Below are positions 1 through 64,000 of a DNA stretch of 64,000 bases, piece by piece; the stretch's first letter is position 1, and each line of letters starts with the position of its first letter. Where the stretch lies: positions 26,785 to 90,784 of the forward strand of contig CAKTAG010000001.1 of assembly GCA_934527325.1 (NCBI GenBank). Direction: 5' to 3'. A program made the translations under genes and the position numbers. The notes beneath the pieces were generated by a model that was not told the origin of the DNA, ran no database searches, and worked only from the letters and a program-made list of their open reading frames with translations. The stretch is from an uncultured Candidatus Soleaferrea sp. GTDB lineage: Bacteria; Bacillota; Clostridia; Oscillospirales; Ruminococcaceae.

Positions 1-126
1 TATACCAGGTGCAAAATTTGTGGCAGACCTCATGCTTATTTGCGTAAGTTTGGAATCTGTCGTATTTGTTTTAGAAAATTAGCATATAAAGGTGAAATTC
101 CTGGTGTTAAAAAAGCTAGCTGGTAA
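1..126 (+). CDS. rpsN: 30S ribosomal protein S14 type Z (3' part; start is left of the window)
   Basis: Frame 1 from base 1 reads ...[38 protein letters not shown], a CxxC..CxxC zinc-ribbon S14. It sits directly upstream of rpsH as in spc operons. Confidence 0.9.
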
Positions 127-157
127 ATTTGTACGAGAAAAAGGAGGGTAATTGTTT

Positions 158-556
158 ATGCAGATTACAGATGCAATTGCTGATATGTTGACTCGCATTA
201 GAAATGCGAATTCAGCAAAACATGATACGGTTGATATTCCTGCATCAAATATAAAAAAATCTATAGCACATATATTAGCAGATGAAGGCTATATTAAAAA
301 TTTTAAAGTTATAAAAGATAATAAGCAGGGAATAATCCGTATAAATTTAAAATATGGTCCAAATAAATCTCAGGTAATAACAGGGCTTCGTAGAGTTTCA
401 AAACCTGGGCTTCGTATATATTCAAGTTGCGAAGATATGCCTAAAGTTATGAGAGGTTTAGGTATAGCTATAATTTCGACTCCAAAAGGAGTTATGACAG
501 ATAAAAAAGCTAGAAAAAATAATGTTGGTGGCGAAGTTTTAGCTTTTGTTTGGTAA
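158..556 (+). CDS. rpsH: 30S ribosomal protein S8
   Basis: ORF 152-556 reads [17 protein letters not shown]..., an S8 signature. The GGAGGG SD at 143-148 favours ATG 158 over TTG 152. Confidence 0.95.
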
Positions 557-822
557 AGTCAAACAAGTTTATGAATAGTTGGTCAATAACCAAGAAAGGA
601 GAAAGCCGTACTTTTAAATATTTAATAAGTTAGATTGTTAAAAAATAAAGAATAATTTATTTATAACATTTGTAGCTTTAGTGTGAAATATTTAAAAATT
701 ATATACCGAGTGATGTCGGGAATTTAAGCCCTCGGAGTGCCAGACCAGACATAAAATTTATTTTATGGGCATGTTGAACAGGGAAGCAGAGTTTAAAAAA
801 CTAAGCAGAGCGGTTTAAGTGA
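557..822 (+). promoter_or_regulatory. Unusually long (266 nt) rpsH-rplF intercistronic leader with a displaced SD
   Basis: There is no SD within 20 nt of rplF ATG 823. AAAGGAG lies at 595-601. AAGCCGT (603-609) can pair with GCGGTTT (810-816). Local hairpins are at 706-735 and 750-767. Confidence 0.4.
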
Positions 823-1368
823 ATGTCACGTATAGGTCGAAAACCAGTTGAAATTCCTAGCGGAGTTGAAGTAAAAATAGATGGCTTGAATATTAAGGTT
901 AAAGGCCCAAAAGGTTCTTTAGAGTTTACATGCCATCCAGATATGAAAGTTAGTATGGTAGAAAATACTGTTGTAGTAGAAAGGCCATCTAATAATAAAG
1001 ATCACCGTAGCTTGCATGGCTTAACAAGAACACTTATTTCTAATATGGTAGATGGAGTAACTAAAGGTTTTTCAAAAGAACTAGAAATAAATGGAGTTGG
1101 TTATAGAGCTGCTAAACAGGGAAGTAATTTGGTAATGAACTTAGGTTATTCACATCAAGTAATAGTTCCTGAAATAGATGGTATAAAAATTGAAGTACCA
1201 TCACCAAATAGGGTGATTATATCAGGCCCAGATAAGCAAAAAGTAGGTCAATTTGCAGCAGAGGTTCGTGAAAAAAGGTTACCAGAGCCATATAAAGGCA
1301 AAGGTATAAAATATGTTGATGAAGTAATTATTAGAAAAGAAGGTAAAGCCGCTAAGGGTAAAAAATAA
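823..1368 (+). CDS. rplF: 50S ribosomal protein L6
   Basis: [19 protein letters not shown]... is a canonical L6 N-terminus, and operon order fits. Confidence 0.97.
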
Positions 1369-1391
1369 TGTTAAGGGAGTGAATTAAGCAG

Positions 1392-1751
1392 ATGGTTAAT
1401 AAAGTAGATAGCAATAAAGCTAGACTTAAAAGGCATGTGAGAGTAAGAGCAAAAATTAGTGGAACAAAAGCTCGTCCACGTCTTAATGTTTTTCGCTCTG
1501 CAAAGCATATTTATGCCCAAATAATTGATGATGTTGCAGGTAAAACAATTGTTAGTGCATCAACATTAGAAAAAAGCTTTGATGGAGCAGGTGGCAACAA
1601 GGAAGCTGCTAAGAAAATTGGTCTATATATTGCAGAAAAAGCAAAAAAAGCAGGTATAACAAAAGTAGTGTTTGACCGTGGCGGGTATTTGTATCATGGT
1701 CGTGTAAAAGAGTTAGCAGAAGGCGCCAGAGAAGGTGGCCTAGAGTTTTAA
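1392..1751 (+). CDS. rplR: 50S ribosomal protein L18
   Basis: The translation contains ...[18 protein letters not shown]...[27 protein letters not shown]. Confidence 0.97.
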
Positions 1752-1769
1752 ACAAAGGAGGTTAATCTT

Positions 1770-2279
1770 TTGACTAAGTTTGATGCTTTAAAAGTAGATC
1801 CAAAAGCTCTAAAAGAAAGAGTAGTCTATATAAATAGAGTCTCTAAAACAGTAAAGGGCGGTAGAATATTTAAATTTTCAGCATTAGTAGTTGTTGGAGA
1901 TGGAAATGGCATTGTTGGGTTTGGTATGGGTAAATCATCAGAAGTTCCAGATGCTATAAGAAAAGGAATAGAAGATGCAAAAAAGAATTTGCATAAAATA
2001 GCAATGAAAGGCACTACAATTCCACATGAAGTAGTTGGAGAATTTGGTGCTGGTAAAGTTATATTAAAACCAGCAGCTCAAGGAACAGGTGTTATTGCAG
2101 GTGGCCCAGTTAGAGCAATTTTGGAAATGGCAGGAATTAAAGATATAAGAACAAAATCGCTAAGGTCTAATAACCCATGTAATGTTGTTAGTGCAGCAAT
2201 GAATGGTTTAGTTTCGTTAAGAACATTAAATCAAGTTGCTGAAATTCGTGGTAAAAAACCAGAACAAATTTTAAGCTAA
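1770..2279 (+). CDS. rpsE: 30S ribosomal protein S5
   Basis: TTG start after a GGAGG SD, with [27 protein letters not shown]. Confidence 0.97.
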
Positions 2280-2292
2280 GGAGGAATAAATA

Positions 2293-2472
2293 ATGGCAAA
2301 TTTGAAAATTAAATTAGTAAAAAGCCTTTCTGGTAGAAAAGATGATCAGATAGCCACTGCTATTTCTCTTGGGCTTAGAAAAGTTGGTAAAGAAACTATT
2401 CAGCCAGATAATGAGGCCACGAGAGGTAAAATTACAAAAATATCACATCTTGTTGAATTTACCGAACTATAA
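2293..2472 (+). CDS. rpmD: 50S ribosomal protein L30
   Basis: A 59-aa ORF below the track cutoff: MANLKIKLVKSLSGRKDDQIATAISLGLRKVGKETIQPDNEATRGKITKISHLVEFTEL*. It follows a GGAGG SD. Confidence 0.93.
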   Translation: MANLKIKLVKSLSGRKDDQIATAISLGLRKVGKETIQPDNEATRGKITKISHLVEFTEL

Positions 2473-2493
2473 ATATAAGGAGGTGTTATATAA

Positions 2494-2934
2494 ATGAGGT
2501 TACATGATTTATCTCCAGCACCTGGTTCAAAAAAGAAGGCTTTTAGAGTAGGTAGAGGTCATGGATCTGGGAATGGAAAAACAGCAGGTAAAGGTCACAA
2601 AGGGCAAAATGCTCGTTCTGGTGGTGGAGTTAGAGCAGGTTTTGAAGGTGGGCAAATGCCACTTCATAGACGTGTACCTAAAAGAGGTTTTAATAACATA
2701 TTTGGTACAAAATATGCTGTTATAAATGTTAGTGACTTAAATTGTTTTGAAGAAGGAAGCAACGTTGACACAGATATGATTATAAAATCTGGGTTAGTAA
2801 AAAAACCATTAGATGGAATAAAAGTACTAGGAAATGGAACTTTAAATAAAAAATTAAACATAACTGTTACTGCATTTTCTAAATCTGCTAAAGAAAAAAT
2901 TGAGCAGATAGGTGGAAAGGCAGAGGTGATATAA
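2494..2934 (+). CDS. rplO: 50S ribosomal protein L15
   Basis: [38 protein letters not shown]. Confidence 0.97.
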
Positions 2935-2935
2935 G

Positions 2936-4228
2936 ATGTTAAAAATTTTTAAGGATGCTTGGAAGATAGCTGATTTAAGGCAAAAAATATTATATACATT
3001 AATGATAATTGTGGTGTTTAGAATAGGTTCAATAATACCTGTTCCATATTTAGATGCAACAGCATTGCAAACTATGTTAGCAGGTGCAGGTAGTAATAAC
3101 ATGTTAGGGTATATAGATGTTTTAACAGGAGGAGCTTTTTCTAGAGCTACTATATTTGCCCTTTCAATTTCACCGTATATAACTTCTTCTATTATAATAC
3201 AACTTTTAACAGTTGCTATTCCTTATTTAGAAAAACTTTCTAAAGAGGGGGAAGAAGGAAGAAAGGTTTTAACAAAAATAACTAGATGGGTAACAGTAGC
3301 ACTGGGTTTAATTCAAGCTGCAGGTTACTATGCTTTATTAAAAAAACAGGGTGCAGTAACTCATACATCTGGTTTTTCAGGTGTTTTTTCTATGGTAGTT
3401 ATTTTGTTAACGTTTACAGCTGGTACAGCGTTTATAATGTGGCTTGGCGAACGTATAAACGAAAAAGGTATAGGGAATGGAATTTCTATAATACTTTTTG
3501 CAGGTATAGTGTCAAGGGGGCCAGCAATAGTTTCTAAACTGTATTTATATGCACAAAAAGAAGGAACAAGTAGTTATATTAAAATACCATTAATTGTTAT
3601 AATGTTCCTTGCAATAGTTGTATTTGTTGTTTGGATGACTAATGCAGAGCGTAGAATACCTATTTTATATGCTAAACGTGTAGTTGGTAGAAAAATGTAT
3701 GGTGGCCAAAGTTCACATATGCCAATTAAAGTTAATATGTCAGGTGTTATGCCAATAATATTTGCTTCTTCGTTGCTAGCAATTCCTTCAACAATACAAA
3801 TGTTTGTAGACCCAAAAGCTTCTACATGGTTTGGTAAATTTTTAGCAGTGTTTAATTTTAATTCATGGTTATATGCTGCAATTACATTTATTTTGATTAT
3901 TGGTTTTAGTTATTTTTATGTTTCTATACAATATAACCCAATAGAGATGGCAAATAATTTAAGAAAGAGTAATGGAACAATACCAGGTATAAGACCAGGA
4001 AAACCAACATCAGATTTTATTGCAAGAGTTATGAATAAAATTACTTTTGTTGGAGCATTGTTTTTAGGTTTTATGGCAATATTACCTTTTGTAGTGGGAA
4101 AATTCACAGGTATGCAATTAGGAATAGGTGGTACAACTATACTAATTGTTGTTGGTGTTGCACTTGATACAGTTAAACAAATGGAATCATTAATGATGAT
4201 GAGGCATTATAAAGGTTTTTTAGTTTAG
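2936..4228 (+). CDS. secY: Preprotein translocase subunit SecY
   Basis: A 430-aa polytopic membrane protein with a SecY-like N-terminus (KILYTLMIIVVFRIGSIIPVPY), in the position after rplO. Confidence 0.96.
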   Translation: MLKIFKDAWKIADLRQKILYTLMIIVVFRIGSIIPVPYLDATALQTMLAGAGSNNMLGYIDVLTGGAFSRATIFALSISPYITSSIIIQLLTVAIPYLEKLSKEGEEGRKVLTKITRWVTVALGLIQAAGYYALLKKQGAVTHTSGFSGVFSMVVILLTFTAGTAFIMWLGERINEKGIGNGISIILFAGIVSRGPAIVSKLYLYAQKEGTSSYIKIPLIVIMFLAIVVFVVWMTNAERRIPILYAKRVVGRKMYGGQSSHMPIKVNMSGVMPIIFASSLLAIPSTIQMFVDPKASTWFGKFLAVFNFNSWLYAAITFILIIGFSYFYVSIQYNPIEMANNLRKSNGTIPGIRPGKPTSDFIARVMNKITFVGALFLGFMAILPFVVGKFTGMQLGIGGTTILIVVGVALDTVKQMESLMMMRHYKGFLV

Positions 4229-4297
4229 TTCAAAATTGTTAATTTTTAAATAATAAAGAATAAATCTAAATATTTATAATGGGAGGTTTGAAAAGTA

Positions 4298-4942
4298 TTG
4301 AGAACAGAAAAATTATCGTTAATTCTTTTGGGTGCACCTGGTGCAGGCAAAGGAACTCAAGCAGAAATAATATCTAAGCAATATAATATACCAACAATAA
4401 GTACAGGTAATATTATTAGGGAAGCATTGAAGAATAAAACATCTATGGGGCTAAAGGCAAAAAATTATATCGATAAAGGTGAGTTAGTACCAGATGACAT
4501 TATTATTTCAATTGTAAAAGAACGTTTAAGTGAAAGTGATTGTAAAAATGGTTTTATTTTAGACGGAATGCCTAGAACAATTGCGCAAGCAAAAGCACTG
4601 GATGATATGGGTGTTGAAATAAATAAAGTTGTGAGCATAGAAGTTCCAGATGAAAAAATAATAAAAAGGTTAAGTGGACGCAGAGTTTGTAGTAAATGTG
4701 GTGCAAGTTACCATATAACAGATAAGCCGTCTTTAAAAGAAGATATTTGTGATAGTTGCAGTGGAGAGCTTGTTATAAGAAAAGACGATTCGCCGCAAAT
4801 AATAGCAGATAGACTTAAGGTTTACCATGAGCAGACAGAGCCGTTAAAAGATTATTATGATGCAAAAGGTTTGCTTGTAATAGTGCATGGGCAAGAACTT
4901 GTAGCAGATACTACTGCTTGTGTAGCCGAAGCGTTAAGGTAG
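4298..4942 (+). CDS. adk: Adenylate kinase (zinc-lid type)
   Basis: P-loop GAPGAGKGTQ and a CSKCG...CDSC lid. Confidence 0.96.
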   Translation: MRTEKLSLILLGAPGAGKGTQAEIISKQYNIPTISTGNIIREALKNKTSMGLKAKNYIDKGELVPDDIIISIVKERLSESDCKNGFILDGMPRTIAQAKALDDMGVEINKVVSIEVPDEKIIKRLSGRRVCSKCGASYHITDKPSLKEDICDSCSGELVIRKDDSPQIIADRLKVYHEQTEPLKDYYDAKGLLVIVHGQELVADTTACVAEALR

Positions 4943-4946
4943 AAAG

Positions 4947-5696
4947 ATGGTATATTTAAAAACTCAAGAAGAAATTAATTTAATGAAAAAAGCAGGTAAA
5001 ATATCTGCAAGAGCATTAGAACTTGGGGGTAAAGCTGTTAAACCTGGGGTTACAACGATGTATGTTGATAAAATTATACATGACTATATAAAATCTCAAG
5101 GAGCGGTACCATCATTTTTAGGTTATAATGATTTTCCAGCAAGTAGCTGCATATCTATAAATAAAGAGGTTATACATGGAATACCTTCAAAAACTAGGGT
5201 GATTAACGAAGGTGATATAGTAAGTATAGATGTAGGAGCTTATTATAGGGGGTTCCATGCAGATAATGCAGCAACTTTTCCAGCAGGGGCTATTTCGGAA
5301 GATGCCCAAAAATTAATAAATGCAACAATGCAAGCATTAGAATTTGGAATAAAACAAGCAGTAGTTGGTAATAGAATAGGGGATATATCTAATGCAGTTC
5401 AAACATTTGTTGAATCTAAGGGCTATGGAGTAGTTAGAGAATATGTTGGCCATGGAGTAGGAAGAAAATTGCATGAAAACCCATCTGTGCCTAATTATGG
5501 AAGTGCAGGTAGAGGTATGCGTTTAGAACAAGGCATGACTATAGCAATAGAACCAATGGTTAATATGGGTAGCTATAAAGTTAAAGTTTTAGATGATTGT
5601 TGGACAGTTATTACAGCAGATAACAAATATTCAGCACATTTTGAGCATACTATAGCTATTACCAATAATGGGCCAGAAATATTAACTTTACCGTAA
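4947..5696 (+). CDS. map: Type I methionine aminopeptidase
   Basis: Contains ...DIVSIDVGAYYRGFHADNA...GHGVGRKLHE...FEHTIAIT. Confidence 0.95.
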   Translation: MVYLKTQEEINLMKKAGKISARALELGGKAVKPGVTTMYVDKIIHDYIKSQGAVPSFLGYNDFPASSCISINKEVIHGIPSKTRVINEGDIVSIDVGAYYRGFHADNAATFPAGAISEDAQKLINATMQALEFGIKQAVVGNRIGDISNAVQTFVESKGYGVVREYVGHGVGRKLHENPSVPNYGSAGRGMRLEQGMTIAIEPMVNMGSYKVKVLDDCWTVITADNKYSAHFEHTIAITNNGPEILTLP

Positions 5697-5713
5697 AAGG
5701 CACAATAAGAAAT

Positions 5714-5971
5714 ATGGAAAAAGGTAGAGTTGTAATATCGAAAGCTGGAAGAGATAAAAATAATTTTTTTATAGTTTTAAATACAGTTGGTGAAAGAGTT
5801 TATATAGCGGATGGGAAAATTAGGAAAATAGAAAATCCAAAAGCAAAAAATATAAAACATTTGCAAAAAACAAATATGTATTTTACTATAGATGATAATG
5901 TTACTAATAAAAAACTAAAAATGATGATAAAAGAGTTAGATATTAAAGCTAACAGCGAAAAGTCGCTATAA
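5714..5971 (+). CDS. KOW-domain RNA-binding protein (conserved map-infA spacer gene of Clostridia)
   Basis: An 85-aa protein with VISKAGRDKNNFFIVL (KOW-like), lying between map and infA. Confidence 0.7.
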   Translation: MEKGRVVISKAGRDKNNFFIVLNTVGERVYIADGKIRKIENPKAKNIKHLQKTNMYFTIDDNVTNKKLKMMIKELDIKANSEKSL

Positions 5972-5995
5972 TAGCTGAAATTGGGAGGTTTATAT

Positions 5996-6214
5996 ATGTC
6001 GAAAGAAGATATGATAGAGGTAGAAGGTGTAGTGGTAGAAGCCTTACCTAATGCTCAATTTAAAGTTGAAATTCAAAATGGGCATAAAATTTTGGCTCAT
6101 ATTTCAGGTAAACTAAGAATGAATTTTATTAAGATATTACCTGGAGATAAAGTGACAATAGAAATGTCACCTTACGATTTAACAAAAGGTCGTATAACAT
6201 GGCGATCTAAATAA
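5996..6214 (+). CDS. infA: Translation initiation factor IF-1
   Basis: [53 protein letters not shown]. The GGGAGG SD favours ATG 5996 over TTG 5981. Confidence 0.96.
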
Positions 6215-6269
6215 ATAAAAAATTAATTATGTTGAAATGGTTTAATACAACAACAAGGAGGTTTTTTGT

Positions 6270-6383
6270 ATGAAAGTCAGACCTTCAGTTAAGCCCATAT
6301 GTGAAAAATGTAAAATTATTAAACGTAATGGAAGGGTTATGGTAATTTGCCAAAATCCAAAACATAAACAACGTCAGGGCTAA
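6270..6383 (+). CDS. rpmJ: 50S ribosomal protein L36
   Basis: A 37-aa [40 protein letters not shown], after an AAGGAGG SD. Confidence 0.95.
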
Positions 6384-6411
6384 AAACCTTATTAATGGAG
6401 GTGTTTTTATT

Positions 6412-6780
6412 ATGGCTCGAATTGCTGGTGTTGATTTACCACGCGAAAAGAGAGTTGAAATAGGTTTAACCTATATTTATGGAATAGGTTTAAGTAATTC
6501 AAGAAAGATATTAAAAAATACAGGAGTTAATCCAGACACTAGAGTTAAGGATTTAACAGAAGACGAAATTGCAAAAATAAGAGAATATATAGATAAAAAT
6601 GTTAAAGTTGAAGGTGACCTTAGAAGAGAAGTGGCGTTAAACATAAAGCGCTTAATAGAAATTAATTGCTATAGAGGTATCCGCCATAGAAAAGGGTTAC
6701 CTGTTAGAGGTCAAAAAACTAAAACTAATGCAAGGACTCGTAAAGGTCCTAAAAAAACAATCGCTAATAAGAAAAAATAG
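6412..6780 (+). CDS. rpsM: 30S ribosomal protein S13
   Basis: [26 protein letters not shown]. Confidence 0.97.
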
Positions 6781-6797
6781 TGAGGGAGGGTTAAAAA

Positions 6798-7199
6798 ATG
6801 GCAAAAGCTACAGTTAAAAAAGTATCAAAAAGAAGAACTGGCAAACGTAAGAACATAGAGCGTGGTGCAGCGCATATACAATCTACCTTTAATAACACTA
6901 TTGTAACTATTACCGATGCACAAGGCAACGCATTATCTTGGGCAAGCTCTGGTGGGCTTGGGTTTAAAGGTTCTAGAAAATCTACTCCGTTTGCTTCTCA
7001 AATGGCTGCAGAAACCGCTGCAAAAGCTGCTATGGAACATGGTTTAAAATCTGTAGAAGTTTTTGTTAAAGGTCCTGGATCTGGTAGAGAAGCTGCTATA
7101 CGTGCTTTACAATCAGCTGGTTTAGAAGTTAACATGATTAAAGATGTTACACCTATACCTCATAATGGATGTAGACCACCAAAAAGAAGACGTGTATAA
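6798..7199 (+). CDS. rpsK: 30S ribosomal protein S11
   Basis: Contains ...[28 protein letters not shown]...[18 protein letters not shown]. Confidence 0.97.
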
Positions 7200-7402
7200 T
7201 TGCTAGACGTTATTGTATTTAATAATTTTGGTCAGTAAAAAAGAAAGGAGACAATTTCCACTAAAAAGTATACATGGTTTAACATTTTGTAAAATATTAA
7301 ATTTTAAATTGTGTGTTAAAACATCAAGACCAATTATTTTAATAAAGATGTTTATTGGTTAAATTGGTTAACCAATGTTATGTAGTGGAAAGGTTAAGTT
7401 AG
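7200..7402 (+). promoter_or_regulatory. Long (203 nt) structured rpsK-rpsD leader
   Basis: AAAGGAG lies at 7244-7250. A 9-bp long-range helix pairs TTTCCACTA (7255-7263) with TAGTGGAAA (7383-7391). There is an inner 12-bp hairpin (7274-7285/7313-7324) and a 14-bp palindrome ATTGGTTAACCAAT (7363-7376). Confidence 0.4.
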
Positions 7403-8029
7403 ATGGCAAGATATACTGGACCAGTGTGTAGACTTTGCCGTAGAGAGGGTGAAAAACTCTTTTTAAAAGGTGAAAGATGTTACACTGATAAATGTGCAGT
7501 GTCTCGTAGAGCATCAGCTCCGGGGCAACACGGTAAAAATAGAAAGAAATTTTCTGAATATGGATTGCAACTTAGAGCTAAGCAAAAAGCTAGACGTTAC
7601 TATGGTGTTCTAGAAAGCCAATTTGAAAAATATTTTGATATGGCTACTAGAAAACAAGGTATGGCTGGTGAAAATTTATTAAAAATATTAGAATCTAGGT
7701 TCGATAATATTGTGTATAGGTCTGGCATGGCAAGTTCACGTAAAGAAGCTAGACAATTAATTAGGCATAACCATTTTACACTTAATGGTAAAAAAGCTAA
7801 CATACCTTCTATTTTGTTAAAGCCAGGTGATGAAATAGCTATAGCAGAAAAAAGTAGAGTACTAGGCAAAATAAAAAATATTATAGATGCTAATAGTTCA
7901 AGGGTAAAACCACAATGGCTTGACGTAGATTTAACTAATTTTACTTCTAAAGTGGTGCAAATGCCTAGCCGTGAAGATATAGATATTAATATAGAAGAGC
8001 ATTTAATTGTTGAGCTTTATTCTAAATAA
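7403..8029 (+). CDS. rpsD: 30S ribosomal protein S4
   Basis: [26 protein letters not shown]. Confidence 0.97.
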
Positions 8030-8110
8030 TAGTTAATATATTTTGGGTTGGCAAAGAATACGGATTAATAAGATGTAAATTAACATTCTTATTTAGGGAG
8101 GATTAGGTTT

Positions 8111-9073
8111 TTGATAAGTATAGATAAACCCGAGATAAAGTCGGTTGATTTGCTGCCAGACGGCACATATGGTAAATTTGTTGTTGAACCACTTGAACGT
8201 GGTTTTGGAACAACTTTAGGTAATAGTTTAAGGCGTGTTTTACTTTCATCTTTACCTGGGGTAGCAGTTAATTCGGTAGAAATAGATGGAGTTCAGCATG
8301 AATTTTCAACTATACCAGGAGTTAAAGAAGATGTTGCAGAAATAATTCTTAACTTAAAAGGCTTAAAAATAAAGTTTTTAGATGAAGAAGATTTTAAAAC
8401 TGTTTATATTAATGAACAAGGGGAATGTGAAGTAAAAGCAAAGTCTATTATTACAGATTCACAGATTAAAATAATTAATCCAGATATGCATATTGCTTAC
8501 CTTGGTAAAGATGCTAAATTAAAAATGGAGATTAATGTTAGCAAAGGTAGAGGATATGTTGCTGCAGAAAGAAATAAAGCAGAGGGCAATTTTGGAATAG
8601 GAGTTATTCCTATAGATAGTATTTATACTCCAGTTTTACGAGTTAACTATACAGTAGAAAATACTCGTGTTGGGCAGATAACAGATTATGATAAACTATC
8701 GATAGAAGTGTGGACTGATGGTGTACTCTCGGCGAAGGAAGCAGTTTCTTACGCGGCCAAGATACTCAACGAACATCTTAATTTGTTTACTGGCCTTTGT
8801 GAAGAGGTTAAGGAAACAGAAATAATGATTGATAAACATTTGAGTGAGAAGGAAAGAATACTTGAGATGACCATTGAGGAGCTTGACTTATCTGTTCGGT
8901 CATATAATTGCTTAAAACGTTCTGGAGCTAAAACAATAAGAGATTTAATAGGTAAAACTCAAGATGATTTAATGAAAGTTAGAAATTTAGGTAAAAAATC
9001 TCTTGATGAAGTAATTGAAAAATTAAATTCCTTAGGCTTTTCTTTTTCTAAAGAAGAAGATGAAGAAGAATAG
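8111..9073 (+). CDS. rpoA: DNA-directed RNA polymerase alpha subunit
   Basis: TTG start after a GGGAGG SD. Contains [28 protein letters not shown] and the C-terminal domain motif [13 protein letters not shown]. Confidence 0.96.
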
Positions 9074-9163
9074 AGTAATATATAAATAGCAATAAAAAGG
9101 TTAGGTTAAGAATAAAAAATATTAATTACAAAAAATTTCTAAGGGTAAAGGAGTGATTTTTAA

Positions 9164-9505
9164 ATGCCTGGTACTAGAAAACTTGGCAGGTCGTCTGCTC
9201 ATAGAAGAGCGATGCTCAGAGCGATGGTTACTTTTTTACTAGAAAAAGGTAAAATTGAAACTACTGTTACACGTGCTAAAGAAGTTAGAAGTGTTACAGA
9301 AAAGATGATTACAAAAGCGAAGAATAATACTTTGCACAATAAAAGGCAGGTTATGAGTTATATTACAAAAGAAGATGTTGTAAAAAAACTTTTTGATGAG
9401 ATAGCGCCTAAATATATGAATGTTAATGGTGGTTATACAAAAATAACTAAAATTGGCACCCGTAGAGGAGACGCAGCAGAAATGGCAATAATAGAATTGT
9501 GCTAG
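9164..9505 (+). CDS. rplQ: 50S ribosomal protein L17
   Basis: [21 protein letters not shown]. Confidence 0.97.
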
Positions 9506-9566
9506 TAAGTTAACAGTTATTAACTATTAATCTATAAAATAGTTAATGTTTTATGTTTATTATAAA

Positions 9567-9611
9567 AGCTGCATGGTAGTCTATAATAGATTTTACCATG
9601 CAGCTGCTTTT
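9567..9611 (+). terminator. Rho-independent terminator after rplQ (usable on both strands)
   Basis: A perfect 12-bp stem, AGCTGCATGGTA (9567-9578) with TACCATGCAGCT (9594-9605), then GCTTTT. The reverse strand also ends in a T-run. Confidence 0.7.
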
Positions 9612-9762
9612 ATGTGCGCCTTGCGGGGGGCGCACGTCACTAATGGATGAAAGTTCCTAATCCGCCCTAGTAGTGGGAAGGATACAGCCAAGACCAAGGG
9701 TGTCCTATTCATGTAAAGCTAAAGCTCACTCACTCCTCCGGCACAGTCGGGGGGGTTATTGT
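9612..9762 (+). ncRNA. Unclassified GC-rich structured RNA candidate
   Basis: A GC-rich island in AT-rich DNA. Hairpins are at 9612-9637, 9680-9705 and 9733-9755, the last followed by TTATTGT. Each contains G.U pairs on the + strand that would be C.A mismatches on the - strand. Confidence 0.35.
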
Positions 9763-9940
9763 CACGTTTAGGCAACAATAAAAAAGAACCGTAACAAACC
9801 AAACTCAAAAAGAATTAGTTAGTTACAGTTCTTACTCAATTTAACAATCTGTTAATATTAATGCCTTATTAGTGATTGACAAATAGCAGTTATTTTTAGT
9901 TTGATGCTTAAAACAGATTCTTAAAAAGAAATAAAAATTT

Positions 9941-10016
9941 TGGCTGGGATGGATGGATTCGAACCATCGGAATGACGGAGTCAAAGTCCGTTGCCTTACC
10001 GCTTGGCTACATCCCA
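9941..10016 (-). tRNA. tRNA-Gln(UUG)
   Basis: The reverse complement, TGGGATGTAGCCAAGCGGTAAGGCAACGGACTTTGACTCCGT...GGTTCGAATCC...CCCAGCCA, gives a cloverleaf with anticodon loop CTTTGAC. Confidence 0.93.
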
Positions 10017-10034
10017 ATATAACTATAATAAAAA

Positions 10035-10112
10035 TGGGGTGGATAATCGGAGTCGAACCGACGACCTCCAGAGCCACAATCTGGCGCTCTAACCAACTGA
10101 GCTATATCCACC
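10035..10112 (-). tRNA. tRNA-His(GUG)
   Basis: The reverse complement is GGTGGATATAGCTCAG...CCAGATTGTGGCTCTGG...GGTTCGACTCC...CCACCCCA. It has the extra G-1. Confidence 0.93.
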
Positions 10113-10127
10113 GAACGGTTTTTTTAC

Positions 10128-10204
10128 TGGCATGCCAAGAGGGATTTGAACCCCCGACCTACTGCTTAGAAGGCAGTTGCTCTATCCAGCTGAGCTATTG
10201 GCAC
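10128..10204 (-). tRNA. tRNA-Arg(UCU)
   Basis: The reverse complement is GTGCCAATAGCTCAGCTGGATAGAGCAACTGCCTTCTAAGCAGT...GGTTCAAATCC...GCCA. Confidence 0.93.
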
Positions 10205-10215
10205 AGAATAAAAAA

Positions 10216-10289
<74 letters not shown>

Positions 10290-10337
10290 ACACATACAAT
10301 CTATAGAAAATTAAATCTTGTAAATTACTCTAAAATT

Positions 10338-10366
10338 ATAATATCAAAAAAATATTTAGTTGTCAA
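10338..10366 (-). promoter_or_regulatory. Sigma-70-type promoter of the Gly-Arg-His-Gln tRNA operon
   Basis: The minus strand reads TTGACA (10366-10361), a 17-nt spacer, then TATTAT (10343-10338). Confidence 0.6.
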
Positions 10367-10402
10367 TACATTTTAGAAAAAATTTTATTTTTATTTTTAA
10401 AT

Positions 10403-10447
10403 TGATATATAAAATCAGGATCTCTGGGTAAGGCTGGAGATCCTGAT
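10403..10447 (-). terminator. nrdD terminator
   Basis: An 11-bp stem, ATCAGGATCTC (10414-10424) with GAGATCCTGAT (10437-10447), followed by a T-rich tract on the minus strand. Confidence 0.65.
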
Positions 10448-10462
10448 TAATTATAATCAAAT

Positions 10463-12778
10463 TTATATTTGATGTTTTACTCGCTGTTTTTCTTCTGCTC
10501 GTTTAGCATCATTAAATCTATCTAATGTTCCAACAAGGTAGCCTGTAATTCTTCTTATTCGTTCAAATTTAGGGCCACCATCATTTTCAGTTCTACCGCA
10601 TTTTGGGCATTTATCGTTTATTATTCCAGTAAAACCACAAACAGGGTCTCTATCTACAGGGTGATTAATAGAACCATAGCCTATACCTACTTCTTTCATG
10701 TATTTAATTATTTTTTCAAATGCATCAACATTACAAGTAGGGTCAGAATCCAGCTCAACGTAAGTAATGTGGCCACCATTAGTTAAAGCATGGTAAGGTG
10801 CTTCTAATTTAATTTTGTTGTATGCCGAAATATTATAATAAACAGGAATGTGAAAGGAATTGGTATAATATTCTCTATCTGTAACTCCTTTTATAGTTCC
10901 ATATCTTTTATTATCTATTTTAACAAATCTACCAGAAAGTCCTTCGGCTGGCGTAGCTAGTAAAGAAAAATTTAACTTATATTTTTCACATGCTTCATCC
11001 ATTCTATTTCTCATATGTCCAATTATTTTTAAACCTAATTGTTGAGCTTCATCTGATTCTCCATGATGTTTACCTATTAATGCAACTAAACATTCTGCTA
11101 ACCCAATAAAACCCATTGTTAAAGTTCCATGTTTAAGAATTTCACCTATTTTATCGTCCATACTAAGTTTATCAGATTCTAACCATAAACCTTGACCCAT
11201 TAAAAAGGGGAAGTTTTTCACTTTTTTTTGAGATTGAATTTCAAAACGAGCCAATAGTTGAGATATTACAATATCTATTTTTTCATCTAAATCTTTAAAA
11301 AATGCATTTATGTTTTTATTTGCTTTTATTCCAATTCTAGGTAAATTAATTGATGTAAAACTCAGGTTTCCTCTGCCTGAAATAACTTCTTTTGATTTAT
11401 CATAAATGTTAGCCATTACCCTTGTTCTGCAACCCATATAGGCTACTTCTGTGTTGCTATCGCCAGCTTTATAATATTTAGCATTGTATGGTGCATCTAA
11501 AAAAGAAAAGTTAGGGAAAAGTCGTTTAGCAGAAACTTTACAAGCTAATTTAAACAAATCATAATTAGGTTCACCTGGGTTAAAGTTAATACCTTCTTTT
11601 ACTTTAAATATATGAATTGGGAAAATAGGTGTTTCACCGTTGCCTAATCCTGCTTCTGTAGCAAGCAGTAAATTTTTTATAACTAATCGTCCTTCTGGTG
11701 AAGTATCTGTGCCATAATTTAAAGAACTAAATGGAATTTGTGCCCCTGCTCTAGAGTGCATAGTATTAAGGTTATGTATTAATGCCTCCATAGCTTGGTA
11801 AGTAGCTCTATTAATTTCTTTTATAGAATTTTTAATAGCAAAATTTTGAATTTTTTCTGCCTTTTCTTTACCTACTTTTTCTGTAAGCAAGTTCATTTCT
11901 ATTTTATAATAGTCATCAGATTTAATTTTAGGGAACAACTTATAATTATCTTTTATGTTTTTTAATATAGATGATACGAATTCATCAGCATTATCTAAAC
12001 CTAATAATAAATCTACTGCTTTAACTAAATTGGTTTTATAAATTTTATAATAAGTTTTAGTTACACCTATGGCCATTGCAAAATCAAAGTTAGGCACACT
12101 TTGTCCACCGTGTTGGTCGTTTTGGTTAGATTGTATAGCTATGCAAGCTAAAGCACTATAACTTTGAATGTGTGTAGGTTCTCTTAAAAAACCATGCCCT
12201 GTAGAAAAACCATTTTTAAATAATTTTTGCAAGTCTATTTGGCAGCAAGTGGTAGTTAAATTATAAAAATCTAAATCATGAATGTGTATATCACCGCATT
12301 TGTGAGCGTTTGAATGTATAGGGTCTAAAACAAACATTTCACAAAATTGTTTTGAACCCTCAGAACCATATTTAAGCATTGTACCCATTGCTGTATCACT
12401 ATCTATATTGGCATTTTCTCTTTTTATATCATTTTCTGCAGCAGATTTAAAGGTTAGATCTTCATAAATTTTCATAAGGCTTGTATTCATTTCACGGATT
12501 CTAGTTCTGTCTGCTCTATATAATATATAGTTTTTAGCGGTTTTTGCATGTCCGTTTTCAATTAAAACTTTTTCAACAACATCTTGTACTTGTTCAACAG
12601 TTGGTATATTCCCAGTTAATTGTTTATCTATTTCTTCAACTACTTTGTAAGCTAAATCCAAAGCAGTGTCGTAATTGCTACCACCTACTGATTTAGCAGA
12701 TTTAAAAATAGCTGTAGCAATTTTTTCAATGTTGAATGGAACATTTCTTCCATCACGTTTTTTTATTTGTGTTATCAT
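10463..12778 (-). CDS. nrdD: Anaerobic ribonucleoside-triphosphate reductase (class III)
   Basis: A 771-aa protein with an N-terminal ATP-cone, a C-terminal CPKCG zinc site and the glycyl-radical motif RRITGYLVG. Confidence 0.93.
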   Translation of the reverse strand: MITQIKKRDGRNVPFNIEKIATAIFKSAKSVGGSNYDTALDLAYKVVEEIDKQLTGNIPTVEQVQDVVEKVLIENGHAKTAKNYILYRADRTRIREMNTSLMKIYEDLTFKSAAENDIKRENANIDSDTAMGTMLKYGSEGSKQFCEMFVLDPIHSNAHKCGDIHIHDLDFYNLTTTCCQIDLQKLFKNGFSTGHGFLREPTHIQSYSALACIAIQSNQNDQHGGQSVPNFDFAMAIGVTKTYYKIYKTNLVKAVDLLLGLDNADEFVSSILKNIKDNYKLFPKIKSDDYYKIEMNLLTEKVGKEKAEKIQNFAIKNSIKEINRATYQAMEALIHNLNTMHSRAGAQIPFSSLNYGTDTSPEGRLVIKNLLLATEAGLGNGETPIFPIHIFKVKEGINFNPGEPNYDLFKLACKVSAKRLFPNFSFLDAPYNAKYYKAGDSNTEVAYMGCRTRVMANIYDKSKEVISGRGNLSFTSINLPRIGIKANKNINAFFKDLDEKIDIVISQLLARFEIQSQKKVKNFPFLMGQGLWLESDKLSMDDKIGEILKHGTLTMGFIGLAECLVALIGKHHGESDEAQQLGLKIIGHMRNRMDEACEKYKLNFSLLATPAEGLSGRFVKIDNKRYGTIKGVTDREYYTNSFHIPVYYNISAYNKIKLEAPYHALTNGGHITYVELDSDPTCNVDAFEKIIKYMKEVGIGYGSINHPVDRDPVCGFTGIINDKCPKCGRTENDGGPKFERIRRITGYLVGTLDRFNDAKRAEEKQRVKHQI

Positions 12779-12833
12779 TGTTTATAAACCCTTTCTAATT
12801 TTAGCTAAAAATATTATTAAGCAATTTTTTGCA

Positions 12834-12883
12834 ACAATATATTGTATGTTTGTTGTTAAACACAAGTTATTATATCATATATG
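12834..12883 (-). promoter_or_regulatory. Candidate NrdR boxes upstream of nrdD
   Basis: Palindromes ACAATATATTGT (12834-12845) and CATATATG (12876-12883) resemble the NrdR-box core (acaCwAtATaTwGtgt). The centre spacing is about 40 bp, not the usual 31-32 bp. Confidence 0.35.
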
Positions 12884-12967
12884 TAGTATATGTTCAATAC
12901 AATTATTAAATAAAAAAAATAAAATTGTAACTTTACAAACTGCTTTTGCAATTTAAAAATTTATCTA

Positions 12968-12996
12968 TTGAAAAAATAAAAATAATATGTTATAAT
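12968..12996 (+). promoter_or_regulatory. Sigma-70-type promoter of the tRNA-Leu pair
   Basis: TTGAAA (12968-12973), a 17-nt spacer, then TATAAT (12991-12996). Confidence 0.6.
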
Positions 12997-13007
12997 ACAA
13001 CCAGTAG

Positions 13008-13095
13008 GCAGGTGTGGCGGAATTGGCAGACGCGCTACTTTGAGGGGGTAGTGAGCATTTTGTTCGTATGGGTTCAAGTCCCATCATCTGCACCA
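13008..13095 (+). tRNA. tRNA-Leu(GAG)
   Basis: A type II tRNA with a long variable arm. The anticodon stem is CTACT/GGTAG with loop TTGAGGG, and it ends in CCA. Confidence 0.9.
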
Positions 13096-13121
13096 ATTTT
13101 TAAATTTTTGTTTATTTTATT

Positions 13122-13208
13122 GCGGATGTGGTGAAATTGGCAGACACATATGATTCAGGTTCATATGCTTTTGTAAGCGTGCAGGTTCAAGTCCTGTCAT
13201 CCGCACCA
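13122..13208 (+). tRNA. tRNA-Leu(CAG)
   Basis: A type II tRNA. The anticodon stem is TATGA/TCATA with loop TTCAGGT, and it ends in CCA. Confidence 0.9.
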
Positions 13209-13273
13209 AAATTAATTTTTTTGAATATTTTTAAGTATGCTTAATTGTATTTAGGCAAATAGGAGTGGTTTGT

Positions 13274-13840
13274 GTGAATAATAACAAACAACAATATACA
13301 GATGTTAAAAATGAACTTTCTTTTAAAGAAGAAGTATTTGAGTTGTTAGATACGGCTGTTAAAACTGTGGTAGTTGCGTTATGGGTTTTTACATTTGGTT
13401 TTTCATTATCTACTGTAAAAGGTAGCTCTATGTTGCCAACTTTGCAAAATAATAACAGAGTTTTGGTTTATAGTATGTTTTATAAACCCAAATCTAAAGA
13501 TGTTGTTGTTATTACTCAACCTAATTACCTTGATCATATTTTGGTAAAAAGAGTAATTGCAACAGAGGGACAAACAGTTTTTGTGGATGCAGAAGCTGGC
13601 AAGGTTTTTGTTGATGGCGAAGAATTAAATGAACCTTATATAAATGAAATAACAAAAACTGCTGGAGATATAAAATACCCTGTAACAGTACCAAAAGATT
13701 ATATTTTTGCTATGGGGGATAATAGAAATGCTTCGCTTGATAGTAGATATGATAGTATAGGTATGATAAATAAAAATTATGTAAAAGGGAAGGTATTGTT
13801 TAGGTTTTTCCCTATTAATAAAATAGGGGTAATTAAATAA
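13274..13840 (+). CDS. lepB: Signal peptidase I
   Basis: Motifs GSSMLPTL, VKRVIA and GDNRNASLDSR. The AGGAG SD at 13261-13265 favours GTG 13274 over 13265. Confidence 0.9.
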   Translation: MNNNKQQYTDVKNELSFKEEVFELLDTAVKTVVVALWVFTFGFSLSTVKGSSMLPTLQNNNRVLVYSMFYKPKSKDVVVITQPNYLDHILVKRVIATEGQTVFVDAEAGKVFVDGEELNEPYINEITKTAGDIKYPVTVPKDYIFAMGDNRNASLDSRYDSIGMINKNYVKGKVLFRFFPINKIGVIK

Positions 13841-14713
13841 ATGCCTGAAATAGTTGATGTTCAATGGTTCCCTGGCCACATGGCTAAAACAAGGCGGTTA
13901 ATAGAAAAAAATTTACCACTTGTTGATATTGTTATAGAAATTTTAGATGCAAGAGCACCAATAAGCAGTGCTAACCCTGATTTAAATAAAATTATAAAAA
14001 ATAAGCCTAAAATTATTTTAATTAATAAAAGTGATTTAGTTAATGAAGATGTTGTTAATAAATGGATATCGTATTATAGTAGAGATAATATTAAAGCTGT
14101 AGCTGTTGATAGTAGAGATGGTAAAAATTTAAATAAAATAAATTTAGTTATTAGGAATATTTTAAAAACGAAGATAGAAAAAAGAATGCAAATAGGCATG
14201 GTTGGAATGCCTATAAGAGCTATGGTGGTAGGTATTCCTAATGTAGGTAAATCATCTTTTATAAATAAAATGGCAAAAAAGAAAAAAACAAAGGTTGAAG
14301 ATAGGCCCGGTGTAACTAGGGGTAAGCAGTGGGTAATTGCAGAAAATGGCTTAGAGCTTTTAGATATGCCAGGGGTTTTATGGCCCAAATTTGATGATAA
14401 AAAAGTAGGGGAAAAATTAGCTTTTTTAGGTTCAGTAAAAGATGATATACTAGATACAGAAAATTTAGCAGTTAGGTTACTAGAGTTTTTGTGTAAGAAT
14501 TATAAAAGGTTGCTTTTAGCAAGGTATAAAGTAGAAGAAGATATTATTGATTTGGAAGATTTTTATGCACTTCTTAAATGTATAGGCAAAAAACGAGGAA
14601 TGGTGATTGCTGGTGGGAGTGTTGATTTAGAACGTGCGGCAATAATGGTTTTAGATGAATTTAGAGCTGGCAAAATAGGGAAAATTTCATTAGAAGTTCC
14701 ACAAGGTTATTAA
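13841..14713 (+). CDS. rbgA: Ribosome biogenesis GTPase A (YlqF/RbgA)
   Basis: VQWFPGHMAKTRR, circularly permuted GTPase motifs (NKSDL ... GIPNVGKSS). Confidence 0.9.
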   Translation: MPEIVDVQWFPGHMAKTRRLIEKNLPLVDIVIEILDARAPISSANPDLNKIIKNKPKIILINKSDLVNEDVVNKWISYYSRDNIKAVAVDSRDGKNLNKINLVIRNILKTKIEKRMQIGMVGMPIRAMVVGIPNVGKSSFINKMAKKKKTKVEDRPGVTRGKQWVIAENGLELLDMPGVLWPKFDDKKVGEKLAFLGSVKDDILDTENLAVRLLEFLCKNYKRLLLARYKVEEDIIDLEDFYALLKCIGKKRGMVIAGGSVDLERAAIMVLDEFRAGKIGKISLEVPQGY

Positions 14714-14740
14714 TGTATTTTTATATGGAGTTTTTTATAG

Positions 14741-15343
14741 ATGGATAAATACACTAAGTTATACTATAGCAAAGGTTATAAAGTTATAGCGGGAATAGAT
14801 GAAGCAGGACGTGGGCCTTTGGCCGGTCCTGTTTTTGCTAGTGTTGTTATATTACCTGAAAATCATTCAATAGTTGGGTTAGCAGATTCTAAAAAACTTA
14901 CAGAAAAAAAGAGAGAAGAATTATTTAAACAAATTATAGAAAAAGCTGTTGATTATTCTGTGGCTAGTTCAAGTGAAGCAGAAATTGATGAAATTAATAT
15001 TTTACAGGCTACATTTTTAGCCATGAAAAGAGCTTTAAAAAAATTAAAAATTAAACCAGAAATAATTTTAATCGATGGAAATAGAGGCCCTGAAATTGAT
15101 ATTCCTATGGAGTGTATTGTAAAAGGTGATAGTTTAGTAGAATCTATTTCAGCAGCGTCTATTTTAGCAAAAGTTTCAAGGGATAAATTTATAACAGAAT
15201 TGTCGAAACAGTACCCTCAATATGGGTTAGAAAAACATAAAGGTTACGGTACAAAAATGCACTACGAAGCAATAAAGAAGTATGGAATCTCTAAAATACA
15301 TAGAAAAACTTTTTTAAAAAAAATAATTGGAAAAGAATGTTGA
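14741..15343 (+). CDS. rnhB: Ribonuclease HII
   Basis: GIDEAGRGPLAGPV ... DSKKL ... the conserved core. Confidence 0.92.
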   Translation: MDKYTKLYYSKGYKVIAGIDEAGRGPLAGPVFASVVILPENHSIVGLADSKKLTEKKREELFKQIIEKAVDYSVASSSEAEIDEINILQATFLAMKRALKKLKIKPEIILIDGNRGPEIDIPMECIVKGDSLVESISAASILAKVSRDKFITELSKQYPQYGLEKHKGYGTKMHYEAIKKYGISKIHRKTFLKKIIGKEC

Positions 15344-15741
15344 TTATGAATTTAAGTCATAAAAAGATAGGTGATTATGGCGAAAGGGTATGTAAGAACT
15401 ATTTAATGAAGTTAGGGTATAATATATTAGAGCTAAATTATAGTTCTAGATATGGAGAAATAGATATTATAGCTAGCAAGGGTGAATATCTAGCTTTTGT
15501 AGAAGTAAAAACTAGGGCTAAAAATTCTATAGTGAAAGGTTGTGAAGCTGTTAATAAAAGTAAAATGTTAAAAATTATAAAAACAGCATATCAGTATTTA
15601 CAATTTTTTAATTTAGATTTACAACCAAGGTTTGATGTTTGCGAAATTTACATTTATAAAAATGTAGTAGTAGATAAAATAAATTATATAAAAAATGCAT
15701 TTAATTTAAATTCAGTGGGTGAATATAATTTAAATTTATAG
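15337..15741 (+). CDS. YraN-family (UPF0102) endonuclease
   Basis: GEIDIIA...AFVEVKTR motif, in the position after rnhB. Confidence 0.8.
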   Translation: MLIMNLSHKKIGDYGERVCKNYLMKLGYNILELNYSSRYGEIDIIASKGEYLAFVEVKTRAKNSIVKGCEAVNKSKMLKIIKTAYQYLQFFNLDLQPRFDVCEIYIYKNVVVDKINYIKNAFNLNSVGEYNLNL

Positions 15742-15794
15742 TATTTTATAAAAATTGTATTTTAAAATTATTTTACTTAAAAAGGGGTATAGCA

Positions 15795-17558
15795 ATGAGA
15801 AAAACAAAAATAGTTTGTACATTAGGGCCAGCTACAGATAACGAGAAAGTTATAAAACAATTAATGTTAGCGGGTATGGATGTAGCAAGGTTTAATTTTT
15901 CACATCAAACTCATGAAATACATAAAAAAAGGTTTGATATGGTAAAAAAATTTAGAGAAGAACTTGGCTTACATGTTGCTACATTGTTAGATACAAAAGG
16001 ACCAGAGATAAGGCTGGGGAAAATAAAGAATGATAAAGTAGAAATCGTTACAGGTGAAAAATTTATACTAACAACAGAAGAAGTTGTTGGTGATGAAAAA
16101 ATAGCTACAATATCTTACAAAAATTTACCGTTAGATATATCTGTAGGTACTACCATTTTAATAGATGATGGGTTAATAGGTTTAGAGGTTATTAAATTTG
16201 ATGAAAAAAATATAGAGTGTAAAATTACTAACGGTGGAATAATTTCTAATAATAAGGGTGTTAATGTTCCTAATATTGCTTTATCTATGCCTTATGTTAG
16301 TGAGCAAGATAGAAAAGATATTATATTTGGTATAGAAAATGGATTTGATTTTATTGCAGCTTCGTTTGCAAGGTCGGCGCAAGACATTATGGATATTAGG
16401 CATGTTTTGAAAGAACATAAATGTTCTAATATAAATGTTATAGCTAAAATTGAAAATTCACAAGGTGTAGAAAATATAGATGAAATTTTGCGTGTATCTG
16501 ATGGCATAATGGTTGCTCGTGGAGATATGGGTGTAGAAATTCCATTTGAAGAAATACCGGTTATTCAGAAAAAACTTATAAAAAAAGCTTACAATGCTAG
16601 CAAACAAGTTATTACTGCTACCCAAATGCTAGAATCTATGGTTAACAACCCAAGGCCTACTAGGGCAGAAACAACAGATGTGGCTAATGCAATTTATGAT
16701 GGCACAAGTGCCATAATGCTATCTGGAGAAACGGCAGCAGGTAAGTACCCTGTTAAAGCTGTTAAAACAATGGCATTAATAGCTAAAAGAACAGAAGAAG
16801 ATATTGATTACCCAAAAAGGTTTAGAGCTTTGCAATTAGATGATTACCCAAGCGTAACTAATGCTATTTCGCATGCTTCTGTTACTACTTCTATAGATTT
16901 AGGTGCAGCTGCAATTATAAATGTTACTAAATCTGGGGAAAGTGCTAGAATGATTTCACGGTACCGCCCATTAGCACCTATTATTGCTTGTTCACCACAC
17001 GAAAAAGTTTGTAGGCAACTTAATATGTCTTGGGGAGTGCATCCGGTTTTAGTTGAAGAAAAAAATAGTACCGATGATTTGTTAGAACATGCGGTAGAAA
17101 GTGCTGGTAAATCTGGTTTAGTAAAAAATGGAGATTTAGTTGTGGTAACGGCAGGAATCCCTCTTGGAGTTCCTGGTACTACAAACTTGTTAAAAGTTCA
17201 TACAGTTGGCCATGTTTTGGTTTCTGGAATAGGGGTAACACATAGAGCTTCGGTAGGTAACTTATGTGTATGTAGTAGTGAAGATGATGCTTTAAAACAT
17301 TTTAAAACAGGTGATATATTAGTTATAAAGCAAACAAGTAATAATATTTTAGACTTAATGAAAAATGCAAGTGGAATTATTACAGAAGTTGATGGTTTTG
17401 ATTCACATGCAGCAGTGGTAGGTTTAACCTTAGATATTCCGGTTATAGTTGGTGCTAAGGGTGCAACGAAAATATTAAAAAATAGTACACATGTAACCAT
17501 GGATGCAATAAGAGGTTTAGTTTGTGGCTCATCTAATGATTCGTACTTTAAATTTTAG
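15795..17558 (+). CDS. pyk: Pyruvate kinase with C-terminal PEP-utilizer domain
   Basis: MRKTKIVCTLGPAT..., MVARGDMGVEIP, and a 587-aa length with an extra C-terminal domain. Confidence 0.93.
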   Translation: MRKTKIVCTLGPATDNEKVIKQLMLAGMDVARFNFSHQTHEIHKKRFDMVKKFREELGLHVATLLDTKGPEIRLGKIKNDKVEIVTGEKFILTTEEVVGDEKIATISYKNLPLDISVGTTILIDDGLIGLEVIKFDEKNIECKITNGGIISNNKGVNVPNIALSMPYVSEQDRKDIIFGIENGFDFIAASFARSAQDIMDIRHVLKEHKCSNINVIAKIENSQGVENIDEILRVSDGIMVARGDMGVEIPFEEIPVIQKKLIKKAYNASKQVITATQMLESMVNNPRPTRAETTDVANAIYDGTSAIMLSGETAAGKYPVKAVKTMALIAKRTEEDIDYPKRFRALQLDDYPSVTNAISHASVTTSIDLGAAAIINVTKSGESARMISRYRPLAPIIACSPHEKVCRQLNMSWGVHPVLVEEKNSTDDLLEHAVESAGKSGLVKNGDLVVVTAGIPLGVPGTTNLLKVHTVGHVLVSGIGVTHRASVGNLCVCSSEDDALKHFKTGDILVIKQTSNNILDLMKNASGIITEVDGFDSHAAVVGLTLDIPVIVGAKGATKILKNSTHVTMDAIRGLVCGSSNDSYFKF

Positions 17559-17660
17559 TAAAACAATTATTTTTGTTTTAAACTTATAATAATATTATTA
17601 AATAGATTTGTAAAAATATTTGTTTAGTAAGTAAATAATTAGGAAAGGGCAAGTAAAAAA

Positions 17661-18395
17661 ATGTCCCAAAAAATATTTATTACATCTGGAAAAGGTGGGG
17701 TAGGGAAATCTACTGTTACGGCTTTGTTAGGTGCTGCATTGGCTTATTTAGGCAATAAAGTACTATTAATAGAATTAGATTTTGGCCTAAGGTCTTTAGA
17801 TATAATTTTGGGAGTTCAAGATAAAGCAATTTTTGACCTCAATGATGTTTTAGTTGGTAAGTGTTCTATAGGTAAAGCTACAGTGGCTTGTGAATATTTA
17901 CCAGAATTAAAACTTATTTCTGCTTCGGCAGATTATTTTATTACGTTTAGTGAAGATGATTTAAAAAATTTATTTGAACAAATATCTAGTGAATATGATT
18001 ATATTTTAATAGATTCTCCGGCAGGTATTGGTAGTAGTTTTAGAAAAGCACTTAGGTTAGTAGATAGAGCATTAATTGTTGTTACTCCAGATCCAATAGC
18101 TGTTAGAGATGCTTGTAAAGTTTCGCAAATATTATGTGATCACGGATTAACAGAGCAAAGGTTAGTAATTAACAAAGTAAAAGATAAATATGCTAAATTA
18201 GATATTTTGCCTGATTTAGATTTTGTTATTGATGGTGTTGGTGTAGGTTTAATAGCGGTTGTTCCAGACGATGTTAGTATAGTTAAGGCAACGTCTAAAG
18301 GTGAAAGGTTAAATAAAGATTCTATGGTTTGGAAAGTTTTTAATAGTTTAGCTAAACGAGTGATGGGTGAATATATTGCGTTAAATATAAAATAG
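17661..18395 (+). CDS. MinD/ParA-family ATPase (MinD-like, no C-terminal membrane-targeting helix)
   Basis: Deviant Walker A SGKGGVGKST. It looks collinear with MinD (LDFGLRSLDIILG, DSPAGI, VVTPDP) by eye but ends ...GEYIALNIK. Confidence 0.75.
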   Translation: MSQKIFITSGKGGVGKSTVTALLGAALAYLGNKVLLIELDFGLRSLDIILGVQDKAIFDLNDVLVGKCSIGKATVACEYLPELKLISASADYFITFSEDDLKNLFEQISSEYDYILIDSPAGIGSSFRKALRLVDRALIVVTPDPIAVRDACKVSQILCDHGLTEQRLVINKVKDKYAKLDILPDLDFVIDGVGVGLIAVVPDDVSIVKATSKGERLNKDSMVWKVFNSLAKRVMGEYIALNIK

Positions 18396-18429
18396 TAAAT
18401 TAATTTAAAAGTAAGGGGAAGTAATAAAT

Positions 18430-18852
18430 ATGAATATAGCAATAACAGCAGCAGATAGTAAAAAAGAGTTGTTGGCGAGGTTTTGTTTGGCATATAAAGG
18501 TGTTTTGGCAAAACATAGTATTTTTTGTACTTCAAGAACAGGTAGGTATATAGAAGACGCAACAGGGTTAGATGTTGTTTGTTTTTTAAGTGGTCCGCAA
18601 GGTGGGTACCAACAGTTAGCTTCTAAAATTGCATGCAATGAGGTAGACCTTGTTATTTATTTATTTGATCCGCTTTCTAACGAAAAAGATAATGAATCTT
18701 CTAAGTATGAGTTAAATAGATTGTGTGATATATATGCTATACCTTTAGCAACAAATTTTTCTACAGCAGAAGCTTTGGTTTTAGGTTTAGATAGAGGGGA
18801 TTTAAATTGGAGAATATTTGTTAATCCATTGTTTAGAAAAAAAACTAGTTAG
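18430..18852 (+). CDS. Methylglyoxal-synthase-like protein (catalytic residues substituted)
   Basis: It looks collinear with MgsA by eye, but AHD is AAD, GGDQQ is GGYQQ and PHEPD is EKDNE. Confidence 0.7.
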   Translation: MNIAITAADSKKELLARFCLAYKGVLAKHSIFCTSRTGRYIEDATGLDVVCFLSGPQGGYQQLASKIACNEVDLVIYLFDPLSNEKDNESSKYELNRLCDIYAIPLATNFSTAEALVLGLDRGDLNWRIFVNPLFRKKTS

Positions 18853-19073
18853 TTGAGTAAATAAAAAATAAAATCAATAATTTTTAATAGGTTAATTCAC
18901 CTTAAGTTAAAATGAAATTTTTAGCATTTAACATAGGGTGGATTTTTTTGTGAAAGCATACGACGAAATAAGTAATTTATTTGAGCGGTAATTACATTTA
19001 ATGAAATATAGCATAAAATAATTGTTGAATATTGAGATATTTTGCTGAATTTTGTTTTTTTATATTATAATTA

Positions 19074-19102
19074 TTGACATTATAGTAAATATAATATATA
19101 AT
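19074..19102 (+). promoter_or_regulatory. Consensus sigma-70 promoter of the secreted-repeat-protein genes
   Basis: TTGACA (19074-19079), a 17-nt spacer, then TATAAT (19097-19102). Confidence 0.6.
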
Positions 19103-19184
19103 ATAAAATGTTAAATTAATAAGTATTTAGCTAAATTTATTAATTATCAAAAAATTTATTTGTAAAGGAAGTAAGCTTGTTAAA

Positions 19185-20918
19185 ATGAAAGATATTAACG
19201 GATTAAAAAAAGTTTTAGATGTTTTTATAGCATCTCTTATGGCAATCTCTTGTGTTACTCCAGTTGTGGCATCTAGTGAGTATGAAGATTTTGAAGTACC
19301 AGCTACAGCAACCCCTTCGGCAGCAACAGCAACTAGCGATGACCCATCAGCTAGAGATTGTGAAGTACCAGCAGCGGCAGCAGCAACTAGCGAAGTACCA
19401 TCAGCTAGAGATTATGAAGTACCAGCAGCGGCAGCAGCAACTAGCGAAGTACCATCAGCTGAAGATTGTGAAGTACCAGCGGCAGCAGCAACAGCAGTAG
19501 AGGATAAAGTTAAATTGCACTTTAAATGTAATAAACCAGGTGTATTGAAAACTGATTATAAAGAAAGTGAATGTAGTTATTGTAATGCTAGGTTTGATTT
19601 GGGAGAAGTTGTTAACAACGAATCTTTAATTTCAAAATCAGAGATAAAAGCTAAAAATTTAACTACAGGACAAGATGTTGTGTGTTATTGGGATCATGGA
19701 AGTTGGGGTTACTTTATGATTGTAAATGCAAACCCAGGTGATGAATTGGAAGTAACTATTACATTGCCAGATAGTGATGATGAAGCACCAGCAGCGGCGG
19801 CAGCAGTAACTAGTGATGGCCCATCAGCTAGAGATTGTGAAGTACCGGCTGCAGCTAGCGAAGTACCATCAGCTGAAGATTGTGAAGTACCGGCTGCAGC
19901 TAGCGAAGTACCATCAGCTGAAGATTATGAAGTACCAGCTGCAGCAGCAGCAGTAGCAGATAAAGTTAAAGTTGTTTTTAAATGTAATGTACCTGGTGCA
20001 TTAGAAGTTGATAGTAAAGAAATAGATGTATATGGTGAGATATTAAATTTTGCTCCTGGAGCTGGTATAGTTAAAAATGGTTTTGATTTCCGAAACGCGG
20101 AGGAAATGGTTGGCCAGCAATGCATTGTTGAAATAAATAATGTTAGCAAAAAGATAAGCGTATTGCCATATGCAGGTGTAGAAGAAGTAGTTTTAAATAT
20201 CACAGTAAGCATTCCAAATACAGTTGCAGTATGGCAAGATCCTAATTTGTTCCCTTTGTTAATTGCGCAACAGGCAGCAACAGGTGAATTACATATTCCT
20301 GCTGGTGTTGGGTTAACGTATACAACTTTTGAGGGTATTGCTCCAGCTATATTGCAACAGTTTAGAACAATTGTATTTGATGGTGATGTAACCATTGAAA
20401 ACGTAACAGATAGACCATGTTTATATGATGGTCGAAGTGGTATTGGTGCATTTCGCGATTTTGAAAATTTAGAGAATTATATAGTAGTAGGTAGAGATTA
20501 CAAAACAGATGAAGAGGTTAAGGCAAATGTTAGACAGGGGGAATTTTATTCTTATAACGGACTACTATGTAGGTATAGTGCAGTGCATGCAGGAAATCGA
20601 ATACGAAACACTTATGCACTGTTAAGTTGCCCAAGAAATATGAATTTCCAATATGCAGTATTTGTGTTACCACAGCATATACAAACAATAGGTACATATG
20701 CAATAAGTAGTAATCCTCATATAAACTCTGTTGATGGAAGAAATATTATGTGTGCAATGAGGCGTGCAATGTTTAATTTGCAAAATCTTCAATCAGTTTT
20801 ATGTAATATAAGTGAACGAAGATGCAATAGTGTTATTGTAAACTGTCCTAATTTTAGAATGTCAAGTAGCAGCTCAAGCAGCTCTAGTAGCTCAAGTAGT
20901 AGTTCTGGAAGGTTCTAG
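19185..20918 (+). CDS. Secreted repeat protein with a divergent BspA-like LRR C-domain and poly-Ser tail
   Basis: Signal peptide MKDINGLKKVLDVFIASLMAISCVTPVVASS. Two blocks of acidic Cys-containing E(D/Y)CEVPAAAA repeats each precede a KVK..FKCN.PG domain. It carries an LRR_5-like FVLPQHIQTIGTYAIS and ends S14-GRF. Confidence 0.8.
   Translation: MKDINGLKKVLDVFIASLMAISCVTPVVASSEYEDFEVPATATPSAATATSDDPSARDCEVPAAAAATSEVPSARDYEVPAAAAATSEVPSAEDCEVPAAAATAVEDKVKLHFKCNKPGVLKTDYKESECSYCNARFDLGEVVNNESLISKSEIKAKNLTTGQDVVCYWDHGSWGYFMIVNANPGDELEVTITLPDSDDEAPAAAAAVTSDGPSARDCEVPAAASEVPSAEDCEVPAAASEVPSAEDYEVPAAAAAVADKVKVVFKCNVPGALEVDSKEIDVYGEILNFAPGAGIVKNGFDFRNAEEMVGQQCIVEINNVSKKISVLPYAGVEEVVLNITVSIPNTVAVWQDPNLFPLLIAQQAATGELHIPAGVGLTYTTFEGIAPAILQQFRTIVFDGDVTIENVTDRPCLYDGRSGIGAFRDFENLENYIVVGRDYKTDEEVKANVRQGEFYSYNGLLCRYSAVHAGNRIRNTYALLSCPRNMNFQYAVFVLPQHIQTIGTYAISSNPHINSVDGRNIMCAMRRAMFNLQNLQSVLCNISERRCNSVIVNCPNFRMSSSSSSSSSSSSSSSGRF
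19329..19490 (+). repeat. 3 x 54-bp in-frame tandem repeat
   Basis: Units start at 19329, 19383 and 19437 (GCAACTAGCGA...GCGGCAGCA) and encode ATS(DD/EV)PSA(R/E)D(C/Y)EVPAAAA. Confidence 0.9.
19806..19940 (+). repeat. 3 x 45-bp in-frame tandem repeat
   Basis: Units start at 19806, 19851 and 19896 and encode AASEVPSAEDCEVPA-type 15-mers. Confidence 0.85.
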
Positions 20919-20962
20919 TAAAATAGAAAAAGTTTGTTTGTAAAGGAAGAAAACTTGTTAAA

Positions 20963-22123
20963 ATGAAAGATATTAACGGATTAAAAAAAGTTTTAGATGT
21001 TTTTATAGCATCTCTTATGGCAATCTCTTGTGTTACTCCAGTTATGGCATCTAGTGAGTGTGAAGAACCTCCACCTCCTTTTTTTGACTTGCCTAAGATG
21101 ATTAGATTTGGAGAATCAGCTGAAGATTGTGAAGTGCCAAAAACAGATAAATGTAGAGTTGTTTTTAAATGTAATGTACCTGATGCGTTAGAAGTTGATA
21201 GTAAAGAAATAAGTACACATTATAGTTTGTTAAATTTTACTCCTGGAGCTGGCATAATTAAAGATGGTTTTAGCTTTCAAAGTGTAGAACCTGCAAGTAG
21301 CCGAGAATGTTATTTTGAAAAACTTGATGAAAAAAGAGGTACAGTAAATGAGTATGAATTACGGCCGTATGGTAGAAGAAATTTATTTTTAGATGTTACG
21401 GTAAAAATTCCAAACACAGTTGAAGCTTGGCAAGGTGTGAAAGAAATTCCAAATACAGCTGAAATATGGAATGAATCAGGATTATTACCTGGGTTAATTG
21501 CTCAACAGGCAGCAAAAGGGGATGTATTACATATTCCTGCTGGTGCTAAGTTAAAGTATACAACTTTTGATGGTATGGCTCCAGATACATTGCAAAGATT
21601 TAAAACAGTTGTATTTGATGGTGATGTAATCATTGATAAAATAACAAATAGACAAACTTTATATTATGGTAAGAGTGGTATTGGTGCATTTCGCGAATTT
21701 AAGAATTTAGAGAATTATATAGTAGAGGGTAGAGATTACAAGACAGAGAAAGAGGCTTGGAACGAAGTTGATGAGCAGAAATGTGGTTGGGGGAAAGTAA
21801 TAGTTTATTCTTATCACGGACAATTATGTGCGTTAGGTTACGTAAACGAAAATCGCTACGATTCAAGGAAGTTTCCTGCTTATGCATTATTAAGTTGCCC
21901 AAAAAACATGAAATTCAAAGATTCGGTATTTGTGCTTCCAGGGCATATACAAACAATAGGTGCATATGCAATAAGTGGTAATCCTAATATAGAGTGTGTT
22001 GATGCAAGAAAGATTAAACATACAATCAGGCATGCAATATTTGATTTACCAAATCTTCGAACAGTATATACAGAGAGATGTTACCGTATAGATGTTGTAA
22101 ATTGTCCTAATTATGTTTTTTAA
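20963..22123 (+). CDS. Secreted paralog of 19185-20918 (no long repeat blocks)
   Basis: It shares the same ~120-bp 5' module (SD plus signal peptide) and is collinear through the FKCNVP and LRR-like domains. Confidence 0.8.
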   Translation: MKDINGLKKVLDVFIASLMAISCVTPVMASSECEEPPPPFFDLPKMIRFGESAEDCEVPKTDKCRVVFKCNVPDALEVDSKEISTHYSLLNFTPGAGIIKDGFSFQSVEPASSRECYFEKLDEKRGTVNEYELRPYGRRNLFLDVTVKIPNTVEAWQGVKEIPNTAEIWNESGLLPGLIAQQAAKGDVLHIPAGAKLKYTTFDGMAPDTLQRFKTVVFDGDVIIDKITNRQTLYYGKSGIGAFREFKNLENYIVEGRDYKTEKEAWNEVDEQKCGWGKVIVYSYHGQLCALGYVNENRYDSRKFPAYALLSCPKNMKFKDSVFVLPGHIQTIGAYAISGNPNIECVDARKIKHTIRHAIFDLPNLRTVYTERCYRIDVVNCPNYVF

Positions 22124-22173
22124 AATCAGATTTAAAAATTTAAAATATACAATAAATAATATATAAGTAAAAA

Positions 22174-22204
22174 ACACTACTTTTTAATAAAGTGGTGTTT
22201 TTTT
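22174..22204 (+). terminator. Rho-independent terminator
   Basis: A 10-bp stem, ACACTACTTT with AAAGTGGTGT, followed by a T6 run. Confidence 0.7.
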
Positions 22205-22401
22205 AACTACTTGTGGTTGTCAGGCCTGTTCAAATGGCTTTTAGCACTGCTAGTAATCATACAATTATAGTGTTGAACAAACCACTGGCTTAGCTGGTGG
22301 TTTTGGTTTAAGTGTAAAAAAGGTGGTATGAATACATTGTGTTGGTAGAGATTTTAACCAAAAGTGACAATTTAAATTGTATATATTTTATTTAAATTGT
22401 A

Positions 22402-22469
22402 CAACATGTAAAATATTGTTATTGTGGAATATTTTACATGTTGACATGGTTTTTAATGTGTAATATACT
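22402..22469 (+). promoter_or_regulatory. Perfect 16-bp inverted repeat overlapping a consensus promoter
   Basis: CAACATGTAAAATATT (22402-22417), a 10-nt spacer, then AATATTTTACATGTTG (22428-22443). The promoter is TTGACA (22441-22446), a 17-nt spacer, then TATACT (22464-22469). Confidence 0.55.
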
Positions 22470-22531
22470 ATATTATAGTGTATTTTTAATTAAATTAATA
22501 TTTTAGCAGTTAAAAAAGGAGGGGTGTTCAA

Positions 22532-22948
22532 ATGAATTTAAATATGAATTGCTGTAAAAAAATATTCAATGTATTTTTAGTTTTATTTGTAGTAATTTAT
22601 TGTTGTGTACCTGTTTTAGCATCTAGTAACAGTAATGGAATGGTGCAAAATTTTGGTGTTGAAGATGTTGCTAGTAGTAAACAGCGTTATAGTATTAGGT
22701 TTATAAATAATAATAGTTATTCAGTTGAGCTATTTGGTGCATCGCAAGATATTGTAATGAAAGAAGAAAATAGCATTATAAATTTAAACATATTATTAAA
22801 AACAGATGAAAAACATAAAGTTACACATTATAAAATAATAATAGAAGATGAATTAAACTTTTGCACAATAGATAAGAAAGCTGCTGCTAGATTTAAAATG
22901 CCTAGAAATAATATAATAGTAATTCCTATTTTTAATAGCGTAAAATAG
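22532..22948 (+). CDS. Small secreted protein (hypothetical)
   Basis: AGGAGG SD and a signal peptide ending VPVLASS. I recognise no motif. Confidence 0.65.
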   Translation: MNLNMNCCKKIFNVFLVLFVVIYCCVPVLASSNSNGMVQNFGVEDVASSKQRYSIRFINNNSYSVELFGASQDIVMKEENSIINLNILLKTDEKHKVTHYKIIIEDELNFCTIDKKAAARFKMPRNNIIVIPIFNSVK

Positions 22949-23083
22949 CACAAAAGTTTGTATAAAAAATAAAACATTAACAATTGGCAGAATGTAGAAA
23001 AATAAATTCTAAAAGTAGATTTTGTTATTAAATTTATTTTTGGAATTTATTTTGTTTTTGCAAAGTAAATTTTTTCATAACTC

Positions 23084-23112
23084 TTGAATTTTATAGTGTG
23101 ATAAGCTATAAT
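23084..23112 (+). promoter_or_regulatory. Candidate yajC promoter
   Basis: TTGAAT (23084-23089), a 17-nt spacer, then TATAAT (23107-23112). Confidence 0.5.
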
Positions 23113-23164
23113 ATTAATTGAATTAAATAGATTTTGTTTATTAATAGAAAGGGTTTGTTTTGTA

Positions 23165-23548
23165 ATGTATGGTAATTATGTAATTTTTTTAGCAAATACT
23201 ACAGCGGCGCAGCAAGGTCAGGTTAAGCCACCAATGGCTGGGCTTAATATGATTTTTGTATTATTTTTTGTAGTTTTAATGTATTTTTTAACTATAAGGC
23301 CACAGAAAAAAAAGGAAAAAGAAGCGGAACAATTAAGGTCTAACATAGATATAGGTGATGAAATAGTAACTATTGGTGGAATAATAGGTACAGTAGTTTC
23401 TATAAAAGATGATTTTATTGTTATAGAAACTGGTGGCGATAGAAACAAAATTAGAATAAATAAATGGGCTATTCATTCTAATAATACTGCTACAGAAAGA
23501 AAGCAAAAGGAATCACAAGTTAAAAGTAAATTAAATAAAGAAAAATAA
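23165..23548 (+). CDS. yajC: Preprotein translocase subunit YajC
   Basis: A TM segment followed by RPQKKKEKE...GDEIVTIGGIIGTVVSIKDDFIVIE. The start codon is uncertain. Confidence 0.85.
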   Translation: MYGNYVIFLANTTAAQQGQVKPPMAGLNMIFVLFFVVLMYFLTIRPQKKKEKEAEQLRSNIDIGDEIVTIGGIIGTVVSIKDDFIVIETGGDRNKIRINKWAIHSNNTATERKQKESQVKSKLNKEK

Positions 23549-23698
23549 TAGCTGCATTGTTTTTGCATTTTTTTATTTGGTTTAATAAACCAAAAAGTTA
23601 TCATAAAAACATCTTTTAAAAACATATTATTTACTAAATGGTTTGTGTTAACCATAGTATTATTTTGTGTTGCTGTTTAAGGGAAAGGGTTTTTATAT

Positions 23699-24115
23699 AT
23701 GAAAGATGCAAAAATTAATAATGATGGATTTACAGAAATAACTGGCATTTTTAATCCATTAATAAAAGGAACATTAGTAGGTGTTATATCTATAATTTTA
23801 CTTAGTGTGTTATTTGCTGTTATGGTTGGGTATTCTTTAATATCAACGTCTGCAATTAAATTAATTTCTATAATAACTTTATTTGTAGGTAGTTTGCTTG
23901 GGGCGTATGTAACAGCTAAAAAACATGGCTGCAATGGCATGTTTTTAGGTATAATTACTGGGTTGTTTATTTTGTTTTTAGTAATAGTAGCAGGCTTGTT
24001 ATTTCAAACAATATCCTTTTGTGTAATAGATTTTTCTTTATTTTTTGTTAAACTTTTTGGCCTTATGTTAGCGGGTGCTATTGGTGGAATAATTGGAATT
24101 AATGTAAGGCAATAA
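23699..24115 (+). CDS. Small polytopic membrane protein (TIGR04086-like, commonly between yajC and SCIFF)
   Basis: A 138-aa protein with four hydrophobic segments, plus synteny. Confidence 0.6.
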   Translation: MKDAKINNDGFTEITGIFNPLIKGTLVGVISIILLSVLFAVMVGYSLISTSAIKLISIITLFVGSLLGAYVTAKKHGCNGMFLGIITGLFILFLVIVAGLLFQTISFCVIDFSLFFVKLFGLMLAGAIGGIIGINVRQ

Positions 24116-24271
24116 TGTATGTTAATCTGTTAATATCAGTTAGCTTAATATTTACCACTGTTAAGTTGCTGTTTATTATAAATAACGGCTCTGTTTATTG
24201 AGCTGCTAATTTTTTATATATTACAATACCTAAAAAATTATTTATAGCTTAATATGTAAGGGGGGAACAAC

Positions 24272-24412
24272 ATGAAATTTGTTAAAACTTTAAATTCTGA
24301 TGTTTTAAAAAAATCTACAGTAAAAGGTGGTTGTGGGGAATGCCAAGCATCATGCCAATCTGCTTGTAAATCATCTTGTACAACAGCTAACCAAAAATGT
24401 GAAAAAAAATAA
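24272..24412 (+). CDS. scfA: Six-cysteine peptide SCIFF (ranthipeptide precursor)
   Basis: A 46-aa ORF below the track cutoff: MKFVKTLNSDVLKKSTVKGGCGECQASCQSACKSSCTTANQKCEKK*. It follows an AAGGGGGG SD. Confidence 0.92.
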   Translation: MKFVKTLNSDVLKKSTVKGGCGECQASCQSACKSSCTTANQKCEKK

Positions 24413-24572
24413 TTTTTTGCCGCCTTATTTTAGACGGCAGAAATTGTATTAAAAAAGTTGTAAAAAACTTATTAAAAATTGCGTTAGAAAAGTTTGGGAC
24501 GGTAGATTTTTCTAGCGCAATTTTTAATAAACAAAATTAATATATTTTATATACAAGGAGAAATGAATTATT

Positions 24573-25988
24573 TTGATACATAAATATTATTTGAATGGAT
24601 TATATATATTGTTGGATGTTAATAGTGGAGCTGTACATATAGTAAATAAAATTATCTTTGATATATTAGATTACATATCTTTACCATTACCTGAAGAATG
24701 CCCAGAAAATATTTTAAATAGTGAGGGGTTAAAACTTTACAGTAGGCAAGATATTGTAGATGGATATAATGAAATAAAATATTTATTTAAAATAGGGCAA
24801 TTGTTTAGCGAAGATGAATATGAAAAATTTGTTAATAATCAGTTTAAAATGCCAGTTAAAGCGGTTTGCCTGCATGTTGCCCATGATTGTAATTTAAGAT
24901 GTAAATATTGTTTTGCTTCAACGGGAAATTTTGGACGTAACAGAGAATTGATGTCTGTAGATGTAGGTAAAAAGGCAATTGATTTTTTATTAAAGCATTC
25001 AGAAGGTAGAAAGAATTTAGAGCTCGATTTTTTTGGTGGGGAACCACTTATGAATTTTGATGTAGTTAAAGAAATAGTAAAATATGCTAGAGAACAAGAA
25101 AAAATATATAATAAAAATTTTAGGTTTACAATAACTACTAACGGAATATTATTAGATGATGACAAAATAGATTTTATAAATAAAGAGATGTCTAACGTTG
25201 TTTTATCATTAGATGGTAGAAAAGAAGTTAATGATAAAATGCGCCCAACATTTAATGGTAAAGGCTCTTATGATGTTATAGTGCCTAAGTTTAAGAAATT
25301 AGTGACAAAACGTGGTGGTGATAAATATTACATTAGAGGTACATTTACTGCAAATAATTTAGATTTTACTAATGATATAATTCATTTTGCAGATTTGGGG
25401 TTTGACCAAATTTCAATAGAGCCGGTTGTTACAGATTTAAAAAACGATTATGCAATAACATATGATGATATACCTAAAATATTTAATGAGTATGAAACTT
25501 TGTTAAACGAGATGATAAGAAGGTATAAAAATAAACAAAGTTTAATAAGTAATGGCGGCGATGTAGATAATATAGATAATGTTGATAAGCCGTTTAATTT
25601 TTTTCATTTTATGGTAGATTTAGAACAAGGTCCTTGTGCAATAAAAAGGCTAAGAGGTTGTGGAAGTGGTAATGAATATGTAGCTATTACTCCTAAAGGT
25701 GATATATACCCATGCCACCAGTTTGTAGGTATGCCAGAATGGAAGATGGGTAGTGTTATTGATGATAGTTTTGATTTGAAAATAAAAAAAATTTTTGCAG
25801 ATACAAACATATATACTAAAGAAGATTGTAGAAATTGTTGGGCAAAATTTTATTGTAGTGGAGGTTGTAGTGCAAATAATTTACTATATGCAGGGGCGTT
25901 AAATAAACCATATAAACTTAGTTGCGAGATGATGAAAAAAAGGTTAGAATGTGCTATAATGTTAAGAGCAGTTGAAAAAGGTTTTTAG
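24573..25988 (+). CDS. scfB: SCIFF radical SAM maturase
   Basis: CNLRCKYC radical-SAM cluster, a C-terminal SPASM-type Cys-rich region, and a position immediately after scfA. Confidence 0.9.
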   Translation: MIHKYYLNGLYILLDVNSGAVHIVNKIIFDILDYISLPLPEECPENILNSEGLKLYSRQDIVDGYNEIKYLFKIGQLFSEDEYEKFVNNQFKMPVKAVCLHVAHDCNLRCKYCFASTGNFGRNRELMSVDVGKKAIDFLLKHSEGRKNLELDFFGGEPLMNFDVVKEIVKYAREQEKIYNKNFRFTITTNGILLDDDKIDFINKEMSNVVLSLDGRKEVNDKMRPTFNGKGSYDVIVPKFKKLVTKRGGDKYYIRGTFTANNLDFTNDIIHFADLGFDQISIEPVVTDLKNDYAITYDDIPKIFNEYETLLNEMIRRYKNKQSLISNGGDVDNIDNVDKPFNFFHFMVDLEQGPCAIKRLRGCGSGNEYVAITPKGDIYPCHQFVGMPEWKMGSVIDDSFDLKIKKIFADTNIYTKEDCRNCWAKFYCSGGCSANNLLYAGALNKPYKLSCEMMKKRLECAIMLRAVEKGF

Positions 25989-26161
25989 GCATAAAAATAT
26001 TTTTAGTTAAATTTTAGGTTTACTGTTGTAAACTTTAAGATGTAAAAGTTTTTTTATAACTTGCATGTTTTTCTTAATTAATTTAATATAGCTAATAATA
26101 AAATATTTGTTGTGTAGAAATTGTTTTATACACTAAGCTTTTAGGGAATGGAGAATAATTT

Positions 26162-26857
26162 ATGAAAAAAATATTAGTGGTTGAAGATGAAGATGCGATA
26201 AGAGAATTTATAGTAATTAATTTAAAAAGGGCAGGTTATGAAGTAGTTAACGTTGCTAATGGAGAGGATGCATTAGAAATATTTAATAAAGATAAAAATC
26301 AGTTTCAGGTTGCTGTGTTAGATATTATGATGCCAGGAATAGATGGTTTTGAAGTTTGTAAAGAAATAAGGCGCAGTAATAGTAAAATGGGTATTATTAT
26401 GCTATCGGCTAAATCACAAGAGATGGACAAAGTTAGCGGGTTGATGATGGGCGCAGATGACTACATGGTGAAACCTTTTAGCCCATCGGAACTAGTTGCT
26501 AGGGTAGATGCAGTTAGTAGAAGAGTTTGTATGGTTATTGAAACAGAAAATAAAGATAAACTTATATCGGGGCCGTTTGTTATTGATTTTAAAAGCAAAG
26601 CGGTTTATAAATTAAATTCGGAAATAGACCTTACACAAATAGAATTTCAATTGATGGAATTTTTTATGAAAAATCCAGATGTAGCTAAAGATAGGCAAGA
26701 GATATTGACAAATGTTTGGGGTAACGATTATAGTGGAGATATAAAAATAGTAGATGTAAACATAAGACGTTTAAGGGTAAAAATAGAAGATGATCCATCT
26801 GACCCTAAATATATTGTAACCGTGTGGGGTTATGGGTATAAGTGGGGTATAAAATAA
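26162..26857 (+). CDS. OmpR-family response regulator
   Basis: A receiver domain (VLDIMMPGIDG) plus a winged-helix C-terminus (VWGYGYKW). Confidence 0.9.
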   Translation: MKKILVVEDEDAIREFIVINLKRAGYEVVNVANGEDALEIFNKDKNQFQVAVLDIMMPGIDGFEVCKEIRRSNSKMGIIMLSAKSQEMDKVSGLMMGADDYMVKPFSPSELVARVDAVSRRVCMVIETENKDKLISGPFVIDFKSKAVYKLNSEIDLTQIEFQLMEFFMKNPDVAKDRQEILTNVWGNDYSGDIKIVDVNIRRLRVKIEDDPSDPKYIVTVWGYGYKWGIK

Positions 26858-26904
26858 AAAGTGAAAAATTGCAATGTTAATTAAATTTTACAAGGAGGAT
26901 TTTT

Positions 26905-28332
26905 TTGGCAATAAATAAAATAACAAAAAGATGGTTTGTAAATAATTTTGTAGTTATTTTAGCGGTTCTTATTGTGGTAGAAATTCTTCTTGCATTAGGG
27001 GTAAAAAATTTTTATTACAATAGTGTAGAAAAATTTATAAAATCGCAAGGAATGGCCATATTAAATTTAATAGATAAAAGCTATAAAGATAGTTCATCAA
27101 ATTTAGAATTTGAAATAAGATCTATAGTAGAAGATTTTGACCAAAAGGATAAAATGGAATTAATGTTATTAAACTGCAAAGGTAAAATATTACTAACTTC
27201 TAATGGTTTTGGAGCTTATTTGAATGAAAAAATATATGATGATAATAATACAATCGAATCTATTAATAAAGATATTTTATCGCAAAAATATTCTCAAAGA
27301 GTTTACAAATTAAACGGTGAAAATGTAATAGCAGTTACTTACCCAATAGAAGCAAAAATTAAAGATGTAAGTTACATAGAATTTATTTCATCTGTGAAAT
27401 ATGTAGATAGGCAAATAGCAATAATTATTGCTATTAGTGTTTTAATTGGCATAGCTATTATACTTTTGGTTATTATTTCTAGTTCTTATTTTATACAATC
27501 AATAGTTGTTCCTGTAGATGAGATAGGTAAAACAGCTAAAAAAATTACGCAAGGTGATTTTAAGGCAAGGCTAGAAGTTAAAACAGATGATGAAATAGGG
27601 GAACTTTGCGAGACTATTAACCATATGGCCGAAGAATTAGCTGTTACCGAAAATATGAAAAATGAATTTATATCATCAATTTCTCATGAACTTAGAACAC
27701 CGCTTACAGCTATAAGGGGTTGGGCAGAAACAGTAAATAGTTGTGATTCTAACGATGAAGAACTTGTAAGAAAAGGTATGAGAGTAATAATAAGCGAAAC
27801 TGAAAGGCTTTCAATGATGGTGGAAGAATTATTGAATTTTTCTGGGTTGCAAAGCGGGAATATGAAGTTAATGTTAACTAAATTAGATTTAATTGCAGAA
27901 CTTGAGGATATCCTTATTGTTTTTGAAGAAAGAGCAAAAAAAGAAAAAATAAAGTTAGAGTCAAAGCTTTCTGATGAGTGCATACCAATAAATGGTGATA
28001 AAAATAGATTACGGCAAGTGTTTACTAACATAATAGATAATGCATTAAAATACTCTGAACAAGGTGCAAAGGTAATAGTAACAGCAGAAAAAAATACAAA
28101 ATTTGCACTTGTAAAAGTTATGGATAATGGATGTGGAATAAGACCTGAAGATGTTCCAAAAATAAAAACAAAATTTTACAAAGCGAATTATTCCAAAAGA
28201 GGTTCTGGTATAGGGTTAGCAGTAGCAGATGAAATAGTTAGGTTACATAATGGTTCTTTAGATGTTTACAGTGTAGAAGGTAAAGGCACTACAATAGTTG
28301 TACAAATACCTATATTAGTTAATAAATGTTAA
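26905..28332 (+). CDS. Sensor histidine kinase (2 TM, HAMP, HisKA, HATPase)
   Basis: H-box SHELRTPLT, and the G-boxes DNGCGI and GSGIGLA. Confidence 0.9.
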   Translation: MAINKITKRWFVNNFVVILAVLIVVEILLALGVKNFYYNSVEKFIKSQGMAILNLIDKSYKDSSSNLEFEIRSIVEDFDQKDKMELMLLNCKGKILLTSNGFGAYLNEKIYDDNNTIESINKDILSQKYSQRVYKLNGENVIAVTYPIEAKIKDVSYIEFISSVKYVDRQIAIIIAISVLIGIAIILLVIISSSYFIQSIVVPVDEIGKTAKKITQGDFKARLEVKTDDEIGELCETINHMAEELAVTENMKNEFISSISHELRTPLTAIRGWAETVNSCDSNDEELVRKGMRVIISETERLSMMVEELLNFSGLQSGNMKLMLTKLDLIAELEDILIVFEERAKKEKIKLESKLSDECIPINGDKNRLRQVFTNIIDNALKYSEQGAKVIVTAEKNTKFALVKVMDNGCGIRPEDVPKIKTKFYKANYSKRGSGIGLAVADEIVRLHNGSLDVYSVEGKGTTIVVQIPILVNKC

Positions 28333-28420
28333 TTAAATTAATATTTTAAATATTTGTATGGTTAAAGTTTAAAAGGTTAATTGTAATAAATTTTATAAAA
28401 AAAGGAAGGTTGAAATTTTT

Positions 28421-30187
28421 ATGATAGAAAATTTTAAAGAAGAAATTAAGTTATTTGAAAATCCAGAATTGAAAGAAATTTTTTGGCATACATCTTCACA
28501 TATATTAGCTCAGGCAGTTAAAAGGCTTTACCCAAATGTAAAATTAGCAATAGGTCCAGCAATAGAAAATGGTTTTTATTACGATTTTGATGTGGAAACT
28601 CCTTTTTTGCCAGAAGACTTGGAAAAAATAGAGCAGGAAATGAAAAAAATAGTTAAAGAAAATTTAGAGGTAAAAAGGGTAGAAATGCCTGCTGCAGAAG
28701 CTAAAACTTTGATGGAAAATAAAGGTGAAACTTATAAATGTGAATTAATCGATTCTTTAATTTTAAAAGGAGAAAATATAAGTTTATACTCACAAGGTGA
28801 GTTTATTGATCTTTGTACTGGCCCACATTTAACAAACACATCTTATGTTAAAGCAATAAAATTGTTACAATCTACAGGTGCTTATTGGCATGGAGATTCA
28901 AATAATAAAATGTTAACTAGAGTTTATGGTATATCATTCCCTAAAAATTCTATGTTGCAAGAATATTTAGAAAAAATAGAAGAGGCAAAAAAGCGTGACC
29001 ATAGAAAATTAGGTAAAGATTTAGGTTTATTTGCTATTATGGATGAAGGTAGAGGTTTTCCGTTTTTTTTACCAAAGGGTATGGTTATTAGGAATATTTT
29101 AGAAGATTTTTGGCGTAGTGAACATAAAAAAGCTGGGTATGTAGAAATAAAAACTCCTATTATGTTAAATGAGGATTTATGGAGAAGGTCTGGGCATTGG
29201 AGCCATTATAAGGATAACATGTACACTACAGAAATAGATGGCCAAAAATATGCAATTAAACCAATGAATTGCCCAGGAGGAATGTTAGTTTATAAGCATA
29301 AGTTACATTCTTATAGAGATTTACCTATTAGAATGGCTGAACTAGGTTTAGTTCATAGGCATGAACTTTCTGGAGCTTTGCATGGTTTAATGAGAGTTAG
29401 ATGTTTTACGCAAGATGATGCACATATTTTTATGACTAAAGATCAGATTGAAGAAGAAATAATTGGAGTTATGAATTTAATTAATAAATTTTATTCAACA
29501 TTTGGTTTTAAATATAGTATGGAACTTTCAACAAGGCCTAAAGATTCAATGGGTTCTGATGAGCAATGGGAGATTGCTACAAAGGCTTTAGAAAACGCTT
29601 TAAATAAAACAAATAGCAAATATAAAATAAATGAAGGTGATGGAGCTTTTTATGGACCAAAAATAGATTTTCATTTAGAAGATAGTATAGGTAGAACATG
29701 GCAGTGTGGAACAATTCAATTAGATTTTCAGATGCCAGAGAGATTTGATTTAACATATATTGGTGAAGATGGTGAAAAATGTAGGCCGATAATGATTCAT
29801 AGAGTAGTTTTTGGAAGTATAGAAAGGTTTATTGCAATTTTAACAGAACATTTTGCAGGAGCTTTTCCATTATGGATTTCACCTGTACAATGCAAAGTGT
29901 TACCTATAAGTAAAGCTCAGCATAGTAAAGCTTTTGAAATTTTTAAAGAATTAAGTAAGCATAATTTTAGGGTGGAATTTGATGATAGAAACGAAAAAAT
30001 AGGTTACAAAATAAGGGAAGCTCAATTAGAAAAAGTACCATATATGCTAATTATAGGTGATAAAGAAATAGAAGAAAATAAAGTGGCGGTTAGGTCTAGA
30101 AAGAACGGTGATTTAGGTTCTATTTCTCTTGCTGAATTCATAAATAAAATATCAGAACAAATAAAAACCAAAAGTACAGAATGTTAA
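28421..30187 (+). CDS. thrS: Threonine--tRNA ligase (no N-terminal TGS domain)
   Basis: HTSSHILAQA editing motif and class II core motifs. At 588 aa it starts about 60 aa later than B. subtilis ThrS. Confidence 0.9.
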   Translation: MIENFKEEIKLFENPELKEIFWHTSSHILAQAVKRLYPNVKLAIGPAIENGFYYDFDVETPFLPEDLEKIEQEMKKIVKENLEVKRVEMPAAEAKTLMENKGETYKCELIDSLILKGENISLYSQGEFIDLCTGPHLTNTSYVKAIKLLQSTGAYWHGDSNNKMLTRVYGISFPKNSMLQEYLEKIEEAKKRDHRKLGKDLGLFAIMDEGRGFPFFLPKGMVIRNILEDFWRSEHKKAGYVEIKTPIMLNEDLWRRSGHWSHYKDNMYTTEIDGQKYAIKPMNCPGGMLVYKHKLHSYRDLPIRMAELGLVHRHELSGALHGLMRVRCFTQDDAHIFMTKDQIEEEIIGVMNLINKFYSTFGFKYSMELSTRPKDSMGSDEQWEIATKALENALNKTNSKYKINEGDGAFYGPKIDFHLEDSIGRTWQCGTIQLDFQMPERFDLTYIGEDGEKCRPIMIHRVVFGSIERFIAILTEHFAGAFPLWISPVQCKVLPISKAQHSKAFEIFKELSKHNFRVEFDDRNEKIGYKIREAQLEKVPYMLIIGDKEIEENKVAVRSRKNGDLGSISLAEFINKISEQIKTKSTEC

Positions 30188-30362
30188 TGTGGTATTAATA
30201 AAAAGGTATTTATTAAAAAAGTAGCGAATTTATGTTTATTTTGTTATAGAATGGTTAAACAGTGTATTTTTAATGTTACATAAAATATTTTTTTTAGGTG
30301 ATAATATTATTAATTTAATGTGAGGTTTAAATAATATTATTGAAAAGAGAGATGGTAAACAG

Positions 30363-31211
30363 ATGAGTAACATTAAAAAAAATGTTGGTAGTAAAAACAG
30401 TGAATTAAGAAGTGCAAATAATTTTAAATCAATAGAAGGTAAAAAAAATAAAAAGAAGTGTTTAAAGTATTGTTACCCAGTTCCTAGTTATAGATATATT
30501 AAAGAAAACAGCCACCAAGACGAGCAAAAAGATGAAGCAGAAGAGATACAGACACAGCAAATGAAGCAAATTGAACAAATCGAAAAAACAGGTATGATTA
30601 CATCTACCAAAGGGCACCATATGATACACTGTTTAACTATTATAGGTCAAATAGAAGGTCATTATGTTTTGCCTTCTCAAAATAAAACTACAAAATATGA
30701 ATATGTTATTCCACAGCTTATTGCAATAGAAGAAACACCAGAAATAAAAGGTTTATTAATTATATTAAATACGGTTGGTGGCGATGTTGAAGCAGGGTTA
30801 GCTATTGCTGAACTTATAGCGGGTATGAAAAAACCTACAGTTTCGTTAGTGCTTGGCGGGGGGCATTCTATAGGTGTACCTTTAGCTGTTAGTGCAAAAA
30901 AATCATACATTGTTCCTTCTGCAACTATGACAATTCACCCAGTTAGAATGAATGGTGTAGTTCTTGGAATTCCACAAGCTTTTTCGTATTTTGATAAAAT
31001 GCAAGATAGGATTATAAAATTTGTAGTAGATAATTCAAATATGCCAAAAGAAAAATATAGGCAATTATTGATGAATACAAGTGAAATGGTTAATGATATT
31101 GGAACAGTTTTAGATGGAAATATGGCGGTTAATGAAGGTTTAATAGATAATTTAGGTGGGCTTTCGGATGCATTAGAAGAGCTATATAAACTAATTGACA
31201 AAAACAAATAG
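30363..31211 (+). CDS. tepA: ClpP-fold protein TepA (translocation-enhancing protein)
   Basis: [13 protein letters not shown]...NKTTKYE.VIPQ...[16 protein letters not shown]...[17 protein letters not shown] looks close to B. subtilis TepA as I recall it. Confidence 0.8.
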
Positions 31212-31245
31212 TTAACATAATTTTAATAATAGAAAGGACTAAAAT

Positions 31246-32103
31246 ATGTCGGTTTGGAGTGCTATTATACAAGGAATAATACAAGGGTTAACAGAATTTT
31301 TACCTATTTCTAGTTCGGGGCATTTGGCTTTGTATCAACATTTTACTAATAAAAATGTTGATAATGGTTTGCTTTTTTCTGTTATATTACATTTAGGTAC
31401 ATTATTGGCTATATTTATAATGTTTAGAAAAACTATTGCAGAATTGTTTATAGAATTTTTTAAGGCAATAGGGGATATTTTTACAGGGAAATTTAAACAA
31501 AATTTAAATAATCCATCTAGGCGGCTATTGGTAATGCTTTTTATAGCTTGTTTGCCATTATTTTTTATATACATATTTAAAGATTTTTATGAAGGTTTAG
31601 CCAATAAACCTAATTTAATAATAGAAGGATGTTGTTTTTTACTTACGGCGTTGTTGTTGTTTGCAGCAGATAGGTGTGTAAAAGGGACGAAATCTGAAGG
31701 TGATATTAAATATAGAGATGCTGTTGTTGTAGGTGTTGTTCAGGCAGTTTTGGCGCCATTACCAGGGGTGTCGAGGTCTGGTTCAACTATTTCTACAGGT
31801 TTGTTAGCAGGGTTTTCAAAAGAATTTGCAGTTAAATTTTCATTTATTTTAGGAATTCCAACTATATTAGGCGGTTGTATTTTTGAAATAAGTGGTGCAT
31901 TTAAAGAATTAAAAATGGTAGATATAACACCTATAATAGTTGGTTTTTTAGTATCTGCAATAGTAGGGTATTTAGCTATGAAATTAGTTGAATGGATAGT
32001 TAAGAGTGATAAGTTTAAAATTTTCACAATTTACACTACTATTTTAGGTATAATAGTTATTTTAATAGGGCTTTACGAGCAGTTTAAAGTGGTATTGTTA
32101 TAG
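31246..32103 (+). CDS. uppP: Undecaprenyl-diphosphate phosphatase
   Basis: LTEFLPISSSGHL and PGVSRSG motifs in a polytopic protein. Confidence 0.92.
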   Translation: MSVWSAIIQGIIQGLTEFLPISSSGHLALYQHFTNKNVDNGLLFSVILHLGTLLAIFIMFRKTIAELFIEFFKAIGDIFTGKFKQNLNNPSRRLLVMLFIACLPLFFIYIFKDFYEGLANKPNLIIEGCCFLLTALLLFAADRCVKGTKSEGDIKYRDAVVVGVVQAVLAPLPGVSRSGSTISTGLLAGFSKEFAVKFSFILGIPTILGGCIFEISGAFKELKMVDITPIIVGFLVSAIVGYLAMKLVEWIVKSDKFKIFTIYTTILGIIVILIGLYEQFKVVLL

Positions 32104-32133
32104 TTAAAAAATTATTATAGAAAGGGCTAAAAT

Positions 32134-33498
32134 ATGTTGTTAATAAAAGATATATTAAAAGATAGTAATAAAACAATACATTTTATTGGTATAGGTGGTT
32201 CCGGAATGTTCCCGTTGGCTCAAATATTAAAATGTAAAGGGTTTAATATTACAGGTTCAGATGTTAACGGTTCATATATAATTGATATGGAAAAAGAAAT
32301 GGGAATGCAAGTTTACATGGGGCATAATGCCAATAATATTTTAAAAGCAGATTTGGTAGTTTATAGTGCTGCAATAATGCAAGATAACCCAGAGCTTATA
32401 GCGGCTAAAAATTCTAATATACCTACAGTAGAAAGGGCAAAATTATTAGGATTTTTAGCTAGTGAAAAAGAAAATTGTGTTGGTGTTTGTGGAACACATG
32501 GAAAAACAACTACTACATCTATAATAACTCATGTTTTAATTAATTTAGGTAAAGACCCATCTGCTATAATAGGGGGAAAATTAAAAGAGATTGGAGGAAA
32601 CGGTAGAGTAGGTAATTCTAACATAATGGTTTGTGAAGCTTGTGAATATGTTAATACATTTTTAAATATTTACCCTAAAATGGCTGTTATTTTGAATGTA
32701 GATGAAGACCATATGGAATTTTTTAAAACGTTAGATAATGTTATAGCATCTTATAATAATTTTTGTAAAAATACTTCTAGTACAATAATTGTAAATGGCG
32801 ATGATGTTAACGCTATGAAGGCAGTTAGCGGTATTAACAAAAAAATTATTACATTTGGTTTAACCGAAAAAAATAATTATTATGCTAAAAATATAAAATT
32901 TAGTGGTTATAAAAATAATAATTTTGATATTTATTCTAAGGGTGAGAAATTAATTTCTGTTAATTTGAATATACCAGGTGAACAAAATGTTTTAAATGTT
33001 TTAGCTTCTTTTATTGTTTGTTTAGAGTTAGGTTGCAAAGCAGAAGATTTTGCAAAAGCTGTGGAGACATTTGAAGGAGTAGGAAGAAGATTTGAAATAT
33101 TAGGTGAATATAAAGGTGCAGTTGTAGCAGATGATTATGCGCATCACCCAAAAGAAATTGAAGTAACGTTAAAAGCTGCAAAAACTTTAGGTTTTAAGAA
33201 TATATGGGTAATATTTCAACCTTTTACTTTTTCACGTACATTTTTATTATTAAACGATTTTGCAAAAGTATTATCTGTGGCAGATAAAGTTTTGTTAACA
33301 CCTATTATGGGGTCAAGAGAGGTTAATACATACAATATTTATTCAGAAAATTTAGCTGAAAAAATAGATGGTTGTAGAGTGTTTAAAGATTTTGCAGAAA
33401 TATCTGATTACGTGAAAAAAAATGTTGAACCAGAAACGTTGGTTTTAACTATGGGTTGTGGAGATGTTTATAAATGTGCAAAAAAAATATTGAATTAA
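32134..33498 (+). CDS. murC: UDP-N-acetylmuramate--L-alanine ligase
   Basis: IHFIGIGGSGM and GTHGKTTTTS motifs of a Mur ligase. Confidence 0.92.
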   Translation: MLLIKDILKDSNKTIHFIGIGGSGMFPLAQILKCKGFNITGSDVNGSYIIDMEKEMGMQVYMGHNANNILKADLVVYSAAIMQDNPELIAAKNSNIPTVERAKLLGFLASEKENCVGVCGTHGKTTTTSIITHVLINLGKDPSAIIGGKLKEIGGNGRVGNSNIMVCEACEYVNTFLNIYPKMAVILNVDEDHMEFFKTLDNVIASYNNFCKNTSSTIIVNGDDVNAMKAVSGINKKIITFGLTEKNNYYAKNIKFSGYKNNNFDIYSKGEKLISVNLNIPGEQNVLNVLASFIVCLELGCKAEDFAKAVETFEGVGRRFEILGEYKGAVVADDYAHHPKEIEVTLKAAKTLGFKNIWVIFQPFTFSRTFLLLNDFAKVLSVADKVLLTPIMGSREVNTYNIYSENLAEKIDGCRVFKDFAEISDYVKKNVEPETLVLTMGCGDVYKCAKKILN

Positions 33499-33512
33499 CT
33501 TATTTACGGTAC

Positions 33513-33540
33513 TTGAAATTATATAAAAAATAAGTATAAT
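33513..33540 (+). promoter_or_regulatory. Candidate promoter of tRNA-Ser/secG
   Basis: TTGAAA (33513-33518), a 16-nt spacer, then TATAAT (33535-33540). Confidence 0.5.
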
Positions 33541-33595
33541 TATTTTAGATTGTAATTTTATAAAATAAAAATTTGCAATTTTTAAGTAAAAAAAA

Positions 33596-33685
33596 GGAGA
33601 GGTGTCAGAGTGGTTGAATGTGATTGATTCGAAATCAATTGTATGTGAATACATACCGGGGGTTCAAATCCCTCCCTCTCCGCCA
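33596..33685 (+). tRNA. tRNA-Ser(CGA)
   Basis: A type II tRNA, GGAGAGGTGTCAGAGTGG..., with anticodon stem ATTGA/TCAAT and loop TTCGAAA, ending in CCA. Confidence 0.9.
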
Positions 33686-33725
33686 AAAAATATTAATTAG
33701 TTAAAAATACATAAAGGAGTAGAAA

Positions 33726-33980
33726 ATGAGCGGATTAGAAATTGCTATAGGTATAGTTATAATTATTGTTTGTTTATTTTTAATTGGGGTAATAATGTTG
33801 CAAGAAGGTAACACAAGAGGTATGGGCGGAATAGCTCCAGAGGGGTCATCTGGTTCATACCTTGGTAGTAATAAAGGTAGAACTTATGATGCAATATTGG
33901 CCAAAGTTACAAAAGTTGCTGCAATAATATTTTTTATACTAACTATTGCTATGGGTATTTTAAGTGTTTTGAATAAATAA
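33726..33980 (+). CDS. secG: Preprotein translocase subunit SecG
   Basis: An 84-aa protein with 2 TM segments and LQEGNTRGMGG. Confidence 0.85.
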   Translation: MSGLEIAIGIVIIIVCLFLIGVIMLQEGNTRGMGGIAPEGSSGSYLGSNKGRTYDAILAKVTKVAAIIFFILTIAMGILSVLNK

Positions 33981-34116
33981 TAATAAATTACATTAAAAAA
34001 ATTATAATTTAAAGCAGGTGGTTTGGGAACATACCTCCTGCTTTTGTAGCTATAGGGTTATAAAGTTGTAGTGGTTTTATGTAAGTCAAAAATAAAATAT
34101 ACAAAGGTGAGTGAAA

Positions 34117-35400
34117 ATGGTAAATAATAGTGTAAAAAAATTTTTATCTGCGGTTTTAGTTATTGCTATTTGTTTTAGTATATATGTTTTGCTTTTAGGT
34201 AATAATTTGAACTATTATTTGTTGATTTATAATTCAGAACAGGTTACAGAAGAAGATGTTAAATATATAAACGATTATGCAAAAACTATTCCGGGTAAAG
34301 TTAAATTTATAGATGCAAAAGGGGTAAAAAGTGGAGCATCTATGTGTTCAGCATTAAAAAATTCTTACCAAAGTATATCAAATAATATAAAAGGAATACA
34401 AATTTTTGGTACTAAAGAGCAAGTTCCTACTTTTAACATAGGTTATGAAATTAATATGGGGGAAAACATAGATAGAGCTTATGATGATTTTGTAACTGAT
34501 TTTTTTTATTCCAATTTTGATTCAGATATGAATAGGTTTAATGGGTGTTTAGGAATAAATACAATTATTGCAAATGATTTAAAAGTATCATTTAAGCCAA
34601 AATGGCTTGTTGCAAGGCTACCTTTAGCAAAGGGTCAAATAGCTCCATTTATAAAAAAATATTTTAATTATATAGGCCAGGCAAAAGCAAAAGAAAATAT
34701 TCCGGTTGTTAGTTTTTCAAACCCTATTTTAGGTGAGTTACCCATAGTAGATGATATGGGCTATTTTATTAGGCAAAAAATAGATAAGGAATATGGATAT
34801 TTAAAGCGCAACCAATATAAAATATATGGTTTGCAAGAGGGATATTATAAAGTTAGAAATGAAGTTGATGGTGATTTTACAAAAGAGAATGTTGAAAAGG
34901 AAAATATAAATGGAATAATGCATTTGGTTATAAATTGCCATGGCGAGAAAGATAAATTTATAAAAACAGTTTTTGCAAACGAAAATATGGGCTCACAAAA
35001 AATGACATTGTTTATGGATAGAAGTAATATTAATAGTATATTAAAGCATAATTATTATACATTAACAGCTTGGAGCTGTTTGGTTGCTGAAAATTTAGAT
35101 GACCAGAATATAGTTTATGATATGTTAAGGTATAAATGTGTGGGTGCAATAGCGCCAACTACTATAATATCTAACAATGGAACAAATAATATGGATTCAT
35201 TTGAAAAAAGTAAGCGAAATAATTTTTATTGTTTTTTTTATGAATTTTTTCATAGTTTAAGTAGTGGTTGTTCTTATAGTCAAAGTTTTTATAATGCACA
35301 AAAAGTTTACGCAGATGCAGTTTGGGCACATAAGTACATGGAATTGGCGCAATACCATATACTTAATTTAATAGGTTACCAGTATTTGGGGTTGATTTAA
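34117..35400 (+). CDS. N-terminally anchored protein, possible gingipain-like (C25 / clan CD) cysteine peptidase
   Basis: One N-terminal TM segment. Contains VTDFFYSN...KPKWLVARLP, and hydrophobic strands preceding His and Cys (HLVINCHG ... YTLTAWSC). The AAAGGTGA SD favours ATG 34117. Confidence 0.35.
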   Translation: MVNNSVKKFLSAVLVIAICFSIYVLLLGNNLNYYLLIYNSEQVTEEDVKYINDYAKTIPGKVKFIDAKGVKSGASMCSALKNSYQSISNNIKGIQIFGTKEQVPTFNIGYEINMGENIDRAYDDFVTDFFYSNFDSDMNRFNGCLGINTIIANDLKVSFKPKWLVARLPLAKGQIAPFIKKYFNYIGQAKAKENIPVVSFSNPILGELPIVDDMGYFIRQKIDKEYGYLKRNQYKIYGLQEGYYKVRNEVDGDFTKENVEKENINGIMHLVINCHGEKDKFIKTVFANENMGSQKMTLFMDRSNINSILKHNYYTLTAWSCLVAENLDDQNIVYDMLRYKCVGAIAPTTIISNNGTNNMDSFEKSKRNNFYCFFYEFFHSLSSGCSYSQSFYNAQKVYADAVWAHKYMELAQYHILNLIGYQYLGLI

Positions 35401-35567
35401 TAAGGCAGTAATAAATGATATTAAAAACTTGAATGTTTTTATAGTTTCTGATATTATTAAATAGTAAAGATTAAAGTTGTAATTAGGTAAATATTTTAAT
35501 TATGTAAATCGATTATAAATTATTTAAATGGCAAAATTAAAAAATTTTAAAAGGGTGGTGCATTATT

Positions 35568-35918
35568 TTGGTAAAGATTGATAATTACCTTGGTGTTATA
35601 GAAATATCTCATGAATATTTTTCAAATTTAATAGGTAAAAGTGTTTCGGAATGTTTTGGCGTTAAAGGTATGGTAAGCAGTTCAGCTACACAAAAAATAA
35701 GAAATTTTATTTCTAAAAACGATATTCAAGATAAAGGTGTGATTGTAAAAAACGTTGATGGTAAATTGATAGTAGATGTTCATATAGAAATATCTTATGG
35801 TATAAATATATCTGCAATTGCTAAAAGTATAATAAGTAAAGTTAGGTATGTTGTTGAAGAAAACACAGGGTTGTTGGTTAGCAAAATTAATGTTTATGTT
35901 GATAAAATAAGTATTTAA
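35568..35918 (+). CDS. Asp23/Gls24-family (YloU-like) protein
   Basis: A 116-aa protein; YloU-YloV-RecG synteny. Confidence 0.8.
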   Translation: MVKIDNYLGVIEISHEYFSNLIGKSVSECFGVKGMVSSSATQKIRNFISKNDIQDKGVIVKNVDGKLIVDVHIEISYGINISAIAKSIISKVRYVVEENTGLLVSKINVYVDKISI

Positions 35919-35931
35919 TTTAAAACAGTAA

Positions 35932-37590
35932 GTGATGGTGAAAGAATTGGTAACAGGTGAAATATTAAAAAATGCATTTATTTCGGGAGCTAATAATATA
36001 AAAAAATATAAACAAGCCATTGATGAACTAAATATTTTTCCGGTGCCTGATGGAGATACAGGAACTAATATGAATATGACGATAAGTATGGCAGCTAAAG
36101 AGGTTAGCTTTGCTGATGATAACCTGGGGGTAGATGCAATATCTAAAATATTTGCAGATGCTTTGTTACGTAATGCCAGGGGTAATTCTGGGGTTATATT
36201 ATCATTAATATTTAGAGGTTTTGCAAAATCTTTTGTTGGTAAAAATGTGGCAACAACGTTAGATATGGCTTTAGCTTTGAAATCTGGTGTACAATCTGCG
36301 TATGATGTTGTAATGAAACCTACAGAAGGCACAATGTTAACTGTAATAAGGAAGTCTGCTGAATATGCTGTAGAAGTTGCAGAAGAAGTAGATAACATAG
36401 ACGAATTTTGGGAAAAGGTTTGTATTATAGCAAAAGAAACTTTAGAACTTACACCAACTATGTTACCTGTTTTAGAAAAGGCTGGTGTAGTAGATGCAGG
36501 AGGAAAAGGCTTATTAGTTATATTTGAAGGCATGCAAAGTGTTTTTAAATATAATAAAATTATTAATAAAGATTGTAATGAAGATGAAATAGCTGTTAAT
36601 ACACAATTAAATGATGTGGAAGAAGAAGAAATAAAGTTTTCGTATTGTACAGAGTTTATTATTTGTAAAAGCAATAAAGCCTTAGAAGTAACATCTTTAA
36701 GAGCATATTTAGAATCTGTTGGAGATTGTGTTGTAGTTGTTGATGATGAAGATATAATAAAGATTCATATTCATACCAATGAACCTGGTGCAGTTATTAC
36801 AAGGGCTATAAAATATGGGCAATTAACAAATATTAAAATAGATAATATGAAAAAGCAATGTGAAGGGAAAAACAAACCAGAAGAGGCAGAAGGCAATAAA
36901 AAGTTAAAATATATACCTGTTGATGAAAATTTAGAATATGGTTTTGTTGCTGTTGTTGCAGGTGATGGGTTATGTAAACTTTTTAAAGATTTAGGAGTAA
37001 ATAGTATTGTAAGTGGTGGGCAAACAATGAACCCAAGCACAGATGATATTTTAAATGCTATACATGCTACACCTGCAAAAACGGTTTTTGTGCTCCCTAA
37101 TAATAAAAATATTATTATGGCAGCAGAACAAGCTGTTAATATGGCAGATAGAAAAGTGTGTGTGTTACAATCAAGAACAATACCACAGGGTTTGGCAGCA
37201 ATGTTGGCGTTTGCTATGAATAATAGTTTTGAAGAAAACCGTATGGAAATGACAAAAGCTATAGATAATGTTTCTACAGGTCAAATTACTTTTGCAGCTA
37301 AAGATTCTGACTTTGATGGGCATAAAATAAAAAGAGGTGATATATTAGGGTTAGCCAATGGTAAGTTGTGTTTTACAGATAAGGATTTAAATAAGGCATG
37401 TTTAAAATTAATAAAAAATATGTTAAAAAAAGATTCATCTTTTGTAACTGTAATATATGGAAGAGATGTTAAAGATGAGCAGATTAGCGAGTTAGATGAA
37501 ATAATAAAATCAAAAATTGGTAACAATGTAGAAGTAAATATAATTTATGGTGGGCAACCAGTTTATTATTATATAATATCTGTAGAGTAG
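35932..37590 (+). CDS. DAK2-domain fusion protein YloV
   Basis: FPVPDGDTGTNM and RGNSGVILS motifs, 552 aa. Confidence 0.88.
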   Translation: MMVKELVTGEILKNAFISGANNIKKYKQAIDELNIFPVPDGDTGTNMNMTISMAAKEVSFADDNLGVDAISKIFADALLRNARGNSGVILSLIFRGFAKSFVGKNVATTLDMALALKSGVQSAYDVVMKPTEGTMLTVIRKSAEYAVEVAEEVDNIDEFWEKVCIIAKETLELTPTMLPVLEKAGVVDAGGKGLLVIFEGMQSVFKYNKIINKDCNEDEIAVNTQLNDVEEEEIKFSYCTEFIICKSNKALEVTSLRAYLESVGDCVVVVDDEDIIKIHIHTNEPGAVITRAIKYGQLTNIKIDNMKKQCEGKNKPEEAEGNKKLKYIPVDENLEYGFVAVVAGDGLCKLFKDLGVNSIVSGGQTMNPSTDDILNAIHATPAKTVFVLPNNKNIIMAAEQAVNMADRKVCVLQSRTIPQGLAAMLAFAMNNSFEENRMEMTKAIDNVSTGQITFAAKDSDFDGHKIKRGDILGLANGKLCFTDKDLNKACLKLIKNMLKKDSSFVTVIYGRDVKDEQISELDEIIKSKIGNNVEVNIIYGGQPVYYYIISVE

Positions 37591-37653
37591 CTAGTTTAAA
37601 TTTTTAATATTTAAAAATTTATTTGTTATTGCTGTTTTTAAGGGGTATTTTAA

Positions 37654-39687
37654 TTGTATGAATGTATAAAAGATCTGAAATATGTTGGTGAAAAAAGAGC
37701 TAAATTGTATCATAAATTAAATATTTATACGGTTAAAGATTTAGTTTATCATTGCCCTCGTTCGTATGTAGATTTATCTAAAATATTTTACATAGTGGAT
37801 GCACCTGTAGATGAATATGTAGCTATAAAAGTTACTATTGTAAGTAAACAGCCACCATTTATAACTTATAAAAGGGGATTAGTTGTTTATAAAATTTTTG
37901 CAAAAGATGCAACAGCAGGGATTATTTTAACGTTTTTTAATGAACCATATACTTTTAACAATATTAATATTGGTGATGAATATATCTTATATGGAAAAAT
38001 AAATAAAAATAATTTTGATTCCAAATATCAATTTGAAATATCTTCTCCTTTAATTGAAAAAGCAAATAAGGGCAATAAGCTTATTCCTGTATATCCACTT
38101 ACAGCTGGTTTGACTTCTAAAATAATTAAAAAAAACATTTTAGATGCTTTAAAAATTCCAGGTTTAACTGATGAATACCTTGCAGATTGGATTTTAAAAA
38201 AGGCTGACATAATAAACTTAAAGTTAGCGTTAAATTACATCCATTCACCTAATAGTATGGCTGATGTATTGAAAGCTAGAAAAAGAATTGTTTTTGATGA
38301 ACTTTTGCTTTTTAGTTTAAGTTTAATTTCTATAAAAAAAAAGAATTTGCAAAAAACACCTTTTGTTATTCAAGATGTAGATATGAATGATTTTTACAAA
38401 AAACTTCCATTTGAATTAACAAAGGCTCAATATAAAGTTATTGATGAAATTATTAATGATATGAAAAAATCTGTACCAATGAATAGGTTGTTGCAAGGTG
38501 ATGTTGGTTCTGGAAAAACTATTGTGGCAGTAGCTGCTATTTATTTGGTATGTAAAAATAATGCACAAGTTGCATTTATGGCTCCTACAGAAATATTAGC
38601 AATTCAGCACTTTAATTCTGTTAGTAAAATAATATCTAGTTTTGGGTTAAAAGTAGGATTGCTAATTGGTTCTGTTGCAGCAAAACAAAAAAATAAAATA
38701 AAAACAGAAATAGAACAAGGAAAAATCGATGTAATTGTTGGTACTCACGCTATTTTACAAGATACAGTTATTTTTAAAAATTTAGGGTTGGTAATAACAG
38801 ATGAACAACATAGATTTGGTGTTAAGCAAAGAAGTAAATTAAGCGAAAAAGGCAAAAATCCGCATCAATTAGTTATGTCTGCTACTCCTATTCCTAGAAC
38901 ATTATCTTTGATAATTTATGGCGATTTAGATATTTCTATAATAGATCAATTGCCTTTAAATAGAAAACCAATTTTAACGTATTTTGTGAATAGCTCTAAA
39001 AGGTTAAGAGTTTACAGTTTTTTGAAAAAATTTATAGATAAGGGTAGACAAGCTTATATAGTTTGCCCTGCAATAGAACAAAATGAAAAATTAAATTTAA
39101 AGTCTGTTATAGAGTATGGTGAACGTTTGAAAGAAAAAGACTTTAAAGATTATAGGGTAGCTATTATTCATGGTAAAACTAAACCAGATGAAAAAGATAA
39201 TATAATGGCGAATTTTAAAAATGGCAATATTGATTTATTAGTCTCTACAACTGTTATAGAGGTAGGAATAGATGTTCCAAACGCAGTAGTGATGGTTATA
39301 GAAGATGCTGATAGATTTGGATTATCACAGCTTCATCAGTTAAGGGGGCGTGTAGGAAGAGGAATAGAGCAATCTTATTGCATATTAATTTCTGATACAA
39401 AGGCAGTAGAGGCTGTTAATAAATTAAAAATGATTTCTAAAACTTATGATGGATTTAAAATTTCTGAATATGATTTGGAATTGAGAGGTCCAGGTGATTT
39501 TTTTGGTGAACGCCAGCATGGGTTGCCAAATTTTAAGTATTTTGATATGATTAAAGATATAAAATTACTAAAGCTCTCTCAAGATGTTGCAATTGATATT
39601 TTAAAAAATGATTTATATTTAGAAAAAGCAGAAAATAAACATCTAAAAGAACTGGTAAAAAATATGACAAAAAATATAAGCTTTTAA
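37654..39687 (+). CDS. recG: ATP-dependent DNA helicase RecG
   Basis: Helicase motifs GDVGSGKT, DEQHRFG and QLRGRVGRG, with a wedge-domain N-terminus. Confidence 0.92.
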   Translation: MYECIKDLKYVGEKRAKLYHKLNIYTVKDLVYHCPRSYVDLSKIFYIVDAPVDEYVAIKVTIVSKQPPFITYKRGLVVYKIFAKDATAGIILTFFNEPYTFNNINIGDEYILYGKINKNNFDSKYQFEISSPLIEKANKGNKLIPVYPLTAGLTSKIIKKNILDALKIPGLTDEYLADWILKKADIINLKLALNYIHSPNSMADVLKARKRIVFDELLLFSLSLISIKKKNLQKTPFVIQDVDMNDFYKKLPFELTKAQYKVIDEIINDMKKSVPMNRLLQGDVGSGKTIVAVAAIYLVCKNNAQVAFMAPTEILAIQHFNSVSKIISSFGLKVGLLIGSVAAKQKNKIKTEIEQGKIDVIVGTHAILQDTVIFKNLGLVITDEQHRFGVKQRSKLSEKGKNPHQLVMSATPIPRTLSLIIYGDLDISIIDQLPLNRKPILTYFVNSSKRLRVYSFLKKFIDKGRQAYIVCPAIEQNEKLNLKSVIEYGERLKEKDFKDYRVAIIHGKTKPDEKDNIMANFKNGNIDLLVSTTVIEVGIDVPNAVVMVIEDADRFGLSQLHQLRGRVGRGIEQSYCILISDTKAVEAVNKLKMISKTYDGFKISEYDLELRGPGDFFGERQHGLPNFKYFDMIKDIKLLKLSQDVAIDILKNDLYLEKAENKHLKELVKNMTKNISF

Positions 39688-39719
39688 AAAAGAAAAAGAA
39701 AAGGTGGGAATGTTTGGTT

Positions 39720-40898
39720 ATGAATATAATAAAAAAAATAAGTTCTATAATTGTTGTAAGTTGTATTTTAATGGGTTTAGTTAGTTGTAGTAATGTTGAT
39801 ACTTCGTGGATTGCAGAATATAATGGTGAAAAAATGGCTGTTGGAGTTTATATTCAATGTTTGATAGAAGAATATAGCCAGTTATACATAAAAGATTTGA
39901 TGGGTAAAATGACTAACCCAGAGAAAAAATCTGATAAAAAATCTAAAATAGGTGATAGCAAAGAAGAAGCTTTGGATAAAGAAAAAAAGGTAAGCATATT
40001 AAAGAAAATAATAGATGGAAAAACTGGAACAGATTGGATAATTGATAATGCTAAAGAAAAAATTGGTGAAAACATTGCTATAGATAATAAATTTAAAGAA
40101 ATGAATTTAAAGTTAGATGAGGAAAAAGTAGATTATATAGAGCATAATTTAATAAAAGAATGGGATGCCTTAAATGAGCAACAACAGTATGAAAAAAAAG
40201 GTATTTCAAGGGATTCGGTGTTGAAAACATTAATTACACATATGAAAAAGCAAAAAATATTTGATGCCTACTACTCAGAAGGTGGTTTAAAAGAAGTTAC
40301 CAATGAGCAAATCAAAAAGTATTTAAAAGAAAATTATAATAAAGTAAAATATTTTTCGTTTGAGTTATATGATTTAAATGATGATGAAAAATCTAAAAAA
40401 GAAAAACTTTATGATGAATTTTTAAAGCGGGCAGAATCTGGTGAAGATATTGATTTGTTAATTGAAGAATTTGATAAAAAAGAGTATGCTTCAAATGATG
40501 ATAGTGGTAAAACAGAAGATACCCAAAAATCAGATGATGAAAGTGGTTATGACCATACTACAGATGAAGAAGATGAAACAATAGCTATTTACAAAAAAGA
40601 TGGTAGCGGGGAGTTTACAAAAGATATTCAAGAAGCTATTGATGAAGCAGATATGGATAAAGTAGAGGGTTATAAAGGTAAAGATGAACTGATAATATTT
40701 ATAAAAAAAGATCCTGCAGATAGTAAGGAATATATTGAAAAAAATAAAAACAATTTAATAAGTGAAATGAAAAGTAAAGAGTTTGAAGAAGAGGTAAAAA
40801 CTTGGGTAGATGTTAGCAAAATAAAATATAACGAAGATGCAATTAATAAATATACACCTAAAAAATTAGGATTAGATAAAAAAAATAATAAGAAATAA
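39720..40898 (+). CDS. Lipoprotein, hypothetical (SurA-N/PrsA-like N-region, acidic central tract, no parvulin motif seen)
   Basis: Lipobox LMGLVSC|SN, and a Lys/Glu/Asp-rich sequence. Confidence 0.6.
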   Translation: MNIIKKISSIIVVSCILMGLVSCSNVDTSWIAEYNGEKMAVGVYIQCLIEEYSQLYIKDLMGKMTNPEKKSDKKSKIGDSKEEALDKEKKVSILKKIIDGKTGTDWIIDNAKEKIGENIAIDNKFKEMNLKLDEEKVDYIEHNLIKEWDALNEQQQYEKKGISRDSVLKTLITHMKKQKIFDAYYSEGGLKEVTNEQIKKYLKENYNKVKYFSFELYDLNDDEKSKKEKLYDEFLKRAESGEDIDLLIEEFDKKEYASNDDSGKTEDTQKSDDESGYDHTTDEEDETIAIYKKDGSGEFTKDIQEAIDEADMDKVEGYKGKDELIIFIKKDPADSKEYIEKNKNNLISEMKSKEFEEEVKTWVDVSKIKYNEDAINKYTPKKLGLDKKNNKK

Positions 40899-40970
40899 TA
40901 TTAACTATTAACCGTCGCGTATAATGTGGCGGTTATTAGTTATTTATGTAATACAAGGAGATATAAATTT

Positions 40971-42128
40971 ATGAATAAAAATCTTACTCCATTTGAAGAG
41001 ATAAGAAGAAAGAGAGCAAAAAAAAAATTATTAAAAAAAACAGTTTCTATAAGTTTATTATCTCTGGTACTTATGTTTGTATTTTATGCATATAAAAATA
41101 ATTATTATGTTAAGTTTATAAATAGTATAGATGGAATATTTACAGTTTTAAAAAAAGGTTCTGGGTACCCAATTGAAATTAATGCAACAGCTATAAAAAG
41201 TAAGTCTAAAATAGGAAACGAACTATTAATATTAGATGAAGATATAGTATATATTTTTAATAGATATGGTTATAAAACATTATATGCCAAACATGGACTT
41301 AATAACCCTAGAGTTATTTCTAATAATAATAAGTCTGTTATTTTTGAACAATTGGGGAAGAAGTTACAAATATATTCTAAAACATATAAATTATTTGAAA
41401 AAGAATTGAATACACCTATTTATAATATGGCAATATCTAATAGTGGAAAAATAGCTGTAATTAGAGGCTCAAATAGATTTTTGTCTACTATAGAAATTTG
41501 GAATGAACTTTATGAAAATATATTTACATGGAATTCGGCAGAAAAATATGTTACATCTGTAGCTTTTTCACCTAATAATAAAGACTTTGTTGCTGCTGCT
41601 ATAGAAACACAGGGGGTAGAATATATATCAACTATTAATTTTTTTAATATTAATAGAGATGAAAAAATTGCTGTGGCAGAATTAAAAAATGAAATGATAA
41701 TTTCCATAAAATATGAAAATAATAATGTATATGTTATTAGTGATAAAAATGCATATATATTTAATAATAAAGCAAAATTAAAATATCAATATGCATATAA
41801 TGGTAAAGTGCTAAATACGTATAATAATGATTTACATAAATATATGGTTCTAATTTTTGATAACTACAATTGGTTAGAAAATAATAATTTAGTAGTATTA
41901 GACTATATGGCTAAACCAATTGGTGAATGCAAAGTAAAAGGTAAAATAAAAGATATTGATTCAATAGATAGAAGAATATGTTTATTAACAGATGAAAGTG
42001 TAAAAGTGTTTGATTTAACGGCAAAAATGATTGGAACCTATAATGTTAGTAATGATATAAATAATATAATATGTACACCGAATAGGTTATATAAACTGAA
42101 TATATCTGAGATTGATATTGTAAAATAA
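40971..42128 (+). CDS. N-terminally anchored hypothetical protein (beta-propeller-like repeats)
   Basis: The AAGGAG SD favours ATG 40971. A basic stretch is followed by one TM segment, then repetitive beta-rich sequence. Confidence 0.6.
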   Translation: MNKNLTPFEEIRRKRAKKKLLKKTVSISLLSLVLMFVFYAYKNNYYVKFINSIDGIFTVLKKGSGYPIEINATAIKSKSKIGNELLILDEDIVYIFNRYGYKTLYAKHGLNNPRVISNNNKSVIFEQLGKKLQIYSKTYKLFEKELNTPIYNMAISNSGKIAVIRGSNRFLSTIEIWNELYENIFTWNSAEKYVTSVAFSPNNKDFVAAAIETQGVEYISTINFFNINRDEKIAVAELKNEMIISIKYENNNVYVISDKNAYIFNNKAKLKYQYAYNGKVLNTYNNDLHKYMVLIFDNYNWLENNNLVVLDYMAKPIGECKVKGKIKDIDSIDRRICLLTDESVKVFDLTAKMIGTYNVSNDINNIICTPNRLYKLNISEIDIVK

Positions 42129-42185
42129 AATTTGTATTTACATATACATTTTGTAATGCTACAATTAACTTAAAGGGGAGTTATT

Positions 42186-42773
42186 TTGTTTATGATTAAA
42201 ATAGAAACGGTAGATAATGTAATTTGGGATAGAATATCAGTTATTAAAATAACTAAATATCCGTTTGAACAAAAAGCATTTAAACCATTTGCACAAGCTA
42301 GGTTATGTTATAAACGTGGCAATGGTTTAATAGTTAAAATGTTGGCTTTTGAAGTTGCACCTCCTTTAAGAATTTGTGTTAATGGTGATTTAGAAATATA
42401 CAAAGATAGTGTTTTATCTGTAGTTTTAGGTGAAAATAATAGAAGCAACTTAACTGGAATAGCCATAACTTTTAATAAAAATGGGAATTATATTATACAA
42501 AAAATAGTTGATGAAAAAAAAGAAATTTTACAAGAAAAAATAAAAATAGATTCTTTTAGTGGTGAAGATTTACAAGGAATTTATTGGGGTGGTTGTTTTA
42601 TAATTCCCAATAATTTGTTAAAAAAATATTTAAATATAGATTTAGATAAAGAAAATATACTTAATTTGAATTTTATAAAAAGTTGTAGTAACAAACAGTA
42701 TTTTCATTGTGGAGGGTTTATTGCTGTAAAAGGTAGCTGGGTAAATAATTTATATGAATTTATTTTAAGTTAA
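42186..42773 (+). CDS. Hypothetical cytoplasmic protein (weak CBM9/DOMON-like impression only)
   Basis: A 195-aa ORF with an AAGGGGAG SD and no signal peptide. Confidence 0.5.
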   Translation: MFMIKIETVDNVIWDRISVIKITKYPFEQKAFKPFAQARLCYKRGNGLIVKMLAFEVAPPLRICVNGDLEIYKDSVLSVVLGENNRSNLTGIAITFNKNGNYIIQKIVDEKKEILQEKIKIDSFSGEDLQGIYWGGCFIIPNNLLKKYLNIDLDKENILNLNFIKSCSNKQYFHCGGFIAVKGSWVNNLYEFILS

Positions 42774-42798
42774 AATAAATAAAAAGGGGTAAAAAGCT

Positions 42799-44016
42799 TT
42801 GAAGTTAAAATGGAATAATAAATATATTACTGTTTCTATATATTCTTTATTGGTTATTTGTACAAGTATATTGTTTTATTTTTTTCTAAGTAATATTGGC
42901 AATATACTTGATGGCATAAGGCATATTATAAAAATTTTAAACCCAATAATATTAGGTTTATGTTTTGCTTATTTATTTAACCCATTATTAGACAACATAG
43001 AAAAATTTGTAAAAAAACATATAAAATTATTGAGTGAAAAAAAATATTGGTTAAGAGTAGTTTCTATGATAATTACTTATTTGTTTATAATTATTTTAAT
43101 AGTTTTATTTTTTTATATATTAATGCCGCAGTTGGCATCAACATTAAAATATATATTTGATAGTTTTCCAGAGTATATTAATAAATTAAAATTGAATATA
43201 AACGATATTTCTGATAAAAGTGACATTAGGTCAGTTTTTGTTAGTAAGGTGTTAAATTACACAGAGCAATTTTTTAGCCATACTTACGCTTTGTTAGGTA
43301 ACACTTTACCGCAAATATACGATATTGCAAAAAATATAACAGTTACTGTAATGAATACAGTAGTTGGTTTGGTAGTATCTGTTTATATATTGGCAAACAA
43401 AGAAATGTATTTTTTTCAAACAAGAAAATTTTTAAGAGCAACATGTTCAAAAAAAACAGTGAGTGTTATACTTGAAATGGTTAGATCTGTTCATATGGTT
43501 TTTAGCGGCTTTATTACTGGTAAAATGGTTAATTCTTTGGTGATAGGTGTAATATGTTTTATAGGTATGACGATATTTAAATTCCCTTTTTCGGTGCTTA
43601 TTAGTGCATTAGTAGGTGTAACTAATATTATACCTTATTTTGGACCTTTTATAGGTGCTATACCTAGTATATTATTAATAATGGTAGTAGATCCAATTAA
43701 AGGGTTGTTTTTTTCTATATTCATTTTAGTTTTACAACAATTTGATGGTAATTATTTAGGTCCTAAAATTTTAGGTGAAACTACAGGTTTATCTCCTTTT
43801 TGGGTAATTTTTTCTATAATACTTTTTGGTGGCTTGTTTGGCGTTATTGGTATGTTTGTAGGCGTTCCGATTTTTGCAATAATATATTCACTAATAAAGT
43901 GTTTTATAAATGAATTGTTAGATAGTAAATATAAAAAAGAAAAACATATTGAAGCAATATCTAGAGCTAAATTAGAAAGTAGTGTAAGTGACAGCAATAG
44001 GGGAGAGCATAAATAA
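42799..44016 (+). CDS. AI-2E family (PerM/YdiK-like) transporter
   Basis: A 405-aa polytopic protein with ...TNIIPYFGPFIGAIP.... Confidence 0.85.
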   Translation: MKLKWNNKYITVSIYSLLVICTSILFYFFLSNIGNILDGIRHIIKILNPIILGLCFAYLFNPLLDNIEKFVKKHIKLLSEKKYWLRVVSMIITYLFIIILIVLFFYILMPQLASTLKYIFDSFPEYINKLKLNINDISDKSDIRSVFVSKVLNYTEQFFSHTYALLGNTLPQIYDIAKNITVTVMNTVVGLVVSVYILANKEMYFFQTRKFLRATCSKKTVSVILEMVRSVHMVFSGFITGKMVNSLVIGVICFIGMTIFKFPFSVLISALVGVTNIIPYFGPFIGAIPSILLIMVVDPIKGLFFSIFILVLQQFDGNYLGPKILGETTGLSPFWVIFSIILFGGLFGVIGMFVGVPIFAIIYSLIKCFINELLDSKYKKEKHIEAISRAKLESSVSDSNRGEHK

Positions 44017-44795
44017 TGATAATTGTGGTGGATATTGGTAATACAAATATAAAATATGGTGTTTTTAAAAACAATAAGCTTGTAGCACAATTTAAACAAA
44101 GAACGTTTAATAATGCTACATCAGATGAGATAGGGTTATTTATATGTCAGTTTTTTTCTAATAATAATTTTTTAAAAAATGACGTAGATGATGTTATAAT
44201 ATCTAGTGTTGTGCCGCAAATTATGTTTTCGTTTAGCCATGCAATAAAAAAATATTTTAACATAGAGCCTATAATAATAGGCAAAAATTTAAAGTATGAT
44301 TTTTCATATATTTCTAAAGAAAATATTTTTTCTGCAGCAGATAGGTTAGTTTGTTGTTACTATGCTTTTAAAAAATATAGAGGTCCGCTTGTTGTTGTTG
44401 ATTTTGGTACAGCTACAACGTTTGATGTGTTAGGTTACGATGGCAATTATTTAGGTGGTACAATTTGCCCGGGTGTTAGAATACTATCTGATGCATTAAC
44501 AGAAAAAACAGCACAGTTACCTAGGGTTGAAATAAAGTACCCAGAAACTGTTTGTGGAACTAATACTATAAATCAGATGCAAGCAGGAATATTGTATGGT
44601 TATATAGGTGCAGTAAAAAATATTTTAAATGAATTAAAAACACAAGTTTTATTTAATAAAAAAGTTAAAGTTATTGCTACAGGTGGTTTAGTATCTTTAA
44701 TAAATAAAGATGAGAAAATATTTGATATTGTAGATAAAACTTTAATACTTGATGGATTAAATAGTCTTTATAATGAACATAAAAATGTTGAATAA
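44016..44795 (+). CDS. coaX: Type III pantothenate kinase
   Basis: MIIVVDIGNTNIKYGVF and VDFGTATTFD. Confidence 0.92.
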   Translation: MIIVVDIGNTNIKYGVFKNNKLVAQFKQRTFNNATSDEIGLFICQFFSNNNFLKNDVDDVIISSVVPQIMFSFSHAIKKYFNIEPIIIGKNLKYDFSYISKENIFSAADRLVCCYYAFKKYRGPLVVVDFGTATTFDVLGYDGNYLGGTICPGVRILSDALTEKTAQLPRVEIKYPETVCGTNTINQMQAGILYGYIGAVKNILNELKTQVLFNKKVKVIATGGLVSLINKDEKIFDIVDKTLILDGLNSLYNEHKNVE

Positions 44796-44816
44796 TGATG
44801 TATAGGAGAAACCAGG

Positions 44817-45590
44817 ATGTTAAAAAAAATAATTTTTTTATCTGTGGTGTTTTTATTGTGTTTAACAGGTTGCAGTAATAAAGTAAAAACAGTTGCAGAT
44901 ATAAAAAGTAAAGGAGTTATTACTGTTATTACTAATGCAGTTTTTCCGCCTTTTGAATATTTTAAATTAGATGAAGTTAAGGGTATAGATGTAGATATAG
45001 CTAAAGAAGTAGCAAAGGATTTAGGTGTGGAACTTGAAATATTAGATATGAATTTTGATGGGGTTATTGCAGCTATTGCTTCTGGAAAGGGAGACTTTGC
45101 TGCTGCGGGAATTACGATAAATGAGAAAAGAAAAAAAGTAATTGATTTTTCACATGAATACATAACAGTTCCTCAAAGCTTAGTAACTATGGCAGATAGT
45201 AAAATTAATAATGTTAGTGATTTAAAAGGTAAAAATATAGGTACACAAATAGGAACAACATCAGATACATATATTGATAATGAAATTAAAGATGGTTTTT
45301 TAAAGGGTAGTGAAGCGCAAGTTGTTAAGCGAAAAGAATATTTAGATTTAGTAATAGACTTAAAAAATGGTAGATTGGATGTTATTGCTTTAGATGGATT
45401 GATAGCGAGAAAATTAGTTGAAAAAAATAGTAGATTAAAATTTTTTGATAGAGATAGTGAAAGTTATGTATTAGCAGTTAAAAAGGGAAATAACGAATTG
45501 TTAAAAGAAATAAATAAAACTATAGATAGATTACTTAAACAGGGTAAAATAATTGATTTTTATAACCAACATATTAACTTAAATAAATAG
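44817..45590 (+). CDS. Amino-acid ABC transporter substrate-binding lipoprotein (no adjacent permease or ATPase)
   Basis: Lipobox LTGC|SN and family-3 SBP motifs (FPPFEY, GIDVDIAKE). Confidence 0.85.
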   Translation: MLKKIIFLSVVFLLCLTGCSNKVKTVADIKSKGVITVITNAVFPPFEYFKLDEVKGIDVDIAKEVAKDLGVELEILDMNFDGVIAAIASGKGDFAAAGITINEKRKKVIDFSHEYITVPQSLVTMADSKINNVSDLKGKNIGTQIGTTSDTYIDNEIKDGFLKGSEAQVVKRKEYLDLVIDLKNGRLDVIALDGLIARKLVEKNSRLKFFDRDSESYVLAVKKGNNELLKEINKTIDRLLKQGKIIDFYNQHINLNK

Positions 45591-45610
45591 GCTGTAGAAA
45601 AATAGCAGTT

Positions 45611-45665
45611 CCCCCAATAAAAATACCACCTACATATAGCGGGTGGTATTTTTATTGGGGGTTTT
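45611..45665 (+). terminator. Terminator hairpin (20-bp perfect stem)
   Basis: CCCCCAATAAAAATACCACC (45611-45630) pairs with GGTGGTATTTTTATTGGGGG (45642-45661), followed by TTTT. Confidence 0.65.
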
Positions 45666-45839
45666 AGGTATGGTAATTGCTTACAAACTAAAAGAGATGA
45701 CGAAAAAATATGGTATGATGCAGAAAAAAGTAATTATAAAAAATATTGGTAGAACATAGTGGCATATGATATAAAGCTGTTATTTGCTATTTATTTTGTT
45801 CAATGTTGAAAAAAATAATAAATTTTATACAAATATATA

Positions 45840-45868
45840 TTGAAAAATAATTAATTGCATGCTATAAT
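45840..45868 (+). promoter_or_regulatory. Extended -10 promoter of LRR gene copy 1
   Basis: TTGAAA (45840-45845), a 17-nt spacer ending TGC, then TATAAT (45863-45868). Confidence 0.6.
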
Positions 45869-45961
45869 GTTGTTAACATAAAAAGTTTAAGGTTAGCAGA
45901 GTTGGTTAAAGAGCATATAGTGCAAAAAAGCCGTTAATTTTATTGTTGAGGGGTAAATAAA

Positions 45962-47321
45962 ATGAATAAGATAAATAAAGTAAATAAGATAAAAAGTATA
46001 AAAATAATTAACAAATTTGTAAAAATAACCCAATCGGGGGGGGGAACAGAGTAAATTAAGTAACAGTTTTTTTAAACTGTTATTTTTGTTAATTTTTTTT
46101 AATTTGCTTAACTTTGCTAGCTTTGGTGCAGATTTTCAAGATACAGCAAACGGGTTAGAGTATAATTTTAAAATAGATGATACTACTACTAATACTGGTA
46201 CTTTAACAATTTCTAAAGATGATGATGTCAGCGATGACAAAGTGCCTATAGATGACGACGGTATGCCTAAAAGAGAAGTAACTGAGGGTGGAGTAAATAG
46301 TGTTATTGATCGAAATAGATATGGTGAAAACACTACGGTAAAAACAGTAATAATATCAGAAGGTGTAACAAGTATAGGTCAGTATGCATTTTATAGTTGC
46401 GAGTCATTAAAAAATTTAACAATACCAAGTAGTGTAAAAACTATAGGTAATAATGCATTTAATCGTTGTACTTCATTAGAAAGTGCAATAATACCAAAAG
46501 GTGTAAAAAAAATAGGTAATGATGCATTTTTTGCATGTACAGCATTAACAAGTGCAACAATACCAAGTAGTGTAGAAACTATAGGTGATGCAGTATTTAG
46601 TTATTGTAAAAGTTTACCAGAAATAATAGTAGAAGAAGGAAATGCACAATATAAAGATATAGATGGTGTATTGTTTACCAAAGATGGAAAACAGTTAATA
46701 TGTTACCCTGCAGGTAAAGTGGATACGAGTTATATAATACCAAATAGCGTAGAAACTATAGGTGTAATGGCTTTTTATGAGTGTAAATTATTAACAAGTG
46801 TAACAATGCCAAATAGTGTAACAAAGATAGGTGAAGGTGCGTTTTGGTGTGGTGCTGTGCCAGATGTGTATTACATAGGAAGTGAAGTTGAGTGGAATAA
46901 GATAACAATTTATGAGTTCAACGAAGCAAGAATACATTACACTGGTGAAACGTTAACTGTAAAAAAAGTTTGGCAAGATAACAAAAATAGCAGTTTAAGA
47001 AGTAAACCAACGTTGGTATTGTATACAGTAACAAAAGATGAAAACGGAGATTCGAAATACAAAATAATGGGTGCAAATGAGTATAAACAATATAATTTTA
47101 CATATACAAATGATGTTCCAGTTAAGTTTGATGAGGATACTAAAAAAGTAACAGATGGCAATGGAGAAGATGTATGGTTATGTAAAATTACAATATTTTA
47201 CTATTATTTTGATGAAAATCATAACAAAAAAACACAACCTAATACATATGCAGTAAGCGAAGACCCAATGGAAGGCTACACATCTACTGCACCTACACCC
47301 AAATTAACAACTAAATCATAA
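45962..47321 (+). CDS. BspA-type LRR / CnaB-domain surface protein, frameshifted at a G9 tract (phase-variable, OFF as assembled)
   Basis: GAGGGG SD plus ATG 45962 reads MNKINKVNKIKSIKIINKFVKITQSGGGTE*. The main ORF 46086-47321 is in the +1 frame. It has LRR_5 repeats IPSSVKTIGNNAFNRCTSL and a C-terminal KKVWQDNKNSSLRSKP...YAVSEDPMEGYTS. Confidence 0.75.
46036..46044 (+). repeat. Poly-G tract (G9)
   Basis: Counted directly: c46035, g46036-g46044, a46045. Confidence 0.95.
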
Positions 47322-47391
47322 TTAACATTTGACCATCTACGTAAAGTTTTTGCTTTTTAGTAAGTCGATTGCATTAGAAAGAAAGGCAAGT

Positions 47392-47430
47392 AAAAAGGGC
47401 AGCCATTTATATTAATGGTTGCCCCTTTTT
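47392..47430. terminator. Bidirectional terminator between convergent genes
   Basis: AAAAAGGGCAGCCATT pairs with AATGGTTGCCCCTTTTT. Confidence 0.65.
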
Positions 47431-47456
47431 ACTAATCTAAATAATTGCTGTAATAA

Positions 47457-48962
47457 TTAATGGGAATATTCTTTATTGGCTTTTACGTTCCACAATGGTA
47501 TACAAAGTAGTGCACCAACAAAAGCTACTAAGCCCCAGTAAACCAAAACAAGTCTAGCATCATTATATTTTTCCATGGAATGAGATAAAACTATGCCGTT
47601 AATTACATGCCCAAAAGCTGCACCAAAATAACCAAGTAAACCAGCAAAGCCAGAAGCTGCAGATGCAACTCTTTTTGACGATGATTCAACCGCACATATA
47701 CCGCCTACTAAAACTTGAGGAACACATACAGTAAACCCAGCAATACCAAGAGATGTAAATATTACAATATTTTTTAACAATTCGTTGTTGTATATTGGTG
47801 AATATTGTGAACCGCCTAACCACATGCCAAAAACAGATAAAGCACCTATAGTTAAACACCAAAAGTTTGCAGGTGCTCTACGACCTTTAAATAATTTTTC
47901 AGATATTAATGGTGCAAAAAAAGTTCCAAAAAAACCAATAGCACATAGTGTAGAAGCTTTTAAGGCTGCAAGTTTATCTATTGTTTGCAATGCCTCTAAT
48001 GATGTTGCTTTAGGTGCACTGCCAGCTAGAATTTTAAAAATCCAGTCTACAGGTCCGTTTCGGAACACATAAACACAAAAATAAATTAATGCTAAATTCC
48101 ACATTACTTTATTTTTTAAAACGTATTTTTTTAAAATTTCAAAATATGTAAGGTTAGATTCTTTATTTTTTTCTTCTTTTTCTACATCTGTTAAAGTTTC
48201 GAATTTTGTTTCACAAATTTCTTCAACATCTGGGAGCCCTATAGTTTGAGGTTTATCTCTTAACGAGAAGAACCCTATAATACCAACTGTTAAGGCTGCA
48301 ACAAAAGGAACAAAAAACATAGCTTCAAAGCCGTATTTACCAAAAGCAGATGCTATATAAGCTGTAGAGTTTAAAGCTAAAAAACTTCCAAGCTCGTGTG
48401 AAGTAGACCACCTAGCCCACCAGGTTGCTCTTGTGGCATTTGGGAACCACCTTATTAGAGATTTTGCACAATACGGAAATAACGCAGATTGAAACCAATT
48501 GCTAGCTCCCCAAAAAAGGCACATATAAATTAACATTGCTTTGTGTGAAGTAATGTAATTACTGTGAACCCATGGTGCAATAGCCACCATAACATTAAAT
48601 CCATTAGCTAATATTAAACTAATAGGCAAAGATGTTCTAACATTTCCACGGTCTGCAATAGAGCCATTTAAAAATTTACCTAAACCGTAAATTATTGAAG
48701 AAACAGCTAATATTATACCTTGATCTTTTGTTGTTATACCAATTGTTTCATTCATAAATGGCATAGCTATGCTAAAGTTCTTTCTACCTAAATAAGCAAC
48801 AATATATGTTATGTAAGAAGTTATTAAAATGGAATTGCGCCAAAATTTGTAAGTTTTTTTTATTTCAGCTTTATTTTTAATTATTGGTTTTGCATCTGGT
48901 TCGGAAAAAATACGTTGCCATAAATTTTTTTTAGTTTTAATGGTCGAGCGTGATGTAGACAT
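47457..48962 (-). CDS. MFS organophosphate:Pi antiporter family transporter (UhpC/GlpT-like)
   Basis: A 501-aa protein with 12 TM segments and an N-terminus ...YKFWRNSILITSYITYIVAYLGRKNFSIAMPFM typical of the OPA family. Confidence 0.8.
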   Translation of the reverse strand: MSTSRSTIKTKKNLWQRIFSEPDAKPIIKNKAEIKKTYKFWRNSILITSYITYIVAYLGRKNFSIAMPFMNETIGITTKDQGIILAVSSIIYGLGKFLNGSIADRGNVRTSLPISLILANGFNVMVAIAPWVHSNYITSHKAMLIYMCLFWGASNWFQSALFPYCAKSLIRWFPNATRATWWARWSTSHELGSFLALNSTAYIASAFGKYGFEAMFFVPFVAALTVGIIGFFSLRDKPQTIGLPDVEEICETKFETLTDVEKEEKNKESNLTYFEILKKYVLKNKVMWNLALIYFCVYVFRNGPVDWIFKILAGSAPKATSLEALQTIDKLAALKASTLCAIGFFGTFFAPLISEKLFKGRRAPANFWCLTIGALSVFGMWLGGSQYSPIYNNELLKNIVIFTSLGIAGFTVCVPQVLVGGICAVESSSKRVASAASGFAGLLGYFGAAFGHVINGIVLSHSMEKYNDARLVLVYWGLVAFVGALLCIPLWNVKANKEYSH

Positions 48963-49001
48963 TTAATGCCCCCTAAAATTTTAATTTATAACTTAACTAA
49001 T

Positions 49002-49044
49002 AAAAAACCATACGTTATACATTATCTGTAATGTATGGTTTTTT
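49002..49044 (-). terminator. Terminator of the upstream MFS gene
   Basis: AAAAAACCATAC pairs with GTATGGTTTTTT, with a T-run on both strands. Confidence 0.6.
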
Positions 49045-49070
49045 TTATTAGTTCAATTTATTTTATTTTA

Positions 49071-50522
49071 TTAATGAGAATAATCTTTTGTTGATTTTGT
49101 ATTCCACATAGGTAAGCATAAACAAGCACCTATAATAGCAGCAAAAATCCACATGTTAGATGCAGCTGTAAAACCCCATCTATCTATTGCTTTACCTAAA
49201 TATAGTGAACTTACAATAGCACCAACATAGCCTAATGAACCAGTAAAACCAGTTGCTGCAGCAGCAACACGTTTAGAAGCAGATTCTATAGAAGCAATAC
49301 CACCAATTAAAACTAATGGTCCATAAGTAGAAATTCCTATTAAAGCCATAATAATAAAGTCAACAGTGTTTTTTAATGCTGGTGAAAACGAAAGGTCTAT
49401 AATTGGTTCTACATCTCCATAGCTAGATGTTAACCTTAAAGCAACAAAAGCTGAAGCGCCAATCATTAAATAAGTAAAAATAGCAGGTGCTCTACGATTT
49501 TTAAATAAATATTTAGAAACAAATGGAATAGTTAATGAGCCAATAGCACCTATTATTGGTATTAATAAAACTTTAAAAACATCATTTACAGAACCGCTAT
49601 TAGACATATATTGTTTTGGTAACCAGTCCATAGGGCCCATTCTTAAGATGTAAACGAAAAAGAAAGAACCACCCATTAACCATATATTTTTATTGCATAA
49701 AAGTTCTTGTTTAAATACTTGCCAATATGTTCTGTTATCAGCTGGTTCATTTTCTTCTTTTTCAACTTTAGCTGCTAAAGTACCGCTATATTCTTCAACG
49801 TTAGGTAACCCTATAGTTACAGGTTTATCCCTTAAAGTAAATAAAGTTATAATACATACTGTAATTGAAATTAACATAGGTATGTAAAAAACATATTGCC
49901 AATGTTGAAATTTAGCAAGAACTAAGGCAGCAATACCTAAAGAAGCAGCAGAACCTAATTCATGGGAAGTAGACCACCAAGACCATATGAAAGCTCTTCT
50001 TTTATTTGAATACCAAAATGTAAGAGCTTTACCGCAAAGTGGAAAAGCAGCAGCTTGAATTAAGCCAGCTAACCCCCATGAAATAAACATAAGAACTATC
50101 ATTAACGATTTAGATTGTAAATAACCACTTGTATATAAATCTGCAGAAAAGGCTATACCCGCTGTTAAAAGGCTAGAAACACCTATAGATGCTGGTAAAG
50201 CGATTCTTAAATTAGCTTTATCTGCAAAAATTCCACCTATAAATTTACCTATGCAATATGTAGTGTAATAAATAGCCATAAGGCTGCCATAAACGTCATT
50301 AGAAATTTGAAGTGCAGATTCCATAGGGTGAATAGCTACACCAAAACTTTTTCTGCCCAAATAAGAGATAAAATAGAGTAAATATAATGAAACGAAAATT
50401 GAAATTTGAAAAATAAAGTATTTATTGCTAATTATTTTTTTGTCTGTAATAGTTGGCTTTGGATCAGGCTCGCCAAAAAGTTTACCCCAAAAAGATTTCT
50501 TTTTAATAGTGTTACTACTCAT
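49071..50522 (-). CDS. MFS organophosphate:Pi antiporter family transporter, paralog
   Basis: A 483-aa protein collinear with 47457-48962. Both end (E/D)YSH*. Confidence 0.8.
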   Translation of the reverse strand: MSSNTIKKKSFWGKLFGEPDPKPTITDKKIISNKYFIFQISIFVSLYLLYFISYLGRKSFGVAIHPMESALQISNDVYGSLMAIYYTTYCIGKFIGGIFADKANLRIALPASIGVSSLLTAGIAFSADLYTSGYLQSKSLMIVLMFISWGLAGLIQAAAFPLCGKALTFWYSNKRRAFIWSWWSTSHELGSAASLGIAALVLAKFQHWQYVFYIPMLISITVCIITLFTLRDKPVTIGLPNVEEYSGTLAAKVEKEENEPADNRTYWQVFKQELLCNKNIWLMGGSFFFVYILRMGPMDWLPKQYMSNSGSVNDVFKVLLIPIIGAIGSLTIPFVSKYLFKNRRAPAIFTYLMIGASAFVALRLTSSYGDVEPIIDLSFSPALKNTVDFIIMALIGISTYGPLVLIGGIASIESASKRVAAAATGFTGSLGYVGAIVSSLYLGKAIDRWGFTAASNMWIFAAIIGACLCLPMWNTKSTKDYSH

Positions 50523-50760
50523 TACTGATTTTAAACCAAAGTAATAATTTAACTTATTATTACTGGTTTATTAACCTCCTTAAAAAATATTTAAAGTAAC
50601 TTTTTAAATAATTGAATTTAAAAAGAAAGGATAAGAACTAATAATAAAACAATTTTTTTAATAAGTTAAAACAGTGTTTTAACTTATTAAAATGCAATAA
50701 CTAACGGATTTACCACAATCCATATTGCAAAAAAAATTATATATTAACAATACCAATAAA

Positions 50761-50789
50761 ATAATAACATATTTGTACGAATTTTTCAA
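50761..50789 (-). promoter_or_regulatory. Candidate promoter of the MFS pair
   Basis: The minus strand reads TTGAAA (50789-50784), a 17-nt spacer, then TATTAT (50766-50761). Confidence 0.45.
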
Positions 50790-50861
50790 TAGATAAAATT
50801 AATATTTATTATTCAAATTTTTTGCAAACAAATTGCTAGTAATTGTAAAGGTGTGTAATTT

Positions 50862-52190
50862 TTATATTCCTTCAGAGCTTTCTGGAATAAAAATTACTTT
50901 TATAGTTAAAAAAACTAATTTTAAATCTTGCAATATTGAATAAGATTCAATGTACATTAAATCCATAATTAATTTATCTATTGGCGGAGTATTATATTTA
51001 CCCTTTATTTGAGCAAAACCAGTTATGCCAGCTTTAACTTTTGTTCTATATTCAAAAGCAGGAATTTCAGCAACATTTTTAGCTATAATTTCTGGCCTTT
51101 CGGGCCGTGGGCCAACAATACTCATATCTCCTTTTAATATATTTATGAGTTGAGGTAGCTCGTCTATGCGTAACATTCTTATAATTTTCCCTATAGGTGT
51201 TATTCTAGAATCATTTTTAGAGGCTAACCTGGCAATACCATCTTTTTCAGCATCTACAATCATGCTTCTAAATTTATATAATTTAAACACCTTGTTATGT
51301 ATTGTAACTCTATTTTGAATAAAAAATATAGGACCAAAATCGTACAGCTTAATGAAAATAGCGGTAATAATAATTATTGGTAAAGTAATAATAAGTAAAA
51401 TAGAACTTAAAATTAAATCAAAAACTCGCTTTATTATTTGTTGTTCAACAGAAAGTTCTTTATAATTACAAGCTAAAGTTGGTGTATCAGATATTTGAAA
51501 AAAAGATGCTTTGTTTATTAATATATCTGAAATTAATGGAATAAAGTAGACAGATATGTTGTGTTTATAACAGTAATCTATTATTATTTTTCTGTATTCT
51601 AAATCAATTTTACATAAAAATACTATTTTGGCAGATTTTATACATTCGAAAATAGAATCTAGATCTTGATTTGTAGAAATAATATCTTTTAAAATATATT
51701 TATCTGGTCTAGATTTTATTTTATTTATTAAAGAGTTAATGTTAACTTCTTTATTATTATGAATTATAATAGTATTTTTAGGTGGGTAAAATTTATTATA
51801 AAAATAAGAAAACACAATAGAAGAAGCAACAGATATTCCTAAGTTTGCTACCATAATAACAATAATAGGAATAATATTTAGCCAGTTATTAAATAAAATA
51901 CATAATTGAAAATAGGTGAATATTAAGGCTAAAATACCAGAAAGATTCTGTGAATAAACAGAATCTGATATTTTATTTTCACCTAATTTAAAACCGCCAT
52001 ATATATAATTTAATATTAAAAATAAGCTGCCATACGTGGAACTAGATGTACCTAAGTTAATTGAAAAAAATTTAGTAAATGGGTAATTTTTGTAAGCTAT
52101 GGTTAAAAAAGCAAGAAAAAACATTAAAAATATAAATATTTTTAATGCTATAATAATAGAAATTTTAGATATATAAATTTTTTTAATCAT
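50862..52190 (-). CDS. Polyprenyl-phosphate glycosyl-1-phosphate transferase (bacterial sugar transferase, WbaP/EpsL type)
   Basis: The C-terminal domain contains KRVFDLILS...KFRSM..DAE...DELPQLINILKGDMSIVGPRPE. Confidence 0.88.
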   Translation of the reverse strand: MIKKIYISKISIIIALKIFIFLMFFLAFLTIAYKNYPFTKFFSINLGTSSSTYGSLFLILNYIYGGFKLGENKISDSVYSQNLSGILALIFTYFQLCILFNNWLNIIPIIVIMVANLGISVASSIVFSYFYNKFYPPKNTIIIHNNKEVNINSLINKIKSRPDKYILKDIISTNQDLDSIFECIKSAKIVFLCKIDLEYRKIIIDYCYKHNISVYFIPLISDILINKASFFQISDTPTLACNYKELSVEQQIIKRVFDLILSSILLIITLPIIIITAIFIKLYDFGPIFFIQNRVTIHNKVFKLYKFRSMIVDAEKDGIARLASKNDSRITPIGKIIRMLRIDELPQLINILKGDMSIVGPRPERPEIIAKNVAEIPAFEYRTKVKAGITGFAQIKGKYNTPPIDKLIMDLMYIESYSILQDLKLVFLTIKVIFIPESSEGI

Positions 52191-53475
52191 TATTTGAGGA
52201 CCCTATTTGTTTTATAAGGTTTTCGTGTTCTACATTTCTTGGTTGGTTGAAAATGGATTTGTAAGGAGAAACATTATGGTTTTTGTGGCTTATAGCAAAA
52301 ACTTGGTTGCAAAAACCTAAAAACAAAATAGTAACTATGGCAGTTATATAATAAGATTTTGCTTCATTATATTTTTCTTGTGCTTTTTTTAATTCATAGC
52401 TTTTTAGTTCTAATGGTTTGCCTACTATATTTTTTTGTTCCATATCAGATATAGATTGTTTTATATCGCATATTTTTTGTTTCATATCTTGGCTTGGAGT
52501 TAAACAAGCTACAATTTCTGAACCTAAAATTATAGATGTAATATATAAACAATTAGATGGTCGTTCTATTAGTAGATGTTTAGTTAATAAAATCCAAAAA
52601 GGCAAAGTGTATATTGAAAAATTGATTAATACTATGTTATCTGGGTTACGTTCTAGTAATTTGTTCTTCATTAATATAGCTGTTAAACAATAAATAAATG
52701 GTACAAAAACAAAAATCCAAGACATAGGGCTCATAAAGCTTTTTAGTTCACCAGATTTTAAATCATAAGATTGGTAAATATATTTAGTGGCAAAATTAAT
52801 TATATAATCACAGAATATATAAGCTAGTAGAGTTAATGAACTATAAAAAGAAAGTGTTTTCCAGTTAACATTAAGTTTAGCAATAAAATAAACAGGTAAC
52901 ATAATAATAGCAGATTTATGAATACTCATAGCCAGTAATAATACCAATAAAAATGGTAAAAATCTTCTTTTTTGAATATATTTTATACCGTATAAAAAAA
53001 CTATAGCAGAAAAATATTGACGTACCAAATTCATGGTTCCAAAAAAGAATCCAAAAGTTACAAATAAATAAACGCTTATCCATGGTTCAGCAGAGTTTTT
53101 ATAAATATAAACCATTAAAACAAATAGTATAATAAATCCTAACAATATATACATAACAATAATATCGTTTGTGATTAAAGAAATTAATTTTAATAGTAAA
53201 TTAAATCCAGGTTCAACAGGGCCTTTAAATGTTAAAATATCTATAAAAGATAGTTGTTTGCATTCATTTAACAATCTAAAATAGTTAAAATAATCATACC
53301 CTATACCATACCGGAATGCAAAAATAAACAACATAAACATACCGGTTGCAGTTAAAAATATAAATGTTTTTAATTTAGAAGGTTTATAAGCACATAACAG
53401 CAAACCTAAACCTACAATAATTAATAAATTGATATCATAAATATAATTACAAAAAATTGACACAAAAATACACAC
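52183..53475 (-). CDS. EpsG-family polysaccharide polymerase-like membrane protein
   Basis: A polytopic protein with YGIGYDYFNYFRL (EpsG motif) and a C-terminal tail of about 100 aa. The start codon is uncertain. Confidence 0.7.
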   Translation of the reverse strand: MCIFVSIFCNYIYDINLLIIVGLGLLLCAYKPSKLKTFIFLTATGMFMLFIFAFRYGIGYDYFNYFRLLNECKQLSFIDILTFKGPVEPGFNLLLKLISLITNDIIVMYILLGFIILFVLMVYIYKNSAEPWISVYLFVTFGFFFGTMNLVRQYFSAIVFLYGIKYIQKRRFLPFLLVLLLAMSIHKSAIIMLPVYFIAKLNVNWKTLSFYSSLTLLAYIFCDYIINFATKYIYQSYDLKSGELKSFMSPMSWIFVFVPFIYCLTAILMKNKLLERNPDNIVLINFSIYTLPFWILLTKHLLIERPSNCLYITSIILGSEIVACLTPSQDMKQKICDIKQSISDMEQKNIVGKPLELKSYELKKAQEKYNEAKSYYITAIVTILFLGFCNQVFAISHKNHNVSPYKSIFNQPRNVEHENLIKQIGSSNND

Positions 53476-53507
53476 ACTTTCTTATTTAAATTTATTATGT
53501 TTAATAG

Positions 53508-54437
53508 TTAAAGAGATTTTTCTTTTATTATGTATATGGGTCTTTTTTTAGTTTCAAGGTATGCTTTAGCAAGGTATTGGCCAACTATTCCAGTGCAAAA
53601 TAATTGTAAACCACTTACTAAAAATATAATACAAATTGTAGAAGGCCAACCAGAAACGGGGTCACTAAAAATTAAAGTTCTTATTATTATAAATAATATT
53701 AATAAAAATGAAAATAGAAAAAACAAAATACCAATAACAGATGCAATAGCTAATGGTGCAGTTGAGAATGCTACTATTCCATCTATAGAATATAAAAATA
53801 ACTTCCAGAAAGACCACTTGGTTTTACCTGCTATACGGTTTTGATTTTCATATTCTAGCCATTTAGTTTTGAACCCTACCCAACTAAATATTCCCTTCGA
53901 GAATCTGTTATATTCATTCATTGATAAAATAGCATTTACCATTTGTTTAGTCATTAATCTAAAATCTCGTGCACCATCAACAATGTTAGTATTGGATATT
54001 TTGTTTATTAATTTATAAAAACATCTTGCAAAGAATGAACGTATAGGAGGTTCATTCTTTCTATCTACTCTTCTAGTAGCAACGCAATCGTATTCTTCTG
54101 TTTTTAATATATTGTACATTTGTTTTATAAGTGATGGAGGATCTTGTAAATCAACGTCCATTACACCAATATAGTCACCAGTAGCTTCATTAAGCCCAGC
54201 ATATAAAGCAGATTCTTTTCCAAAATTTCGAGAAAAAGATAAATATTTGAATCGATGGTCACGGTTAGATATTTCTCTTATTATTTCTAATGTATGGTCG
54301 TGAGAACCATCATCTACAAAAATAACTTCTAAATTAACATCGGGCAACTGTTTAAAAGTATTGCAAATTTCTTTGTAAAAATAAGGTATAGCATCTTGTT
54401 CGTTATAACATGGAACAACTATTGAAATTGTTTTCAT
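53508..54437 (-). CDS. Family 2 glycosyltransferase with C-terminal TM pair (GtrB/CsbB-like polyprenyl-phosphate glycosyltransferase)
   Basis: ISIVVPCYNEQD, FVDDGSHD, DVDLQDPP, and 2 C-terminal TM segments. Confidence 0.85.
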   Translation of the reverse strand: MKTISIVVPCYNEQDAIPYFYKEICNTFKQLPDVNLEVIFVDDGSHDHTLEIIREISNRDHRFKYLSFSRNFGKESALYAGLNEATGDYIGVMDVDLQDPPSLIKQMYNILKTEEYDCVATRRVDRKNEPPIRSFFARCFYKLINKISNTNIVDGARDFRLMTKQMVNAILSMNEYNRFSKGIFSWVGFKTKWLEYENQNRIAGKTKWSFWKLFLYSIDGIVAFSTAPLAIASVIGILFFLFSFLLILFIIIRTLIFSDPVSGWPSTICIIFLVSGLQLFCTGIVGQYLAKAYLETKKRPIYIIKEKSL

Positions 54438-54542
54438 TAAAAACACCGTCCTAATACTTGTTTTATGGAATAAAATAATATATAATGTTTAATTGTTGGT
54501 TTTTATGTAATATGTAATAAAAAAAGGAGAAATAGAAAAATT

Positions 54543-55061
54543 ATGATAAAAGAACTTTTATATGTTTTTTTTATATCTATGTTACCAGTAGTAGAATTAC
54601 GGGGGGCAATTCCTTATGGAATAGCTATGGGGTTACCTTTACATATAACTTACATTATAGCTGTTATTGGTAATTTAATACCGGTTCCATTTTTAATAAT
54701 GTTTGCAAAAAATGTTTTACAGTGGTTATCTACATCACCAAAAGCAGGAAAATTAGTTTTGAAATTAAATTTTAAAACTAAAAAAATTGAATTTTCAATT
54801 CAAAAATTTTGTTTAAAAATAATTAACAAAGCTGATGAAAAAGCTGCTAAAATTGGCAAATATGAGCTTTGGGGGTTATTTGTTTTTGTTGCAATACCTA
54901 TACCAGGAACAGGAGCATGGACAGGCTCGCTTATAGCAGCAACATTAAGGTTAAGGTTAATACCTTCTATTATAGCAATATTTTTTGGGGTATTATCTAG
55001 CGGGGTAATAATGAGTGTAATTTCTTGGGTTTGGAAATGGATTGTAAATATTTTTATTTAG
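54543..55061 (+). CDS. COG2426 small membrane protein (annotated 'small multidrug export' family)
   Basis: PVVELRGAIPYGIAMGL motif and 4-5 TM segments. Confidence 0.65.
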   Translation: MIKELLYVFFISMLPVVELRGAIPYGIAMGLPLHITYIIAVIGNLIPVPFLIMFAKNVLQWLSTSPKAGKLVLKLNFKTKKIEFSIQKFCLKIINKADEKAAKIGKYELWGLFVFVAIPIPGTGAWTGSLIAATLRLRLIPSIIAIFFGVLSSGVIMSVISWVWKWIVNIFI

Positions 55062-55120
55062 CTATATAAATATACCATAATATAAAATAAAAATCAATCA
55101 ATAGAAATTAAAAAGAAAAT

Positions 55121-55175
55121 AAAAAAATAAATTGCTACCTTAAAAAAATTTAATAAGGTGCAATTTATTTTTTTA
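55121..55175. terminator. Bidirectional terminator
   Basis: AAATAAATTGCTACCTT pairs with AAGGTGCAATTTATTT, between convergent genes. Confidence 0.55.
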
Positions 55176-55177
55176 TT

Positions 55178-56344
55178 TTATATATTGGTTATATTAAGTA
55201 TTAGTCTTTTAAATGCGTTAATAAAATTAATTTTATTAACATTTTTAGATGCGATTATAGGATATTCCAGCATTTTGTTTTTATTAACTGTAACTGTAAC
55301 AGTACCTATTATTTGGTTTTCTAATATTGGAGCGCATATTTTTTTTGGCAATTTTATTTCTTGAACAATATTATTAATTTTAGTTTTTTCTACTAAAATT
55401 TTATTAGGTTTATTAGCTTTTAACCCAACATACTCTTCTTCGCCTTTTTCTACTTTTAAGTTGTGTAATTTACTTTGAATATCTTCTGGTTCTACATATA
55501 CATAATTATCAAAGCCATAATTTAATAACATTTTAGACATATGAAATCTATCTTCTGTATTTTGAGCTCCCATAACAACACTTATTAAAGATAACTCATC
55601 TCTTGTAGCTGAAGCAGCTAAACAGCAGCCAGCATTGTCGCTTGTTCCTGTTTTTAAACCATTTGTTCCTGGGTAAAACCTTATTAACTTATTAGTATTA
55701 ACAAGTTTTGTTTTGCCATTTCTTAATTCTGTCATCCAGATTTTTGTATATTCAAATATTTTTTCATGTTTTAGTAATTCACAAGCCATTATAGCTACTT
55801 CTTTTGCAGTTGTAAATTGGTTGTCAGCATCTAGCCCTGTGCAATTTTTAAATTGTGTAGATTTCAACTTCATGAGTTTTGCTCGTTCGTTCATCATGTT
55901 TACAAAATTTTGTTCGCTTCCAGCTATTTTTTCTGCAAAAACAACGGTGGCGTCATTAGCTGATGAAATAATAACAGCTTTTAGCAAATCTTTAACAGAC
56001 ATTTCTTCTCCCTTATCTAGCCAAATTTGGGAGCCGTTAATAGAATTAGCATATTCTGAACAAGTTAATAATTCATCTTCTAATAAATTACCTTTTTCTA
56101 TATTTTCGAATATAAGTATTAAAGACATTATTTTAGTAAGTGAGGCAGGAGCTAGTTTTTTATCGCAGTTATATTCATATAAAATATTTCCTGTTTTGCT
56201 ATCCATTAATATAGCCGATTGAGATAATATTTCTATTGGTTCTTGAGCAAATGTTTTGGTAGATAAAAATTGAATAAAACATATATTGGCAATAATAAAG
56301 TATGTGATATATTTATTAAATTTTTTATTCATAATATTTTTCAC
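55178..56344 (-). CDS. D-alanyl-D-alanine carboxypeptidase (S11, PBP5/DacF-like)
   Basis: Signal peptide plus the motifs SLTK (SxxK), SAND (SxN) and KTGT. Confidence 0.9.
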   Translation of the reverse strand: MKNIMNKKFNKYITYFIIANICFIQFLSTKTFAQEPIEILSQSAILMDSKTGNILYEYNCDKKLAPASLTKIMSLILIFENIEKGNLLEDELLTCSEYANSINGSQIWLDKGEEMSVKDLLKAVIISSANDATVVFAEKIAGSEQNFVNMMNERAKLMKLKSTQFKNCTGLDADNQFTTAKEVAIMACELLKHEKIFEYTKIWMTELRNGKTKLVNTNKLIRFYPGTNGLKTGTSDNAGCCLAASATRDELSLISVVMGAQNTEDRFHMSKMLLNYGFDNYVYVEPEDIQSKLHNLKVEKGEEEYVGLKANKPNKILVEKTKINNIVQEIKLPKKICAPILENQIIGTVTVTVNKNKMLEYPIIASKNVNKINFINAFKRLILNITNI

Positions 56345-56644
56345 CTATATTTTTTATAAATTAAATTTTGTAAATAAATTGTTTATACAATTATTAATAT
56401 GTTTACAAGGGTATTAAAATACTTGTTTTTTATTTTTATATTTGTAATATTGAATGACTTTATTGAATATAAATTAAATATAGAGTTTAGAAAATAAAAA
56501 AAGTTTGAAATGATTTTTTGTTATGTTTTAACTTACTATGTAAAATTTTTAATCATTAACCCTTGATTTTTATTTTTAAAAATGATTTATTTAATGTTAC
56601 AATTTAAAGTTAATTAAAAAAATAAAAATTTTTTAAAAAAGGTA

Positions 56645-56673
56645 TTGACATTGTAACTGAACTAGTATATAAT
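56645..56673 (+). promoter_or_regulatory. Perfect-consensus sigma-70 promoter of the 5-tRNA operon
   Basis: TTGACA (56645-56650), a 17-nt spacer, then TATAAT (56668-56673). Confidence 0.7.
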
Positions 56674-56741
56674 AAAATACGTCGCTAGGCGGTGAATAAT
56701 TAATTTGGTGAATAATTAATTCATTGGTTATGGTGATGTGT

Positions 56742-56817
56742 GGGAGCATAGCTCAGCTGGGAGAGCACCTGCCTTACAAGCAGGGGGTCACAGGTTCGAG
56801 CCCTGTTGTTCCCACCA
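56742..56817 (+). tRNA. tRNA-Val(UAC)
   Basis: GGGAGCATAGCTCAGCTGGGAGAGCACCTGCCTTACAAGCAGG...GGTTCGAGCC...CCCACCA. Confidence 0.93.
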
Positions 56818-56824
56818 CGATGTT

Positions 56825-56901
56825 GGCCCGGTAGTTCAGTTGGTTAGAACGCTAGCCTGTCACGCTAGAGGTCGAGGGTTCGACTCCCTTCCGGGTCGCC
56901 A
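56825..56901 (+). tRNA. tRNA-Asp(GUC)
   Basis: GGCCCGGTAGTTCAGTTGGTTAGAACGCTAGCCTGTCACGCTAG...GGTTCGACTCC...GCCA. Confidence 0.93.
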
Positions 56902-56911
56902 TTTACATTTT

Positions 56912-56987
<76 letters not shown>

Positions 56988-57023
56988 GTTTTGATATTGA
57001 TTAAATTGGTTTTGTATTTTATT

Positions 57024-57099
57024 GCGGGTTTAGCTCATCTGGTAGAGCGCCACCTTGCCAAGGTGGAGGTAGCGAGTTCGAGCCTCGTAACCCGCTCCA
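57024..57099 (+). tRNA. tRNA-Gly(GCC)
   Basis: GCGGGTTTAGCTCATCTGGTAGAGCGCCACCTTGCCAAGGTGG...AGTTCGAGCC...CTCCA. Confidence 0.93.
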
Positions 57100-57172
57100 T
57101 TTTGTTTTAGATGATGTGAAAAATTAATCTTAAATATTATTTTTATTTAGATTATTTTTTGCTTTTTTATTT

Positions 57173-57246
<74 letters not shown>

Positions 57247-57298
57247 GTTTATTGATTATTCATTTTTTAACATCTTTCAAATTATACATTTATAGTTG

Positions 57299-57345
57299 TC
57301 ATCTATAAGATGGATTTGTAAATCCTAATTATAGATGATTTTTTT
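57299..57345 (+). terminator. tRNA operon terminator
   Basis: A 10-bp outer stem, TCATCTATAA with TTATAGATGA, plus an inner GGATTT/AAATCC stem, then a T7 run. Confidence 0.75.
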
Positions 57346-57420
57346 CTAAATATTTATATTAAATTAAATATTATTATACCATCTAACAAAGCTAGGTGGT
57401 TTTTAAATATTAAAAGAAGG

Positions 57421-58602
57421 TTGAGTGTATTGTTTTATCAAGGCCTTAAATTAAAGCGAACATGGATAGAAATAAATTTAGATAATTTAAAATTTAATTT
57501 TTTTAAAATAAAAAATGTAGTAGAGCCAAAATGTAAGGTAATGGGAATAGTTAAAGCCGATGCTTATGGTCATGGTGATAAAATTATTTCTGAACATCTT
57601 ATAGATTATGGAGTTGATTGGCTAGGTGTATCCAATATTGAAGAAGCGCTATCTTTAAGAAGAGGTGGTGTGAAAATTCCAATATTGGTTTTAGGTTATA
57701 CTCCGCCAAATTTGGCTAATGTATTGTTTCAGTATAACATAACACAAACAATTTTTAGTTTTGAATATGCAAATCAAATATCTCAACAAGCTTTAAAGCA
57801 GGGTGTTACTGTTCAAACTCATTTAAAAATAGATACTGGTATGAATAGAATTGGGTTTAAAACAGATGAGGAAAATTTTGATTTTAAAGAATTATTAAAA
57901 TTATACCAACTTCCATCTTTAATTTTTTCTGGAATATTTACTCATTTTGCTGTGGCTGATGGTGAAACACTAGAAGATGAAAAATATACTATTTGCCAAT
58001 ATGATTTATTTGTAAAAACTTGCAACTATTTAACTAAATATGGAATTGATGTGGGCCTACGGCATTGTTGTAATTCTGCAGCTACAATAAAATACCCTTA
58101 TATGCATCTTGATATGGTTAGACCTGGTATTGTGTTGTATGGACCGTATATTCCAGTTGATATGAGTTTGAAACCAGTTATGGTGTTAAAAACAAAAATA
58201 AGTATGGTAAAAAATTTAAATAAAGATGAAACAATTAGTTATGGAAGAAGGTTTAAAGCTAATAGCCCAATAAAAGTTGCTACTATATGCATAGGTTATG
58301 CAGATGGGTATAACCGTTTATTATCTAATGTTGGTTCGGTTGAAGTAAAAAATAAAACAGCAAAAATATTAGGAACTATATGTATGGATCAATCTATGAT
58401 AGATGTTACAAATATTCCTGATGTATGTGCTGGTAACGAAGTAACTGTTTGGGGCGATGAATGTTGTAACCTAAATAATATAGCTAAACTTATTGGAACT
58501 ATTCCGTATGAATTGTTATGTAATGTGAGCAAGCGTGTACCAAGGTTATATTTAAAAAATAATAAAGAATATGCTTTTGTAGATTATATAGCATCGATTT
58601 AA
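57421..58602 (+). CDS. alr: Alanine racemase
   Basis: PLP-Lys motif VKADAYGHG; TTG start. Confidence 0.92.
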   Translation: MSVLFYQGLKLKRTWIEINLDNLKFNFFKIKNVVEPKCKVMGIVKADAYGHGDKIISEHLIDYGVDWLGVSNIEEALSLRRGGVKIPILVLGYTPPNLANVLFQYNITQTIFSFEYANQISQQALKQGVTVQTHLKIDTGMNRIGFKTDEENFDFKELLKLYQLPSLIFSGIFTHFAVADGETLEDEKYTICQYDLFVKTCNYLTKYGIDVGLRHCCNSAATIKYPYMHLDMVRPGIVLYGPYIPVDMSLKPVMVLKTKISMVKNLNKDETISYGRRFKANSPIKVATICIGYADGYNRLLSNVGSVEVKNKTAKILGTICMDQSMIDVTNIPDVCAGNEVTVWGDECCNLNNIAKLIGTIPYELLCNVSKRVPRLYLKNNKEYAFVDYIASI

Positions 58603-58660
58603 ATTTTAATTTTTTACCAACAGCTTACTTTAAATAAAAACAAGGAGCAAAACAAAAAAT

Positions 58661-59746
58661 ATGAAAGTTAATTTAGGTATGTGGAATAATATTTTTTCTG
58701 TTCCAACAGATATAGTAGATGAACACCTTGCTACATGTGAAGGTATTCAGCTTAAAGTTTTGCTTTATTTGTTAAGGTACCCAGGTAAAAATATTGATGT
58801 GGAAGAAATTTCTAACAAATTATCTGTTAGCCGCGCTGCTGTTTATAAGGCAGTAGATTATTGGGTAAGCAATGGAATAGTTTTGGGCGATGTTGATAAC
58901 TCACAAATAAGTTATAGTATGCCTTGTTCTAATTTTGAATTGCAAACAATCAATAAAAATAATTTATATTCTGTAGAACAGGCAAGTAATAATATTACTA
59001 CTTATAAATCACCAGTTATTGAAAAGTTACAAGATTTAGAAAACGCTGCTAGGAATAAAAAAACTTTTAAACCTATAACAATTGCTCCAAGGCTTACTAT
59101 TAAAGAAGCTTTAGAAAGAATTAGCAACGATGAAAATTTAAAATTTCTTATAAAAGAAACCCCTAAAATATTAAAACGAAATATAACTTCTATAGATACT
59201 ATTATTATAGTATCATTTATTGATTGGACAGGTATATCTGTAGATTTAGTGTTAATGCTGATGAATTATTGTGCATTAATAAATAAACGCTCTGCCAAAA
59301 GTATTGAAAAAGAAGCCTATAATTGGGTTAACTATGGAATAGATACTCATGAAAAAGCGGAAAATTTTATTAGGGAAAACTTGGAGCTTATAAAAGTACA
59401 ACAAGATGTAATGTACGCTACCCATAAAAAGTTTTTAACCGAGCGAGAAAAGGCTTTTGTGAAAAAATGGGTTTTAGATTTTGGATTTGATATAAAAATG
59501 ATAAAATTAGCATATGAAAGAGCTCTTACTAGAAAAGGTGAAAAAGATTTTTCATATATAAATGGCATATTAACTTCTTGGTTTAAAAAAGGTATAACTA
59601 AACCAGAAGAAGTCGATGATGAAAATAACATTAAATCTGTTAAAGAAAATACAATTTTGCCTAAAAATAAAAGTGTTGGTATTTTTCAATTTAAAAGTTC
59701 CGATTCGTTTTCGGTAGATGATTTAAAAGCAAAAGTAGAAAATTAA
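58661..59746 (+). CDS. DnaD-domain replication initiation / membrane attachment protein (B. subtilis DnaB-like)
   Basis: An N-terminal winged-helix region and a C-terminal DnaD-like repeat (...YINGILTSWFKKGI), paired with a helicase-loader gene. Confidence 0.75.
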   Translation: MKVNLGMWNNIFSVPTDIVDEHLATCEGIQLKVLLYLLRYPGKNIDVEEISNKLSVSRAAVYKAVDYWVSNGIVLGDVDNSQISYSMPCSNFELQTINKNNLYSVEQASNNITTYKSPVIEKLQDLENAARNKKTFKPITIAPRLTIKEALERISNDENLKFLIKETPKILKRNITSIDTIIIVSFIDWTGISVDLVLMLMNYCALINKRSAKSIEKEAYNWVNYGIDTHEKAENFIRENLELIKVQQDVMYATHKKFLTEREKAFVKKWVLDFGFDIKMIKLAYERALTRKGEKDFSYINGILTSWFKKGITKPEEVDDENNIKSVKENTILPKNKSVGIFQFKSSDSFSVDDLKAKVEN

Positions 59747-59801
59747 AAAATAATTAAGTAATAAGTAAATGGTATATTATGTGAAGTGATGTGATTGTTA
59801 A

Positions 59802-60782
59802 ATGAGCTATAACCATCAAATGTATGAAAAAGCAGAAAAAATTATTGCTAAAAGAAGAAAAAGTTCTTTAACTAAATATGAACAAAAAAAAGAAGAAATA
59901 TATAAAAAAATACCTCAGGTTTTAAAAATAGATAACACAATATCTAAAACATCTGTAGAGGTTGCTAAAGAAGTTCTTACTGCTAGCAATAAAAATTTGA
60001 AAGAAATATTACAGGGGTTAATGCTTAAAAACACAACGTTGCAAGAAGAAAAAAAACTTTTATTAAAAAAATATGGGTACCCAGAAGATTATTTAGAAAT
60101 AAACTTTTATTGTGAAAAATGCCAAGATACTGGTTACACAAATAATGGAATTTGTGAATGTATGAAAAAATTGTTACGTGAACAAGCATACAACAAGCTT
60201 AACATGTGTGTTAATATTAGTAATTTTAAGTTTGCGAATTTTAATGTAGATTATTACCCGAATGATTATATTGTTTCGGAAAAAACTCAAAAAACACCAA
60301 GGCAAATAGCAAGTGAAAATTTAAAATATTGTGAAAATTATGCATATAATTTTTCTAATTGCTCTAATAGTATTTTAATGCAAGGTGGAACAGGTCTTGG
60401 AAAAACTCACCTTTCTTTGGCTATTGCTGGGAGCTGTGTGAATAATGAAGTTGGTGTGGTTTATGCTAGTGCTCAGCAGCTTTTACATAAATTAGAAAAT
60501 GATAAATTCGGAAAAACTCAAGAAGGGTTTCTAGATTCTGTTTTAGAATGTGATTTGCTTATTATTGATGATTTAGGTACAGAATTTTATACTCAATTTA
60601 CAATATCTGCCTTTTATGATATTATTAATACAAGATTGCTTGAAAATAGAGCAACAATAATTAATACAAATTTATCTGTTGAAGAGATTTTGGCGAAATA
60701 TTCACCAAGGGTTGCTTCTAGAATAATTGGTGAATACCATGTTTTAAGGTTTTACGGAAAAGATTATAGGTTAACAGTATGA
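59802..60782 (+). CDS. DnaI/DnaC-type helicase loader ATPase
   Basis: Zinc module CEKCQDTGY...C.C, Walker A GGTGLGKTH, and Walker B LLIIDDLG. Confidence 0.85.
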   Translation: MSYNHQMYEKAEKIIAKRRKSSLTKYEQKKEEIYKKIPQVLKIDNTISKTSVEVAKEVLTASNKNLKEILQGLMLKNTTLQEEKKLLLKKYGYPEDYLEINFYCEKCQDTGYTNNGICECMKKLLREQAYNKLNMCVNISNFKFANFNVDYYPNDYIVSEKTQKTPRQIASENLKYCENYAYNFSNCSNSILMQGGTGLGKTHLSLAIAGSCVNNEVGVVYASAQQLLHKLENDKFGKTQEGFLDSVLECDLLIIDDLGTEFYTQFTISAFYDIINTRLLENRATIINTNLSVEEILAKYSPRVASRIIGEYHVLRFYGKDYRLTV

Positions 60783-61546
60783 ATAATATTGTAAGAAAAG
60801 AACTTTTTGAATTAGAGGATAAAAATTACAAAATATTTGCAACAAAACTTTTACCTAATGTAGATAATTTAATAGGGGTTCGGTTGCCATATTTAAGAAA
60901 TATAGCAAAACGAATTGCTTTACAAGATTGGCAACAATACCTTGAGTACGCAGAAAGTAATTATTTTGAAGAAGTTATGTTACAGGGAATGGTAATAGGG
61001 TATGTAAAAACAGATATATGTGAACTATTGAAATATGTAAAAAAATTCATACCTAAAATAAATAATTGGTCTGTATGTGATTCATTTTGTTTTGGCTTAA
61101 AAATAACTGAAAAAAATTTAAATATTGTTTTTAATTTTTTAAAACCATATTTTTACTCTAGGCATGAGTTTGAAGTTAGATTTAGTGTTGTTATGTTGTT
61201 AAAATGGTTTAATAAACAAGAATATATTGAAAGTAATTTGAAAATTTTAAAAGCAATAACAAATAATGGGTATTATGCTAAAATGGCTGTTGCTTGGGCT
61301 ATTTCTGTTTTTTATATAACTTTTTCTGATATTATTTTATTATATTTAAAAAATAATAATATTAATGATTTTATATATAATGAATCAATAAAAAAAATTA
61401 AGGAGTCTACTAGGGTTTCTAATGAATTAAAAGATAAAATATACCAATTGAAAAAACAAAATAATATAGACGGAAATACTGCAAAACCAATGTGTGGCAA
61501 TTGTTTGCGAACTAAAAGAGATGACGAAAGAAAAAATATGGTATGA
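60779..61546 (+). CDS. DNA alkylation repair protein (AlkD-like HEAT-repeat family)
   Basis: Contains ...GVRLPYLRNIAKRIA...WSVCDSFC.... The last ~37 nt lie inside duplication copy 2. Confidence 0.75.
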   Translation: MNNIVRKELFELEDKNYKIFATKLLPNVDNLIGVRLPYLRNIAKRIALQDWQQYLEYAESNYFEEVMLQGMVIGYVKTDICELLKYVKKFIPKINNWSVCDSFCFGLKITEKNLNIVFNFLKPYFYSRHEFEVRFSVVMLLKWFNKQEYIESNLKILKAITNNGYYAKMAVAWAISVFYITFSDIILLYLKNNNINDFIYNESIKKIKESTRVSNELKDKIYQLKKQNNIDGNTAKPMCGNCLRTKRDDERKNMV

Positions 61547-61668
61547 TGCAGAAAAAAGTATTTATAAAAATATTGGTAGAACATGGTGGTAAATAACACA
61601 AAACTGGTTATTTGCCATTTATTTTATTATATGTTAAAAAAAAATAATACATTTTACACAAAAATATA

Positions 61669-61697
61669 TTGAAAACCCCTTAACTATATGCTATAAT
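61669..61697 (+). promoter_or_regulatory. Extended -10 promoter of LRR gene copy 2
   Basis: TTGAAA (61669-61674), a 17-nt spacer ending TGC, then TATAAT (61692-61697). Confidence 0.6.
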
Positions 61698-61794
61698 ATT
61701 GTTAATATAAATTACTTTAAGGCTAGCAGAGTAGTTGATGTAAAGCGCATATAGTGCAAGAAAAACTTTGATTTTATTGTTAAGGGGTAAAAAA

Positions 61795-62914
61795 ATGAAT
61801 AAGATAAAAAGAGTAAAAATAATTAACAAATTTGTAAAAATAACCCAATCGGGGGGGGGAAAAACAGAGTAAATTAAGTAACAGTTTTTTTAAACTGTTA
61901 TTTTTGGTTATTTTTTTAAATTTGCTTAGCTTTGCTAGCTTTGGTGCAACTTGTAAATTTGACAGTTCAACTGGTACCTTAACAGCTTCTGGTAAGGGAG
62001 AATTAAGTGTAGATGATGTAAATAGTGTTATTGTGCGAGATAAGTATGGTAAAAACACTACGGTAACAACAGTAGAAATAAAAAATGATATAACAAGTAT
62101 AGGTAATATAGCATTTAACAATTGTGAAGGATTAACAACGGTAATATTTGAAGAAAATTCTAATTTAAAAACTATAAATGTTGGTGCATTTAATAGTTGT
62201 ACAAATTTAAATAATATAATAATACCAGAAGGTGTAGAAAGTATAGGTAGTGGTGCATTTGATAATTGTACGTCATTAAGTAATATAATAATACCAAATA
62301 GTGTAACAAGTATAGGTAGTAAGGCATTTTACAATTGTACAAAATTAAATAATATAATAATACCAGAAGGTGTAACAAGTATAGGTAGTAAGGCATTTTA
62401 CAATTGTACAGAATTAAAGGATGTGTATTACTTAGGAACTAAAGTTAAGTGGGATGAGATAAGAAATAAAAGAAACAACAGTGACTTGGATAATGTAACA
62501 GTACATTATAGTAAAATGTTAACTGTAAATAAAGTTTGGGATGATAACAAAAATAGCAGTTTAAGAAGTAAGCCTCAATTGGTGTTGTATAGAGTATACA
62601 AAAATTGTTACAAAAATGGTGAAGATTACTACCACGGAAGTAATAATAAGATTAAATACGACAGTAGTAACGATTATGTTGTTGATAATTATAATGAAAC
62701 TTATACAGTATACAAAAAAATGGTTGCAGGTAAAACAGGTAAAAATGATGAGTATAAGCAAGGTGATTTTAGTGGTTGTTCAGGTGATGAATGGCAGTGT
62801 AAAATTTTAATCTATGACAATGAAGAGGGTGATATATGTGCAGTAAGTGAAGACCCGATGGAAGGTTACACATCTACTGCACCTACACCCCAATTAACAA
62901 CTGCACCTAATTAA
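61795..62914 (+). CDS. BspA-type LRR / CnaB-domain surface protein, frameshifted at a G9 tract (phase-variable, OFF as assembled)
   Basis: AAGGGG SD plus ATG 61795 reads MNKIKRVKIINKFVKITQSGGGKTE*. The main ORF 61904-62914 is in the +1 frame. It has near-identical 69-bp LRR units (NIIIPEGVTSIGSKAFYNCT) and the same C-terminal AVSEDPMEGYTSTAPTP. Confidence 0.75.
61851..61859 (+). repeat. Poly-G tract (G9)
   Basis: Counted directly: c61850, g61851-g61859, a61860. Confidence 0.95.
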
Positions 62915-63702
62915 CATTGGCAAACATAGTTTATAGTTAAATTTAAGTCACTCTTTAATGTGGTATGCTCTACCTTAAGTAGATAGGGTCAAATATCATA
63001 ATGGGTGGCTTTTATTTATAAAGTATATTATTTAATGTTGAATTTTAGAAAAATAAAAAATACATTTTTTCTCACTACGTAAAGTTGTTGCTTTTTGGTA
63101 ATTATTGCTATTGTAACTAATAAAAAAGTTGTATTTACTTTTTTTATTAAAGGTTGTATAATAAATATTGAAGTTAAAATTAGTTTTGTTTAAAAAGTTA
63201 TTTTTTAAAGTATATATAGCATACTCTTATTTTAATTTATAATATAGGTGAAAAAATAGCCTTCAATGGGTTTGTAATATCTTTTATTTTAAAATCTTTA
63301 AAGGCTACATTAATTGTTTATTAATTTTGAATTAAATTTTATTTATCAAACGGGGGCTACAAAAGCAAAGTATGTTGGCAAAAATATCAGGGGGTTTTTA
63401 GGTAGAACTGTTTATGTTTTTGAAACTAGGCTTTATAAAGTATTGTACAAAAAAGCTTAAATCAGTGATGCAAATGTAGCACAGAATATCTAAAAAAACT
63501 ATACCTACTGAATTTAGATAGATGTAAAAAAATTTGTATGGTACAAGCTGTGGTCATAGAAAATGGTATTCTCTGGCTTTAGCTATGAAAAGTGCAGATA
63601 ATTAAGAGTATATAGTTTGTAAAGTAATTTTGGTTTAATTGGTAAATATATTTAATTTCAATTATAAAGAATTTAATTGAGTTTTGTAAGGATGTGATTA
63701 AA

Positions 63703-64000
63703 ATGATGAAGTTTTATAAAACCATTAATTCCAAAATAGAATTAGTTAACCAAATAGAAGATGGCTGCTGGGTAAACGTTATTAACCCAACAGTTGATGA
63801 AATTAATTTTATTATTAAAACATTAAATATAGTGCCATCTTTTTTAAATGCTGCATTAGATGAAGAAGAATCTTCTAGAATAGAAAGTGAAGATGGCCAA
63901 ACTTTAATAATAGTTGATGCACCAATTGCTGAACAACAAACGGAAAATACTATTGTGTATTTAACCATGCCGGTAGGTATTATTATTGCAGATAAACATA
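63703..64000 (+). CDS. corA: CorA-family magnesium transporter (5' part; runs off the window)
   Basis: An open frame from ATG 63703: MMKFYKTINSKIELVNQIEDGCWVNVINPTVDEINFIIKTLNIVPSFLNAALDEEESSRIE.... This is a typical CorA N-domain. It is absent from the ORF track because there is no stop in the window. Confidence 0.8.
   Translation, partial: MMKFYKTINSKIELVNQIEDGCWVNVINPTVDEINFIIKTLNIVPSFLNAALDEEESSRIESEDGQTLIIVDAPIAEQQTENTIVYLTMPVGIIIADKH

Follow-up and report, generated by a model that had tools for sequence, protein, structure and literature searches.

A poly-G tract in the signal-peptide leader as a probable ON/OFF switch of BspA-type LRR genes in uncultured gut Clostridia

Introduction

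It is mainly in pathogens, among them Neisseria, Haemophilus, Campylobacter, Helicobacter and Mycoplasma, that SSR contingency loci have been described. In the opa genes (CTCTT units) and in pilC (poly-G) of Neisseria the repeat lies in the signal-peptide coding region, and the translational frame sets the ON or OFF state; the opa genes are several scattered paralogs for adhesin-type products, each switching independently, which leads to combinatorial repertoires. The vlp, vsp and vsa families of Mycoplasma join a conserved 5' region (promoter plus signal peptide) to divergent repeat bodies, every member having its own ON or OFF state. The vlp switch is a promoter poly-A tract and that of vsp and vsa a site-specific inversion, the products being lipoproteins and the paralogs recombining with one another.

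An overview of the Neisseria phasome is available (PMC5953494). Closer to the present case in its gene family, Ca. Mycoplasma girerdii, a human-associated uncultured organism whose switching was found in metagenomic data, has at least 28 BspA-like LRR genes, eight of which carry length-variable SSRs that truncate or restore the ORF; most of these repeats are dinucleotides, and reads from a single population show them at different lengths (PMC5476646). In the AT-rich genome of Campylobacter jejuni long poly-G/C tracts are rare and concentrated in surface-related phase-variable genes, where tracts of G8-G11 give frame-dependent ON and OFF states (PMC3025981; for autotransporter examples see PMC7168839), and Campylobacter is without MutS/MutL mismatch repair (PMC3025981). 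Phase-variation work in gut commensals has so far been centred on invertons, mostly in Bacteroidales; invertons control surface genes of gut commensals, Clostridia included (surveys: PMC11892184, PMC11602134).

The present work concerns a 64-kb stretch of DNA (the window, that is, the whole stretch analysed) with two members, copy 1 and copy 2, of what appears to be a well-delimited SSR-switched LRR family, putatively host- or partner-binding, in an uncultured anaerobic spore-former. An earlier note on this DNA, made from the sequence alone, knew of no description of homopolymer switches inside signal peptides for BspA-type LRR proteins of gut Clostridia. For the Clostridia this stands, as a search of an incomplete literature collection brought up no LRR or surface-protein family of gut Clostridia with SSR switching, but for BspA-like LRR proteins in general Ca. 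Mycoplasma girerdii takes precedence (PMC5476646).

Results

Origin of the DNA

Judged by its gene content, the host is an uncultured spore-forming member of the gut Clostridia. The window encodes a SCIFF-peptide maturase (TIGR03974), an enzyme that is a marker of the Clostridia, and the closest named relative of its ThrRS (81% identical) comes from an Oscillospiraceae MAG. SpoIIE and CotJA/B/C genes adjoin family members on related contigs. The contigs that match the window derive from human-gut metagenomes, many of them from Hadza hunter-gatherer assemblies. Among the source samples are ERZ27287456, the Hadza assemblies ERZ4560556, ERZ4560783 and ERZ4559455, and SRR29133805, SRR29134234 and ERR7738167.

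Two LRR genes behind out-of-frame G tracts

Copy 1 consists of the following elements, given with their positions in the window:

45666-45839, + strand, upstream block of the shared 5' cassette, kept between paralogous sites; copies 1 and 2 are alignable from here at about 90% identity
45840-45868, + strand, promoter TTGAAA-17-TG-n-TATAAT with extended -10, 11/12 consensus positions
45875-45961, + strand, conserved 5' UTR of about 85-90 nt, delimited by conservation across paralogs, with a presumed transcription start
45948-45953, + strand, SD GAGGGG, 5' of ATG 45962
45962-46054, + strand, leader ORF in the OFF state (G9), 30 codons with the TAA stop at 46052-46054
46029-47321, + strand, open frame of the LRR protein, without internal stops
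46036-46044, + strand, G9 homopolymer, the putative switch; G8 and G11 would be ON, G7, G9 and G10 OFF
47397-47434, + strand, terminator-like intrinsic hairpin and T run, 3' of copy 1

By consensus scoring the promoter is the top sigma-70-like match within 45550-47480, and both of its hexamers are kept in five paralogous sites. The proximal part of the upstream block is also found on two contigs from other sites (L012 and L013), and the same block lies 5' of family genes on a third (L010). In its present OFF state the leader ORF reads MNKINKVNKIKSIKIINKFVKITQSGGGTE. With the gene ON, the first 27 codons of the leader would constitute the basic n-region of a signal peptide, the tract occupying codons 25-28. 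From the long open frame come the remaining n-region residues, then the h-region (46077-46127, LLFLLIFFNLLNFASFG), the LRRs of BspA type and, at the C-terminus, a beta-rich domain that is CnaB-like. TTG 46086 is the first canonical start codon in this frame, and from there the ORF has 411 codons.

Resizing of the tract in silico from G6 to G12 gave a single 452/453-aa protein with G8 or G11 and termination after 30-31 codons with G7, G9, G10 or G12. The earlier note had given the same positions for tract, ATG, TAA and TTG, the same promoter and SD, and the same fusion of leader and LRR frames by G8 or G11, all of which were verified, as was its remark that TTG 46086 has no SD of its own: the sequence directly 5' of this codon was read and no SD-like purine run was seen. 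Translation from TTG 46086 was considered and rejected on that ground, and also as its product would be without a charged n-region. A riboswitch or other leader RNA in the conserved 5' UTR was likewise considered and is unsupported, as the UTR gave no Rfam match at the gathering threshold or at E <=1, and its predicted consensus fold contains no covarying pairs.

Copy 2 repeats this arrangement about 16 kb downstream:

61669-61697, + strand, promoter TTGAAA-17-TG-n-TATAAT, identified by sequence reading and alignment to the copy-1 promoter
61795-61872, + strand, leader ORF in the OFF state, from ATG 61795, reading MNKIKRVKIINKFVKITQSGGGKTE followed by a stop
61844-62914, + strand, open frame of the LRR protein; the start coordinate is approximate, the mechanical ORF call beginning at TTG 61904
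61851-61859, + strand, G9 homopolymer, the putative switch; G8 and G11 would be ON

Here the tract occupies codons 19-22 of the leader and the downstream ORF (61904-62914) has 336 codons. The same in-silico G6-G12 series showed that copy 2 obeys the frame logic of copy 1; the frame behaviour of the two is identical because three extra A's after the copy-2 tract keep the register. The ON version of copy 2 exists as a database protein (P0128, 371 aa). The 5' cassettes of the two copies are 90-100% identical from about 290 nt 5' of the ATG through the whole signal peptide, beyond which come divergent LRR bodies and, once more alike, the C-termini. Apart from the frame of the tract, the downstream ORFs of both copies (411 and 336 codons) carry no lesion.

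The predicted product

The repaired products of copies 1 and 2 match the Pfam family LRR_5 (PF13306) with E = 2.5e-40 and 5.7e-35 (137.7 and 120.4 bits against a cut-off of 27.7), which places them among the BspA-type LRR proteins. For an AlphaFold model, a database protein with the same sequence as the copy-1 ORF was used together with an alignment of eight relatives. The model has a pLDDT of about 90 across the LRR part, and its top Foldseek matches (E = 6e-14 to 1e-7) are 4h09 from Eubacterium ventriosum, PcpA (4cp6), 4gt6 from Faecalibacterium and TpLRR (6mlx), that is, structures of the TpLRR/BspA-type fold. The C-terminal domain of about 120 residues is modelled as beta-rich with a pLDDT of only 40-60. 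The sole Pfam match for three such domains is Cna_B (PF05738) at 20.7, 16.2 and 20.3 bits, all below the cut-off of 22.3. Of the label LRR/CnaB that had been attached to copy 1, the first half is thus confirmed by the LRR_5 match, while the second is left at a sub-threshold score (20.7 vs 22.3 bits) and a low-confidence model; a CnaB-like domain is plausible.

The ON product starts with a 38-aa n-region containing 9 K/R, followed by an 18-aa uncharged stretch, LLFLLIFFNLLNFASFGA. It has the basic n-region, the h-region and the small -3/-1 residues of a Sec-type signal peptide, with an n-region of atypical length, and on these grounds export of the ON product via this signal peptide is predicted. 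The description of the signal peptide as a textbook one had to be given up in view of the unusually long n-region, and cleavage, which had been placed after SFGA, is more likely after SFG (46125-46127), the three residues being invariant in the family. The two repaired products, which end in ...EDPMEGYTSTAPTPKLTTKS and ...TAPTPQLTTAPN, were read by eye, and neither an LPXTG motif with a hydrophobic C-terminal tail nor another recognisable anchor was seen in them. Some members have a Cys with no lipobox preceding it, and a lipoprotein identity was rejected. These sequence features predict export of the ON product but not its retention, and its location at the cell surface is putative.

Tract length in related strains

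To obtain alleles of both loci, the housekeeping proteins encoded next to them were looked up by exact match, and the corresponding contigs were taken from public assemblies of human-gut metagenomes. Anchoring the census on neighbour genes makes the sampling independent of the switch state, with no bias towards ON alleles. The alleles compared are per-sample consensus contigs, and the variation described is therefore variation between samples. Tract lengths were as follows:

Site A (copy 1), between an SBP_bac_3 gene and MFS genes, G9: window, L005, L002, L003
Site A (copy 1), G8: L009, L008, L004
Site A (copy 1), G7: L001, L006
Site B (copy 2), between a DNA-alkylation-repair gene and corA, G9: window, L018
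Site B (copy 2), G8: L016, L017, L019, L020

These differences occur between otherwise near-identical molecules. Pairwise alignment of the window with L009 covers 1676 nt with 0 mismatches and one G fewer, and that of L001 with L002 covers 7401 nt with 2 mismatches and two G's missing. In backgrounds that are 99.94-100% identical, the tract is the sole indel over 1.7-7.4 kb. Tract length varies inside each of two haplotypes that are about 76 SNPs apart. Two samples, ERZ27287265 and ERZ4560556, each combine an OFF site A (G9) with an ON site B (G8), showing that the two sites take their states independently. Gene callers report fused genes on the G8 contigs and split genes on the G7 and G9 contigs. 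The mixture of tract lengths that the earlier note had expected in related strains is therefore present, as G7/G8/G9 at site A and G8/G9 at site B with identical flanks, and the one invariant in-frame length by which it would have been contradicted was not encountered, three lengths being found across the contigs.

L001 and L006 are identical and both G7, and L002 and L003 are near-identical and both G9; one state can thus persist as the majority, since near-identical contigs share it. Some of the compared assemblies may share a cohort or even reads. L005 and L018 come from a window-like sample and represent essentially the window strain; they are also G9 (window against L005: 5463 nt aligned, 1 mismatch, equal tract length), an agreement that could reflect the same underlying data. 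Several contigs end inside the cassette.

Family members at other sites

A family member with a tract is present at no fewer than seven chromosomal sites, and a 5' cassette of about 460 nt (promoter, UTR and leader) is common to five of them. Besides sites A and B, members were located as follows:

adjoining tyrS (L010, L011)
between a PLD-like gene and murD (L012)
adjoining an LMW phosphatase gene (L013)
adjoining spoIIE (L025)
between tsf and cotJABC (L027-L029)

In-frame fused proteins are found in public sets (P0003, P0007, P0010, P0045, P0053, P0067, P0127 and P0128). They begin MNKI...KIINKFVKITQSGGE...NSFFKLLFL...SFASFG and continue into LRR_5 repeats; between leader and h-region these ON products read SGGE. 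The member next to spoIIE (L025) has the flanking codons AAC-G9-AAG, and its G9 is in frame because these codons differ; this contig and the window-like strain, which is OFF at sites A and B, were obtained from one sample. A C-to-G change in L012 extends the run to G9 and leaves the frame unchanged. The site-A allele of L004 is destroyed by an IS insertion.

A phmmer search with the 61-aa leader found 12 leader-bearing clusters in 1.84 billion representative proteins, which implies that the family is limited to a narrow clade. A profile search with the leader-only alignment gave no scored match in a set of 5.8 billion proteins, a result that we attribute to limits of the word index or filters, since phmmer did find the 12 clusters in the 1.84 billion representatives. 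Exact scanning of genome_contigs and JGI metagenome_contigs with leader 23-mers gave no match, the species being found only in ENA, Logan and NCBI-derived collections. When GTDB representatives were searched with the family alignment, the one locus obtained was that of an unrelated LRR protein in an Acutalibacteraceae MAG, outside the family. Absence from the scanned species-representative genomes is probably due to splitting or truncation of the genes and to assembly breaks at the cassette; two database entries (P0001 and P0002) are indeed N-terminally truncated gene calls. For annotation this is a warning that gene callers split or truncate genes of this family and that assemblies break at its repeated cassette.

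Long G runs and selection on the DNA

The window has a G+C content of 29%. It contains only two G/C runs of >=8 in its 64 kb, namely the G9 tracts at 46036-46044 and 61851-61859, and for runs of >=9 the two observed compare with 0.011 expected from base composition; because of this excess, and because both runs lie in the family leader, chance is rejected as the origin of the tracts. Throughout the 237 kb of DNA fetched, 100% of G/C runs of >=8 are within the family leader. GGG accounts for 13% of the glycine codons in the genes of the window. Other homopolymers of the window include G7 at 9749-9755 and A10 at 41018-41027.

Two more distant members keep the leader with an interrupted, non-slippery tract (CAATTAGAAAGGGAGCAG in L026 and CAATATGGAGGGGCGAGA in L030). 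The glycines encoded by the tract are thus dispensable to the protein, and the homopolymer looks to be selected on the DNA level, not on the protein level.

Taken as a candidate SSR contingency locus, the leader has, early in the coding region, a G run of slip-prone length (for G/C, from about 7-8 upwards); whether the predicted product is complete or truncated depends on the repeat number, close genomes with conserved flanks differ in repeat length, and the repeat is in excess over both composition and codon usage.

Discussion

We propose, with a probability of roughly 85%, that the tract makes a poly-G contingency locus of each member of this secreted BspA-type LRR family, slippage switching every member ON and OFF independently. 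Driven by the conserved sigma-A-type promoter and the SD, translation would start at ATG 45962 in copy 1 and at ATG 61795 in copy 2. If the tract is G8 or G11, the ribosome would go on to translate the hydrophobic h-region, and the complete LRR protein would be exported, whereas with G9, as in both copies of the window, and with G7 or G10 it would stop after 30-31 codons and leave no exportable protein. Slipped-strand mispairing in replication would add or remove a G and so change the state heritably and probably reversibly, and a population would thus carry mixed LRR-protein repertoires. We infer a high switching rate, reversibility and heterogeneity within populations. The product presumably has a surface or adhesive role, and its variation would confer a selective benefit through evasion of immunity or phages or through niche choice.

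More tentatively, at somewhat less than even odds, the family could amount to a full antigenic or adhesive variation system, in which at least seven scattered poly-G-switched LRR genes would provide 2^7 or more states and the cassette would serve as a recombination handle as well. The shared cassette of about 460 nt would then move gene bodies and leader patches between sites. One contig, unless it is an assembly chimera, carries the site-E gene at site A (L008), and another carries a converted leader patch (L016). If true, such a system would be a Clostridia counterpart of Neisseria opa and Mycoplasma vsp in a spore-forming commensal Oscillospirales-like bacterium of hunter-gatherer guts, and metagenomes would allow it to be followed directly.

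A stable loss-of-function polymorphism, in which the tract is nothing but a mutational weak spot that inactivates dispensable genes, with no adaptive reversible switching, is unlikely. The sharing of one OFF length by identical contigs from separate assemblies (G7 in L001/L006, G9 in L002/L003) is what it would lead one to expect, and the IS-destroyed site-A allele of L004 implies that these genes can be lost. However, the OFF ORFs are otherwise intact across 336-411 codons, +1 and -1 states both occur, and ON and OFF alleles are found inside each haplotype. Moreover, the tract is kept at >=7 sites against a strong codon and composition bias, though interrupted versions are viable, which fits the prediction of selection for mutability.

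Even less probable is programmed recoding, by which a +1 ribosomal frameshift or transcriptional slippage would express the G9 genes and make the OFF alleles partly or constitutively ON. Both window copies are G9 and in the same frame, as this explanation would have it, and RNA polymerase can slip on homopolymers from a length of about 9 upwards, as has been demonstrated chiefly for A/T runs. No single recoding event fits all alleles, however: an in-frame G8 exists and G7 would need the opposite shift. In-frame fused genes are common, and a conserved stimulatory structure was looked for with Rfam and in the consensus fold and was not found. Low-level transcriptional slippage from OFF alleles may nevertheless take place.

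The least credible explanation is a homopolymer artefact of sequencing or assembly, with the true tract in frame everywhere and the lengths due to base-calling or consensus errors: homopolymer length is error-prone on some platforms and several contigs break within the cassette, but three lengths occur, the same length is reproduced by separate assemblies, and with no other indel in up to 7.4 kb of alignment an error would have to hit this tract alone. The comparison contigs, from their MEGAHIT and SPAdes naming, are probably short-read assemblies.

The poly-G contingency reading would make the ON or OFF state of these genes readable in ordinary metagenomes, and with it within-host variation in commensal Clostridia could be tested in relation to IgA, phage and diet.

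Comparison with described systems

The mechanism proposed is that of a classical contingency locus; the organism and the gene family are new to it. As in Neisseria opa and pilC, the repeat lies within the signal-peptide coding sequence and, as in opa, scattered paralogs have independent states. Unlike in Neisseria, the host is a strict anaerobe of the gut, a spore-forming commensal of Gram-positive type, the product is an LRR protein of the BspA type in place of a beta-barrel Opa or a PilC, and the paralogs share a promoter/UTR/leader cassette of about 460 nt; the repeat, unlike the opa pentamer, is a homopolymer.

Ca. Mycoplasma girerdii has in common with the present organism a BspA-like LRR family, frame switching by SSRs and an uncultured, human-associated way of life. 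It is a wall-less Mollicute, however, and the switch described here is a poly-G tract at one fixed position in the signal-peptide leader, seen to vary between samples. The resemblance to Campylobacter jejuni, also a gut coloniser, is that the genome is AT-rich and its few long G tracts pick out the switch genes; the tracts of Campylobacter are spread over unrelated genes (capsule, LOS, flagellar glycosylation and autotransporters), whereas here they occupy one position in one paralogous family.

In the joining of a conserved 5' cassette to divergent bodies, and in the control of each member on its own, the family resembles vlp, vsp and vsa of Mycoplasma, from which it differs in having its switch in a coding-region poly-G tract and a product without a lipobox. 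With invertons and with cwpV of Clostridioides difficile it shares phase-variable surface or adhesion genes in gut bacteria; those systems depend on recombinase-mediated DNA inversion with no SSR, while replication slippage would do the switching here.

Possible exchange among the paralogous sites

The leader of the LRR gene at site B, the second of the two copies in the window (G9 tract at 61851-61859), differs locally in one gut-metagenome contig, L016, which aligns with the window at 99.6% identity over 6 kb.

L016, about 4573-4600: leader patch at site B (sample ERZ28614815); counterpart in the window, 61859-61880

Directly 3' of the L016 tract, some 20 nt belong to the alternative leader type: AACTAGGTAAGTTAAAT, encoding ELGKLNN, stands in the place of EKQSKLSN. 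This patch looks like a short gene conversion between paralogs.

At site A, the first copy (G9 tract at 46036-46044), two contigs carry an altered gene.

L008, 1092-1971: LRR gene region (sample ERZ27287315)
L004, 5221-6523: insertion-disrupted LRR gene (sample ERZ27271068)

The upstream flank of L008 aligns with that of site A in the window at 99.7% identity, while its gene, from the ATG onward, is 99.8% identical (one mismatch in 504 nt) to the gene of site E on contig L013 (product P0007), the family site located beside an LMW phosphatase gene. Either recombination via the shared 5' cassette, the block of about 460 nt comprising promoter, UTR and leader, has brought a paralog to site A, or the mosaic is an assembly chimera spanning this repeat. 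In L004, the LRR gene is split about 20 nt past the tract by an insertion that encodes, on the minus strand, an integrase/transposase of the rve family, and what is left of the leader contains further changes.

The shared 5' cassette

The distal part of the cassette is kept between the sites.

45666-45760: distal cassette part, copy 1
61490-61600: distal cassette part, copy 2

Its conserved sequence reads AACTAAAAGAGATGAC...GGTATGATGCAGAAAAAAGT...ATTGGTAGAACAT. In copy 2 it overlaps the final codons of the upstream DNA-alkylation-repair gene, and the repeat sequence thus provides the C-terminus of that protein (…CLRTKRDDERKNMV). Just 5' of the copy-1 cassette, an 81-nt segment (45667-45747) is missing in the second haplotype (L001, L002, L003 and L006); close to it lies a terminator-like hairpin (45626-45642, minus strand).

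Many metagenome contigs end within the cassette (L007, L009, L021, L022, L023 and L024), L021 stopping 5 nt short of the G tract. These ends fit a multi-copy repeat that breaks assemblies, with heterogeneity of the tract possibly also contributing. Breakage at the cassette is probably the reason why the family was not found in scans of species-representative genomes.

Other features of the window

Shorter G runs also occur elsewhere in the window.

9595-9780: G+C-rich segment, about 180 nt long, flanked by rplQ and a tRNA cluster
24260-24265: G6 run, the SD of a short ORF
24573-25988: SCIFF-type radical-SAM peptide maturase (TIGR03974, 683 bits)

Runs of G6 and G7 occur in the G+C-rich segment, as does an obvious hairpin, GTGCGCCTTGCGGGGGGCGCAC. 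The segment may encode a structured RNA; an Rfam search of 9595-9780 gave no match even at E <= 1. The short ORF, located just 5' of the maturase gene, presumably encodes the SCIFF precursor.
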